DNA of 63,844 nucleotides, filler included, from Olpidium bornovanus S191 (GCA_017911155.1; 34 parts of 34 records of this genome joined end to end with filler, not necessarily neighbours in it), one strand, 5' to 3'; counted from the whole stretch's first letter, positions 1-63,844 are shown. Program-made: numbers and translations. The notes: generated by a model not told the origin, from the letters alone.

Positions 1-133
1 CTAGTTGCTGGAACGCAACAACGAAAAAAAAAAAACCCCCACCCCTAAGCCGTCTTTAGAAGAAAGCTCCCGGACGTGATTCCCGGCGCGCCTGCGACCC
101 GCTTTGAAGGCGGGAGGAAACGCCCAACCCCAC

Positions 134-170
<37 letters not shown>

Positions 171-540
171 CCCCCTTGGCACGCTTTCCTTCCCCGCGGC
201 AGCACCTGGCCCTCCTCTTAAAACTCAAACACCTACTCGAGGCGAGCGGGGAAAAGAGGGGGTGGGGGGGGAAGGAGCGGAGCGAGCGGGGGAGAGAGGG
301 GGGGGACGATGGGGGGCGAAGGAGAAAGGGAAGGGGGAAGGGAACGGGAAGAGGGGGAGGAGAGGAGAGGGCGGAGGGGAGACGGGAGACGGGAGATGGG
401 AAGTGCAGAGAGAGAGAGAGAACAGAGAGAAAGAAGAGAGAAAACGCGCGCGCGCGAGAGTGCGTGTGTGTGTATGTGTGTGTGCGCGCGCGCGGACGAC
501 CGTGAGCGGCGGGGGGAGGGGGGGGGGGGGGGGGGGCTGT

Positions 541-572
<32 letters not shown>

Positions 573-839
573 AAAGGGGGGCGGGGGGGGGGGGGGGGGG
601 GGGGGTGATCGGAGGCGGCGCTGCGCGCTACTGTGTGTGTTGTTACAAGCCGGCTCTGCGCCCCGGCTGGCGGGCAGCGGGCGCGAAGCTCTCCTTCAGA
701 ACGGGATTCTCAACGAGCTCGTTTGGCTGACTGTTGCCTCCGCGTACTTCGCCGCCAGTCGCGCTTCCACGGCTTCGTCCGATCCCACGTGGTACAGATA
801 AAGAGACAAAAAAAGGGACAAAAAAAAAAACCTGACCAG

Positions 840-1139
840 GGCCGCCTCCACAAACTTTTGTCAAATGCCAGGCGGCGACCACGGCCCGGAGGGCCAGAGC
901 GTTTCGGCCGACCAACAGTGCCGGCCGCCCCGCGTGGCGCAGCAGAAAATATGCCACGGGCGCGTGTCCAACTTGGAGGCTCACGTTCCCCGCCAGTGGT
1001 GGATGACGTTGTTTGCCGACGAGGTTTATCTCAAGACCGACGGCGACGTCGTCGAAGACCCGGAGATCACCCGAGAAGAGATCCGCGTTCTGGAGCAGAA
1101 CCCCAGAGTCCTCGAAATTTTTCTTCGAGGGAGTGCGAT
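840..1139 (+). CDS. Exon of a class I SAM-dependent methyltransferase (N-terminal part; gene truncated by contig end)
   Basis: GRVSNLEAHVPRQWWMTLFADEVYLKTDGDVVEDPEITREEIR resembles the WW..F...YLKTDGDVVE motif I recall at the N-terminus of a prokaryote/basal-fungal methyltransferase family. Bounded by a CAG acceptor (~840) and a GTGAGT donor (1140). Confidence 0.6.
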
Positions 1140-1164
1140 GTGAGTTTGCCGGAAAAGCGCGGAA

Positions 1165-1264
1165 NNNNNNNNNNNNNNNNNNNNNNNNNNNNNNNNNNNN
1201 NNNNNNNNTTAATTAATTAANNNNNNNNNNNNNNNNNNNNNNNNNNNNNNNNNNNNNNNNNNNN
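1165..1264. other. Artificial contig spacer (first of 33 equivalent ~100-nt N/TTAATTAATTAA/N linkers across the window)
   Basis: The same N-run + TTAATTAATTAA (stops in all six frames) + N-run structure recurs 33 times; sequence content changes abruptly across each. Confidence 0.99.
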
Positions 1265-1276
1265 CAGACGCCTTCG

Positions 1277-1434
1277 TTTTTTTTGTTTTTGTTTTTTTTG
1301 TTTTTTTTGTTTTTGTTTTTTTTGTTTTTGTTTTTTTGTTTTTTTTGTTTTTTTTGTTTTTTTTTTGTTTTTTTTTGTTTTTTTTGTTTTTTTTTGTTTT
1401 TTTTGTTTTTTTTTTGTTTTTTTTTGTTTTTTTT
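1277..1434 (+). repeat. Degenerate (T)nG low-complexity repeat
   Basis: Runs of 4-9 T separated by single G. Confidence 0.95.
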
Positions 1435-1481
1435 GGGTGGGACACGTTTCGTCTTTTTCGCTTACACGTCCCTTAAGTCCA

Positions 1482-1823
1482 CTAGGGTCCCGACGCGTGC
1501 GGGGAAATGTATCGTATAATCGTTCCGTGCAGTGTAACAATAGAAATCCCCGTACCAAGCGCATCCCAGTAGCTTGTTTGGACCGGCTCCGACGCAGTGT
1601 CACCAGTTTGACCGCCTTTGCCACCCGGTTCTCGGGCAACAGTCGCCGCGTAGAAAGCGGCGGGGGACCGCCTCGTTGCGGCCGACCCTCCCTCGCTCCA
1701 CCCCTGCGTCGCGACCTGCAGCGGATGCGAAGCGCGCGTGGAGGGAGCACCGTGCGCTCGTTCCAGCGACGCCACCGCCGAGAACGCGCAGAGCGCCAGC
1801 ACAGAAGTATGCTATATAAATAT
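1482..1823 (-). pseudogene. Possible pseudogenised small secreted protein
   Basis: ORF starts with hydrophobic VLALCAFSAVASLERAHGAP. Upstream in-frame codons ATA TTT ATA TAG would read M-F-x-Q if two CpA/TpG>TpA changes are reverted. Confidence 0.3.
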
Positions 1824-1944
1824 AAGTTATTAGGTTACAGCTAGCTTACCCTTTTAAGGTAACTATTAATAGGTTAAAATATATGGTCCTACTACAGGTT
1901 GGTTTCCTAATCGATATGGTGCAAATGCATTTAGTTCATTTTCA

Positions 1945-1986
1945 ATCTCTCTCTCCATCTCTCTCTCCATCTCTCTCTCCATCTCT

Positions 1987-2018
<32 letters not shown>

Positions 2019-2067
2019 GCTCTCTGCTCTCTCTCTGCTCTCTGCTCTCTCTCTCTCTCTGCTCTCT

Positions 2068-2106
<39 letters not shown>

Positions 2107-2119
2107 GTGCGCGTCTCTC

Positions 2120-2150
<31 letters not shown>
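1945..2150 (+). repeat. (CT)n microsatellite with CTCTCTCTCCAT and CTCTG variants
   Basis: Directly visible. Confidence 0.95.
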
Positions 2151-2156
<6 letters not shown>

Positions 2157-2267
2157 ACCCTCCCGCCTTTCCGCTTTCCGCTCTCCGCTCTCCGTTTTCT
2201 GCTCTCCTCGGGGGCTTTGAATCTGCCGCCGCGGCCCCCTCCGCGCCCCCCCCCCCCCCTCTGCAAC

Positions 2268-2414
2268 TGTTGAAATAAAGGGGCAAAAATAAAGGGGGGA
2301 CGCTGCGCAGCGGGCACACTACGCACACCAGCCCCTGTGCGCCCTTGTAGAATCGTCAGATCCCCGACATATAAAGTAGGCCCCGCCGAGCTAGAAAGTC
2401 GACAAAAATATACA
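2268..2414 (+). mobile_element. LTR fragment (same family as the solo LTR at 63113-63311), truncated by contig end
   Basis: Starts TGTTGA. Shares cccttgtagaat..cag.tccccgacatataaa.g.aggcc...agctag.aaagt with 63190-63250. Confidence 0.7.
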
Positions 2415-2559
2415 NNNNNNNNNNNNNNNNNNNNNNNNNNNNNNNNNNNNNNNNNNNNTTAATTAATTAANNNNNNNNNNNNNNNNNNNNNNNNNNNNNN
2501 NNNNNNNNNNNNNNAAGCTCCTCGTCGCCGACGCAATAGGCTAGTGGACGACATTAACA

Positions 2560-2790
2560 ATGTGGACAAGCCTGGCGGCCCTCGGGAAGGCCTGAAGCCC
2601 ACGCAAACGATACGCCGGCGTCAGACAGTTCCATGTGGACGGTCCGTTAATCCTGTTAACCGCCGCACTGGCACGTCAGTCCGGTATATGGGCCATCCGC
2701 GGAGTGCGGCCGCGGCAATGACCATGCGCGTCACCGCGGAATTCGCGACCTGTTCGTCAACTTTGTTTATGTCGTTCGTGGGAGCGAGGC
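2560..2790 (-). pseudogene. Highly degenerate Ty1/copia reverse transcriptase fragment
   Basis: VTRMVIAAAALRGWPIYRTDV resembles copia RT (R.ll..aa..gw.i.q.DV); frameshifted downstream. Confidence 0.35.
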
Positions 2791-3563
2791 AGTGGGAGAG
2801 AAATACGCGGGAAAATGCGCTATGTAGGGCCGCGATCGAAACCCAAACAGCCAACACCGGAACCAAACAGGCGTGGTACCTTATAATTCAGTAATAAGTA
2901 ATATTCATGCCTCAATTATTACCTTATTACTATATAAATAGCATTACAATGTTAAGCCAGTGCCAAAACTAAAACAATCAACATCAAAAGAGGCTGGCGG
3001 GCTGGGTAGAGCGTCTTTAAGAGTTAAAAATTGTCATTTTCTCGTACATTGTCAGTCAACATAACGCCCAAGTTTCGGGGTTTTAAAATTGTTTGCCCCA
3101 ACGTTATTATCTGGCTTTCCGGCAGCAAACGAAAATCGTTCTCTCGTACGTAGTCATATTGACAGTTATACGTAGATAGCTGCTTGACGCGAATGTGAGA
3201 CGACCTTAATGTCGGAGGCAAAAAATTTTTTTTCTTTTTTTTTGTGGGGGAGGGGGGGGGCGGGCTTTATTTAAAACAAAGCGAATTACTTTTGCGCTTG
3301 GCTTTATAATCGAATTGAATAATGCGAAGGAGGAAGAACTTTTATTTTGATTGGTAATCTCGGGGTATAAAATAAGCGAAAGGCATCAATGTTGAAACGT
3401 CCGGCAGGATATTGCTGCAATTGAGCAAGGAAAACGGAAATGAACGGGGAAGGATGGGCGTTGGTTGTCGGATCCCACGGGTAGTTTTGGTACTTGTTGA
3501 TTGTATGCATTCTTGGAGAAATGGCGACGACCTTCTTCGGCCGCACCCGCGCGGACGTAAAAG

Positions 3564-4929
3564 CTAGCTCCGCATATGGGGCGCCGTGAAATTGATCCCA
3601 GGCAGCGGAGATATACCGAGCGGCGTGTTACGACCGCCCAATTTCGGCTCCACAAACACGACGACAATGGACGCGATCACGGCGCCAAGGATGAGAACTG
3701 TAACCAGGATGAAAATTCTGTCCGTGGCGATTTTCCTGCAAAAAAAAAAAAATTGGTTTGTGGGTGCCTTATAAGCGCCGCGCCCCTGGCAGAAGCGGTA
3801 ACCGACTTTTTGCGTCGTCGGACCAGTCCCCGGCAAACAAAAAAAAAATTAATTGTCGCACCTTAGCAGATGTCGCAACTGCTTGTCTGCCCTCTTTAGG
3901 TTAGACTCGAGCTCGTCCATGTTTTCGTTCACGCGGTCAATTATTTCTGTCTGAGCCTTCAGCTGGACTGCCGTGTTCGTCCCCACCTTTTTTGCACGAG
4001 GAAAAGAAAGATCGAGCAATAAAAAAACGAAAAAAGAAAAAAAAAATTTCCCGTCTGTTTACGGTTCCGCTGCGCGGAATTTTTCGCGGTAGCCTTCTAC
4101 TCCTCCCTCCCCCCCGGGAAGCGACGGGGGATCGTCACCTGGATGGTCTGGCTCAACACCTGCTTCGCCCGGGCTGTGGAGGCCACGCTGGCGCACTGGA
4201 CGGCTTTTGCGGCGTTCACAATTTCCTTCGTCCCCATGGATTCAGCTGCTGGCCGGATGGGGTTCAAAATTACTTGGGTATAGAAGACTTTTCCCCCCTC
4301 CTTTAGGTGAAAACTTCGCAATATTTCACACACCCATGTACGTATTTTTTTTTTCCGGTCGACCGGCATTTTCACCTACCCCTGCGGCAGGACTCGCTTT
4401 CTCCGGCGGCGACTGCCCAGGCGAGGTCCTGCTGTAGTTGGTTCAATTCGGAGTCGTGCTTCCGGTATTTCTGGATTTGGCAAGGTCCCGGCGATTTCGC
4501 TTCGTCAAGCGGGGAGCCGCGGCCGATTTGAAAGGGGGGGCCGCTTGGCGTCGGGGCCCGTATCTGCCAGTGTGGCACTCAGTGGCCGTGGGATGGTTAA
4601 TGCCGCACCTCATTGTACTCCCCGGCGTACAACGCCGGGAGCTCCCTCAGCTCAACTTGGAAACTTCTCAGAACCTGTTTGGCGCGCGCGTGCCGGTTTT
4701 TTAGGTAATCACATTTCTGCGAAAGAGGCGAATCGAAGGGCACGGAAGGCAAAATATCGCGTTGCGGTTTATTAGATATTTTTGGGAAATCCGATGCCGA
4801 GCTGTTGAGCGGGTGCGATCTTTCCACTTGCACTCCCGTCTGTCCCTCTCACTCTCGCTGCATCCCCTCACCTCCAACCGCGCTGCACCTGTAAGCCTGG
4901 ACACCTCGTCCTTGAGGCAGGTTTGCATG
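3564..4929 (-). CDS. NPSN: NPSN-type (novel plant SNARE-like) Qb-SNARE, multi-exon, 5' truncated
   Basis: Spliced exons give VGTNTAVQLKAQTEIIDRVNENMDELESNLKRADKQLRHLLR|KIATDRIFILVTVLILGAVIASIVVVFV, matching the NPSN SNARE motif + ATD + TM tail. Upstream helical exons (KNRHARAKQVLRSFQVELREL). Confidence 0.8.
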
Positions 4930-5348
4930 NNNNNNNNNNNNNNNNNNNNNNNNNNNNNNNNNNNNNNNNNNNNTTAATTAATTAANNNNNNNNNNNNNNN
5001 NNNNNNNNNNNNNNNNNNNNNNNNNNNNNAGCGGGCCACCGGTATCATCGAGATTGGTGACGTCCGTGACGTCGTACGTCAATACATGGACGGTTCTTTT
5101 TTTTTTTTTTTTTTTTTTTTGACAGCGAGTCTGCGGGTTGGGCTCACAACCTCTGAGCTCACGCGGGGGGAGCTGACTCTGTTCCTTTGCGCCGCGCTAC
5201 TCCCACAGAGAGAGGAGGAATTTCCTGGGAAGGGGAATTTTGGGTGGGCCACAGTGCTTCCGCTCGGGCCTCGGCCCCTCTTCCCCCCTGTTTTACCCCC
5301 TTTTTCCGCCGCCCCCCCCCCCACTGGGCCCCCCCCTTTCCCCCAAAC

Positions 5349-5400
<52 letters not shown>

Positions 5401-5706
5401 CTACGGCGCGCCCCACGGTGGTCCCATCCCTCCCCGCTTTTCCTGTTCTCTCTCTCTCTTTACGTCTCTCTGGTCTCTCTCTCTCTCTCTCCCTGTTTCT
5501 CTCTCGCCTAAATCCAGCAAGACAAGGCTTCGTTTATTTTGTTATTATTTTTTTTTGTTGTTGTTTCCCAGCCGAGCCCGCTTCCCCGCCCCTCTCTCGC
5601 CCCCCTCAAATCCACCCCCGCCCTTCCGAAATCCGCCCGCCGCCCCCTCTCCTTCCCCCTTCCCCCGGCCCCCCGGGGGGGAAGAGAGAGGGGCCCCGCT
5701 TCCGCC

Positions 5707-6445
5707 ATGGCCAGGGACCCCCTGGCCTTCTTCTTCGCTCCGGAGCCCTCGTCGTCCCGCGACGCCAGGGACCCCGCCGCCGCCGCCGCCGCCGTCAGGA
5801 TGGCCAGGCCGCGCCGCAAGGGCCCGCCCGCCTGCGGGCTGCCCTCCGGAGGAGGACCAGGAGGCGCACCAGCAGGAGCTGGACCGGGAGGAGGGGCGCC
5901 CGGAACAGCAGCAGCGCCGGGAGGAGGAGGAGGAGGAGCAGGAGGGGGACTCCCGCAACCCCCCGCCCTCTGGCCGCCGTCAACCTCGGTCTGCCCCTCC
6001 CCGTCCTCCTACAAGACCAAAATTCGCCTCACCGCCCCCGTCAGCTCCTCCGCCTTGGCCGCAGACACCCTCACCGCCGTCATCAACAACCCGAACGCCG
6101 ATGCGGGAATCCCCGGGTCCGCCGCGTCTTTGGGCTTTGAAATGCTGGAGTACGACCCGCTGGCGGAGCCCCAGCCACCGGAGTTTGCCCTCGACGACGC
6201 CCCTATGGCCCACCCCCTCGCCGCGGGCGTGTCCGCCGCAACGGCGCGGGAGTCTTCCGCCGCGCCGGACCGGAAGCCTCCCGCCGCCGCCGGCCAGCGG
6301 AGAAGCCAGAGCAAGGACGGCTTTTTCGGCGCCCGCCGGCGCGCCGTGAGGCGCTCCAGCGACGAGTCCGCGTCCACGACCGTGAGCGGCCGTCGGCAGA
6401 GCACCGCCTCGTCGGGGTTCTTTTCCAGGATGTCCCCGAGGCAGT
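5707..6445 (+). CDS. Hypothetical disordered Ser/Ala/Pro-rich protein (partial)
   Basis: GCCATGG start context and GC3-rich codons; no family recognised. Confidence 0.45.
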
Positions 6446-8541
6446 ACGTGGCCTTCCCGACTTCCCCGGTGTCTTCCAGGCACCCTTCGCCGCAGCGCGA
6501 CGACTTCTTCGCCGGCGTGGAGTTGCTGTCGGCGCCCGCCCGTCACAAGTGCCCGGGCCTGCTGTCGGCACGCGGCTGGTTCGTTGCTTTTCGTTTTCCT
6601 TGCGGCCCTTGCACCTTAGGCGCTCTTTGCGTTTCACGCGCGTTAAAATTCCAAGCCGGCCCTCTTCCTCCCCTCCCCCCCGCCCACTCACCCCCCGACC
6701 CCGGCTGTGGGTCTCACTTTTCTTTTATTTGTTTTCTTTGGTTGAGCGGTCTCAGTGATCAAGGCCGGCGAGCTTCGTTTTCTTGTGTAGGATCAGCAGC
6801 CTCGACGTCTGCTGCACTGCCAGGTGCGAAAGCGCGGGACGCTGGCGCGCTCGCCAGCACTGTTATTCCGGAGGAGTCGGACGCCGCGATACCGTCCATC
6901 GTCACGCTGTGTGAGGCACCTTTTTACCAAAATCGGACCGCGGAAGTCTTCTACGGTAAAGTAACGGCATTTGCTGGAAGCGTTGTTGTGCTTGCCTGCG
7001 GTGTACCAAGGTCTTCGCAGCTGACGCGTGTTCGCTGTTACTTGCAACTCCAGATCCGACTTATATATCCTCCACGTACGTATTTCCAGGCGTAGACGGG
7101 CTTGATACCCCTCAATACGAGCAGCCTCGTCCATGGCCNNNNNNNNNNNNNNNNNNNNNNNNNNNNNNNNNNNNNNNNNNNNTTAATTAATTAANNNNNN
7201 NNNNNNNNNNNNNNNNNNNNNNNNNNNNNNNNNNNNNNGAGACGAATTCAAATCGGTCTCGAAGGGCGTACGTCTTGCCACCAATTTAAGGGCGCAGTAA
7301 TATCGGCACACGGCACCCCTGCCTAGTCACCAAGCACCACCTGTTACTTCACGACATGAAGAGTCAGCCGACGAGCTCATGGCATCCTACAACCCCAGCA
7401 TTAAGATATCAGCGTTTTCGAAAGAAGTTGGAAAACGTATGCTTTGAACCGCACCGGTAGCTTTTGTCTCCTTTGGGACATCGTCCAGAGTCTGGGCCCC
7501 ACTCGCGGGGTTCTTTGATTTTTCTTCAATTGGCCCATCTTCATTTTGAATTCGGCAATGCCGTTCTGAACCATTTTGGCGATTTGATCCGGTTATAATT
7601 ATCAACGCCGGATAGCAGTCGCAGCATTTAAACGCGGGTTCACCGCTGGCCAGCGTCCGCGGCGCGCGCGCCGCTTCTTTCTCGTTGGTCAGTCGATCTA
7701 AAACGTTTATCAAGATATCTAAGCAGACAATTTACCGTTTGCCGCCGGAATTTTTTTTTTTGTTGTTGTTGTTGCCATCCCTTGGGCTCAGATTTTCTCT
7801 CCAAGTTCCCGCTTGAAGCAAAAAATGACGCCGACAACGGAAACGTTTTATTTTATTTTTTTTTCTTTTCTTTTCTCGGTTTCCGGCGTCGATTTGGGGG
7901 TAACGGGCCGTTTTTGCCCTACGGGAAACGATTCCCCAGCGGAAACGCTAGCAAAAAGTAAATAAATAAATAAATAAATAAATTTGTGCATAAATCGCGA
8001 TGGGTGAAGGGGACTTTTTAATGATGCCCCTCTTTGATGAACAAAGTATCGCATCTTAAGCGAAATTTTACAAACAAAGCCAAATTCGCACGCAGGGGCC
8101 AAAAAAAAAAGGATGACGGTGGAAATTGACTAGCGCTCGAGGACACGGGCGCAACCCGGGGGAACTCTTCGTCCTGGTTTGCCCGATTTGGCCTTTCCGC
8201 TGGGCGGTGGTTGCAGTGGGGGCCTCCCCCTCCCCCCAACAGGACCAGCAATCGTCATTTTCGAGGTTCTGGGGAGTTAAAACATCTGCGTCGCGCCAAT
8301 TACGAGCACGGAAACGAGAGCGGACCCGCATCCTTATCGGGCAGCATGACGTCCCAGACCCTTTTCTGGAGCGGGCGAGGAGCTTTTGTCGCCTGATCAA
8401 CAGGATGAATGCACGCCCGAGAAGCTCGGCTCGTCCCCAACATGATCCCACCGTGTGCTTTGGGATCCGGTCATTTCCTTTCTCGGCTTAAGGAGCGATT
8501 GATCAGTTGGTGGACTCGTTTTTTGGTTTATTATTTTCACT

Positions 8542-8584
<43 letters not shown>

Positions 8585-10324
8585 AAACTTTTAAAGTCCG
8601 GGAAACCCTTTCTCCCCCCCCAAACTTTTTTCAACCACCGGGGCCCGCTCCAAAACCTTGCACCCCCCCCGTGCGCCCTTTTTAATGTGTTATATTTGTC
8701 ANNNNNNNNNNNNNNNNNNNNNNNNNNNNNNNNNNNNNNNNNNNNTTAATTAATTAANNNNNNNNNNNNNNNNNNNNNNNNNNNNNNNNNNNNNNNNNNN
8801 NCATGAAGATTGGCGGGAATCAACGGACGGTCGCTTGGAAAATGCTCGGGGGAAGAGCAAAATTCTGCAAGGTCGGCGCGGGCATTGTTAGGCGCGGCCG
8901 TCGCCGTCTGCGGTCGACTTATTGAAAGACTTCTGCTTTTTGGCCCCTGCTTGGATGACCCTTTCCGATTGATATCGGTGGCGAGATCATCGAGATTGCC
9001 CGGGAACAGCGGCTACTGCTCGCCGGAAGACGTCAAAAGGTTTATCGATTTATTGAGCGGTCAGCGCCAGGAATCGAGGGTGGCATGTAACAAAGTGCTG
9101 ATGGCATTAAAGGACGCAGTGTACATACGCTTCGACGAAGCTTTCTCGATGCATCCGTGAATTCGTGGATTGTTTCCATAGTGCAAGAGAAGGAGCTTCT
9201 TCAAACTCAGGCCAAGTGGCCGACACATCATCGGAGATTCCGAGGTGAGAAAACCACAAACGCCGCAGGCATTCCGTCAAATTTAACTTCTGTCAAATCT
9301 GCTTGGACTTTGGAATCGACGGCGTTGAGGAGGAAATATCGATCCATTTTAGAGATGCTGTTCCCCCCTTGCCGTCATATTTCGGGATTTCGGCAAAAAA
9401 AAAAACGTCAGAGAGTTTTTTTTAGAAAAAAGTGCCGTTTCCCGAGGGTGCTTCAACGTCGGATCGTTTTTGTTTCCGCTCCACGGCGTCGAAGTTGTGC
9501 CTGAGCCTCGGCCGGAGCGGCACGAAATAGAGTCGACATCATCGAGCGAAGACTCGACAGTCCCGGACGCCCGCGGAAGATGACCGCGGAAGACGCCCGC
9601 GGAGGACGCTTAGTCGGGCGACGAAGAGCTCGGATGCGGAGGAGGGACGGTCACGTGACCCGCGAGCCCGCAGCAACGCCACAAGCGGTACCCCCCCGCC
9701 AACCACGTCCCCTCCCCTCCTTGGTGTCAAAAGACTGCCCCCGCCAGCAACCACGCGAACATGGAGCCCCGCGTGGGGACGCGACCGCGCGGAGGAGGGT
9801 CCACAACCGCGTCCGCGACAGCGCGGACGAGGAACGGAGTCTCTCGCCGCTCTGCCTCGCCGCTCGGACGGGGACATGACTAGCCCTTTGCACGTTCCGT
9901 AGTCCGCTCCCCATGAATTAAGGAAGTCCTTCTCCCTTCCCTAACTCGTTAGCCTCGTCACCTTTCCCGTATCTCCCGCGCGGACCTGACGTTGCAATAA
10001 AAAGAGACTTGAACTTTGCCGAACCTTTGTCGCAGTACACGGGGCCTGGCGTGGGGTGCTGAGTACGGGATTGGAGTGTCGACAAAGTTGCCGCCCAGAC
10101 GGCCCGTAGAAAAAAAAATCGCTCTTTTTCCCGCTCGGTTCGCAGTTTTTCGCCTTCGTTGAACGGCATGGTTTACGCGGTTAAGAGAAGGCTGGGAAAG
10201 GGCGGGTGGAGCAGCACGTGAGCAGATAAGCGAACGACCCGAGGAATCGACCCGGGTTCGTCGCTCGGACGAGGGCGTTGTTGGGGGGGGGCGCGCCGCC
10301 TGCAAGGCGCATGCTCAGCGGAGT

Positions 10325-10610
10325 GTGTCGCCGAAAGCTTGATCGGCGAAAGGTGCGTTTGCCGGAAAAATGCGCTTTGGCGGGCGTGTGGCGCCAAAAG
10401 GCTCGATCGGGGCACGACGAGGCGTTATCGAAAAGTGGTGTGCCCGGCGAAGCGTGTCGCCCAAGGCTCGATCGGGGACGCGACGAAGCGCCGGCGAAGG
10501 TGTGCCTTGGCGGAGTGGGTCGCCGGAGGCTTGATCGGGGCAAGACGAAGCGCTGCCGAAGGTGTGCCTTGGCGGAGTGGGTCGCCGAAGGCTCGTTCGG
10601 GGCGTCGTCG
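10325..10610 (+). repeat. Degenerate ~62-63-bp tandem repeat, ~4.5 copies
   Basis: Recurring gtcgcc..aggct[ct]gatcgggg...gacgaagcg...gaaggtgtgccttggcggagtg units. Confidence 0.8.
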
Positions 10611-11415
10611 TTGCCGCTGCGCCCCTCAGGTCCAGGTTGGGCTCATAACCTGTCGAGTTGTGCGTTTAGCGGCGAGCAAAAACGCGTAATATAACGCGTA
10701 AGTGTGTACTGGTACACCGGCACAAAAACGGGGAGGGAGCTCGCTATTGATGGGGAGAGCGATCGAGGCTTCGAAGAGAACGACGAAAGGAAATGCGCTT
10801 AACACCGACCACATTGTTGGAATGAGAAAATGAGACAAGGCTGCGGCGTACGCAAGACGACACGTAACACAAGGTGAGAAATGACCGGTTTGAGGTAATC
10901 GATCCCGGATTGCTTAGTAAAACCTTTGGCAAGATTGGGTGCCACATTTATCAATGGAAAAATCGGGACAGCGCTTGGTGCAAAAGGCCCATTTACCCAC
11001 AACGACGGTGCCGAACGACACGCATTCGTAATTTCAACAGAGGTTTACCCCTCTTTCTGTAGTTACGTTAAGCAACGAAAGAGTAGCCTCCAAAAAAAGA
11101 GCTTAACTGGACCAGCCGTTGAAGACGGGCGCGTGCAGCATCTAAGACGCCGAGCGCAAGAAACGGATCGTCCAACACCTTCCCGGCGCCTAGATCAGCC
11201 CGCAGGTCACCGAGGCAGAGCCGAGTCTGAGTCACATCGGAAGGCTCTTCGGCCTTGACCGGTCAACCTTCGCATGCTGCGCCTTCAAGAGCAAAAGGCA
11301 GCCGCACCGCCGGATTGCACACACCGCGCGGCCGGCGTTTCTGATAATGCCGTCGGGTGCTTGCTCGTTCGTGACTGAGGGCTGTCTGGCATGGACGTTC
11401 GGTCGGAAAAAAGAG

Positions 11416-11762
11416 TTACGGGATTTCTTCATCGCTCTTTGTCGATTTTACAATGCCTCGGTAAACGTAGTAGTACACGGTTGTGGTGTCAGGTGCAACA
11501 ATCCCGAGCAGGTACCTGTCCGTCCCCGTTGTTGAAGCTGTCAACCAACAGCGTCGCGAAGTGATGCGGAATGGGGCGGAACAAACTTCAAGCTCCAACT
11601 GACTTTTCCGTCATGGGATCCAGAAAACGGAATACATCCTGCATGCTGGTTTGCGGGAAGTAGGGGGATAATGCGTTCGGGCTCGTGAGCGGGAACGGGA
11701 AAGGTCCTATGGACGCGGGGCGCTGCCGCGCCAAGCGTTGCGGAAAGGTTTGCCACGGCATA
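11416..11762 (-). CDS. SEN15: tRNA-splicing endonuclease subunit Sen15-like (C-terminal part)
   Basis: C-terminus RYLLGIVAPDTTTVYYYVYRGIVKS resembles the Sen15 motif ll.aiv..DsTvvYY....Giv.P. Exon structure not fully resolved. Confidence 0.6.
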
Positions 11763-11862
11763 NNNNNNNNNNNNNNNNNNNNNNNNNNNNNNNNNNNNNN
11801 NNNNNNTTAATTAATTAANNNNNNNNNNNNNNNNNNNNNNNNNNNNNNNNNNNNNNNNNNNN

Positions 11863-13656
11863 CCATGGAAACGTCAAACGCCGTTATATGCCGACCTCCC
11901 TGGAGCTGCATCTCCAGTAACCGACGCTGATGCTCAACGATTGGCAAAATCTCCGCCCGTTTCTCTTCCAGTAGTCCAGTAGTTGGGCCACCTGCCAAGT
12001 CAGGAAAGATAATGGTAAAAAAGATCAGGAGAGATTACACAAAACTGAACAAAACAAAAAGCTGATGCGTCCCCGACCCTTTCCGAGGAGCCATATCCGC
12101 AGTTTGTCGAACAGCGCGGCAACGACCCATCGTTTCGCCTTTACGAACGACACCACGGGACGGTGTGGGAAAAACGGCAACCTCCGCTGGTTAAGCGCCG
12201 GAAACTCTGCGGCCGGGCAGACCACAAGTTGAACGTCGACACCTCCCGACACGAGTGCGTTCACCCTCTTGCTTTCGTCGAGTGCCAATGCGCGGACATC
12301 GTGCGAGTGGTACCGCCGGCGGCCGGAGATGACCCATTTCTTCTGCGGCCCAGCCGCTTGCCGAGGTTCCGCTGTCGCCGAAGCCGCGGAGTCCGCGGCC
12401 GGCACGCTCCTGCTGGCTTTTGGACGGGACGGCTTCGTCGCGTCCAAGGCATCCTGCACCTCCACCACCTTGTAACGGTTCACAACCCGATCCACACCGG
12501 AGCTGAAAACGGTTGTGGAATCCCGGCCCACCGCCAAGCAAAGGACGTCCGCAGCGTGGCTCGAGATCGATTGCCTTAGGACCCCCATTCGCAGGTCCCA
12601 GAACTTGACGTGGCCCAGCGAATCACCGCTGACAACAGTGCCGTCCGCCAACACCTTGATGGCCCATACTATCGTGTGCTCGCTTTTAGATGCTTTCTCG
12701 ACCAACATTCGTGCGACCGATCGGCCGCTCTCTACGTCATACTTGTTGATGGTACTCTCTGCAGATCCGGTCACAATGTAACTATCTGTCGGATCCCACG
12801 CCAGAGAAAGTACTCGTCCTAACGGCGAGCCGACAAACAAGAGCATAATCAGGATGTGCGACGGCGGTGACCCATTATCGACGCTTTCTTTTTTGGTAAA
12901 CTATCCATACCTCTGTGCGGGTCAAGCGCCTTAATGTACTCGAGCCGACCATCCGCCACGTCAAAAATGCGCACCCGGCCGTCTTCGCAGCCAATGGCCA
13001 GCCGCTTTTGGTCGTTGCTGGCGGCAACGCACCACACGGCGCCGCCGTGACTGTCGATTACTTTCTTCGGTCGCAGGGTGTCCAAATCCCACTCCCGGAG
13101 GATCGCGTCAAGGCCCGCGGTAAATAGCCGCGGCGGAAGAGCGTGCAGTCGCTTTTTCTCCCTCTCGGACGGCTGAGTCGGCTGGCGCCCGTTTTTTCGC
13201 TGCGCCGTCCTCTTGGCCTTCTTTTCTACAAGATTTCTACCTTTTGCCTTCTTGTCCGGCTCTATGTCTCCTTCCGCGTCTGTTTCGTCGTCCTTGCCGT
13301 TGTCCTCGTCGACTTCCGAGTCGCATGGTTCAGTCTGGTGCGTCCAGGCCAGGGCCTCGACCGACGCGCGGGTCGAGCCTGGTATTGTCTATAAGAACGG
13401 GAAAACTTGCGCCGGTCAACAACACGCCAGGGCAACGGGGCTGGGGGGAAGTGGGGGGAAGGCCACCGCAGTCGAGTCACGGCGGGGAGATACACACCCT
13501 CTCCAGGTGCCAATTGTTGAGCGGACTCCAGATTTCTATGTCGCCAGAGGCTCTAGCGCACGCGGCGTACGGCCTCTGACACGTGCTCGGCGCGAAGGCC
13601 AACGCATTTATGGTCGCGGGCGTGTAGTCCACGAACCGGCACCTGTGGACTTCCAT
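11863..13656 (-). CDS. UTP4: U3 snoRNP WD40 protein Utp4/cirhin (5' part, multi-exon)
   Basis: MEVHRCRFVDYTPATINALAF...ARASGDIEIWSP N-terminus; WD repeats; RRYHSHDVRAL; SGGVDVQLVV; QRRLPFFPHRP. Confidence 0.92.
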
Positions 13657-13953
13657 GCTCCCGGCGGCGGCGGCGGCCTCCGTCCGCGCCGGCGGACTCA
13701 AAGCGTGGTCAAGCACAGGGGGCGCAACAGCAGCAGCGGCGGCGGCAGCAGCAGCAGGGCCGCCACGCTCACGCCACCTTCCACCCTTTCCCTCCCCCAC
13801 CTCCCGCCCGCCCGGGGCGTGTTCCGTTTCCTCGAAAACGTGGGGCGAGGGCGGGCCGGGGCTTGCGGAAGACGCACAGGTGCGCCGACGAGAACGAGAA
13901 CGAGCGGGAGGAGCTCGTGGTTTTTTGTTGGTCTGGGCCTGCGGGAGCAGGGC

Positions 13954-13998
<45 letters not shown>

Positions 13999-15000
13999 GG
14001 GGGGGGAAGGGGGGGGGGGGGGGGGGGAACAGCGCGGTTTCCCCCTATCTCTTTTCGCCGGGGGGGGGAAAGGAGGGGTGTGGCGGCGGAAGGTGGGTGG
14101 GAAGCCGGAGGTGGAGGAGGTGGAGGAGGGGAAGGGAGGAGTGTGAGGGAGAGTTGACTGTGATCGCTGTCGCCTCGGAATTATATACCACGCACGGTGG
14201 GAAAAAAAAAAAAAAAAAAAAAAAAANNNNNNNNNNNNNNNNNNNNNNNNNNNNNNNNNNNNNNNNNNNNTTAATTAATTAANNNNNNNNNNNNNNNNNN
14301 NNNNNNNNNNNNNNNNNNNNNNNNNNAACACGTATCTGGTTGAGCTCAGGTTCTTCCTGATCCCATTCTTTACGACAATCCCGCCAAGTGGTGCTGACGT
14401 TTAACAACACCTCGGAAATACCACCCTGCGGGACTGTGAGTGCATGGTCGCACTGTACGCGGACAAAATGAGCTGAGCCGGACCCAACGACGCCATCGTC
14501 GACGCGCGCTGGAAGCTAGGGTCGTTGCAAAGTTCAAATTGACCAACTCAAGCTCCCTCACCCTCACACTAAGATGGGCCCCACCATCCGATCCGGCTCT
14601 CAGTGAAGTTGTGGCCACGCGCATGTCACGACTACCGTCTGGTTACCCGCAAGCTTGTGGTCGCAGGCGACCGACGCACGGACGGTAGGTCAAAGTTCTT
14701 CGGCCTTCCCACCCCACACCCGTGAGGGTAATCATCCGCAACAGCTTGCGTCCATGCGAATTCCTCTTCTGCAACGGTCACCGGAGGACAGAGTCATTGT
14801 GGCATGAAAAAGCTGTTTTGTGTTCTGGATAAGGGTTCGTGATGTCTTAGGATTTGCATTTGAATAAAGCGCGCTGTAGCCGTAGGCCACTGTAACCCGA
14901 GCTACCAGCCATGACAGGATAAATAAACAGTTAGGAATGCTTGCCAACGAGAACTACGGCCTTCTTTCGCCGACCACGGGTGGGCGTGAGACGAGCAGGT

Positions 15001-15342
15001 TCAGTTTGCGGCTAACCCGGACACCGCGCCAAGCAGCATCGCGTACGGCGAACGGACGCCGTTATCGACGAGGATGTATGACCCTGCGGCGATGACCGCA
15101 TACAGCGGGCGGCTGCCCAAGGAAGCCGCGGCGGCGCCCGCGCCAGTGCGCTGGGCAGTGGCGACGCTTTTCTGGAAGAGCAGGTACGCCGCAGCGAACA
15201 CCAGGCCGACAGCCGCGGCGTTCATGCCGGGTAGGACCCTCTGCAGCAACTTGGAGGAACGCACTCTCTGCCACACGGGAATGGCAGCGGCGTTAATGGC
15301 AAGCCCGGGAGCGAAGATGGCGATGTAGCCCAGTACGGCACC
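15001..15342 (-). CDS. Chromate ion transporter (CHR/ChrA family), C-terminal exon
   Basis: IAIFAPGL...PVWQRVR....LPGMNAAAVGLVFAAAYLL matches the CHR signature GvNAaaVGLv.aA.y.L. Confidence 0.85.
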   Translation of the reverse strand, partial: GAVLGYIAIFAPGLAINAAAIPVWQRVRSSKLLQRVLPGMNAAAVGLVFAAAYLLFQKSVATAQRTGAGAAAASLGSRPLYAVIAAGSYILVDNGVRSPYAMLLGAVSGLAAN

Positions 15343-15525
15343 NNNNNNNNNNNNNNNNNNNNNNNNNNNNNNNNNNNNNNNNNNNNTTAATTAATTAANN
15401 NNNNNNNNNNNNNNNNNNNNNNNNNNNNNNNNNNNNNNNNNNGAGTTGGGTATGGCAGAAAACCGCGAGCAGGACGGACCCCTCCCGGCGGGACCGGTCC
15501 ACCTCGCAAAACAACGGATCCGACG

Positions 15526-16745
15526 TCAGGCCACGCTGGCGGCAGCCCCGCTCGTTCGCCATGCGCGGAGGATGTGGGCTATGATCTCGTCCATCCCCAC
15601 GCCGTGCTTGACCTGCGCGAACACGGTGGGCCCGTCGTCGCGCATGCGCCGGGCGTCGCCATCCATGACGGACAGGTCCGCCCCGACGAACGGGGCCAAG
15701 TCGGTCTTGTTGATGATCAGGAGGTCCGACTGGGTTATACCTGCATCGTGTAAGGGGAAAGCGGCGGGGCGGGGAGGGAAAGAAGGCAAGAGGGGGAGAG
15801 TGGGGAGGTGAGAAGCAGAAAGACGTCTAGCGGAAGGTTTGACGAAGCGGCAACGCAGCGCACGGTTTCCCGATGCGACGGCCTGCGCTCTTTTCACCCC
15901 GACCCCCGAATATTACCTGGGCCTCCCTTCCGGGGGATCTTATCGCCGCCTGAAAGGTATTTTCGCCGGGACGCAGCGAACGCACCACCGGAGAGAGCGG
16001 GTTGGGTGGAAGCAGAGTCAAACTCCGTTCTTTCTTCATTCAGCAAAACAACGCGACGGCAGGCTCCGTACCTGACACGTCCTAGTCAACGGCCCCCGGG
16101 ATCGCGTGAAAACCGCACGCGGCAACAGCTTAACTTTCCGCTTCAACGACCCGCCTCGGTCCCTTCTACAGCTTTACGCAAGCCCCTTCCCTCCCCTTGC
16201 ACCTCGACTCACGATAACGTAGATGATGTAATCAGCAAGCTCCCGCGAAAAGTTCGCTGGTTTGGCGCGAATTTTTTTTGCCCCGCCGCGGAAAAACGTG
16301 TCAACCGGTGGCCGAACAAAGTTTTTTTCTGTTCTTGCGCCGGCGCACCGCGCATAGAGGCAACCCCCCGGGAAACAGTCTTGTCCCCTACCGGCCAGGT
16401 TGTCCCCTCCGGACTCGACGAGCAGGAGGTCCGGGTTGAACTGGGCGTGGAGCTCCTCCAGCGCAGTCAGATTCACGCTGATGTCCTCGCGGATAGCTTT
16501 ATTTGGGAAGAGGGGGGAGGAGAGGGGGGGGAACGGCGGGGAGGGCGGGAAGGGGTGGTGCGGAAGACAAACAGGTAGGGTGGCGCGAAGAGAAACAGGT
16601 AGAAATGGCGCCGGACACAATTCGGGCGCCGCAGGAATTAGCGACACCGAGGGGTGCGCCGAGTGCGCTTACCTGCGTGAGGACAGCCGCCGGTCTCCAC
16701 GGCGCGAATCCGCTCTGGCGGAAGTGCCTGGTTCCGGACCAGGAA
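15526..16745 (-). CDS. ureG: Urease accessory GTPase UreG (multi-exon, 5' truncated)
   Basis: [66 protein letters not shown]. Confidence 0.95.
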
Positions 16746-17180
16746 CCTGGTTCGGGGAATTTCCGCTCGCACATCAAACGGAACAGTTCGCCAGGTCTCG
16801 CNNNNNNNNNNNNNNNNNNNNNNNNNNNNNNNNNNNNNNNNNNNNTTAATTAATTAANNNNNNNNNNNNNNNNNNNNNNNNNNNNNNNNNNNNNNNNNNN
16901 NCCCCCCCTACCGCTCACCGCGAGCAGGGCAGTTTTCACAGAAGGAAGCTTGAACGCAGTGGGCGGCGCAGGGAGGACCAAAAGTGAGAGGAGCCGCGAC
17001 GGAAGTGTGACGTCCGGATACTTACCGTCGGAATCTTCGTTGACGCCGCGTGCGTTCTCTTTGAACCTTCCCCCACGCTCAGCGCCAGCCCCGCCCCGAC
17101 GTGGCCGCAGCGAACAACAGGCCCCTCTCCCCTTTCCCCCACCGCCCCATTTCTCTCCTGGAACCTCTGCCGGAGAAGCA

Positions 17181-19050
17181 ATGACGCGTTCCTTTGCGGA
17201 AGATGAAGAAGGACGGCGGTTCCGCGAGGAGGTGGAGGACGTGAAGCGCTGGTGGAAGTCGGACCGCTTCCGCCTCGTCAAACGCCCCTACTCCGCGGAG
17301 TCCATAATCGCGAAGCGCGGCACGATCACCATCGAGTACCCTTCCAACCAGCAGGCGAAGAAGTTCTGGAAGCTCGCCAAGCAACACCAGAGGAACCGGA
17401 CGACCTCGCACACGTTTGGAGCCCTTGATCCCATTCAGGTCTGGCTTCCAAGCAGGCAAAAGACGCGTTTTCAGGCCCCATCGTTTGTCCTTCACCTTTT
17501 GTTTTTTCTTTTCCGCAAGTTCGCGCGTCTCGCAAAGGCTAAGATAAATTCGCAAACTAGCAAAGGCTAATTGAATTCGCGCCACCACAACATACTTGGC
17601 GCCGTCTCATAGGTCATCCAAATGGCCAAATACCTGGAAACTGTTTACGTCAGCGGCTGGCAGTGTAGCTCGACTGCCTCCACCAGCAACGAGCCCGGTC
17701 CGGATCTCGCGGACTATCCCATGGACACCGTGCCTAATAAGGTAGGAGGACGAGGGCGAGCGGGCATTCTCCCGTCGTTGTTCCGAATTCCAGGTGGACG
17801 TAATTTCTGTAGCTAACGTGATATCCAAATCAGGTGGAGCACCTTTTTAAGGCGCAGCTTTTCCACGACCGCAAACAGCGTGAAGATCGCTTAAACATGA
17901 CCCCGGAGCAACGCGCCTCGAAGCCGGGGATCGATTTCCTACGTCCAATTGTGGCTGATGCTGACACCGGCCATGGCGGTATCACGGCTGTCATGAAGCT
18001 CGCAAAAATGTTTGTCGAACGTGGAGCTGCGGGAAGTCAGTTTGCATCATTTTGTCATGTCGTTTGGAGTCGCGGCTGGCGCTCGTCTGAAGCTGACCCC
18101 CGTTCACCGACGTGCGGGATGCAGTTCACCTCGAGGATCAAGCCGCGGGAACCAAAAAATGTGGCCACCTGGCTGGCAAAGTCCTTGTCTCGATCTCGGA
18201 GCACATTAACCGCTTGGTTGCGGTGCGAGCCCAGTTCGACATCATGGGGGTTGAAAATTTGGTCGTCGCGCGCACGGACTCCGAGGCCGCCACGTTGCTC
18301 ACAACGAACATTGACACTCGCGACCACTCGTTCATTCTCGGTTCGACAAACCCGCGCCTCCGGCCTCTGGCGCTGGTGATGCGCGAAGCCGAGGAGGCTG
18401 GCAAGTCGGGGGACGCCCTGCAGGTCGTTGAAGACCAGTGGTTGAAAGAGGCTAATATCAAGCTCTACGCCGAAGCGGTTGTGGACGCGCTAAAAGCCGC
18501 GGGAAAAAACCCGAGCCAGTTTCTCGCAAAGGCCGATGGCCTTTCGAACGCGGAGGCCCGTCAACTGGCAAAGTCCGCGGGGGTGGACGTTTTCTGGTGC
18601 TGGGACGCTCCGCGCACCCGTGAAGGATACTATCGTTACCAGGGTGGAACGCAATGTGCCATCGCTCGCGCCTGCGCGTTTGCGCCCTACGCGGATCTGC
18701 TTTGGATGGAGGTAAATTCGCAGATGCTGCGGGATTTTTTGCCTTGTTTTTTCGCACCGCTGCTGACCATCGCCAAAACCACCAACGCCCAGACAAAGAA
18801 GCCGATTCTGGCACAGGCAAAGGAGTTCGCCCACGGAGTCCTCTCCAAGCATCCGGAGGCGATGCTGACCTACAATCTCAGTCCATCGTTCAATTGGGAC
18901 GCGGCAGGCATGAACGACGAGCAGATGCGCACGTTCGTCTGGGACCTGGCCAAGCTCGGCTTTGTCTGGCAGTTCATTACCCTCGGCGGCTTTCCCTCCA
19001 ACGCCGCCGGCATTGACATCTTTGCCCGCGACTTTGCCAAGGACGGGATG
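17181..19050 (+). CDS. ICL1: Isocitrate lyase (multi-exon, 3' truncated)
   Basis: [38 protein letters not shown], catalytic KKCGH (methylisocitrate lyase has KRCGH), YNLSPSFNW. Confidence 0.97.
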
Positions 19051-19404
19051 GTAAGGGCCCAGACTGTCATGTTGTCGGAGTTTCCCTTTTTTTGTCATGT
19101 TGCCGGGATTTCACTTTACTCANNNNNNNNNNNNNNNNNNNNNNNNNNNNNNNNNNNNNNNNNNNNTTAATTAATTAANNNNNNNNNNNNNNNNNNNNNN
19201 NNNNNNNNNNNNNNNNNNNNNNCATGCAGGCAGTTGACGTCGACAGCGTGCCCCGCATCGCGTAAACCGTGAATGGCGGAACGCCCGCAACAAAGAGCCT
19301 TTCTAAAGCCACTTAACCGCGAACGAACGCGCAAACGCGAGTTTAGGGTCCCGTCGCACACCGATATCTGCGAAGACGTGCCGCGAAACGTCTGTAAATA
19401 TACT

Positions 19405-20463
19405 TTAGCGAGGTTTTAGAAACTGAAAAAGCTCCGGATAAACCAACCAGCACACGTTTCGTGAAGGCGAGAACCGCCCACCATAATCGTAAGCTGACTT
19501 GGGGCCTGAGCCGAAAGGTGCAACAGGGTGGTGGGCAACCGTAGCCGAACGAGCGGATGTTGATATGACCAAGGGCGACCCCGCCTTTGCCATGACTGAC
19601 GGCGAACGCCCCATTTCGGACAGCGACTGCGCAAAAGGGGCCGAGGCAGCGGCTGGATGGGTGACCGCCGAGTTGATCGAAATGAGTGAAGCTGGGGACG
19701 CGGCCGACACGCCCGGCGGCGTGCCAGGCCCACTCGCTTGGAAGTCGACGTTATACCGATGTTCGGTTTCTCCCGGCTCTGGGCGGCTAGCGAACTCAGG
19801 GTGCACGAAAAAAAACACATTCGGGGATTGTTCCAATCCTGGGGGTACCGGGCCAAAGTTCGCGCCCCCGGCGGCGCCAAGCGTGCGCCTGACGACCCCC
19901 GGATGTCCGAACCCACTTGGAAGGCCCTGAACTGAAGGCTCCCCGCCGACGAATGCAGGAGACGGGAAGCGTTGAAACGGCTGCGAGAGCGACGAAGGTG
20001 ATCCGAGTCCTGGAGGAGTATCCATGAACAATGTGCCAGCCGATCCGGCGCTACCAGCTGCAGCCGCAGAGAATGGAGCACCAGCTGTGGAGAAGGGAAC
20101 GAACGGTGACTGGTGCACGGCGCCTTGGAAGTCGGACGGAAACTGCGGCCGTGATCTTTCGTCGTACGTGCTGCGGGTAAACGGTCCAGGCACGCTGATT
20201 CCCGCGTCCAGAGTGGCCGGTGGGGGCTTGGCAAAAAGTATTCGCCTCAAATCCTGGGAGGTGTCCAAAACCTGGGCAGTCCCTTCAAATGGAGTTCGCG
20301 CAGGAGAGTCGTCCAATAGACCTTTGGGGATGGCGCTCCAATACCTTAAATCGTCCGCTTCGTTGGTCACCTCGTTTTTGTTCAGATTTGCAGCATCCGC
20401 TGCGGACAAAAAGGGAGCGGAGTCGGACGAGTCCTCGGCGATTTGGTTCACCATTCTCTCCAT
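19405..20463 (-). CDS. Hypothetical Ser/Pro/Gly-rich disordered protein segment
   Basis: 352-codon ORF with low-complexity composition; no family recognised. Confidence 0.5.
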   Translation of the reverse strand: MERMVNQIAEDSSDSAPFLSAADAANLNKNEVTNEADDLRYWSAIPKGLLDDSPARTPFEGTAQVLDTSQDLRRILFAKPPPATLDAGISVPGPFTRSTYDERSRPQFPSDFQGAVHQSPFVPFSTAGAPFSAAAAGSAGSAGTLFMDTPPGLGSPSSLSQPFQRFPSPAFVGGEPSVQGLPSGFGHPGVVRRTLGAAGGANFGPVPPGLEQSPNVFFFVHPEFASRPEPGETEHRYNVDFQASGPGTPPGVSAASPASLISINSAVTHPAAASAPFAQSLSEMGRSPSVMAKAGSPLVISTSARSATVAHHPVAPFGSGPKSAYDYGGRFSPSRNVCWLVYPELFQFLKPR

Positions 20464-20967
20464 GNNNNNNNNNNNNNNNNNNNNNNNNNNNNNNNNNNNN
20501 NNNNNNNNTTAATTAATTAANNNNNNNNNNNNNNNNNNNNNNNNNNNNNNNNNNNNNNNNNNNNCCCGAAGCGCCGCCGCCCGCGAGGAAAGCGGAACCG
20601 CCCGTCTGTGGTGGCGGCGGCGGCCGCGCGCGCCGGGCCCCGCCGGCGTCGCCAGAGAAGAAAAGGAGCGCGGACGCGGGCGAGGTCGGGGAAGCCGCCG
20701 TCGTCGAAATTCGGTGAGGAGCGGGGGGGGGGGGTCCGTCCCGCAGGCGCCGCCTGTGGTTCTTTTTTCTTTTATTTTTTTTTCTTTTTCTTTGTCAAAA
20801 TTTTTTGGTTCAGCAATAAAGAAAAGAAAAAAACAAAAAAAAATTGCGCGCGCCGTTCCGGAGCTTTCTTTTTTTTTGTTTTCCGGGAACTTGGGTTTTC
20901 GTACGTTTTTTTTTTTGAAAAAATAAATTCTCATCAATCAAACGGGGGGGGGGGGTTTTCTCCGACA

Positions 20968-21600
20968 GTGCTGCGTTGGCGGAAGAGAAGGAATCGCTGC
21001 TGAGCATGATAGGGCGCCTCCAGTCGGATTTGGAGGGCGAACGAGACTACCGGTCGACGTACGGGCAGGGAATTTCGGGGAAGGGAGGGGCGGGGGAAAG
21101 GCGGGGTGGCTGGAGGAGGGATTGGGCAAAGGCAGAGCCGCGAAATTGTTTTTTTAATTTTCTGAAAAAGCATCCGCCCCGACCGTGTTCGTATCCGCCG
21201 GCCCTTTCCACCGCCCACCACCATCCCGTCCCCGCCTTCCACTTTCTCCTCAGGATGCTACACGCAGGGTCGAAGCACCCTGCGCCCTCGCTGGACGATC
21301 TGAGGATGTTGTCCGAAAAGTTGGAGGTACGGTTCTGTTTCGGAGGGACGCCCCGCCCCCTCGGCCCTTCCCCGGGTGTTTCACGTCGTAGCGCCGGGCG
21401 CGGTCCCGCGGCGGTTTTGATTTCTCCCGGGGGGGACCTTTCTCGAACCTGTGTTTTCCCGCGCCCCCCGCCTCCCCCACTCGGCGCGCGCCTCATTTTC
21501 TTATTTTTCTTTCTCCCAAGGCGCGGTTGCAGATCGACGAGCACGAAAAAGCGGTCGAGTCGATGATCAAGACGCTGCCGTCGCTGACAAAAGGAGTTGT
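20968..21600 (+). CDS. Hypothetical coiled-coil protein, three short exons
   Basis: Helical exons LAEEKESLLSMIGRLQSDLE / SLDDLRMLSEKLE / ARLQIDEHEKAVESMIKTL with plausible GT-AG boundaries. Confidence 0.4.
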
Positions 21601-21621
21601 CGGTGCGGGGCCGCCCAGATG

Positions 21622-21656
<35 letters not shown>

Positions 21657-23519
21657 GGCGNNNNNNNNNNNNNNNNNNNNNNNNNNNNNNNNNNNNNNNN
21701 NNNNTTAATTAATTAANNNNNNNNNNNNNNNNNNNNNNNNNNNNNNNNNNNNNNNNNNNNAAGAGGCCGAGACTGGCACGGAAGGTGTGAGAACTTCACT
21801 TGGCGAGTGACAAGCAAAAAATAATCGGACTCCATCGATCCCCTACAGGCACAGAGAAGTACCAGCGTTAGTTTGACATGATGACGTGCACATCGGCAGC
21901 GTTTAAAAGGAGAGGGGGAGGGAGGGGGAGGGGCGGCGGGCGGGGGGATCGAGGGATGCCAAAACCAGTTCTACCGCCGGAGAGGCCGGTCGCGAAGCCG
22001 TTCGTGGCTCTCGATGGCCGCCGGGGGGCCGTAGCCGTTGGCAAAACCAACCGCGAACACAACAATGACGTCGAGGCAGGCAAAAAGGTCGAAGCGCTGC
22101 TTCCTTTTGGCCCATGCCACGACTCAGCCAGGCGGGCCAGTGACGCCCTCCGGGGCTCGACAGAACGCGCCCTCACGCAGCATCCTGAAATGGACATCGC
22201 GCGAGCGGAGGCGACGCGGAATTTGTCGGCGTTCGCGGAGGCAGATGCAGAGGAGAGCACGCGCATTAGAACATATACCTGCTCGTCTACTGCCAAGCCC
22301 TCCGGGCGCAAGCTTATCTCTAAATCTCTAATTGTTGACGTTTTTTCGGCCAAAGAAAGGCCCGCGTCGATACGGAAGATGCCGAAGGCGTAACCGAAAA
22401 ATGCCACTTTTGAGCTCGGAACGCACTGGCTTCTGGCGTCGCAGCTGTGTTTCGCCCGTCCAAAAAAAAAAACGAAAGCTGCGCGATTTCGCGATTTCAT
22501 GTGTTCAAAACCCGCAGGCGCGGACGCTCCTTCATGCGCACTTTCATGTTGAGAACCTCAGCAAAATACGTCCTCCGTATTCCGATTGAGCTGGTTTTAT
22601 TTGTTTGGCGAGTACGCAGGCTTTATACCCACGCTTTGGACAGTGACAACGACCGTGACCTCTATGAGGGTTCAGAGGCATTTGCGTGCTCACGCCGGCC
22701 TTGTCGCAGTGCAGTGCGAGGGGCCGCACGTTTACCTTTGCCGAGAATTAGTGCGGCCGCGACGAACATGAGGCGCGCGCGGCTTTTGCAGATGATGCAC
22801 GATCGTTGTGCCCAACTCGCTGCTGTTCTTGGCAGAGGCGGCGAAGATGGTTCGTTCAACAGCCATGTAGTGAAATCAAGTATTTTTTTTTTTTCAAACC
22901 TGAGAGTTTCCATGGGGGCCTGTGGTAGTATAGGGAAAGTGTCGTCGAATTTAAGAGAGACTAGGTAACCGGCCCCGATGGTGGCCGGCACACATGGTGG
23001 ATCGGCGACCGCCGACAGTGGTCGGGGTGCCGTGCTTTAGTCGTAACCGCGTTACTAACATGTATGCCTACTTGGAACTGAGTTGGGTGAGTTTCTTTTT
23101 CCCTAGATCGCGCTGATATTTCGTTAAAGTGCAAACATTGCATTGGCATTTACGCTGGCGAAAATCCCCGGCCTAAGGGTATGATGTAAGTCAATTTTGT
23201 TACAAGATAGCAAAACCTAATAAAAGAAGAGAAAAAAAGTTTAACATGCTGTTCGGTCCCAAGTGGCACCGTGCCAGCAGGATTGATGACAGAACAGAAC
23301 TTGCCAAGCGCTGCGGCCGGGGGAACCTCTGGCTTGCCGCCGCGGAGCTCGCTCCCCCTCGAAGAAAGGGCAAGCGCACGCCACGCAACACCCCCGTCTG
23401 ATCCTCCTTCGTCGGCACGCGCTGGGGCGCGCCCCGCCCCCGCGATTCATTCCCGGATGTCCGCTTTCCAGTTCCGTTGGCGTCGGACGCGGAGTGCCCA
23501 ATACTATACGACAGCCCGC

Positions 23520-23730
23520 ACGCTCACACGCGCCCGCACGCACACGCACACCCACGCGCACACGCGCGGCAGCACATACGCGCACGCCCACGCACACACA
23601 CACACACGAGCCGCACCTGCACACGCGCACACGCACACACGCACGCACACGCGCACGCACACGCGCACGCACACGCGCACGCACACGCGCACGCACACGC
23701 GCACGCACACGCGCACGCACACGCGCACAT
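23520..23730 (+). repeat. (GCACAC/GCGCAC)n microsatellite with a 12-bp GCACACGCGCAC period
   Basis: Directly visible. Confidence 0.95.
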
Positions 23731-23944
23731 TCACGCCCGGCGATCAGGGCTGCGTCAGCGGCGAAATTGCCCACTATCTCCCCCGCCCCCCCATTTGAGC
23801 TTGGGCTGCGGGCCATTTGGAAAAAAAAAACCGCCCCGTGCATGNNNNNNNNNNNNNNNNNNNNNNNNNNNNNNNNNNNNNNNNNNNNTTAATTAATTAA
23901 NNNNNNNNNNNNNNNNNNNNNNNNNNNNNNNNNNNNNNNNNNNN

Positions 23945-24681
23945 CCTGTATTCGACGGCAGGTAAGAAACTCAAATTCGACGGATCAACCGGTACCATTG
24001 GCAACATTCGGGGATTCTGTGATGCAGACTACGCCGAGTGCAAGGAGACACGCTGTTCGACCAGCCGTACCTTCTCGCCGGCGGGGCAATCAGCTGGTGG
24101 AGCCGGTGGAGCCGGCAATCAGCTGGTGGAGTGGTCGCTACTTCCACGACAGAGGCTGAGTACATCGCGCTGGGAGAAGCAGTCAAGGAGGCTGTCTGGC
24201 TGCGGAATCTGAACACGGAGCTCACAGGCAAGGACGACGGGCCGATCACGACTGGGGAAGACAACCGCGGAGCACTCCTGCTGGCGCAAAATCCGGTCTT
24301 TCACTCTCGCACCAAACACATTGACGTCAGGTGGCACTACGTCCGGGAATGCGTTGAGGGGAAGAAGATCGAGCTGGCTAGCGTATCATCAGAGGAGATG
24401 ACGGCCGACGTGCTGACAAAGGGGTAGGGATGGGTCAAGCACGAGAAGCACACGGCAGGCCTCGGGGTGGTGCCCTAGGCAGTGATTGCCCCGCATGTTT
24501 TTGTCCTATTTTGTTTTTTTTTTTGTTTATCGCTGCGGCGGCGGCAACCCTTGCAGCGAGGGGGAGTGTTAGTGATTGACCGGAACCCCTGCATGTTGCA
24601 GCCGTAGTTCCTTCCTACCGCTCCCGGGCACAGTGATTAGAAACCCTTTTTGCCCCTCCCGCAACTCCGAAATAAACAACA
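23945..24681 (+). mobile_element. 3' end of a Ty1/copia retrotransposon: degenerate RNase H, PPT and 115-bp 3' LTR
   Basis: FCDADYA...AISW...VATSTTEAEYIAL...DNRGALLLAQNPVFHSRTKHIDVRWHYVRE...ADVLTKG; PPT GCGAGGGGGAG (24556-24566); LTR TGTT...AACA (24567-24681). Confidence 0.92.
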
Positions 24682-25260
24682 CAGAGCTGCGATGTGTGTC
24701 AACGGCGCGGGAAGCCGCGCGACGAGGACCCCCCGTCGGAAGGATCGAGTTCGCTCCCGGGTTTCTTTGAGGTATGGCACTTGGACAGCAGCGGGGCACT
24801 TTCCCCCTCCGCGGGCTTTCGCTACTTCCAGGACGCAGTGGAACGCCTCTTCGGCTGGGTCGTCGGCCACCGCACCAGAAGCAAACCAACAGAGGAAACG
24901 TCGTATACACTCGTCCAGCGCGTTGTGCGCGAGCACGGTGTGCCTATTCGGATGGTCGCCGACCGCGGAGGGGAATTCGGCAGCACATTTTGGAATCGTC
25001 TTGCCACTGCCTTCGGGATCAAGTTCACTCGGACAGCGGCCTATAATCCTCGGGCCAACGGTGCTGCCGAGCGTTCAGTACAGGAAGTCGGTCGCGTGCT
25101 TTCCCGGCTGATGCTGGATCGAGAAGCCGGTTGGGGACAAGCGTTCGACGACGCCATTTGGTGCGTGAACACGAGCAGGCGTCTCTCGCAGTCGGGAGGC
25201 AGCGCATTTTTCTGGAAATACGAGTTTGAACCACGACTACCCCTGGACAACGACTCGGAG
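24682..25260 (+). mobile_element. Ty3/gypsy-type integrase (CxxC of the HHCC finger + DDE core), interrupted upstream by the copia LTR
   Basis: SCDVCQ, WHLD, VPIRMVADRGGEF, AYNPRANGAAERSV; D-D-E triad intact. Confidence 0.88.
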
Positions 25261-25360
25261 NNNNNNNNNNNNNNNNNNNNNNNNNNNNNNNNNNNNNNNN
25301 NNNNTTAATTAATTAANNNNNNNNNNNNNNNNNNNNNNNNNNNNNNNNNNNNNNNNNNNN

Positions 25361-26495
25361 ATCGAGGGCGTGCAACGGCTCATCCGCCCGTTCGAGATGA
25401 ACACGGACCGACTGATGCTGGTTAGCTTTGTGGGACTGGCAGTCAACTTAGTGGGCATTCTCGCCTTCAACCACGGCCATGGCCACGGTCACGGCCACAG
25501 TCATGGTCACAGTCACGGCGGTTGCGGGCATAGCCACGGACCCAACGCGAACATGCAAGGTGTTATAAGGAACATCGTGTTCCTTGGGTTTGACTTTGAG
25601 GTTTAAATTTCGTGGCACCAGTGCGTTTGCTAATCAGGCTCGTCGGTATTGCTTGCCCGCTGAACAGCCGTTTTCCTTCACATCCTCGCCGACACCCTTG
25701 GCTCCATCGGTGTCATAATATCGACTTTCCTGATACACCAGTTCGGGTGGACAGGGTTTGACCCCGTTGCGAGTTTAATAACCGCTGGGCTGATCTTCGC
25801 ATCGGTCGTGCCGCTCGTAACGAGCTCTGCCGCTATCCTGATGAACAGGCCTAGCGTTGACGCCGAGCGGCGGCTGAGGGAGGCGGTGGAAAAGGTGGCA
25901 GAGGTTGATCTGATTTGACGTATTCGCCGCGCCACCTTATCAGAATGCTTCTTTAACGTTTCTTCGACTTCCGTTGATCGGGCGACAGGTCGAGAGCATA
26001 CCTGGCGTTCAAGCTTGCTCTCTAGCAAAGATTTGGCCGCTCGACAACGAGCGATTTGTCGCCACCCTGCACATTCGCGCCGGCACCACGCCGGGCGTCA
26101 CAATTTCGGGACCAACACAGCACCATCAACCGCACGACCACATTCACGACTTGCCGGCCCTTACAATTTCAGGCCCCGCACCGCACCAGCGCAACCACGA
26201 CCACATTCACGACTTGCCGGCCCTCACAATTTCAGGCCCCGCACCGCACCAGCCCAACCACGACCACAATCACGACCACGAACCGGAAGAGAGGCACCAC
26301 CCTGAGCCGAACGCCAGCCCTCTGCAAAACGCGGTGGAGGACGAACAGGTGATCCTCCTCAAGGCGCTGGAAATTATCCGCGCGTCGTGCCCGGAGCTCG
26401 CGGACCTGTGCATTCAAGTGGAGCGCGACGGTGCCGGCGGATTTGCAGACTTTTGTCCGTGCAGGCACGCGAGGTCGACCCTCAAGCAAATTTGA
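25361..26495 (+). CDS. Cation diffusion facilitator Zn transporter (Msc2/ZnT5-7-like), C-terminal half
   Basis: EGVQRL, VSFVGLAVNLVGILAFNHGHGHGHGHSH, NMQG|VFLHILADTLGSIGVIIS, FDPVAS. Confidence 0.93.
26100..26280 (+). repeat. 63-bp coding tandem repeat x3 (His-rich 21-aa unit) in the CDF C-terminal domain
   Basis: acaatttc at 26100, 26163 and 26226; unit TISGPAPHQRNHDHIHDLPAL. Confidence 0.95.
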
Positions 26496-27182
26496 AAAAT
26501 TTTCTCAATTCACGTTTGCCAAAAAAAAAGGAATGCGCAGGGAGCTTCAGCTGCATAAAAGTGGGGGTTTCGTTCCAGCCAGTTTATGTTCAGTCTGTTC
26601 CTCCCCCGGCGAGCACTTTATTACTTCTTCTATTCCGCTGGCACTTTGTTCCAATTTTCCATCGGTTTATTTGCAAGGGCGGCCCATTTTCCGGTGGGGT
26701 GCACCTTTTTGTGCTGCAGACGGGGTTGCTCATTTCTGGTGCGTACACCCCTTGGGGAGGGGGACAGGTGGGGGTCCGAACTGGACTGGGGCCCTTGGTG
26801 CTTTTTTTTCCAGTCGGGCATCTGTCCCGTGCACCCCCCCGGCCCCTTCCTGCCGCCGGTGGCCGCCCCATCCGAAGGAGAGAGGAAATACCGTAATTCT
26901 GGAACCAGGCACATATCTGTTCGGGCCAACCCCGGCCCTGCTGCGCCTGGCTAATTGACAGTTTGCCTAGCGGCCGTAGGCGACGCAAACGTAGTGAAAC
27001 CAGCTGTTTTTAAGAGTCGACGGGGCGGTATGATTTGGGCGGTGGAGAGAAAGAGCAACAATCCGAGCCGCGAACAAACATGNNNNNNNNNNNNNNNNNN
27101 NNNNNNNNNNNNNNNNNNNNNNNNNNTTAATTAATTAANNNNNNNNNNNNNNNNNNNNNNNNNNNNNNNNNNNNNNNNNNNN

Positions 27183-28330
27183 CATGATCTTGCGCTCGAT
27201 TGCGGCGAGGATCGGTGCGCTTCTCCGGCTACGCAAAGCGAAGTCCCATTTACATAAAGGCCTCAGGCGGCAAGCCTTCAATATAAATACGAACTTGGAG
27301 TGCCCCGTTCGCTGCACCTACCGCAAGACGACGACAGCTCGGCTGAAAACCCCGCACGGCAGCGGCACACTTCGCGGGTCGAGCTGTTGGCCCGCAACGG
27401 TTCTCTCCTTGGTGTACGCGGACCCTACCCGCGCCCGGAGGCCCTCGTGGGCGTCCACGTCAACCTGTTCGCCGTGCGCCGCAGCGGTGGCCAACGCCGG
27501 AAACCCGATCAGCGGATTCTTGAGCCTCACTCTGAGTTGCAAGCGGGTGTCCGCCTCGAGCCATAGCCCGGGCGGCAACGGCGGTGTTGTACCGGGAATG
27601 GCTGGTAAGTGGAAACCCCATGGTGTGAGAATGCTTAGCAAGACGACCGGTGTTAGTCGATAACAAGGAAAGTCATCATTCGACCGAGCACATGTCCTCA
27701 CGTGGTTTGTGCGGCCCCGGCAACACCGGCGCCGAGAGACGGAGCTCCGAGACACCTGTGACCAAATCCGCCAAGGCTACCCGGGAGAGGCGGGTTCCGG
27801 CAGATGAATCATGGGATTGGCGAGCAAAGTCGCGCATGGAAAAAGTAAGGGTTCTTACAGAACGTGGCGACTCCAATGTGGCTGAGATCCGCTTTTGGAT
27901 ACGCCAATTCCTGTTCTGAGCAGCGAAACGCATACCGCGAGAGGGGCCAAACACACAAGAGGATGAATGATTGCCCGTGAATGCACAGCGAAAGCAATAG
28001 CGCAAGTTGATATCTGGAAATGTCGGCGACGCCAACTTACCATTCGGCAAACTCCGCTTGTCAACCCGATCTTTTTTTGGGTCGCGTTCGCAGCTACCAG
28101 GCTTGCTTACGGTGTCGGCCCCGGCGGCCTCGGCCCGGGCAAAAATTCTACGATTGCGGTCGTGCACCTCGATCACCAGCCGTTCCCGGAGCAGCCAGCC
28201 CCGCAGACGATCTTCGTCGTGCATTCCGGTCAAGAAGACATAGCGGGATTCGAAATCGAGGTCCGCCGCCTGCCGGACCATTTTAGGGTTCACGCAGACA
28301 CGATCCAGAATCTTGAACTTAACGTACCTG
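27183..28330 (-). CDS. CFAP92: Cilia/flagella-associated protein 92-like (KIAA1257-type), internal exons
   Basis: YVFLTGMHDEDRLRGWLLRERLVIEVHDRN, ALADLVTGVSELRLSAPVLP and LPPGLWLEADTRLQLRVRLKNPL resemble CFAP92 blocks as I recall them. Confidence 0.6.
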
Positions 28331-29747
28331 GAGAGGGTGGCGAAGCCCGAAGGGAGAGAGGGAAAGAGAGAGAAGAAACCGAGGAGGGGAAGGGGGGGGA
28401 GAGAAGAGAGGNNNNNNNNNNNNNNNNNNNNNNNNNNNNNNNNNNNNNNNNNNNNTTAATTAATTAANNNNNNNNNNNNNNNNNNNNNNNNNNNNNNNNN
28501 NNNNNNNNNNNCATGCGCCGCATTCTAAGACACGCTCGTTCGACAGCACGTTTTGGTTCCCCAGCACTCGCGCATCACATTTGTCCGAAGCTAGAACGCC
28601 AATTTTCCCGACTACTCGCCGCCCGCAGCGATTTGCAATTCCCAGCTCGGTTAGACGTATATCTGAACCATTGCGAGGCCGATTACGGCGACGAAAACCG
28701 GCGGACATCTCAGTTCCCCCTGTCCAAGGCCCTGGCAGGACCCGAAGCATGAGCCGGAGCCGGAGCCGCAGCTGGTCGATACGCACATTGCGTCACTCGC
28801 GTTTGGCGTACTTCCGTAAAATGCAGCAGTTAGGCACATTATGTACGCTGCAAACATGGGGCACGTTGTTTATGTTGTGTACATTTTGTACGTTGGACAC
28901 TTCGTTAGGCGAAGTCAGTGCAGCAGCCGGAGCCAGAGTTGAAGCCGGAGCCCGAAGCCGGCAGCTTCCGAATCATTCGTAGATTTGTAGATTTGGGCTC
29001 GGCGAAGCAAAGCGGGAATTTACAGATTAGATTGGCGGAGGAAAGGTGGGAGGGGGAAGGGGAGGCGACGCGTTTGGGGGTAGCGGGTCTGGCCGGTAGT
29101 CTCCTTCTTCTTCCCCACCTTGCACTCCGGCCATGCCCGCCCGACACCACCCGCCGCTGCACCCCCGCTACCCATCTACTCCTCTTTCGGCAACCCCACC
29201 CCCTGTCTAGCTTCCCCCTCCTAATTAAAAACGGACCGAAGACCCCTTCCCCCCCGTCTTACCCTCGTCTCCCGCCTCCTCGCCCTCCCGCTCCTCCCCG
29301 CCTCCCAATCCCGTCGCTGCGCGTTCCCTCTTCCTTTCTCTCGTCCCTTTCAACACGGCCGCTCACTCTCGCGTGTCGCTCGCGGTCTTGCGCGCCGGGG
29401 CGTTTGAAGCCAGCGGCCGGAGAAGGCCACCCAACGCGGCTGGCTAAAATTATTTTCATTCATTACAAACTTCTAGCACAACTGCCGCCGAATGCTATTT
29501 TCTGAAGCATTTTCCACTGATTATAGACTTTCTGCACAATATCGTCTGAAATCTGCTACATTTCAGTGAGCTTCGCTCACTCAGAGATACATTTTTGCTT
29601 TACTGAAGGTTTTAATCAGACCCAATTACCTGATCCCATGCNNNNNNNNNNNNNNNNNNNNNNNNNNNNNNNNNNNNNNNNNNNNTTAATTAATTAANNN
29701 NNNNNNNNNNNNNNNNNNNNNNNNNNNNNNNNNNNNNNNNNACGCGG

Positions 29748-29802
<55 letters not shown>

Positions 29803-31295
29803 AGCTTACCGGCAAGGTTCGTGGGCAGAGGGTTGTTGACCATTGCGTGCTTCCGCCTCCCACACTTTTTTTTTTAATGTTCTTTTTCTTCTTGTTCTTT
29901 CGTTTCTTTTTCCTGATTTTTTTTTTTTTTCCTTTTTCTTTTTTCTTTTTCTCTTTCTTTACTTTTTCGTATTCCGGTATTTTCGCGCCCGGGAAGTTTT
30001 CCGGTTTGGGTTGCGGACGGCGGGGGGGGGGGGGGGGGGGGGGGGGGGGCGCGGGGGGGGGGGGGGGGGGGGGGGGAGGGGGGGCGCGCCAGGGTGGTGG
30101 GGGCCCGCGGGGAGAGAAAGTTTTAGTGTTCGAAATAAAGGGGGAAAAATAAAGGAGAAAGGGTGTACGGGCTGAGCCGCGGGCGCCATAATGCGCGCAC
30201 CCGGCCTTTTTTCACCCCTCGGAAGAGTCATTCGCTACATAAATCGCCCTATATACTAGGCCTGGAAAAGATTTCAGCAGCGTAACGCTCCGAATGCAGA
30301 TCCTCGTTCGGCTCTCTTCTTACGGGCTCGCTGCGGGCTCTCAACAAGCTAAAAATGGCTGCGAGACGGGCAGACTTTAATAGCGAGGAAATTTTGGACT
30401 TGGCTGTCAACAGCCTAACGGGACAAGTTGCCGTCATGTGGCAAAGTCATTCATTGGCAAACTTGGAAGGCACACGCGCTGGAAGTGTTGGGAGGATTTA
30501 CAAAACCCCTCATTGCCACTTAATTCATCATTTTCTTCCGTTGCTCGCTCGGAAGACATAAAGTGGGCATTTCCTCCATTCTCGCATTTTGTCCTTCATA
30601 AATTGCAAAGTCATCCGGTTGTTCAAAAATGCCAAAGTTCCGCCTCTCATCCTCAAATAAATTCATTTCATAATGTAAAAGAAAAAGTGTCAAAGCATCC
30701 TGTTATGACACACGTTTCGAAAAAACGAAACCCATGTTGTACAATCCTCATGAACCAAATCCGTTACCGAGGGGAAGATAATGCCTTTTTGACCCTCGGG
30801 CGAGGGTCTATGATGAGGAGATTAGCCTCCCTTCAAAAGTGAGCGGTTCTACAAATTCTTCTACATACAGCGGGCTTCATGTTCCGATGGCACCCCCGGC
30901 TGTTGAACAGAGAAAGCAACGACAGCCTCAAATTACTTTGCCGACGTCTCGCCCATTGAAATGGATATTGCAACTGCGAGACCGCTTGTGCAACCCATAA
31001 TAGGCCAACAGAACTCTCCGATAATGATTGAACAAAAAGTTCTGCAACTCGCTAATCTAAGTGTTCCTCCAATAGCAGGTGGATATAGCAGAGAACCAAG
31101 CTGCAGCTTCCGCAGGCGTATCAGACAACATGCNNNNNNNNNNNNNNNNNNNNNNNNNNNNNNNNNNNNNNNNNNNNTTAATTAATTAANNNNNNNNNNN
31201 NNNNNNNNNNNNNNNNNNNNNNNNNNNNNNNNNAAAAAAAAGGTAAACAAAAGAAACAAAAGCGGCCCGCTCGCTTTCCAAAAAAAGACAAACAA

Positions 31296-32321
31296 ATGGG
31301 TCAACAAACAAAGGGCACGAGAGCGGAGGATGACCCTCTGAAAGTCGGAAGCCATTTGTTGGCTACACTTGCGTGGGCGGGCACTCGGGGCATCGAACGC
31401 GCCACATTCGACGCGATCACCAAGACGATAACGGTGACGCCGCGGGACGCCGACGTCCCTTTTCGCGCGATGCTAAGTACGGGGTTTTGTTTCGGCACAA
31501 CTCGCCAATGTCGGGGGTTTGTTTCGGCACAACTCGCCAACTCGCCAACTCGCCGTTGTATGGCGCCGTTGTATGGCGTCACTGAATATCGGGTTTTTTT
31601 TACGCAGACGACAAGCGCGGTCGTTTCGAACTCAAAAGTTCACTTCTCAACGAAGAAGACAGAAGCCGCCTGGTCGCGGCAATTCGCGCGCGTCGCCAGC
31701 CGCCGCAGTTCGCACGCCGTTCGCCGAAGAGCGACGGCGGCGGCGCGCCCGAGAAAGCCGAGGAGGCTGAGGAGGCCGAGGAGACCGAGGACGCCGCCGC
31801 AGAGCGCGAGGAGGGCGGGGAGGCCGCAGAGGGCGCCGCACAGGACGGAGAAGGGCAAGCCGAGGTCGGGGCTCGCAAGAAAAAGCCGGGGCCAAAGGAA
31901 CGCGCGGGGGGGGGGGGGGGGGGGGGGCGGGGGGGGCGGGGGGGGGGGGGGAGGGGGGGGGCGGGGGGGGGGGGGGAAAAAAAAAAGGGGGGGGAAAAAG
32001 GGGGGGGGGGGGGGGGGGGGGGGTCCGCTGAAACGTGGTCTGGTGGGTCATACAACCCAGAGCGTACATACCTGCTTTTCTTTACTTACTTTACTTACTA
32101 GAGGTTTGATTCGTTTTAGTCGCGACCCTCAGCAGAGTTATCGTAATTGACGAAACTGCGTTGGACCGCTGCGTCGCCGAACTGCGCGTCGCCCTCGGCG
32201 CGCCAAACGAGGGGCGGCCCATCGCGAACCCGGAATTTGCCGTTGCTCCTGCACGCGCGGCGACCCAAACGGAGATAACGTCGCTCGCCAAGGACATCGG
32301 GGAACTCTCCAAAAACCCCGA
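31296..32321 (+). CDS. Hypothetical multi-exon protein; last visible exon carries an unrecognised domain shared with 60278-60496
   Basis: Exons ~31296-31476, 31609-31900 (acidic linker) and 32120-32321 (SRVIVIDETALDRCVAELRVALGAP...LAKDIGELSKNP). Confidence 0.55.
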
Positions 32322-33154
32322 NNNNNNNNNNNNNNNNNNNNNNNNNNNNNNNNNNNNNNNNNNNNTTAATTAATTAANNNNNNNNNNNNNNNNNNNNNNN
32401 NNNNNNNNNNNNNNNNNNNNNAGGAGAGATACACAAGGGTGGGGGAGGGGGCGGCGCGGGAGAGAAAGAAGAAGAAAAGTAAGGGGGAGAGGAGGGGGAA
32501 GCCGTAAATTTCCTCTTAACCCCCCCCCCCCCCCCCCCCCCCCCACCCCCCCCCCCCCCCCTATCGGGCGTCTTTTGTAAAATTTCTTTTTCTAGATTTT
32601 TTTTTACTTTCCGTTTTTTTAACATACCCTCTCGTGAAAAGTATGAAAATCCCCGAAGTTTTTCCGATCGGCTCCCGAGATCCCCCCCACGCGCGCGCCC
32701 GTCCGGCGAAAGCGGGAGTGGAAGTTGCGTTCGCCGTTCGTTTTGCGGGGGGAAAAATAAGAAAGAAAAAAATTAAGCCCTTCATTCGGCCCCGGCGGCC
32801 CCTCAAACCACCCGAACGTCCGGCCAGATATTCCAAAGGTGTCCGGGTAAAAGGCCCTTTGCGCCCTTCGCCGTATGATTTTAGAACGGGAAGGAGAAAC
32901 TGTTCGGCGGGAAGGGACATCTGAGCCAGGTGGAATTGAACGAAGAACACGGAATACAGAACAGGAAAGGGAGGCCGACACCGGGGGGAGGAAGGAACGT
33001 CTCATCTCTAGTGTACGGGGAGACAAGCAGCGGACTAGCTGAATCTATGTGCAGGATGATTGGACGAACAGGTCCTACGTGGCATGAATTAACCGGCTCG
33101 AGCGGGTCGGCAAAAAACCGCGCAAACGGCACACTCTTGATCGAGTCGAAATTC

Positions 33155-35308
33155 CTAGACGACTTCCCACTGTGACAACAAAAAAAAACGCCTCTGGCTT
33201 CAGACACTGTCGTTCACAGGCTCGGCCTCCAAAAGTTCGTTTTTCAAAAAAAAAAAAAAAAAAAAAAAACAAAAGAAGAAAGAGAGAAAGAAAGAGAGAA
33301 AAAGACCAGGGAAAAAAAATTCCCCACGCGCTCGCCGCTGCTTCCTCACCAAGTCTTCGAAAGCGCAGCAGATCTTCCCGCACGCCACGCTCGCCGACAG
33401 GGGGTACTGGCTGACGCCGATCTTTTCGTCGACGTACGAGTCTGCGAAGTCGTCTTTCCCGTGGGCCATCGCGCCGATCGCCACCACCACGGACTGGTCG
33501 GGAGATACGGTACGGACGTACTGCGACAGCTTCACGCATTTGGCGTCGTACGACAACGCTGAAGAAATTTGTTTTTATCCAACAAACAAAAAGACGGAGG
33601 AGCGAGGGTCACAGCTGGGTTACGAGAGGGACACCTCCGCGCCGAAAAACGACAAATAAAAGGAAAAGAAGAAGGAAAAAAAAAACTCACCGATCTTCTT
33701 GCAATTTGTCGGGAAGTATTGAGATACAGGGTTGGCGACGACTTTGAGGAGCTTTTCCGGGCCGTTCACCGCGCGTATCGAAAGCTTATGCAGCAGCTGA
33801 ACTGATTGTCCCAGGAAAAATAGGGTAAGAAGGCGCGCGCCGGGTTGGGGGAGGGTGGAAGGGCCGAAATCAGCTGAAAAGCTTAAAAAAACAAATGCAC
33901 CGCGCTAACGATCCCCCGACTTGGTCCGGGAAAAAAAATTCTGGCCGCTTTGCTCCTCACCCATCAGGTAAGAGAAACGCTTAAACGTCCGCGGTATGCG
34001 CACGTGGGGGTTGATCTCGATCAGAACGCCCTTGGCAGTATGTATGTAGACTTGCAGTTTGCCGGCCTTGTTGAGAGGGCTGTCCAGCAGCGTGAGGAGG
34101 CACTGCAAACAAATAAAGGGGGCGACGGTGGGGAGAAGAGGGGGTGTGCGTCAGCTACAAGGGCGGAGCGGGCCCCCTCGGCCGCCCGGTTACAAGCAAA
34201 TTGCAGTTCTAGGCGGACCGCTTGGCCGCCCCCGGCTACCGGCAAACTGCAGATCTGGGCGAGTTTGGCAAGTCCTGGTTCACCGTGTTCAGCCAACCGG
34301 CAGGGAAACCAAACCCCCAGTTTTCACCGGGTCGGTAACGCGTCCCTACCGCGCGCCCGGCTTTTCCCGCGGGGCCGTGACAGAAAAAGGAAACCGCTGT
34401 TTTCCGCCCGCGCTCTCCTCTGCAGGTTCTTTTTTTGTGTGTGGGCTTCGTTTGTATGTTTGTCCATGTTGGTCGCCCCCCCGCTTCCCCTCCTCCTCCT
34501 CTTCCTCCTCCTCCTCCTCCTCCCGGCCCGCCTTTCTCACCTGGTGCGTGATGTCGGGGCGGACGTCGGCCACCTCCCTCTTCAGCTTCCTGAGCACGCC
34601 GAAGTGGTCGTCGCAGTTGAGCAGCTGGTACTTTGCGTCCTTGGCCTTGCCGACCTTGAATATCTCGAGGTTCGCGCACTCGAGCACGACGATGACCCGC
34701 TGCGCGGTCTCCCTCTCCGCGGCCGTCTTGGGCACCTTGGGCGCACGCGGGACAAAGGTCGGGTCGTCCTCGGGCAGGTTGCGCTTCCTGGCGTTGCTGC
34801 TGCCGCCGCCGCCGCCGCCGCTCCCGCCGTCCACCGCGTGGTACGCAGGCACCGCGTGGTACGCAGGCACCGCGTGGTACGCAGGCGCCGCGTCGCCCTC
34901 GTCCTCGCGCTCCTCCGCCTCCTCGTCCTCCTCCTCTTCCTGCGCCTCCTCCTCCTCTTCTTCCTCCTTCTGCGCCGCCGCTTCCGCTTCCTCCTCGTTC
35001 TGCACCACCTCCTCCTCTTCCTCCTCATCCTGCGCCACCTCTTCCTCTTCCTGCTCCTCCAACTTCGCTGTTGCCGAGGCCTGCCGCGCGCGGGAGCGCG
35101 GTGCCTCCACCTGCTGCTGCGTCGGCCGCTGCAGCTGCGGCGGCTCCTGCGCCGCTGCCTCGCTCCTGCCGTTCTCCTTCTCCTCGTCCTCCCCCTCGTT
35201 CGCCGTCAGCATCGCCTTCTTCTCCTCCGGCCTCTTCGACTTCTTCTTTTTCAACTTCTTCTTCTCCTCTTTTCGCCGCGGCGGGACGCAGCCGGCCAGA
35301 GGAGACAT
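33155..35308 (-). CDS. EMG1: rRNA small-subunit pseudouridine methyltransferase Emg1/Nep1 with long acidic N-terminal extension
   Basis: [25 protein letters not shown]|[57 protein letters not shown]|WEVV*. Confidence 0.96.
34833..34886 (-). repeat. 18-bp x3 coding repeat (PAYHAV)
   Basis: accgcgtggtacgcaggc x3 on the + strand. Confidence 0.97.
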
Positions 35309-35475
35309 TTGGTGTGGTGCTCGGCTGGGAGGCGCGCGCGGGGGCTTGTGTTTTGCTTGCTCCTTCTTCTTACGCGCGCGCGGGAGAGTTCGGTTTGTTT
35401 CTGGGTCCGGGCCGGAGAGGAGAAAGCGAGCGGGAAGCGAGAGAGACGCGGCGACGGTAAACGTTTTCGTCCTCC

Positions 35476-35533
35476 CGTTCTGGTTCGTTCTTTCGTTCTG
35501 GTTCGTTCTTTCGTTCTGGTTCGTTCTTTCGTT
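35476..35533 (+). repeat. 18-bp x3 tandem repeat upstream of EMG1
   Basis: cgttctggttcgttcttt x3. Confidence 0.95.
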
Positions 35534-35614
35534 TTTTTTCTTCTTCTGAAAAGGAGGAAAAGGGGAACGGGGGCGGAGGGCGGGTTAGGGGAGGGCAAAA
35601 ACTAACTGGCGGGG

Positions 35615-35660
<46 letters not shown>

Positions 35661-35832
35661 AACGAAAAACCCCGGGGGCGGTAGAAGAAACGCGAGACGG
35701 GGGGTGTTCATATCCANNNNNNNNNNNNNNNNNNNNNNNNNNNNNNNNNNNNNNNNNNNNTTAATTAATTAANNNNNNNNNNNNNNNNNNNNNNNNNNNN
35801 NNNNNNNNNNNNNNNNCCCCCCCCCCCCGGGT

Positions 35833-35886
<54 letters not shown>

Positions 35887-36919
35887 CGGAAGGGCGGGAC
35901 GTCTATGTTCTGAATGGGTCGTTTTGTCCGGCAAGAAGTTGTTTCTACGACAGGGCCCGGACGGGTTCACGTCCGGTCGGTGCGCGGATGGCCGGAAGTG
36001 GGGGGGGGGTGGGTGTCTAGCGCGCGGGTTTTCTTTTTTTTCTTTTTTTTTTTTTTTTTTTCCCCCCCCCCCCCTTTTTTTTAAAAAAAAAAGGTAAATC
36101 AAAGGTCGTTGACGGCGAAGACCACGCGCGCCTGCCGCAGCCGCTCCACGAGCACGGCTCCCATGGCGGCCGCCGGGGTGAGGCACCCGCCGCCGTTCCA
36201 CGGGAGAGCGTCGCGGTCCAGGGCGAGGGCGAGTCCGGCTGGAAAGGGCGGGGGAAGAAGGGGGGGGAAAGGAAGAAAAATGAAATGAAACCAAACGGAA
36301 GAGAGAACCGGGAACGGCGGGGCGCGGGGGAGGGGGCGTAAACACAAAAAATGAACAAATAAACAAAAAAAACCACCGCGCGGCGCGATTAATTTCTTCT
36401 GGTTTCTTTTTTTTTTTTTTTGTTTTTTTTTTTTTTTTTTTTTTCCCCCGTTTCCGGCCTTTTGATACCTTCGGCGAGCATTTTCGCGGATTCTCCGTCC
36501 CGGGGCCCGCCGGCCCCGCGCACGACCCCGCGGACGCGGCGTTTCGAGCCGTCGCTCTTTTTTGTTTTTTTTTTTTTTTTTTTTGTTTTCCGGTTGTTGT
36601 TGCACACGCGTGAGGGGAACAAGGTTTTGGGGAGGGGAGGGCGCGGAACGGGGGGAGGAAGCGGATGTGGCGGGAGAAGGGACGTCGAGTGTGGGGCCAT
36701 GGTCAAACACGCGCGCACACCGCCCGCGCGGCAAGAACGACGACAAACGGCCCCCCCCCCTCCCCTTCCTTTCGTAGCCGGGGATGTGCGAAGTGAAAAA
36801 AAAAAAAACAAAAACAAAAAAAGGAGAAAAGAAAAAAAAAGAAACACAAACAAAAAGAAAAAGAAAAAAGAGGAGGGGGGGGGAGAGAGAGAAAAGCGGG
36901 GAGCGACGACGGGGACTCT

Positions 36920-36968
<49 letters not shown>

Positions 36969-37101
36969 CCCCTCCCCCCCCCCCCCCCCCCCCCCCCCCC
37001 CNNNNNNNNNNNNNNNNNNNNNNNNNNNNNNNNNNNNNNNNNNNNTTAATTAATTAANNNNNNNNNNNNNNNNNNNNNNNNNNNNNNNNNNNNNNNNNNN
37101 N

Positions 37102-37627
37102 CGACGATGCATCAGCAGAAACGTCGGAAATTACGCTCCCGGCTGCCATCACGAGGATCCACGTGCTGCCGTTCGACGCGTCAGTGACGTTCGAGAAGCG
37201 CAGGCGGCGGTATGAGGGCATGTTCGACTGCGCGTACCTGTCCAGCTCCATGGCACACCGCGTGCCTGACGTCTTCGGCCTCCTCAAGAAGGAACCGCCT
37301 GCGCCTGGGATTCCGGGCGCTACGCTCATCGTCGAGAACGTGAGGTAACATGGGAAGGGCGGGACGTTGGGGGGGGAGGGGGGGGGGACAGGAGCCACGA
37401 ATCGGCTCTACTCTTTGCCTTGTTGACCAAACGCGCATCGGCTGATTTCGCTTCGGGCCCCGTCGTCCGTCAGGTACATTGTGGACTTCCCTCCAAACGC
37501 CGCCCGCGAGTACGCCAGTAAGGTGAACGAGATGTGCGAAAAGGCCGGGCTCACGGCCGACGCGCAGACCCCAAACTGGGGGGAAAATGCGGATCACGCG
37601 GTGTTTCGGGTCACCCGGTCCGCGTGA
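37102..37627 (+). CDS. DNAAF3: Dynein axonemal assembly factor 3 (PF22)-like, C-terminal two exons
   Basis: RYEGMFDCAYLSSSMAHRV...ATLIVENVR|YIVDF...EYASKVNEMCEKAGL resembles the DNAAF3 C-terminus. Confidence 0.62.
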
Positions 37628-38413
37628 GACTGTGAGAAAATCCCGCGATCCAAAACTGTTGTTGGTTTACCGCGCCGGCCGGGGGTAAGGTGGGGGTGGG
37701 AGGTGAAAGAGAGGGCGGCACACCATCATTTTATTTATCCGACACGCGGGAGAGAGAGTTGATTTTTGGAGTGCCGCGGTATTCCGCCGTTCAAAGCTGA
37801 TCCCAGGACAAACACGGGGCTCGAACGGGGTAAACACTTCCGGTGGGCCGATAGAGGAAGATCTGAACGCGGCCCTTACCGCGAATGTCTGGCGACGACC
37901 GCGTGGGGGGGGGGGGGGGGGGGGGGGGGGGGAGGGGGGGGGGGGAGGGAGGGGGGACCTTCGTCGGCAAAATAATCCCACCTGGTGGATCCCCCCGCAC
38001 CTGAGGTCTCTCCGGTGGGGGTGGTTTTTTGGTGGGTGCTGCGGGGGTGCACGGGCCGGGCCGGCCTCCATTAATCTGCACCCCGGCCCGTTTAAGGCGC
38101 GGGCCAGGGGGGAGGGGAAAAAAACGCCCGTTGATGACCCGATGGGTCCCGAGGCGCCGCCCGTGCCTGACCCGTGGAGGCGGGTCACGGGTCGGGTCGA
38201 CACAGCCCTGGGGCAGGGGACGTGCTGGAGTCAAGGCCGGACGGGGTACCAAGTGGGAAATCCGCGGGGGGGGGGGGGGGGGGGGGGCGCGCGNNNNNNN
38301 NNNNNNNNNNNNNNNNNNNNNNNNNNNNNNNNNNNNNTTAATTAATTAANNNNNNNNNNNNNNNNNNNNNNNNNNNNNNNNNNNNNNNNNNNNAACCCGG
38401 GGGGGGGGGGGGG

Positions 38414-38444
<31 letters not shown>

Positions 38445-38466
38445 GAAAAAAGAAGCGGGGGAAGGG

Positions 38467-38504
<38 letters not shown>

Positions 38505-38583
38505 CACTTTCCTTCCTGCCCTTCCCCCTTCCCCCTTCCCCCCTTCCCCCTTTTTCTTCCACCATCCCGCTCTCGCACACGCA

Positions 38584-38615
<32 letters not shown>

Positions 38616-38763
38616 CACACACAAAGACACAATCCGCCCCGCATCGGTTTCTCTCGCACGAGGCCCTTTCCCTTCACCCGCTTCGGACCCGTCCCCCCAC
38701 CCCCCGGCCGGCTATTTCGGGTGGGGAAAAAGGAAGGATGGTGAAATGGGAAAGGGGAGTAAA

Positions 38764-38794
<31 letters not shown>

Positions 38795-38935
38795 GGGGGA
38801 GGTGGGGGGGGGGGGGGGGGGGGGGTGGTCACGCGGACACGAAGTTGAAGGAACGTCGGGCGGAAAGGGAAGGAGGGAAACCGAGAGTGAGAGATTTTGG
38901 CTTTCACACTTGGTAACCGGGTTGAGTTTTTTTTT

Positions 38936-39094
38936 TTATCTGCCGATCGGCTGGCGTTCGATAATGGAATGTTGGCTGTCAGGGAAGAGCGCGGGAGACA
39001 GGGGATCGATTTTACGGTCCGGACGTTCACGTGCAACCAAAAAAAAAAAAAAAAAAAAAACGAAATTCGCCCGCGGAAAAAACGCGCCGGCGCC

Positions 39095-39132
<38 letters not shown>

Positions 39133-41307
39133 TTTCGTCCTTTCGGACGCGGTAGTAGAAGTCCGCGAACTCGGATTTGCCGAGGAGCCGCATGAAATCC
39201 TCGTCGTGCGTGATGATTATGAGCTGGAAGTTCTTCTGCTGCCGCCTCGCGAGGATGATTCTGCGACGCAGCAACAAACAGCGGGGGGGGGGGGGGGAGG
39301 GGGGGGGATGTCGAACATCGGACACCAAAGTTGAAAAGGAAAGAGAAAAGAAACCGGTCAGGTCCTACGAAACACGCCGTGGAACCGAGTGGGAAGGGGA
39401 GCCAACCCGCGGTCGGAACAAAAAAAAAAAAAAAAAAAAAAACAGCTGCGCGTGTGGGCCGGAGAAGGGCCTGCGCGCGCGAAACGCGACAACCACCAAC
39501 CGAACCTCTTCAGACTGTCCGCCAGGCTCTCGATGTTCTCGCGGTCGAGGTTGGTCGTCGGCTCGTCCAGCGCCAGGATGCCGCAGTTGAGCCCGAAGGA
39601 CTCGGCGAGCGCAAGGCGGATGATGATGGAGGCGAGGACCTTTTGTCCCGCACTGCACCGGCCGCGCATGTCGAGCACGGAATCTCCCTTGATCAGGACG
39701 ACCCGGTAGTTATACGACCGGTTGCCCTTGGTGTTCTCTGTGTCCGACCGTATCTCGATGGTGTCCACGTCTGGAACCCCCCCCCCCCGTTTGCCCAAGA
39801 ACACGTCAGCTAAGCTTTTGCTTTGGTTATTTCGCCATCGCTTCTCAGCAGCGAATCAATGCTTAACCGTTCCCCTTGTACGTGTTGATCCAGAGTTCCC
39901 GTATGATTTTGTTGATCTCCTCCATCTTCAGAGCGTGGAACTGCATGATCGCGCTGGATACGAATCAAGGGTTCGAAAGCCTGGCCATCAGAAACGTAAG
40001 CCGCGGAACAGGCAACTCACTTGTCCAACGCTTTGGAATATTTCTCCAGGTCCTCGTTCGCCATTTCTGATGTCTGCCAACAAACACACTGCCGGTTACC
40101 CGACGGTACATACCTGCCAGATGGCCGATCTACAAACAATCGAGCAGCAAACGTACTGTGACTTTGACATATTGCGCCGTCCTGAGAGCGTCCACGTCCT
40201 TGTATTCCAAATCAAGTTCGCGCACCAAGCCTTGCTGGTGAACCTTTAACTGCCGCGTTTCGCCGTTCAGGCCCGCACTCTGCGAACCGCGCGCACAGAA
40301 CGACGTTTAGCAAAACGGTCCACGCAGTCTTCGCCCCAAACGCACCCGTGGGAAACAACAAAAAAACGGGAGAGCTGGGAGGGGAGCGGAGGAAGCGGTA
40401 GAGAGGGAGGGGGTGTGGGGGAAAGACAGCAACGTAGAATGTTAACCTCTTCTTCCAAGCTCTTTTGGCGGGCGTGCAAACGCCGGTACTGGTCGTCGTA
40501 CGATCGCTTGTCGTACGTAGCAGCCTGTCGGCGCATCTCCTCCAATTCAGTCTGCATAGAGGCGATCGACCTGCCCATGTCCCGGAGCTCGAGGTTCTGT
40601 TTAATGTTGCGCTGAACGTCCTCGCTGTTAACGAGCTGGAGGTCGAGCTCGGAAATCTGAGTCGAAAGGTCATCGAAACGCGTTTTTCGTGTGGCCATCT
40701 CCTCTTCGATTTTGGCGATCTTGGCGGTACTCAGTTTTAAGCAATCTTCTGTTTTTTCCGTCGAAAACCTTTTTTTTTTTTTTTTTTTTTGCGGCAGCAA
40801 GGGTTGGAAACTGGTACAAAGTTGCCTGATATCACCCGCTGGGCCCGTAAAGAAACGTACGCATCAATCTCTCGTTGCGACGCAGAAAGTCTGTCCAAGG
40901 AGGCTTGAACGCGCCGGACTTCGCCATCCGCATCATCCACGGCAAGCTTGTTATTCTGCTGAAGCTGGTGCAGCTCGGCCTGCACTTCGTTGGCGTGGGG
41001 CTGCAGGTTTGATATCGAAACCCCAATCTCCTGCAACGCCTTCTCCAGCTGCTCCGCCTCCGTGCGCGATTCGGCGATAATCTGCTCCAACCGAACGCGG
41101 GTTTGCAGCTGGAACTCAGAGTCCTTCACCTCCTTCTCAGCGTCGTACACCCGCTTCTCGCAAGTTAGTAACCGGGCCTGTCGCGCGCCCGCCTCCTGGT
41201 TGAGGCGTTCGACTTCCCTCTGCGTGGATTTGCTGCGGGCCCGCAAAGTTGACGTCTACTCAGAGAGCCGCAATCACGCCGTACACCCCGGTAAGCAGCA
41301 GGCATGG
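38936..41307 (-). CDS. RAD50: DNA repair protein Rad50, C-terminal part (multi-exon)
   Basis: Coiled coil, then [50 protein letters not shown]; last exon [12 protein letters not shown]. Confidence 0.97.
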
Positions 41308-41407
41308 NNNNNNNNNNNNNNNNNNNNNNNNNNNNNNNNNNNNNNNNNNNNTTAATTAATTAANNNNNNNNNNNNNNNNNNNNNNNNNNNNNNNNNNNNN
41401 NNNNNNN

Positions 41408-42685
41408 CATGAAAGCGTTGTACCATTGATTACCGCATTCCGGCACGAGGACCAAGTCATCATTGTCTTGCCGTATTTTCCGCACCAGGACTTTCGAGTG
41501 CGTGGCCCCGCCGCCCTAATTCGCCAATATCCAGAGTCGCACATTGACCATCACCTGCTCCTTCCCACCGGCAGGACTATTTCGCCACCTTCGACGCCGA
41601 CGACACGCGGGCATTTATGCGCTGCCTCCTCGGCGCGCTGGCCCACGCGCACTCCCACAAGATCATCCACAGAGACGTGAAGCCGAGCAACTTCCTGTAC
41701 GACCCGCGGCTGCGCAAAGGATCGCTTGTTGATTTCGGGCTTGCCGAAAGGGAGGATCCGGAGCCCGTCACTGGAACCAGGCTCTCAGAACAGAAGCCCG
41801 GCAAAAGCAGGTTATGCTGCAGTGTAAGCAACCCGGGGATCTGGAAGGGGGATGCAAGGCGAGTTAGGTTTTGTCTGTTTGGCCGGCTTCTTCTGCGATA
41901 TGCCGCAGGGTATTGTTTCGACCCTGCGGTCGCGCTCACCATTGCCGCCGCGAAACGCAGACCGTCAATCCGCGCGAGCCGCGCAGGGACGCGCGGGTTT
42001 AGGGCCCCGGAAGTCCTGTTCAAGGTCATCCGGCAGACCGTTGGTATGCCCGCCAGGTTCGCTGCGACCGATGAGGGACGGGCTGGACCCAAAACAAATG
42101 GCTGATGTCACGCATATTTTTCTGAAAAAGCGATCGACGTCTGGGCCGCTGGCGTCATCCTTCTGTGTATCATCACCCGCCGCTTCCCGTTCTTCAGCAG
42201 TCCCGACGACGTGGAGGCCCTCGGCGAGCTAACGGCGGTATTCGGCAACGTTGAAATGGCGAAGGTGGCAGAGAAACTGAGTACGTTTCATTTGACAAGA
42301 CTACAATTGTTGCTGGGTTTGAGATCCGGTCCTCGCTCGTGTTTCATACGATTGCTGCTTGCGTTCTGCGTTCACGTTTCCGTGCACTCTCTCCCACGTC
42401 TACCGTTCTGACCTCTCCCCGTCCTCTTCCCTTCCCTCCCTCTTCCACTCCCCCCCTCCCAATGTCCCTCATTTTTTTTTTCCAGACCGCACCTTCCACA
42501 CGAACATCCCCACAATGCGGTTTGAGAGGTCGAAGCTGGAGAAGTACGCGCGTTGGTTCCACGTGAAGGACGGAAACGTCCTACCAGACTCGGCGTTCGA
42601 CCTGCTGAACAAGCTTATGGCCCTCGATCCCGTTGAGCGGATTACCGCCGCAGATGCGCTGCGGCACCCGTTCCTCGCCGAATAA
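41408..42685 (+). CDS. CDC7: Cdc7 serine/threonine kinase (5' truncated, multi-exon)
   Basis: AFRHEDQVIIVLPYFPHQDFR, IIHRDVKPSNFLY, LVDFGLAE, RASRAGTRGFRAPEVLFK, IDVWAAGVILL. Confidence 0.92.
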
Positions 42686-43931
42686 AAAGGAAACGACAAA
42701 AAGAAAGAAAGAAACAAAGAGACTAACATCTCAGAAAGGCTTGTGTCAGCAAAGCGTAGTCGGGGCGAAAAACGAGGTCCGCTGTTTTTACAGAGCTGAT
42801 TTAAGAACGGGATTAATTTTTTAACGTTCGCGCCCTCCCCTTCTTCCTCCCGCCCGTCCCCCCTCTTCCCCCCTCTTTCCTCCCTCACGTTTCCGGTGTA
42901 AACAAGGAAAAAAAAAACAAATCTCGTTTATTGAAATGGAATCCAACTTCGATTAATTTAATCTGAAATATTCTATTCCCCCCTTCCCCCCAATCCCCGC
43001 TCCGTAGGTGCTGAACATTGTTTTAGCTCAATCTTTATGTGGTCAAGCGTGGCTCCGCACGTGTAACGCCTGACCCCCCCTCCCCCCCTCCCCTCCTCCC
43101 CCACCCTCCTCTCCCTCCTTCTCTCCCTAGAATTCACGAAAAATAGAACTATTGAGGCAGCAAAAAAAAAATCCTACCGCGTTACGGCTTCATTTCTCGG
43201 GCCTTGGTGCAACGGGTGCTGGGTCGCGCGCGAACTTCTTGCGGTAAGGAGTTTTTGCTTTACCCGCAATTTTGTTTTTCTTTTTCCCGTCGTCATGGGT
43301 CGACGGTCTTTTTTCTCGGGGAAAAATTTCGGGCCCCATGTTTAACGTCGGCCGAAAGGGGGTTTTTTTTTGGTGAGAGGGGATCTTCGCCCGACCTTTT
43401 TTTGGGCTGCACGATGTGTTTTTGCTTCAGAGCTTCTTCATATCGTTGCGGTGGAAAAAAACAACGGATGCCGACTGGCAAAAAGGAAACGTCTCAAATC
43501 TTCACGCGAAATTCGAGGGAGGAGGAGGGGGGTTGTGGTGAAGTGGAAGGGGAGGAGGGGGCGAAGAAACAAAGCTAAGAAAAACGGAAGAAAAAACCAT
43601 GCAAAAATCAGGATAGAGCGGTAGTTTCGGCGTTCTTTTTTATCTGCTCAAATCCAGGGGATCATCGGGGAAGTGGGGGAGGGAAACGGGAGCCGGATGT
43701 GGATTCTTCTGCTGATCGGATCGGGTGGGAAGCGGGGAAAACTATAATTTAATTGATGGGTCATCCCGGAAGAATAATAGACCGAGGCGAGGAATGATGA
43801 TGATGGCGATGATGACGATGATGATCGCTCCCGCACCCCTTCTTCCCCGCACCCGCTTCCCGCCAAAACCGGCGCGCGGTTTTTGCGCCGGCGGGTGGTT
43901 TTCTGATTTGTTCTTGATTTGCCTTTTCCGT

Positions 43932-44961
43932 CTAAACGTTCTCGAGCGCGTCGCCGCCGCCGTCGTGGAGGCGGGAGGGCAGGGGCAGGAAGTCTTTCGG
44001 CTCCCGCTGCCGCTGGAACTCCCTCGTGCTGACCATCTTCTTGATCGTCTTCGGCTGAGCAGCCGTCAGCGACGTCCCGGCCGAGGCCGCGTTGGCGGGC
44101 TTCGCCAGGTCATCCTTGAGGGAAGGCGCCGACGCGCGGCGGCCTTCGTTGAGCGGCTCCGTCGACGGCCGCCGCTGGCGACGGCGCCCGGCAGCGGCGG
44201 CGCGGGCCGCGAAGTACCTGTCGGTGAACCTCTGCAGCTCGGACGACACCACCAGCACGGCGGAGAGCCAGAACATCTGGGAGATGCTAAAGAAGGTGTG
44301 CAGCGCGGCCAGGGTCTGGTTGATGAACGCGGGGTTGGCGACCTGCGCGAAGCGGAGGGCGACGCCGAAGATCCAGCAAAACAGGACCACGAAGACGTAT
44401 GAGATGTAGCGGCTGACGAGCGTCGAAAACGGGTCCTTCCTGCCGCGGGCGTGCGCCGGCCCCGCGTCCGACCCCGCCGTCCTCGAACAAACCGAGGGCG
44501 ACCGCGCGCCAACCGAGGGCGACCGCGCGCCAACCGAGGGCGACCGCGCGCCGCCGCTGAGCGGCGCGGTCCGCACCACCACCGCCTGCAGGTGCTGCTG
44601 CTGCTGCTGCGCAGGCGCAGGCGCAGGTTTTCCCTCCTGCTGCTGGCGGCCGTCGCTCCCGCCCGGGCGGTTCGCGCCGGCGGACCGCCATTCCGCCCGC
44701 TGCCTGTACGCGGTGACAAGAATGGCGACGAGGATGCCCAGGTTCGCGAAGTACGTCAGCAAGAGCCAGCCGTAGAACACGCCGTAGCGGAGCCCGGGTT
44801 TTGCCGCCGGGATCCAGCACCAGGGCCCGACGTTCGCGATGTTGCGCTCCCGGTCCGCCAGCACCGGCAGGACGAGAGCCCCCGGCACCAGCCAGCACAC
44901 TGCGCAGAACGCCGCGGACAGGTGCCGAGGGTAGAAATCCTTGCGCCTGAGGATGAGGAGG
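43932..44961 (-). CDS. cAMP-receptor-like / Git3-like GPCR, final exon (approx. TM4-TM7 and tail)
   Basis: GPWCWI motif followed by hydrophobic helices (YGVFYGWLLL; YISYVFVVLFCWIFG; LAALHTFF); long third intracellular loop. Confidence 0.75.
44490..44552 (-). repeat. 21-bp x3 coding repeat (GARSPSV) in the GPCR loop
   Basis: aaccgagggcgaccgcgcgcc x3 on the + strand. Confidence 0.97.
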
Positions 44962-45191
44962 CTAAGACGAGAGAGGAAAGAAGGTGAGATCGAGAAAAAC
45001 GAGCAAACCAACCCCCCCCCACGGAGGAGAGAAAGGGAGGAGAATATTCACCGACGGGGGGAAAGGACATAAGAAAAAAACAAAATAAGAGNNNNNNNNN
45101 NNNNNNNNNNNNNNNNNNNNNNNNNNNNNNNNNNNTTAATTAATTAANNNNNNNNNNNNNNNNNNNNNNNNNNNNNNNNNNNNNNNNNNNN

Positions 45192-46310
45192 CATGAAGTC
45201 GACCATAACGTTTCCAACGATAACCGACTTCCCCCGACCGAAAACCGTCCAGTTGCTCGGCGCCCACTCGAAAATATTACCAACCGGACGGCGAAACAAT
45301 CTGTAATATTTCAAACGGCGGCTGCGAAGTCTACCGGGGTAAACACTGTTGGTAGCAGAACATCCTCGCTGTCTCCGCGGAGCACCCCTGAGGAGTGTAC
45401 CCCGATCAAACGGCCTGCAGCCATTCGGAAAGGCCCGTCGCGCAAGCCACCGGCAAAGAGCCGGTTCGCTCTGCCAAAAGACATGCATGTTCGACAGGAA
45501 AGTCGACCTCCCCCGGCCCTGCGATCTCCAGCAGTCGTTGCCTCCGCGACATCCCTGACGGCCGACGGAATTTGGGAGGCTTCAACGACTGGAGAACACG
45601 GTGGGATGTGGCTCCGACAGCCGGACAGCGCCATTGCCCAGGCTCCGTCTGGTCAAACACTGGTCGAGAGCTCGGCTGTGGGAGTTTTTACACCGACCCG
45701 CACTTCCCATTCCAGCGACAGCTTCGAGGAAGAAGAGCTTTCCATGGACATATGCGAGTCGGATGAGGAAAGGGTCCCTCCGACGTTCCGCAACTTGAGC
45801 GCGTCTGCTGCCAGCGTCGTCCGGATGCTTTTCGGGGTCAACGAGACACCCCCGCCGCCTTCGCGTTTGCCATCGCCCTCGCCTCATCCCGCCACAGATC
45901 ATCCTTCGAACGCCCGTACAGGCTCCGTGTGTAATCAGGACGAGATTGCGCGAGGGCCTTTTGCGGCTATTTCGCCTCCACACGTACCTCGTGGCGACAC
46001 TCCGTCAGTATCTCATGCGCCTGAAAATGACACATTGGATGGGACGAAGGCCATGGCGGACCACGAGAACTGCGCATCTGGTTCTGACGCCGTTTCTCAG
46101 GATTACCCGGCGCTTCAGGCCTTTGAATCATTGGACGAATGGCAGGGGGTTTCGCATACCACAGCCGAGCTGCCAGTGGCCTGTGACAGCATGACCTGCT
46201 GTCCAGTAGCCGAAGCATCAATCGCAGCGCCGGCCGTTCACGATGATGACGACGAAACTGATCCCCTCCTGGCAGCGATAGCTAGTTCGCACAGCCTGAA
46301 TTCCCCTTCG
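45192..46310 (+). CDS. Disordered S/T-P-rich protein segment with D-box-like RRPLENITN (open at both ends)
   Basis: One frame is open across the whole contig; RxxLxxxxN motif at 45258-45284. Confidence 0.6.
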
Positions 46311-46410
46311 NNNNNNNNNNNNNNNNNNNNNNNNNNNNNNNNNNNNNNNNNNNNTTAATTAATTAANNNNNNNNNNNNNNNNNNNNNNNNNNNNNNNNNN
46401 NNNNNNNNNN

Positions 46411-46529
<119 letters not shown>

Positions 46530-46997
46530 CAGCGCCGCCCGCCGAACGTCCGCCGCCGCCGCCGCCGCCGCGCCCTCTGCGTGCTGTCCTGCTTGGCGCG
46601 AACGACAGCCGCCGCTCCACTCGGCGAGAAAGAGAGAAGGAGATAGAAAGAGTGTGTGTGTGAGAGAGAGAAAGACCGACTTGCCGGTTGCTGCCGCACC
46701 TCCTCGTCACGACCAAAGCCCGCCCTTGCCGAGCACAAAAAGTGCGGTTGGAAGCGGAGGAGGTGCGTCGCGATTCGGCTTCTCCCAGCGCGCACGCGTC
46801 GGCTCCTTTCTGAGCCGTGTCCGCGGACACGATGCTCGCGCAAAGAGCGGCAACGCCCGCTGATTTGACGCCGCCGCCCCCGCCGGAAGGCTTTGTGCTT
46901 TGCCTGGGCCCTCTCGCGCGGCACCGGAAACCTGACCCCCCGTTTTCCCCGCCTCACTCCAGGCGACGGACCGCGGGAACGTTTCGGCGGTGCCGAG

Positions 46998-48235
46998 ATG
47001 GATTCGGCCGGTGTAGTGGCTCGCGCTGCGGCGGCCTCCGGTTCCTGCGGAGCAGCGAGATCGGGCGCGGGCCGCGCCGGAAGCAGGGGCAAATCATTCG
47101 GCGGCGCGCAGGAAGCACGCGTTCTTCCGGTCGTGTACTTGCCGCGCGAAGACGGCGAGTCGGTTTCCATCGGGCGCGGGTCGAAAGCCGACGTGTCTCT
47201 CGGTCGCGAGTACAAGCAGGTCTCGAGGGTCCACCTCGTCGCGACGCGGGTAGCGGCGCGCAGGTTTGTCGTCCGCGTCCCGGGAACGAACGGAGCGGTG
47301 ATCGACCGCGTCTCGTACCCCTGCAACTCCCGCGCGACGGTCGTTCGCGACGGCGCCGTCTGCGTCCTCGGCGACGCGCGGTTCGTGTTTCGCGATCCCG
47401 CGCTGGAGGACGCGGCCGCCGGCGTTACGGGAGATCACGAGATCGCCGATTGTGAGCTGCTAGGTGAGCGCGCGGAAAGTTTACGCCGCGGTCGCGAGCG
47501 GGGCACTTGGCGCTCGACTGACGCGCGGTGCTTTTCAGATTCTTCGATGACGGAGAACTGCCCCCCCAAAATGCGCGGGGCTGACGGGCGAAACGCGTCG
47601 TTTTTTGGCAGCGCTGCGGACCCGTTTACGTGCGGCCCTCCGAACGCGTCGATCCTCCCGCCGAAAAAGCGCCCGTCCGCGGGCTCCCACGTTGGCCGGT
47701 CCGCCGGTGACGTTTTGCTTAGGTCGGACCCCATAGCCGTCCCGCTATCTCCGTGTTCGCCAAAATCCGTTGGCGACCCTCCATTTTCGGCCAGGTCGTC
47801 TTCCCCAGTGCGTTATTGCGCGCCGCCGGCGGCCGCCGGTGGTTCGACTCCGAACACGGAACGCTTCAGCTCGTTGACGGACGTCACCGATATCCAAGCG
47901 AAAGCCGTTGCGCCTATGAGCCCGAGCAAGCAGCATAACACGTTGAAGGATTCGCTCAAGTTTACAACATCCGAAAGCGACAGCAGACGGGGGGAGTGGA
48001 GGACCTCCGCTGATCCCGCGGAAGTTCTCGTCACCGCCCAGCGAGGCTCTGCCGTCCGAAAGCCGCGGGATCCTGCCGCCGAAGGATCGCGGCTACGGAA
48101 AGAAATCGAAGACGTCAAAGCCGCGGCCCAAGCTGTCAAATTCTTCACGAGCAGACCTGCTCGCAAACCGCCTGCCGAGAGCGCTCGATCGTCGGAGGAG
48201 CAGGATTCCAAAGAGAATTCCGGTGACGGGCCATG
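46998..48235 (+). CDS. FHA-domain protein (Tos4/Plm2-like), 3' truncated
   Basis: SIGRGSKADVSLGREYKQVSRVHL...GTNG carries the FHA GR/SRxH/NG residues; followed by a Ser/Pro-rich region. Confidence 0.7.
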
Positions 48236-48335
48236 NNNNNNNNNNNNNNNNNNNNNNNNNNNNNNNNNNNNNNNNNNNNTTAATTAATTAANNNNNNNNN
48301 NNNNNNNNNNNNNNNNNNNNNNNNNNNNNNNNNNN

Positions 48336-49224
48336 ACCATGCCGCTGGCCAACTCCACGACTCCGACTCGGCCGAGGCCGGCCACTTCGCCCGTGCCGAC
48401 GAAGGTCACGACGAACACGGCGACGAGGCTAGTGCACCGCACCGGCTTCTGTTTCGGCCGCCTCCGTCGGCGCCTCTGTTGCGCGCCGGTGTCAACTGTA
48501 CTCGGAGTCAAGTTTCCGATACTGACGCCTGTTTTTCGTACGCGTTGAATTATTCAGAGTTTTGGCGACATCATTGTGTACCAGTGCATCCACACCATCG
48601 AGTTTTGCCTGGGGTGTATCTCCAACACCGCTTCGTACCTCCGTCTTTGGGCACTTTCGCTTGCTCACGCGCGTGAGTTATCCAGATCCATCTCGGACAC
48701 GAGAGCTGTCCGCAGAGTGCGTTCGTCACTAACTTTGGCAATCATATCTCCCTGCCGTTCGTAGAGCTCTCTGATGTGCTCTGGGATATGCTGTTTGAAA
48801 AACTGGCGTTCGCGAACGAATCCCTTGCCGGCAGCATTATGGTCTTTGTCATTTTCTTTTTCTGGCTGGCCCTAACCGTGGGCATCCTGCTCATCATGGA
48901 GGGGCTTTCGGCCTTCCTGCACGCGTTGCGTCTGCACTGGTGAGAGTTGCCGATCACTCGTCTGCGCTCCGTCGAAGCCTTCGCTTATACGGTCCTTGCA
49001 ATGGTTACGACGCGCCATGTGCAGGGTCGAGTTCAACAGCAAGTTCTACCAGGGTTCGGGTCGAAAGTGAGCGCTCTGCCCTCGGCTTTTCAGTGATTTT
49101 GTTTTCAGGGCATGGGGTGAATCCGGTATAACCCGGTTACATTGAGGCCCTGCCTTTTCCTTCGGTCATCTCTAGGTTCATGCCATTCTCCTTCGAGGCT
49201 GTGCTTAACCACGAGGAGGAGTAG
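48336..49224 (+). CDS. VPH1: V-type ATPase V0 subunit a, C-terminal part
   Basis: [43 protein letters not shown]|VEFNSKFY. Confidence 0.96.
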
Positions 49225-50353
49225 GTATTATTCGCGTGGTAAAGCACGCGTGAGGGTCGGTGAAATCGATGAACGAACCAGAGGAGCTCCTTCCCGTTTT
49301 CATCGGATGGGTTTGTTTCTGTCTGCATATTTTCGCTTTATAGTGTCATCCCATATCACGTTCCTTTAGCTCTGCCACCTTATTGTAAATTTTGTAGAAA
49401 GCGGGAAACCTCTTTGTTCCCTTTTTGTCCCCCACTATATCCGCGTTTTTTTGTATCCCATCTCCCGGTCTGTCCCTTCTGTTCACTTCCATGCAGCCTC
49501 AACACGCTTACCATTTCCGCCTTCCGTAAAACATCTTTTTTCGACTAAAACGAATTCGCACAAGCTGCAAATCCATACACGTCGAATATCACGTTCACCC
49601 CACGCGAAAGAAATTCTTTATTATCCGGTACTAAGCCGGTTTTTTTTTTGTCATTTCTGTCGCTGAATGCGTGAGCCGGGAGGTTGTCCTCGTCCATCGG
49701 CGCGGATATCATTGCGCAAGCACTGTTCGTCATCCCGGGTGTCCTGAATGTGGACAGGCCCGTGGTCCTCGCCGGACGGGCGCTACCTGCGGCGTAAGAA
49801 ACCGGACGACAATTCAACGTTTTTCTATCGCTTAATGTGGATGCCGTGGTTCTTCAATGTCGCACCGCCGTGATGGCGGCTTTGCGTCCGACCAGCCCGA
49901 TCGAGCAGTTCTCGTCGCCGAACTGCCGCGGCGCCGCGCCTTTGGAGACGCCGTGGTCGCGGCGCCGCGCGCCAAAGAGGGCCTGCTTTCCGCCGGGCCA
50001 TCTCCGCCCGAATTTCCTTCGTGCAAAAAAAAAAAAAAAAAAAAAAAAACCCAAAAATTCCCCCCCCCCCCCCCCGCCCCCCCCCCCCCCCCCCCCCCCT
50101 TCCCCCTTCCCCCGCCCCGATTTTCCCTGGGAAGGGCCGCAGATGTGGGCCGGAGGAAAAAAGGGGGAGACGGAAAAAAAGAAAAGAAAAAAAAAAAAAA
50201 ACACCGCCGCTCCACCCTTCTTCGTCGCGTTCCCTTTAGTCCGGCTCGCGGAGGGAGAAACGGCACCCGCGCCAGGAACAAGAGTGGTCCCCCTCCCGCG
50301 CACGCCCCCGCCAACGCCCCCCGCCCTTCCCACACGCTCGGCCCCCTCCAGCT

Positions 50354-50720
50354 ATGTCGTCTCACCACACAAAGGAGGACGGGCAACCGCCGCCTGCCAT
50401 GGCGGACTTGGAGTCGGGCGACCGGGCGAGGCACATGGGTCTCATCTCGGGCGGCGCCCTCGTTGCCGGCTTCGTCATCGGGAGTGGCATCTTCGCTCCT
50501 GGTGAAATGGTGAGCCTTTTTTTTCTCTTGCGGCGCACACGCGATTTGCTCCACCGGCCGGCGTGAGTGGGTAAAGAGGGGGGGGGGAGGTGCCGGCTTT
50601 TTGACGCGCACTGTTCAAACCCTGCCCGACCACGCCAGTTCAAACTGATTGACACCCCCGCGCAAGTGCTCCTGATTTGGGTGGCTGGCGGTCTGCTTGC
50701 TGCTTGTGGTGGTAAGGCAA
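50354..50720 (+). CDS. LAT/Mup1-type amino acid permease, first two exons
   Basis: MGLISGGALVAGFVIGSGIFAP, LLIWVAGGLLAACG. Confidence 0.85.
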
Positions 50721-50996
50721 CACCCCTCCTCTCTGCCCCCCCCCCCCCCCCCCCGCCCACCCCCCCCCCCCNNNNNNNNNNNNNNNNNNNNNNNNNNNNN
50801 NNNNNNNNNNNNNNNTTAATTAATTAANNNNNNNNNNNNNNNNNNNNNNNNNNNNNNNNNNNNNNNNNNNNCATGTCGATAGGACAGGTCGGGCAACCGC
50901 CTGACCAGCCCACGTGAACTGAAACGCTTGACCGAGAGTGACAAATGACAAAAAATAAATGAAGAGACGCCTGACTGTATTATACGCAGTATAAAC

Positions 50997-51667
50997 TTAG
51001 CAGACGGTGCCCGAGCAGGAAGCAATACGCGGCCACAAGTCGGCGCACTCCTTGGCGACAGGGCCCGTGATAGCAGAACCCTTCATTTCTCCCTTGACGT
51101 TGACGATGACTCCCGCGTTGTCTGGTCGGATAGAGCCGCGCGTTAGAAAGCAAGGCAGACCAGGTCTCACTATTGACTGCCAAAAAAGGGGGAGGAAAAA
51201 GCTGCTCCGCTACCTTCAAAGTAAAGGAAAACACCGTCACGCCTGCGCCAGGGCTTGCGCTGGCGGATAACGACGGCCGGCATGACTTGAAGCAGCAATT
51301 GGAGAGGGAAAAAACAAGTAGTGTAAACAACGGGCAGAGACGGAAACAAAACGCCGACGCGCGCAGAGCATAGGACTGAACCACACAAACACCAACTCCC
51401 CCCCACCCCCCACCCAAAATCGCCCAACGCCACTCGCAACGCACCCTTCTTCCGGAGTTCAGGCTTGCCCTTCTTCACGGTAGCCATAACCATGTCGCCG
51501 CATCCGGCGGCGGGCAGCCTGTTGAGGCGGCCCTTGATCCCCTTGACGGAGATGACGTACAAGTTCTTCGCGCCCGAGTTGTCGGCGCAGTTCATGATGG
51601 CTCCAACGGGCAAACCGAGGGCCATGCGGAACTTGTTTCCGGAACCTCCTCCTCCGCGCTTGGACAT
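50997..51667 (-). CDS. RPL23: 60S ribosomal protein L23 (uL14), three exons
   Basis: [25 protein letters not shown]...[10 protein letters not shown]|[11 protein letters not shown]...YFE|[34 protein letters not shown]. Confidence 0.98.
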
Positions 51668-52527
51668 CTGCGCGAAACGGACGTGCGGCAGTTTTGAGTC
51701 AGAGAGAGTTGCACGGTAATCTGGGCCACGGCGCACGCGAGTTCGCCGAGTCCCGGCTATACTTTGGGGAAGGGGTTGTGGCAGGGGGAAGGGGAGGGGG
51801 AGTGCGGTCAAGGCCGTCTGGGACCCCTGTCCAGCGGAACACGGGATCCACGCTCGCAAAAGCCGAACAGGACGGAAACGCTTGCGCCAACAAAAAAAGC
51901 GGAAAAAAACAACTGCTCCCGCCCGTCGGAGGCCAGCGGTCCTCGCGGCAAGGAGTTTAGTCCGGGGCGTGACCCGTCTGGTTGTCGGTGGTTCCGGTCG
52001 GCGGAGCGGGTGGGGAAACGCCAGGGGAGGGCGGCGGCGCCCGCAGCAAGCGCGGCGGAAACGGCGGATACGCAGGCTGGCGCGCGCTGCAGCACGGAAG
52101 GACCAAGCCGAGGCGGCAGGAGCACGGCGGGGGAAGCCGGGAATGACGATCCGGATGGGATGGGACGGGTCGGGTCGGTGGCGGGGGAGGGGGTCACAGC
52201 GCCCGGCCGGCCGTACGTTTGCGTATGGGTTTTAGATTTCTCTTTGGGTTCCACGGCGGTTTGGCGTGTGGGCGAGGACGGAAAAACGGGGGAGGGGGGA
52301 GGGGGAAGGGGGGGAAGGGAGGGAGAAAGTCGCCCCTACATAGCAAATTGAATTGAAAAGGGGAGGGGCGGACAAATTTCCGAAACCAAACGCAGAATTT
52401 GCTGAGAGAGAGAGGCAGCAGCGGGCGTTCACAGAAATCCGGGCTCGGCAAGAAAAAAATCCGGACGGGGGGAAAAGAAGGCTTGGCCCTTTTCTTTCTC
52501 GTTTTCTTCTTCTTCCCTCCGCTAAAA

Positions 52528-52593
52528 ATGAATTGGACCGGCGGCGCGCTCGTCCGGGGCAAGAAGTCGAAGTCGCGGCTGCAGCTACACAAG
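52528..52593 (+). CDS. Possible first exon of an MNWxGG-family (C12orf40/REDIC1-like) protein
   Basis: MNWTGGALVRGKKSKSRLQLHK followed by a possible GC donor (GCAAGT). Only 22 aa visible. Confidence 0.3.
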
Positions 52594-52734
52594 GCAAGTG
52601 TGCCGCGGGGGGGAACGGAGCAGTGCTGAGGACCGCATAAAAAAAAAACCAAAGAAAGGAAAATGAGCTTGCCGAATCGAGGATCTCAGACCTCTCGGAT
52701 CTTTTGCGGGAACCTACTCGCCTTGCATCATCCC

Positions 52735-52766
<32 letters not shown>

Positions 52767-53376
52767 TTTTTTTTTTTTTTTCCCCCCCAACCCCCCCCCC
52801 NNNNNNNNNNNNNNNNNNNNNNNNNNNNNNNNNNNNNNNNNNNNTTAATTAATTAANNNNNNNNNNNNNNNNNNNNNNNNNNNNNNNNNNNNNNNNNNNN
52901 CATGAGGTTTTCGGATTTTAGTTTCGAGAATTCTCCGACGGTTGCCAGGGATGCCCCCAGCGACCTTCCCCCGCGCGAAAGAAAATTTCCCGCGAGGGGG
53001 TTTCCCGGGGGGAAAGGGCGGGGGGAAAGCGGCCCCTCCTTTCCCTCGCTCCTCTCGCTCCGCGTGTGGAGACCGCGTGGCGGCCCACGCGTGAAACACG
53101 CGAACCCCGAAACGCGGCGGTCACCGCCCCCCCTGCCGCACCCCTCCCCGCCCCAGACCCACCGCCGCTCCCCGCCCGCACGCGCCTTCCTCCGCGCTCC
53201 CCGCAGCGGGCCTCCGCCTATTAATTTACCGTAGCCGTCCGCCCGGGACCTCTCTTCCCCGCGCGTTTCGAAAACTCCCGCCCGCCCCGTCGAGTTTCGC
53301 CCTCCCATCGGAAACCAGGAAGCGACAAATTCTCTCTCTTTTTTTCTAGAAAAAAGAAAATCTGCACCCCGAGAAA

Positions 53377-54051
53377 ATGCGCTTCTCTCCGATGATCTTT
53401 TCCGGCCTGGCCGTCGCGTGCGCTGCCCTGTCCGCCGTCCACGCCTTGCCCCACCCCGCGCCGGCCAGGCCCGGCGAAGTCGCTGCGGCGGCGTCGCCGT
53501 CGTTCGTCCCGCGCGTGGCCGGGGCGCTGCCAGAGGCGGCGGCGGAGTCGGCCGCGGTTGCGGCGGAGCCGGAGAGGCGGCAGCGCGCGCCCGCGCTCAA
53601 GAAGAGGTTCGCCGGGGCCGCCGCGAAGGTCGTCGGCAAGGTCATCCAGGCCCCGTTCAAGGCGGCGGCGGCCACCGCGAGGTTCGCGGGCCGGACGGCC
53701 ATGGGCGCCGTCCGCGTCGCGGGCAAGATCGCCGCGTTCCCGTTGAAGGCGACGGCCGGCGTCGCGCGCGTCGCCGGCAAAGTCGTCGCGGCCCCGTTCA
53801 AGGCGGTCGCCGGCGTCGCGCGCGTCGCCGGCAAAGTCGTCGCGGCCCCGTTCAAGGCGGTCGCCGGCGTCGCGCGCGTCGCCGGCCGCGCGGTCGAGGG
53901 CACCGTCAAGTTCGCGGGCAAGGTCGCAGCGGTCCCGATCAGGGCGGCCTACAAGGGCGCGACGCTCCTCGGCAAGGCCGTCAAACGTCCCTTCAGGTCG
54001 AAGAAGGGTAAGTCCGCCCGGTTGACCGAGCCCGCCGCCGTGTTCGCATAA
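53377..54051 (+). CDS. Secreted precursor: signal peptide + acidic spacer + KKR site + cationic amphipathic 18/11-aa repeat domain
   Basis: MRFSPMIFSGLAVACAALSAVHA-LP signal; LKKR|F at 53607/53608; GC3-rich codons; 54-bp DNA repeats. A possible GTAAGT donor at 54008 may change the last residues. Confidence 0.85.
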   Translation: MRFSPMIFSGLAVACAALSAVHALPHPAPARPGEVAAAASPSFVPRVAGALPEAAAESAAVAAEPERRQRAPALKKRFAGAAAKVVGKVIQAPFKAAAATARFAGRTAMGAVRVAGKIAAFPLKATAGVARVAGKVVAAPFKAVAGVARVAGKVVAAPFKAVAGVARVAGRAVEGTVKFAGKVAAVPIRAAYKGATLLGKAVKRPFRSKKGKSARLTEPAAVFA

Positions 54052-54769
54052 CCCGCCGCGGCTGTCGCCTGATCGGCGGGACGGAGCATGAGTTCTATTC
54101 AAACGTCGGGAAATCGGGAACTTCCGCGCCGTCTCGGTCCTTAGACGCGGGTGGGATGGGGACAAATGTCCCTCCCCGTCGAGCGAGCTTTTGTACCCTA
54201 GGGCGCANNNNNNNNNNNNNNNNNNNNNNNNNNNNNNNNNNNNNNNNNNNNTTAATTAATTAANNNNNNNNNNNNNNNNNNNNNNNNNNNNNNNNNNNNN
54301 NNNNNNNCCCTGCGAAAAAAAATAAAAAGAGAGAGCGATAAAGCAAACGTTTTGGAATGTTTGTGGGCTCTCGCGATCGCCAAACCGAACAAATACGCGT
54401 TTGTCCGGATGGCCGGCAGACCTTCATGGATCCAGTTCCTGTTGTATTCACTGCACCGCGGCAGATTCGAAAAGGCCGTTTAGATAAGAAACGTGCCATT
54501 TTGGCGGCCGCAGACAAGATCAAAGGCCGGCGGCGACAGAGTACATCATGGTCGTTTTCCCCGCATACCTTCCATGCTCATGTGACTCATGTTGTCGCTG
54601 ATCCCGTCGACGGGGTCCTCGTCAGGGAACGGCCCGTTCATACTCTTGGTGCTCTCCACGTACACTGCCTGCGGCGCGAAGTTGACGACGGGGGGCAGTG
54701 CTGCGGCATCCTCCTGTGCTCCACCGCTTGAAACGTCAGCCGCTGGCACGCAGGCCGTGAGTAAGGATG

Positions 54770-55640
54770 CCAACATCTTCAGGCGGTTATTTTAGAACCC
54801 CTGGCTGGCCAAAACAACCCGAAAGGCGTGGCGCACAGATAGGCCAGACTCCTCAGCCGGCTCACCAGATAGGGAAGGCTGTGGCTGCTTCTTTGTTGCG
54901 GTACTCTGATCACCTCTGGATCGCTGTTTTAGCAGGGTTTGTTCCGCCGCTAACGCCTATGTGAGCGTCAGGCATCAGCACATGCTCGCAAGTATCCCAA
55001 TGTCGGCGGCGAGCTCAGATTATGCGTCACAATGGCCAAGGTCACCACATACTCACGTCCTGAAAATTGGGAAACAAATTTTCATACTCAGCAGGGTCCG
55101 CCAGCGCCTCCGCCGCCTTGTGCTTGTTGTCCTTCACGAGCCGCTCTTTCCAAAGCTTGACCACCCTCGATATTTGACTAAGAGAGATCCGCCGCACCTC
55201 GTCGTTACAGGAACGAGAAGAAAATTAACCGTCCCTACCGCCATTTACCACGTGTGCGACCGACCTCGGAAGGTAAGTCCGCGCAAACATCGCTGCCTCG
55301 GGTATGCGGTCGGTGGTGATGAGGAGTTCGAGGCACTCCTCCACGGCTCCGAGCAGAAGCAGTGACGTGAAAGCGACGTTGTTCTGGCCCTCGGCCACTA
55401 CGTTTTGGCCGTTAAAGAGCCGTCAGAACAGATCTCAGGGTCCCTGCCGTACCAGAATTCGACGTTCACCCAACAAGTTCAGTTCGCAACATACAAGCTC
55501 GCTCGGATAATTCACGCAGCCCTTGCGCGTCGCCCGTGGCGCTGTACATCAAAAGGAGTCCGCTCAGGTCCTGAGCGCGCCGAAGGCATTCTTCCGCCAA
55601 CGGAACCTGGAAGTGTAGGCGTGGAATTCACGTAAGGGGA
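54770..55640 (-). CDS. SEC27: Coatomer beta' subunit, C-terminal exons
   Basis: LAEECLRRAQDLSGLLLMYSATGD, QNNVAF, RIPEAAMFARTYLPS, VVKLWKERL...KAAEALADPAEY. Confidence 0.92.
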
Positions 55641-55835
55641 AAAGTCCGGCCGGCGCGCCACGAGACGACAAACAGCGTCCGGCCGCACAGCTTCGTCGGC
55701 AGGACAACCGTTACGCACGTAATAACAAACAACCCNNNNNNNNNNNNNNNNNNNNNNNNNNNNNNNNNNNNNNNNNNNNTTAATTAATTAANNNNNNNNN
55801 NNNNNNNNNNNNNNNNNNNNNNNNNNNNNNNNNNN

Positions 55836-57172
55836 ACATGATGAGAAATATGTCATTACTTTTATCGAACAGTGTAGCCGTTACGCTAAATCTTTTGCAA
55901 TTCCAACAAAGGATAGCAACACAGCCCTACAGAAATTCCGCAACTTGGAATCTACTCCAAAATGTTACGGGCCGCACCCTCAAGATACACCGCGCTGACA
56001 GGGCCGGAGAATACTGCTCCGGCCCATTTGACACGGAACTCGTCGACTCCGGTATCATCCGCCAACAAACAATTCGCGACACACCGGAGCAGAACAGAGT
56101 TGCCAAACGCCTCAACCGCACATTGGAAGAAAGCGTCCAGGCAACTCTCGTCGCCACTAAACTTCCTTCCAGACTTTGAGCCAAAATCTGGTTGGCTACC
56201 GTCAAGATTTACAACCACTCTCGTCATTCTGGAATCAGCTTCAAGCTCCCCATCGCAGAGATTGATCCAGCACATCACAGTCGTCCAGATGTGTCTCGTT
56301 TCCGCAACCTCGGCAGCACCTGCTACTCACACTTACCAAGGGACCAGCGCGAGACCAAATTGTCTTCTGCAGGTGAGAAACTCATTCTTGTTGGTTACTC
56401 TGACACTTCTAAAGGGTACAGACTTTGGAACCCAGTCACCGATGAAATTCTCGAGCGCTACGATGTGACCGTCGACGAATCCCACCACTATGACCCCGCC
56501 GACTGGCCACCCTCTCCCGTGCACGGCAACCGCTCGCCTGATCTGGTCGACCTCGACATTCCTCTTGATGCCGACAAGGATGACATCTACGTTGTCGACC
56601 GTATCACCGATCACCGCTATGATCCTGTGCAAGGCTACTCCTTCTGCATTAAGTGGAAAGGATACGCTCCTACAGACAATACTTGGGAACCACACGCAAA
56701 TCTTTCCTGCCCGGCCAAGCTCGAACAGTATTTCCGCCGCAAACGCCTCCCATTTTCCCCGGAACTGCAGCATGCGACAGACTCAGACACGACCGACTTG
56801 GCCAACTCCTTCGCCTTGTCCACCTCGGTCCCTGACGGAACTCCGCGTGTCTCAACAGACCCTCAACTTTTTAAGAAGCCATCACGTGCTCTGACGGCAA
56901 GAAATGGGACAATGCCATGCATCAAGAACTGGCCTCTCCCTAACGTAATGGTGTCTTCAGACTGGTTCCGCAACCCGCTGACATCCGTCCAGTACGCGGC
57001 AAATGGGCCTACAAAACAAAGCTTCACCCAGACAGGTCTATCCACAAATACAAGGCCCGTTACGTCACGAAAGGGTATTTGCAGCGTCCCGGAATCGACT
57101 TTGAGGACACCTGGTCCCCAGTCATTGCTTTTACCGCTTTGCGTTTTCTTCTTGCCATCGCTGCGCGCCATG
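55836..57172 (+). mobile_element. Degenerate Ty1/copia pol: integrase core, SH3/GKGY module, chromodomain, start of RT
   Basis: RADRAGEY, PEQNRVAKRLNRTL, VGYSDTSKGYRLWNP, chromodomain 56585-56740. After a frameshift: EAI...W..AM.QEL...GKWAYKTK...YKARYVTKGY.Q.PGIDFEDTWSPV. INT before RT is the copia order. Confidence 0.93.
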
Positions 57173-57853
57173 TGTAGTGAACCGTCCTTGATCCTCTATA
57201 TCAACCCCCACCCGGCTCTCTCTCTCTCTCCCTCTGTCTCGCGGTCTCTCTTCTTAATACACACAACAACCTCGACTTTCCTCTACAAAGTGGGGAATCC
57301 GAGGAAGAACCATCCTTCGACCAGCCTCCCTTTCGACCAGCTCTCGCGCTTTGCCCTCCGCCGCGCCCGCGCTTTGCCCTCCGCCGTGCCCGCGCTTTGT
57401 CTTTCGCCGCGCCGTCCTCCGCCGCGCCGCCGCCATCCGGCAGCCCTTCGCCGCCGCCGCGCCCCCTGGCGGCCCTCGCCCCCAGGCCGCCCTCCGCTGC
57501 GCCGCGCCATCCGGCAGCTTCCGCCTTGCCATCACGCCCCCGCTAAGTGTCGCGCGCGCCGCCCCGGCGCCTCCCGGCTGCCCTCCGCCGCCACGTCCTC
57601 CGCAGCGCCGCCCCATCCGGCAGCTTCCGCCTTACCGTCGCGCCCGCGACAAGTGCCCACCGCCTGCTGCTGCACCATTTCCCCGTCGCGACCCCGCCGC
57701 CGCGTTTGTTTTTGAGCTTGTTCCTGCTCACCGCGCTTTTGTCTTTATTCGCTCCATTGCTTTTGCCGTCGACGACAGCCGCTGACGATGCCCTCCCCGC
57801 GTCGTCGACGCCGTAAAGGCGCGACGCCGCTGCCGCTGTCGCCCCACGTCACG
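57173..57853 (+). mobile_element. Second LTR element inserted into the copia RT: 115-bp LTR (57173-57287), possible PBS and leader
   Basis: RT homology stops abruptly at TGTAG...CTACA; TGG-starting tract at 57291; GC-rich leader follows. Confidence 0.7.
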
Positions 57854-57955
57854 NNNNNNNNNNNNNNNNNNNNNNNNNNNNNNNNNNNNNNNNNNNNTTA
57901 ATTAATTAANNNNNNNNNNNNNNNNNNNNNNNNNNNNNNNNNNNNNNNNNNNNAC

Positions 57956-60161
57956 CATGAAATTTTCGAAGGACGGAAAATACCTGTCGACCGGGGGGCA
58001 GGACACTGTCGTCCGTGTCTGGTGCCTGGTCTGCGAAGGGGAGCCGGACTCCGCGGCGGCACCCGCGGCGGCTACTCCAACGGACCCGGAGACCCCGCGG
58101 ACGGTTTCTTCGACAGCGCCGTCGTCAAGGTTGCGGACCGTGTCCTCGTCGACGACTTCGTCGGGAAACTATTGGAAAACTAATGACCAGGGGTTTCGCC
58201 CAATCCCGCTTCGAGAGTATCGCGGACACACGGCCGCCGTGCTCGACCTCAGTTGGAGTAAGGTCTGGCACGATCACGGGGGTTGGCCTGTGCAGATCTG
58301 TATTTGCTCTGCCCTCTCATCTATGACGTCCGGATATAGACGTTGTGCTAACTCACTGCTGTTGGTGACCAGAATAATTTTCTGCTTTCATCGTCAATGG
58401 ACAAGACTGTACGGTATGATCTGGCATTTTGATTCCATATAGCCGCCAGAGCCCTGAAAGACGGCAGGCTGAGAGCTGAGACGGGCCCGTCATGCCCCGG
58501 CTTATGGAAAACAAGGTTATGGCATGTTACGCGACAGGAGTGCCTCTGCTGTTTCCAGCACCCGGACTTCGTTACTGCCATCACATTCCATCCGCGTGAC
58601 GACCGCTTCTTTCTCTCCGGCTCCCTCGACTGCAAGCTCCGGCTGTGGAACATCCCAGACAAGAAGGTCACGTGCTGGAATGAGTCACCGGAAAACCTCA
58701 TAACTGCTGTCGGGTTCACCCTTGATGGTAAGATCGCCGTTGCTGGCAGCTACGTCGGTTTATGTATGTTCTACGAAACAGAGGTTAGTCATGCGTTTAT
58801 GTGCTGTTCAATGTTTCGGAGTAGAATAGAGAACGCCATCGGGATGCGCCCTGCTCTTGTCATTGTTCTGGGATTCTTTCTATTAAATGTCTGCAATTTC
58901 GGAACCCCATAGAATATGAAATATAATACCCAAATTCATGTCAAGGCTTCCGGCCGAGGGGCGAAAGCCAAGAAAATCACGGGCATCGAGCCAATGCCCG
59001 GCACACCACCTGGTGAGGAAAAACTCTTGATTACTTCCAACGACTCCAGGATCCGATTGTACAATATGAGAGATAAGTCATTGGAGTGCAAGTTCAAGGG
59101 CCTGGAAAACACAAGCAGTCAGATACGGGCGTCTTTTAGGTGAAGGATATCGGCATTGCATTAATCCCATCAGGTGTGTGGAGTATTGTTCCATCTAATA
59201 AAAGGTGCTCATAAACTCTTTAGTGACGACGGCCGCTATATAATATGCGGCTCCGAAGATCGGCATGTCTATGTTTGGGACTCCGATCTTCCCGGCGCAT
59301 CTGCGCAGCAAGTTTCAAATCCTGGCGAGGCTGATGGGAACGTACTCCAATCTTACCTAGGACAGGGCGGGCTCTTCTCGAAAGGGAAGGGCACGAGGCC
59401 AGTGGAGAGCTTCGAGGGTATGCCGTTGGGTGCTTTGAGGGTGCGCTGCCACAACTGGTAGCGTGGTTTCTTAACGCCATTACTTCATCCCAGCCCACCC
59501 CGAGATCGTGACGGTAGCCGTGTTCGCGCCGACGCGGACAAAGCAGCTTCTTGCCGCGCATGGCGATAGGCTGTTCGGCATGACGGCCGCTCTAACGCAC
59601 GGAGACGCAGATCCCGGGTCGCTGACTTACCCGGACGGCAACATCGTCATTACAGCTGACCACACGGGCTGCATACGGGTGTTCCGCAACGACCCGGTGC
59701 CGCGGTTCGGGGCCAGATCCGAGTCCGACAGCGTGTCGGTCCGATCCACGGCGTCGTCGATCAAGAAAATAATTCTCCACCCGCGACAGGGCCTACGATT
59801 CCTGCGGCCTGGTACCAATCGTGCTCCCTCGGTGACGGCATCGAACCCCGCCTCCCCACTTGGCTGGGCTCAGAACGCGTCAAACGTCTCGTTGAATGAC
59901 CCTGGGCGCTCCGGAAGCTTGACGCCTCCGCCCCGGGTACCGAAAGCGGCCAGCCTCAGCAGCCTCGAGTCCTTTTCGGCGTCCTTCCGCCGCTCCTCGC
60001 AGTTCTCTGTCGCCGGGTCGAGCTCCGGGCGGCAAAAGAGCACCCTCTGCCCTTCATGCGGCTCCGCCGATGTCCGCGGTTTCTCCGTCCTGGACGAGCG
60101 GGGACTTCCCGGGCAGATGGTGGTGTGCGTGGCGTGTAACAAGGTGGTGAGCGGGATTTGA
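57956..60161 (+). CDS. WDR44 (rabphilin-11)-like WD40 protein, C-terminal part, with terminal C4 zinc ribbon
   Basis: KFSKDGKYLSTGGQD, YRGHTAAVLDLSWSK|NNFLLSSSMDKTVRLW, FHPRDDRFFLSGSLDCKLRLWNI, LLITSNDSRIRLY, SSQIRASF|SDDG. Confidence 0.9.
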
Positions 60162-60277
60162 AAAAAAAAAAAAAAANNNNNNNNNNNNNNNNNNNNNNNN
60201 NNNNNNNNNNNNNNNNNNNNTTAATTAATTAANNNNNNNNNNNNNNNNNNNNNNNNNNNNNNNNNNNNNNNNNNNNG

Positions 60278-61615
60278 TGTCATTATTAATTTGGCCGCGT
60301 TGACGACTTCCGGGTTTTTGGAGAGCGGACCGATGCCGTCCGCCAGCGCCGACAGCTCGGCCGCGGTGGGCGCGGAAGCCGGCTCGATAGTATGGTCGGA
60401 TGGCACGGGAATTCCCTGTTCGGGGACTCCAAAGGCCCGCCGCAGTTCGAGAGCGCACTGCTCAAGGGCGCCTTCGTCGACCTCTATTACCCTGCTCCTC
60501 CGGTATCTTTTAAAAATCTCGGTGACTTTTTTTTTGGTGTGTTTCCCAAAAGTCAGGACGGCTCGCTCCTCCGGTATCTTTATTTAAGAGTCGAACATCA
60601 CTGACATGTACTGGTTTGCATCGCTCAGATTATATATACTTGTACGGAAACCATATACCATTACCCACAAAGTAGTGGTCGTACTAATTATTATTATAGT
60701 GGGAACTACGGTAAAGTAGGAGTTGGCAGGGCGGGCGGACCGGGCGGCGCGGACGGTCCGGACGTGTGAGAGGCCAAATGTCTTGCCACAGCCAAAGTGC
60801 TTGCACTTGAATCGGTGGTCGTTGCCCGCGCGGCCGTCAGACTCGACGGAGCCGGTCCAGTCACAGCCGGGGCACTTGAGGGTGCGCAGGTTCTGGAGGG
60901 CCCAGTCCTTGTCGGGAAGGCGGGCGTGGCGGGCGCGGGTGCAGGTAGCAGCCGGGAGGAGCGACGGAGGAACAGCCGCCGGCAAGGGGGCAGTCCGGGG
61001 CGGCGGCGTCAGGGGCGGCGGTGTCGCCGCCGAGAAGTCCAACTCGAAGACCATATCTTCCGAAGGCGTCGCCATCCGGGGGCCGCGTGGCGATGGCAGG
61101 GCCCGGGGGGTCTCGACGGTCCCCGTGGTCTCGGCGGGATGTCCGGTCGTCTGAGAGACGGGTGTGTCCGCGGTCGGATTTTTGGTTCGAATGGTCCCGG
61201 GCGCATCCTCCGGCAATGTTTCTCTGTCGAGTGATTCGGGTTCGAGGGTACGTGTTAGTTCGTCTCTCGTCAAGCCGGAGGAGTCGGCGGCCTCGCCGCG
61301 TCGCCAGGGGGACTTAGCGCAATTTCCGGGTGCCGCCGTATCCTCTTCGCCTGGAAGTGCCGGACCGTCGTCACGCTCCCCATCGAGGCTCGGGTCGGCA
61401 CGGACATGTCGGAGTGTGGGCCCGCCCCCCGTCCGGGTGGCGAAAAGGTCGTTTTCGGGCGCAAAAACGTCGTTTTCGGGTTGTGGCGCCTCAGAGAGCG
61501 CGTCAATCGGGCTGGCGTCGGCGCCAGTGCGTAGCCCTCGTCGAGAGCTATCCGGTGGTCCTGGTCCTGGATGGTTCTGGGATGGGATGCACGAGTTATC
61601 CGACAATTGGTCCAT
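60278..61615 (-). pseudogene. Intronless ORF (one in-frame TAA at 60586-60584): disordered N-terminus, InsA-like zinc ribbon, unrecognised repeated domain; possibly TE-encoded
   Basis: CPGCDWTGSVESDGRAGNDHRFKCKHFGCGKTF (60874-60776); frame continues past the TAA into SRVIEVDEGALEQCALELRRAFGVP...LSKNPEV. Confidence 0.6.
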
Positions 61616-62175
61616 GTCGACGGCGGTGCCCGGGTTTGTTGACGTTTTGCCCGAAAACGGCGAAAAACGCCCGTAGCGCGCTGGGGTCACGCCGGATCGG
61701 CGTGACGCGTCTTGTAAAGTTGTAGAGCTCGTCGAGGGCTATCTGTTGGTGTAGGTAATATTGGATCACCTCCATATATCGGATCGTAAAAACTAGTATT
61801 ATATAGCCTGGTTCAAATTGGCTCCCCTGGGCCGGGCCGTTTTGGGCCTGAAAAGTACTTGGATAGTATGACCAGGTCCTTGCAAGGTTCGAAACGCGCC
61901 GATTTAACACCTCTCCGGATACCACGAAAATCGCGACGGAGACCTCCAATCTCAATAAAANNNNNNNNNNNNNNNNNNNNNNNNNNNNNNNNNNNNNNNN
62001 NNNNTTAATTAATTAANNNNNNNNNNNNNNNNNNNNNNNNNNNNNNNNNNNNNNNNNNNNAACTGGAAGCAGCTCTGGAATGCCTTCCGCTTCGGAATCC
62101 AATGTCGCTTGCATATCTCCCCAACCCGGTCGAAGAAGAGGAGTCAGCACACAATGGAGCTAACGGGACGCCGAG

Positions 62176-62543
62176 ATCATGCTCCCGCTCACGTTCGCCG
62201 ACCCAGCAGACTACAATAAGATCAGCCCCACGGACAAGGTCTCGATTGTCGGTCTGACCAGCCTTGCTCCGGGAAAGTCGCTCACCCTCCGCGTGCACAA
62301 GGCCGACGGCAAATCCATCGACATTCCCGTGAACCACAGCTTCAACCAGGGACAGATTGAGTGGTTCAAAGCCGGCAGCGCCCTGGTACGTGCAAATGGA
62401 CGGGAGAAACTTTTGGGGGTTCCTGTGTACCAAAAAAATGATTATTGATCGAAAACTCTCGGCCTCGCTGACGTTTGCGGTCGGTCGTTCCGATATCTTT
62501 TCAACTTCAGAACATCATGGCGAAGAAGGCCGGCGTGCTATAG
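62176..62543 (+). CDS. ACO1: Mitochondrial aconitase, last two exons
   Basis: [15 protein letters not shown]...[18 protein letters not shown]|[10 protein letters not shown]. Confidence 0.95.
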
Positions 62544-63112
62544 ATAGCAAAACGCGAAATCGGGTGCTCCGGGCAAAGGCGGAAATTTTTTCCCAAACGT
62601 CGTCATTCGAAGTTTTTTTTTTCCGCGAATTTCCATTCACCATCGGAGGAGTACGAAAATCCGAATGCGGTTTTTGGTCGCCCTGTGTCGATGTCAGTTT
62701 TCGAGGTCGGTGGGGCAGACTTCTGCGCGTTTCTTGGGGCCTGGTGCCCGCTGCGGCTGTTGCGGGACAGGTCGACGGCGCCCTCCGCACAATGTCGGGG
62801 GCAATCAACGTTTTGGCCCACGCCAGTTGGGCACATCTTGCCGACTCCCGGTGCCCCCTTGCGCGGGGCCCCCCGTTGATTTCTAGCCTCCAGTGCGAGC
62901 CGGAGCCGGGACTCTGCGCTTGTCCTGAACCGAACTACGGGGGTGGGGGAGGTTGGCGAACTCATTACGAGGCGGCTTTCGGCCGCGAAGTGATGGAAAA
63001 CCAACGATCTTGGCCGAGAGAGCCGGCTGGTATTTCTCTTTGTTTTATTTTTTTTTTTAAAAAAAAAGAAGGGAAGAAAAGGACAGAAATGACTCTTCCG
63101 TGGAGTTCTAGC

Positions 63113-63311
63113 TGTAGGGAAAAAAGGGGGTTTCGGAGTGTAAAGGGGGGGGGAAGCACGTGGGCACTGTGCGCACCAACCCCTGTTGCCCCTTTGTAGA
63201 ATTCTTAGTTCCCCGACATATAAAAGCAGGCCAGAATAGCTAGCAAAGTAACGCTCAGAATACAGTTCTCGTTCTCCTGCTCTCTTCCCTTGGTTCTATC
63301 GTTGTTCAATA
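63113..63311 (+). mobile_element. Solo LTR (199 bp) with 5-bp target-site duplication CTAGC
   Basis: CTAGC at 63108-63112 and 63312-63316; begins TGTAG, ends TCAATA (CA>TA); internal CATATAAAAG TATA-like box; homologous to 2268-2414. Confidence 0.85.
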
Positions 63312-63397
63312 CTAGCCCCTCCCCCTTCCCCCCGACCTCACCACCCATCCCAGCCCGCGATACCGGCTGGTTCCTTTTTTTTTTTTTTTTTTTTTTT

Positions 63398-63844
63398 GTT
63401 TTTGCAAAGGCCGACGCCTGACCGCCGCGGGTCTGATCCCCTTCGCCAAGTAATATAAACTTCGGCGCTCGAACCGCGTTTTTTTTTTCCCCCCCTCCTC
63501 GGTGCGAAATTTCAGATACCGTAATCGGTTCAAGCCTTTTATTTTACATTTTTTTTTTTTCATCCTTCCTCCTCCGGCGTGAGATATTTCAGATAGTGTA
63601 AACCACCGGGTGCGCGCGTGCGGCTCGAGATATTTACACTGCTAAAGAAAAAAAAAAAAAAACACGGCGCGAAAATATTGGAAGACAGGGGAGAAAAGGA
63701 GACTCTTCGTCTACGTTGCATAATAATGAGTGTTTAAATTTTTCTTTTTTTTTTTTTTTTTTTTTTTGTTTTTGCAAAGGCCGACGCCTGACCGCCGCGG
63801 GTCTGATCCCCTTCGCCAAGTAATATAAACTTCGGCGCTCGAAC
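63398..63844 (+). repeat. 77-bp exact direct repeat (plus preceding poly-T), 370-bp spacing, second copy at the contig end
   Basis: gtttttgcaaagg...cggcgctcgaac at 63398-63474 and 63768-63844. Confidence 0.95.

Follow-up and report, generated by a model that had tools for sequence, protein, structure and literature searches.

Several helical antimicrobial and cytolytic peptides are made as preproproteins, among them the cecropins, the dermaseptins/magainins, and pleurocidin, which form a functional class and not one homologous family. Their precursors carry a signal peptide, a spacer, and a dibasic site ahead of a Lys-rich, Cys-free, acid-poor amphipathic helix. Lytic, Lys-rich helices with a narrow polar face are grouped as class L in the Segrest classification. 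Amphipathic helices assembled from 11-mer or 22-mer repeats are seen in the apolipoproteins, synuclein, group 3 LEA proteins, and perilipins, and extracellular structural repeat proteins are typically rich in Ala/Val/Gly/Pro and free of Cys and acidic residues. [quoted passage not shown]

Here, we analyze an ORF of 224 aa (53377–54051, plus strand) in a window of 63,844 nucleotides, i.e., the whole stretch of DNA studied, filler included. Our best reading of its product, as far as function can be read from its organization, is a secreted, lineage-restricted protein that would bind anionic membranes or polymers via a Lys/Arg stripe. A sequence-only reading of the same DNA had proposed a secreted precursor layout for it, and every element of that layout is present in the ORF, as follows:

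53377..53445, plus strand: signal-peptide-like N-terminus, residues 1–23 (rule-based; predicted cleavage VHA/LP)
53446..53607, plus strand: Ala/Pro/Glu-rich spacer of 54 aa, a putative propeptide (by composition), ending in RRQRAPALKKR with the dibasic KR at residues 76–77
53608..54006, plus strand: cationic repeat domain of 133 aa, comprising a 7-aa partial unit and two 65-aa super-repeats (18-11-18-18), the final unit trimmed to 14
53770..53877, plus strand: two DNA-identical 54-nt units within the repeat domain (53770–53823 = 53824–53877, 0 nt differences)
54007..54051, plus strand: non-repetitive C-terminal tail GKSARLTEPAAVFA and TAA stop (GC3 12/14; contains GTAAGT)

Coding periodicity of the ORF

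The ORF is the sole gene-like one within the piece spanning 52901–54207. Since the region is GC-rich (65–81% in the ORF and 55–78% in the flanks), stop codons are rare, and an open frame carries no evidential weight here; four further ORFs of 190–314 aa overlap this one on both strands. The GC content at codon positions 1, 2, and 3 of the ORF is 0.72, 0.60, and 0.93, respectively. When followed in 60-nt windows, GC3 climbs to 0.85–1.00 right after the ATG and holds until the TAA at 54049–54051, and the windows upstream and downstream show no such signal. The ATG at 53377 is the first start codon past the in-frame TAG at 53347, the nearest upstream in-frame stop. The non-repetitive prepro part (231 bases) has the signal too, with a GC3 of 70/77 (Fisher p = 4e-4) against equal-length flanks that lack it; hence, the periodicity does not simply stem from the repeat unit. 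The plus-strand frame is very probably coding, and we consider it highly likely that the ORF is a real gene. Further, 19 Lys codons (AAG/AAA) are kept in the ORF despite the 93% GC3, i.e., against the compositional pull to Arg, which would be consistent with selection favoring Lys over Arg at the repeat positions. A scan of the piece for bacterial promoters and terminators returned no matches. This negative, the long non-coding flanks, the layout of an intronless ORF preceded by a TATA-like element, and contig totals of 47–89 million letters in the public runs that contain the sequence all point to a very GC-rich eukaryote, over a bacterium, as the probable source.

A possible intron that had been raised at 54008 did not hold up: the GTAAGT at this position was rejected as an intron donor, as the codon periodicity continues through the 14 codons to the TAA (GC3 12/14) and a contig from a public run (X1, below) is colinear across 53857–54207. 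In our best reading, the gene is intronless and lineage-restricted.

Presence in public runs and the 5′ region

Across 7 studies, 18 public runs contain a near-identical sequence, nearly all of them under one organism label (the RNA or DNA type of the runs being a guess); the sequence is therefore a real genomic or transcribed one and not an assembly artifact. The share of the piece's sampled words recovered in any single run is at most 0.64. The contigs of run X1 cover 53247–54207, extend 331 nt past the piece, and are interrupted only where the two identical 54-nt units lie. They differ from the piece by one or two bases in ~940, and ~99.8% of the sequence is kept in other isolates; the coding part covered by the contigs is identical or nearly so. 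No matching read turned up among ~10 million each in three raw RNA runs from 2026 that carry this species label, a count made with no control stretch for the presence of the organism and hence no valid test of expression.

Two features lie upstream of the ORF:

53219..53228, plus strand: TATA-like element TATTAATTTA, the sole AT-rich block in an upstream region of 74–78% GC, with a putative promoter role
53247..53376, plus strand: possible 5′ untranslated region, within X1 contig 1 (53247–53784) and devoid of codon periodicity

The element TATTAATTTA sits 19–28 nt upstream of 53247, where the gene-covering X1 contig ends. The 346 bases upstream of this point (52901–53246) have no X1 contig coverage, while the ORF, which is equally or more GC-rich, is covered at a depth of 42–60. 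Coverage starting near 53247 may mean either that the X1 contigs are transcript assemblies or that the upstream part is strain-specific or mis-joined. An onset just past TATTAATTTA would fit a TATA-directed transcript start, which is suggestive but no proof, given that the RNA or DNA nature of the runs is guessed. 

At 53330–53349, 28 nt ahead of the ATG, AG follows an 18-nt polypyrimidine tract (ttctctctctttttttct). The arrangement resembles an acceptor for 3′ splicing or trans-splicing, but the X1 contig runs colinearly through it, and the TAG at 53347 that closes the frame upstream falls in this stretch. A single A>G difference in run X1 occurs at 53353, likewise within the presumed 5′ untranslated region. 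Several upstream motifs at 52960–53030 and 53261–53290 are of the TTTCCCGC / TTTCGCGC-like type (gaaaatttcccgcg, ggtttcccgggg, tttcgaaaactcccgcc).

Signal peptide, spacer, and putative processing site

The N-terminus starts with MRFSP, continues into an uncharged hydrophobic core of 16 residues (Kyte-Doolittle mean of 2.2–2.4 over residues 6–21), and reaches VHA/LP, with small residues at positions -3 and -1. We called the signal peptide by the von Heijne rule combined with the Kyte-Doolittle profile, and the hydrophobic core and the VHA/LP site agree on the length of ~23 aa that had been proposed. By the same kind of rule-based reasoning, no hydrophobic segment follows the signal peptide. The product is probably secreted.

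The spacer had been described as acidic and Glu/Ala-rich. Its richness in Glu and Ala is borne out, but its acidity is mild only: it has 5 E versus 8 K/R in 54 aa, or 5 E versus 2 R when the last 11 residues are excluded. Being barely acidic, it would neutralize little of the +26 charge of the downstream domain. The spacer ends at LKKR/F (residues 74–77/78), located where the first reading had placed it, and among the KR sites of the protein KKR/F alone is not trailed by Pro. Cleavage here by a dibasic convertase is putative, and 'Kex2' in this context stands for any kexin- or subtilisin-like dibasic convertase. Monobasic cleavage is disfavored when the next residue is Val or Phe; as the residue after the unit-end Arg is always one of these two, we think monobasic processing at that Arg unlikely.

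In-silico cleavage at KR/RR yields fragments of 45, 9, 127, and 20 aa, with every repeat inside the 127-aa fragment, in line with the earlier remark that the repeats are not separated by KR in the manner of KEPs. The combination of a signal peptide with no transmembrane segment is KEP-like (rule-based), but we rejected membership in this class because dibasic sites do not separate the repeats.

Architecture and origin of the repeat domain

The mature part, counted from FAGAAAK, spans 147 aa with 17 K, 11 R, and 2 E, for a net charge of +26. This reproduces the earlier tally of 28 K/R and 2 E with no Cys, Asp, or Trp, to which the absence of Asn and His can be added. A programmatic check recovered the parse into 7/18/11/18/18/18/11/18/14 residues, followed by a 14-residue tail, exactly as it had been given. 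At the DNA level, Tandem Repeats Finder detects 3.2 copies of a 54-nt period (91% matches), and a self-comparison is best, with an identity of 0.64 in both cases, when the sequence is shifted by 54 nt or by 195 nt. The exact identity noted between two of the 18-mers extends to their DNA (53770–53823 and 53824–53877), pointing to either recent duplication or gene conversion, and 53770–53877 is likely a site of copy-number variation among isolates. The X1 contigs break precisely at these units, and short-read contigs cannot give the copy number.

Alignment of the 11-mers to the 18-mers gives VAG[KR], a 7-residue gap, and then 7 residues, such that an 11-mer equals an 18-mer minus VVAAPFK. Given this alignment and the equally good shifts of 54 nt and 195 nt, the array is a 7-aa partial unit followed by the two 65-aa super-repeats, and both 11-mers trace to one 21-nt (7-residue) deletion that was duplicated afterwards; they are hence not two independent designs, and the phase-preserving deletion counts as a single event. 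Pairs of units differ by 5–11 non-synonymous versus 1–3 synonymous codon differences, and despite these replacements a skeleton of G3, K/R4, P9, K/R11, and K/R18 is kept, a sign of constraint on the pattern.

Amphipathic register and predicted structure

Across residues 7–123 of the mature part (~120 residues), the spacing from one K/R to the next is solely 4 or 7. As a consequence, the hydrophobic moment of the 133-residue core peaks sharply at 99.5–100 degrees, with a value of 0.43–0.46 versus 0.17 +/- 0.03 in shuffled sequences, none of 2000 of which reaches it, a significance inflated by the common descent of the units. Apart from this, there is just one peak, at 160 degrees, which is the harmonic of the 18-residue period. 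The helical wheel of the consensus unit places K4, K11, and R18 at 300, 280, and 260 degrees, with Ala/Gly on both shoulders and Val, Phe, and Pro occupying 0–180 degrees. The 7-residue deletion behind the 11-mers keeps the helical phase. The claim that units of 18 and 11 residues hold a single face in register is thus upheld by both the K/R spacing and the moment peak.

AlphaFold2, run with no alignment, models helices at residues 71–118 and 123–202 of the whole protein (mean pLDDT 54.8) and at residues 2–41 and 46–124 of the mature part (mean pLDDT 66.6, half of the residues at 70–90). In the latter model, the helix is interrupted only once, at AAFP of the fourth unit, before giving way to 23 unstructured residues at the C-terminal end. 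The models, of low to moderate confidence, lend modest support to a helical propensity of the repeat domain. Val, Gly, and Pro make up 31% of the mature part (46/147), a composition that disfavors a helix in solution. We think it somewhat more probable that the domain becomes helical upon binding than that it does not.

Search for relatives

No convincing relative is present in the sequence, locus, and fold libraries searched, and no known family fits. In Pfam, the only model touched is DUF7055 (PF23157), with a score of 18.1 bits where the gathering cut-off is 27.6 (E = 0.0022); the match pairs one low-complexity stretch of 26 residues (144–169) with positions 29–54 of the 66 in the profile, and membership was rejected as the score falls below the cut-off. 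A literature search found no mention of DUF7055, and one for similar repeat proteins turned up nothing relevant. The Apolipoprotein, LEA_4, Synuclein, and Perilipin models gave no Pfam match at E up to 10, nor did Pfam return Hexapep. There was likewise no meaningful match in an NCBIfam scan, none at E <= 0.01 in a word-index protein search, none at E <= 10 in a sequence search of the PDB, and no usable one in an ESM Atlas feature search with the whole protein or the mature part. A look-up of the exact 224-aa protein gave no record, and no related loci were found in JGI metagenomes, GTDB genomes, or IMG/VR. The clear match to LEA, lipid-droplet, or other characterized proteins that would have countered the initial proposal was looked for in Pfam, NCBIfam, phmmer, and PDB searches, and none emerged. 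As the ORF's own protein is absent from the libraries, with the proteome perhaps missing from them, paralogs or close orthologs could exist unseen.

An exhaustive phmmer search against 1.84 billion cluster representatives gave four weak matches (E 6e-6 to 4e-4, 21–26% identity), one being a TACC protein and the other three (P0001, P0002, P0004) being proteins of 840–960 aa with their own 18-residue G..G..K repeats. We rejected all four as homologs, as they appear to be matches of periodicity between unrelated architectures. The three longer proteins contain long arrays of an 18-residue xxGTLxxxGxxxKxxxKx repeat, accompanied in one of them by Laminin_G_3 and DUF2341, and look like an unrelated family with the same period and G/K spacing. 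Fold searches are uninformative for a long-helix model of this kind: with the mature-domain model, Foldseek against the PDB retrieved generic long helices (best E = 0.69; ESCRT-III, PspA, and chemoreceptor hairpins), and an Atlas shape search retrieved generic long-helix proteins at TM < 0.5.

Proposed function and alternative explanations

We propose that a cleavable signal peptide routes the product into the secretory pathway, where the sole exposed dibasic site, KKR/F, may serve to remove the 54-aa Ala/Pro/Glu spacer. The repeat domain of ~130 residues would probably be disordered in water because of its net charge of +26. On meeting an anionic surface, it might fold into a long helix, kinked at the Pro residues, with all Lys/Arg on one narrow stripe (260–300 degrees), Ala/Gly on the shoulders, and Val/Phe/Pro on the opposite half. 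Such a helix would be of the lytic type, Lys-rich with a narrow polar face and no acidic residues, and its likeliest action would be to bind and then disturb or coat negatively charged membranes, as an antimicrobial or cytolytic factor. Taken as a whole, a secreted preproprotein with a membrane-perturbing or membrane-coating amphipathic helix, e.g., an antimicrobial or cytolytic one, is a tentative reading to which we give somewhat less than an even chance, and membrane activity of the repeat domain itself would be, if anything, slightly more doubtful. Counting against a lytic action is the size of the cationic domain, which at 130 residues or more is far beyond any classical helical antimicrobial peptide. 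In a bolder and unlikely version, the protein would represent an undescribed effector class, namely an unprocessed 130-residue polycationic 'ruler' helix acting as a giant lytic or coating protein or as a polyanion scaffold, which arose de novo in one GC-rich eukaryotic lineage via amplification of the 54-nt unit.

A close rival, though one that we hold to be rather unlikely in itself, is a structural or adhesive extracellular protein in which a linear polycation of ~19 nm binds anionic wall or matrix polymers instead of acting as a membrane toxin. Its ligands could be acidic or sulphated polysaccharides, polyphosphate, or extracellular DNA, with the Ala/Val/Gly face serving self-association or coating. 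The same anatomy (composition, charge register, and helical wheel) would serve it equally; the Ala/Val/Gly/Pro-rich, Cys-free, and acid-poor composition counts in its favor, and a domain of at least 130 residues that lacks sites for internal processing is better suited to a scaffold than to a peptide toxin. However, Pfam, phmmer, and PDB searches gave no match to a wall, matrix, or adhesive family, and the protein has neither glycosylation-prone Ser/Thr/Pro blocks, nor a C-terminal anchor signal, nor residues for cross-linking (no Cys and one Tyr).

Less probable still is that the ORF is non-functional, be it an open GC-rich minisatellite, a newborn or decaying ORF, or the shadow of a coding opposite strand. 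Several long ORFs do overlap on both strands, no relatives and no exact protein record were found, and the three RNA runs had 0 reads. Yet the GC3 signal runs exactly from the ATG to the TAA, the non-repetitive 231 bases included, and the sequence is ~99.8% kept in other isolates. As for the opposite strand, an antisense frame of 191 aa (53346–53921) has, from its coordinates, the same third codon position as the plus-strand frame; but its start codon is TTG, it closes at 53921, which is 130 nt short of the end of the periodic region, and its product would be an unremarkable Ala/Thr/Pro sequence. A canonical ATG is found only in the sense frame, as are the signal peptide and a charge register with physical meaning.

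A very improbable alternative is a β-solenoid fold of the repeat domain, each turn taking up 18 residues as three hexads, in the manner of left-handed β-helix proteins or of the prokaryotic and viral surface proteins with 18-residue G/K repeats among the weak phmmer matches. We considered it because 18 = 3 x 6 and because the weak phmmer matches P0001, P0002, and P0004 carry 18-residue G..G..K repeats; a loose hexad pattern, V-A-G-x-x-x, can also be traced in the unit. Against this, the 11-residue units disrupt a hexad or 18-residue coil yet keep the helical phase, and a Lys would face inward in the hexad. Ala accounts for 30% of the mature part, the only type of structure predicted by AlphaFold2 is helix, Pfam gave no Hexapep match for the protein, and the phmmer matches in question are weak (E 6e-6 to 4e-4, 21–26% identity) and of unrelated architectures. 

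Equally far-fetched is a two-part organelle-targeting signal (signal peptide plus transit-like region, as in secondary-plastid algae) delivering a basic repeat protein into an organelle, to which the Leu just past the predicted cleavage, the ensuing stretch containing Ala/Pro/Ser/Arg, and the existence of very GC-rich algae with secondary plastids lend some color, but the 5 Glu of the spacer are atypical of transit peptides and neither family nor locus supports it.

Comparison with known systems

The preferred reading, a secreted protein that would bind anionic membranes or polymers via its Lys/Arg stripe, places the locus nearest to the prepro helical antimicrobial and cytolytic peptides (cecropins, dermaseptins/magainins, pleurocidin; class L). 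It shares with them the succession of signal peptide, spacer, dibasic site, and Lys-rich, Cys-free, acid-poor amphipathic helix, along with a charge density of ~0.18 per residue, a narrow high-Lys polar face flanked by Ala/Gly, and Gly/Pro hinges. When held against this class, the layout and amphipathic register are putatively those of its members, with a propiece that is weakly acidic; in place of a short mature peptide (~12–50 aa), there is a domain of 127–147 aa whose internal dibasic sites are all trailed by Pro. Unlike these peptides, whose cationic part has 20–45 residues, the cationic part here has 130–147, arranged behind a barely acidic spacer as a tandem of 18/11-residue units uninterrupted by processing sites, and Pfam, phmmer, and PDB searches gave no sequence similarity to the cecropin, dermaseptin, magainin, or pleurocidin families. 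With the fungal KEPs (e.g., the precursors Ustilago Rep1 and Candida Ece1/candidalysin), it has in common a secreted precursor, a Kex2-type KR site, and tandem repeats over much of the protein.

As in the apolipoproteins, α-synuclein, group 3 LEA proteins, and perilipins, a long amphipathic helix is built from whole-turn units (11 residues or 3 turns in theirs, 18 residues or 5 turns here), and as in apoA-I, Pro punctuates the units; a lipid- or surface-coating role is plausible. The helices of those proteins, however, are zwitterionic, with acidic residues in the middle of the polar face, whereas the 147 aa of the mature part here include 2 Glu and no Asp, for a net charge of +26; moreover, LEA proteins, perilipins, and synuclein lack the signal peptide seen here. 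Given the lack of both a Pfam profile match and an acidic polar face, we rejected assignment to the LEA, apolipoprotein, perilipin, or synuclein type. The type I fish antifreeze proteins, in particular the hyperactive 'Maxi' (PDB 4ke2), also have an Ala-rich long helix with 11-residue periodicity, and Maxi was at rank 33 in the Foldseek search with 30% identity and an E of 7.0, which is not significant. Antifreeze proteins present Thr/Ala ice-binding faces and are not polycationic, whereas the register here is carried by Lys/Arg.

Were the ORF not expressed, it would merely be a GC-rich repeat ORF. If it is expressed and secreted, its product would resemble the helical cationic antimicrobial and cytolytic peptides in design and not in descent, while being unusually long and unprocessed, with a charge register kept through ~35 helical turns, and it could be a lineage-specific effector or defense factor. 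It would then allow one to ask, in a natural system, how membrane or polyanion binding is affected by lengthening and repeating a class-L-type helix, and would provide a clean case of a new gene arising from minisatellite-like amplification under phase constraint.
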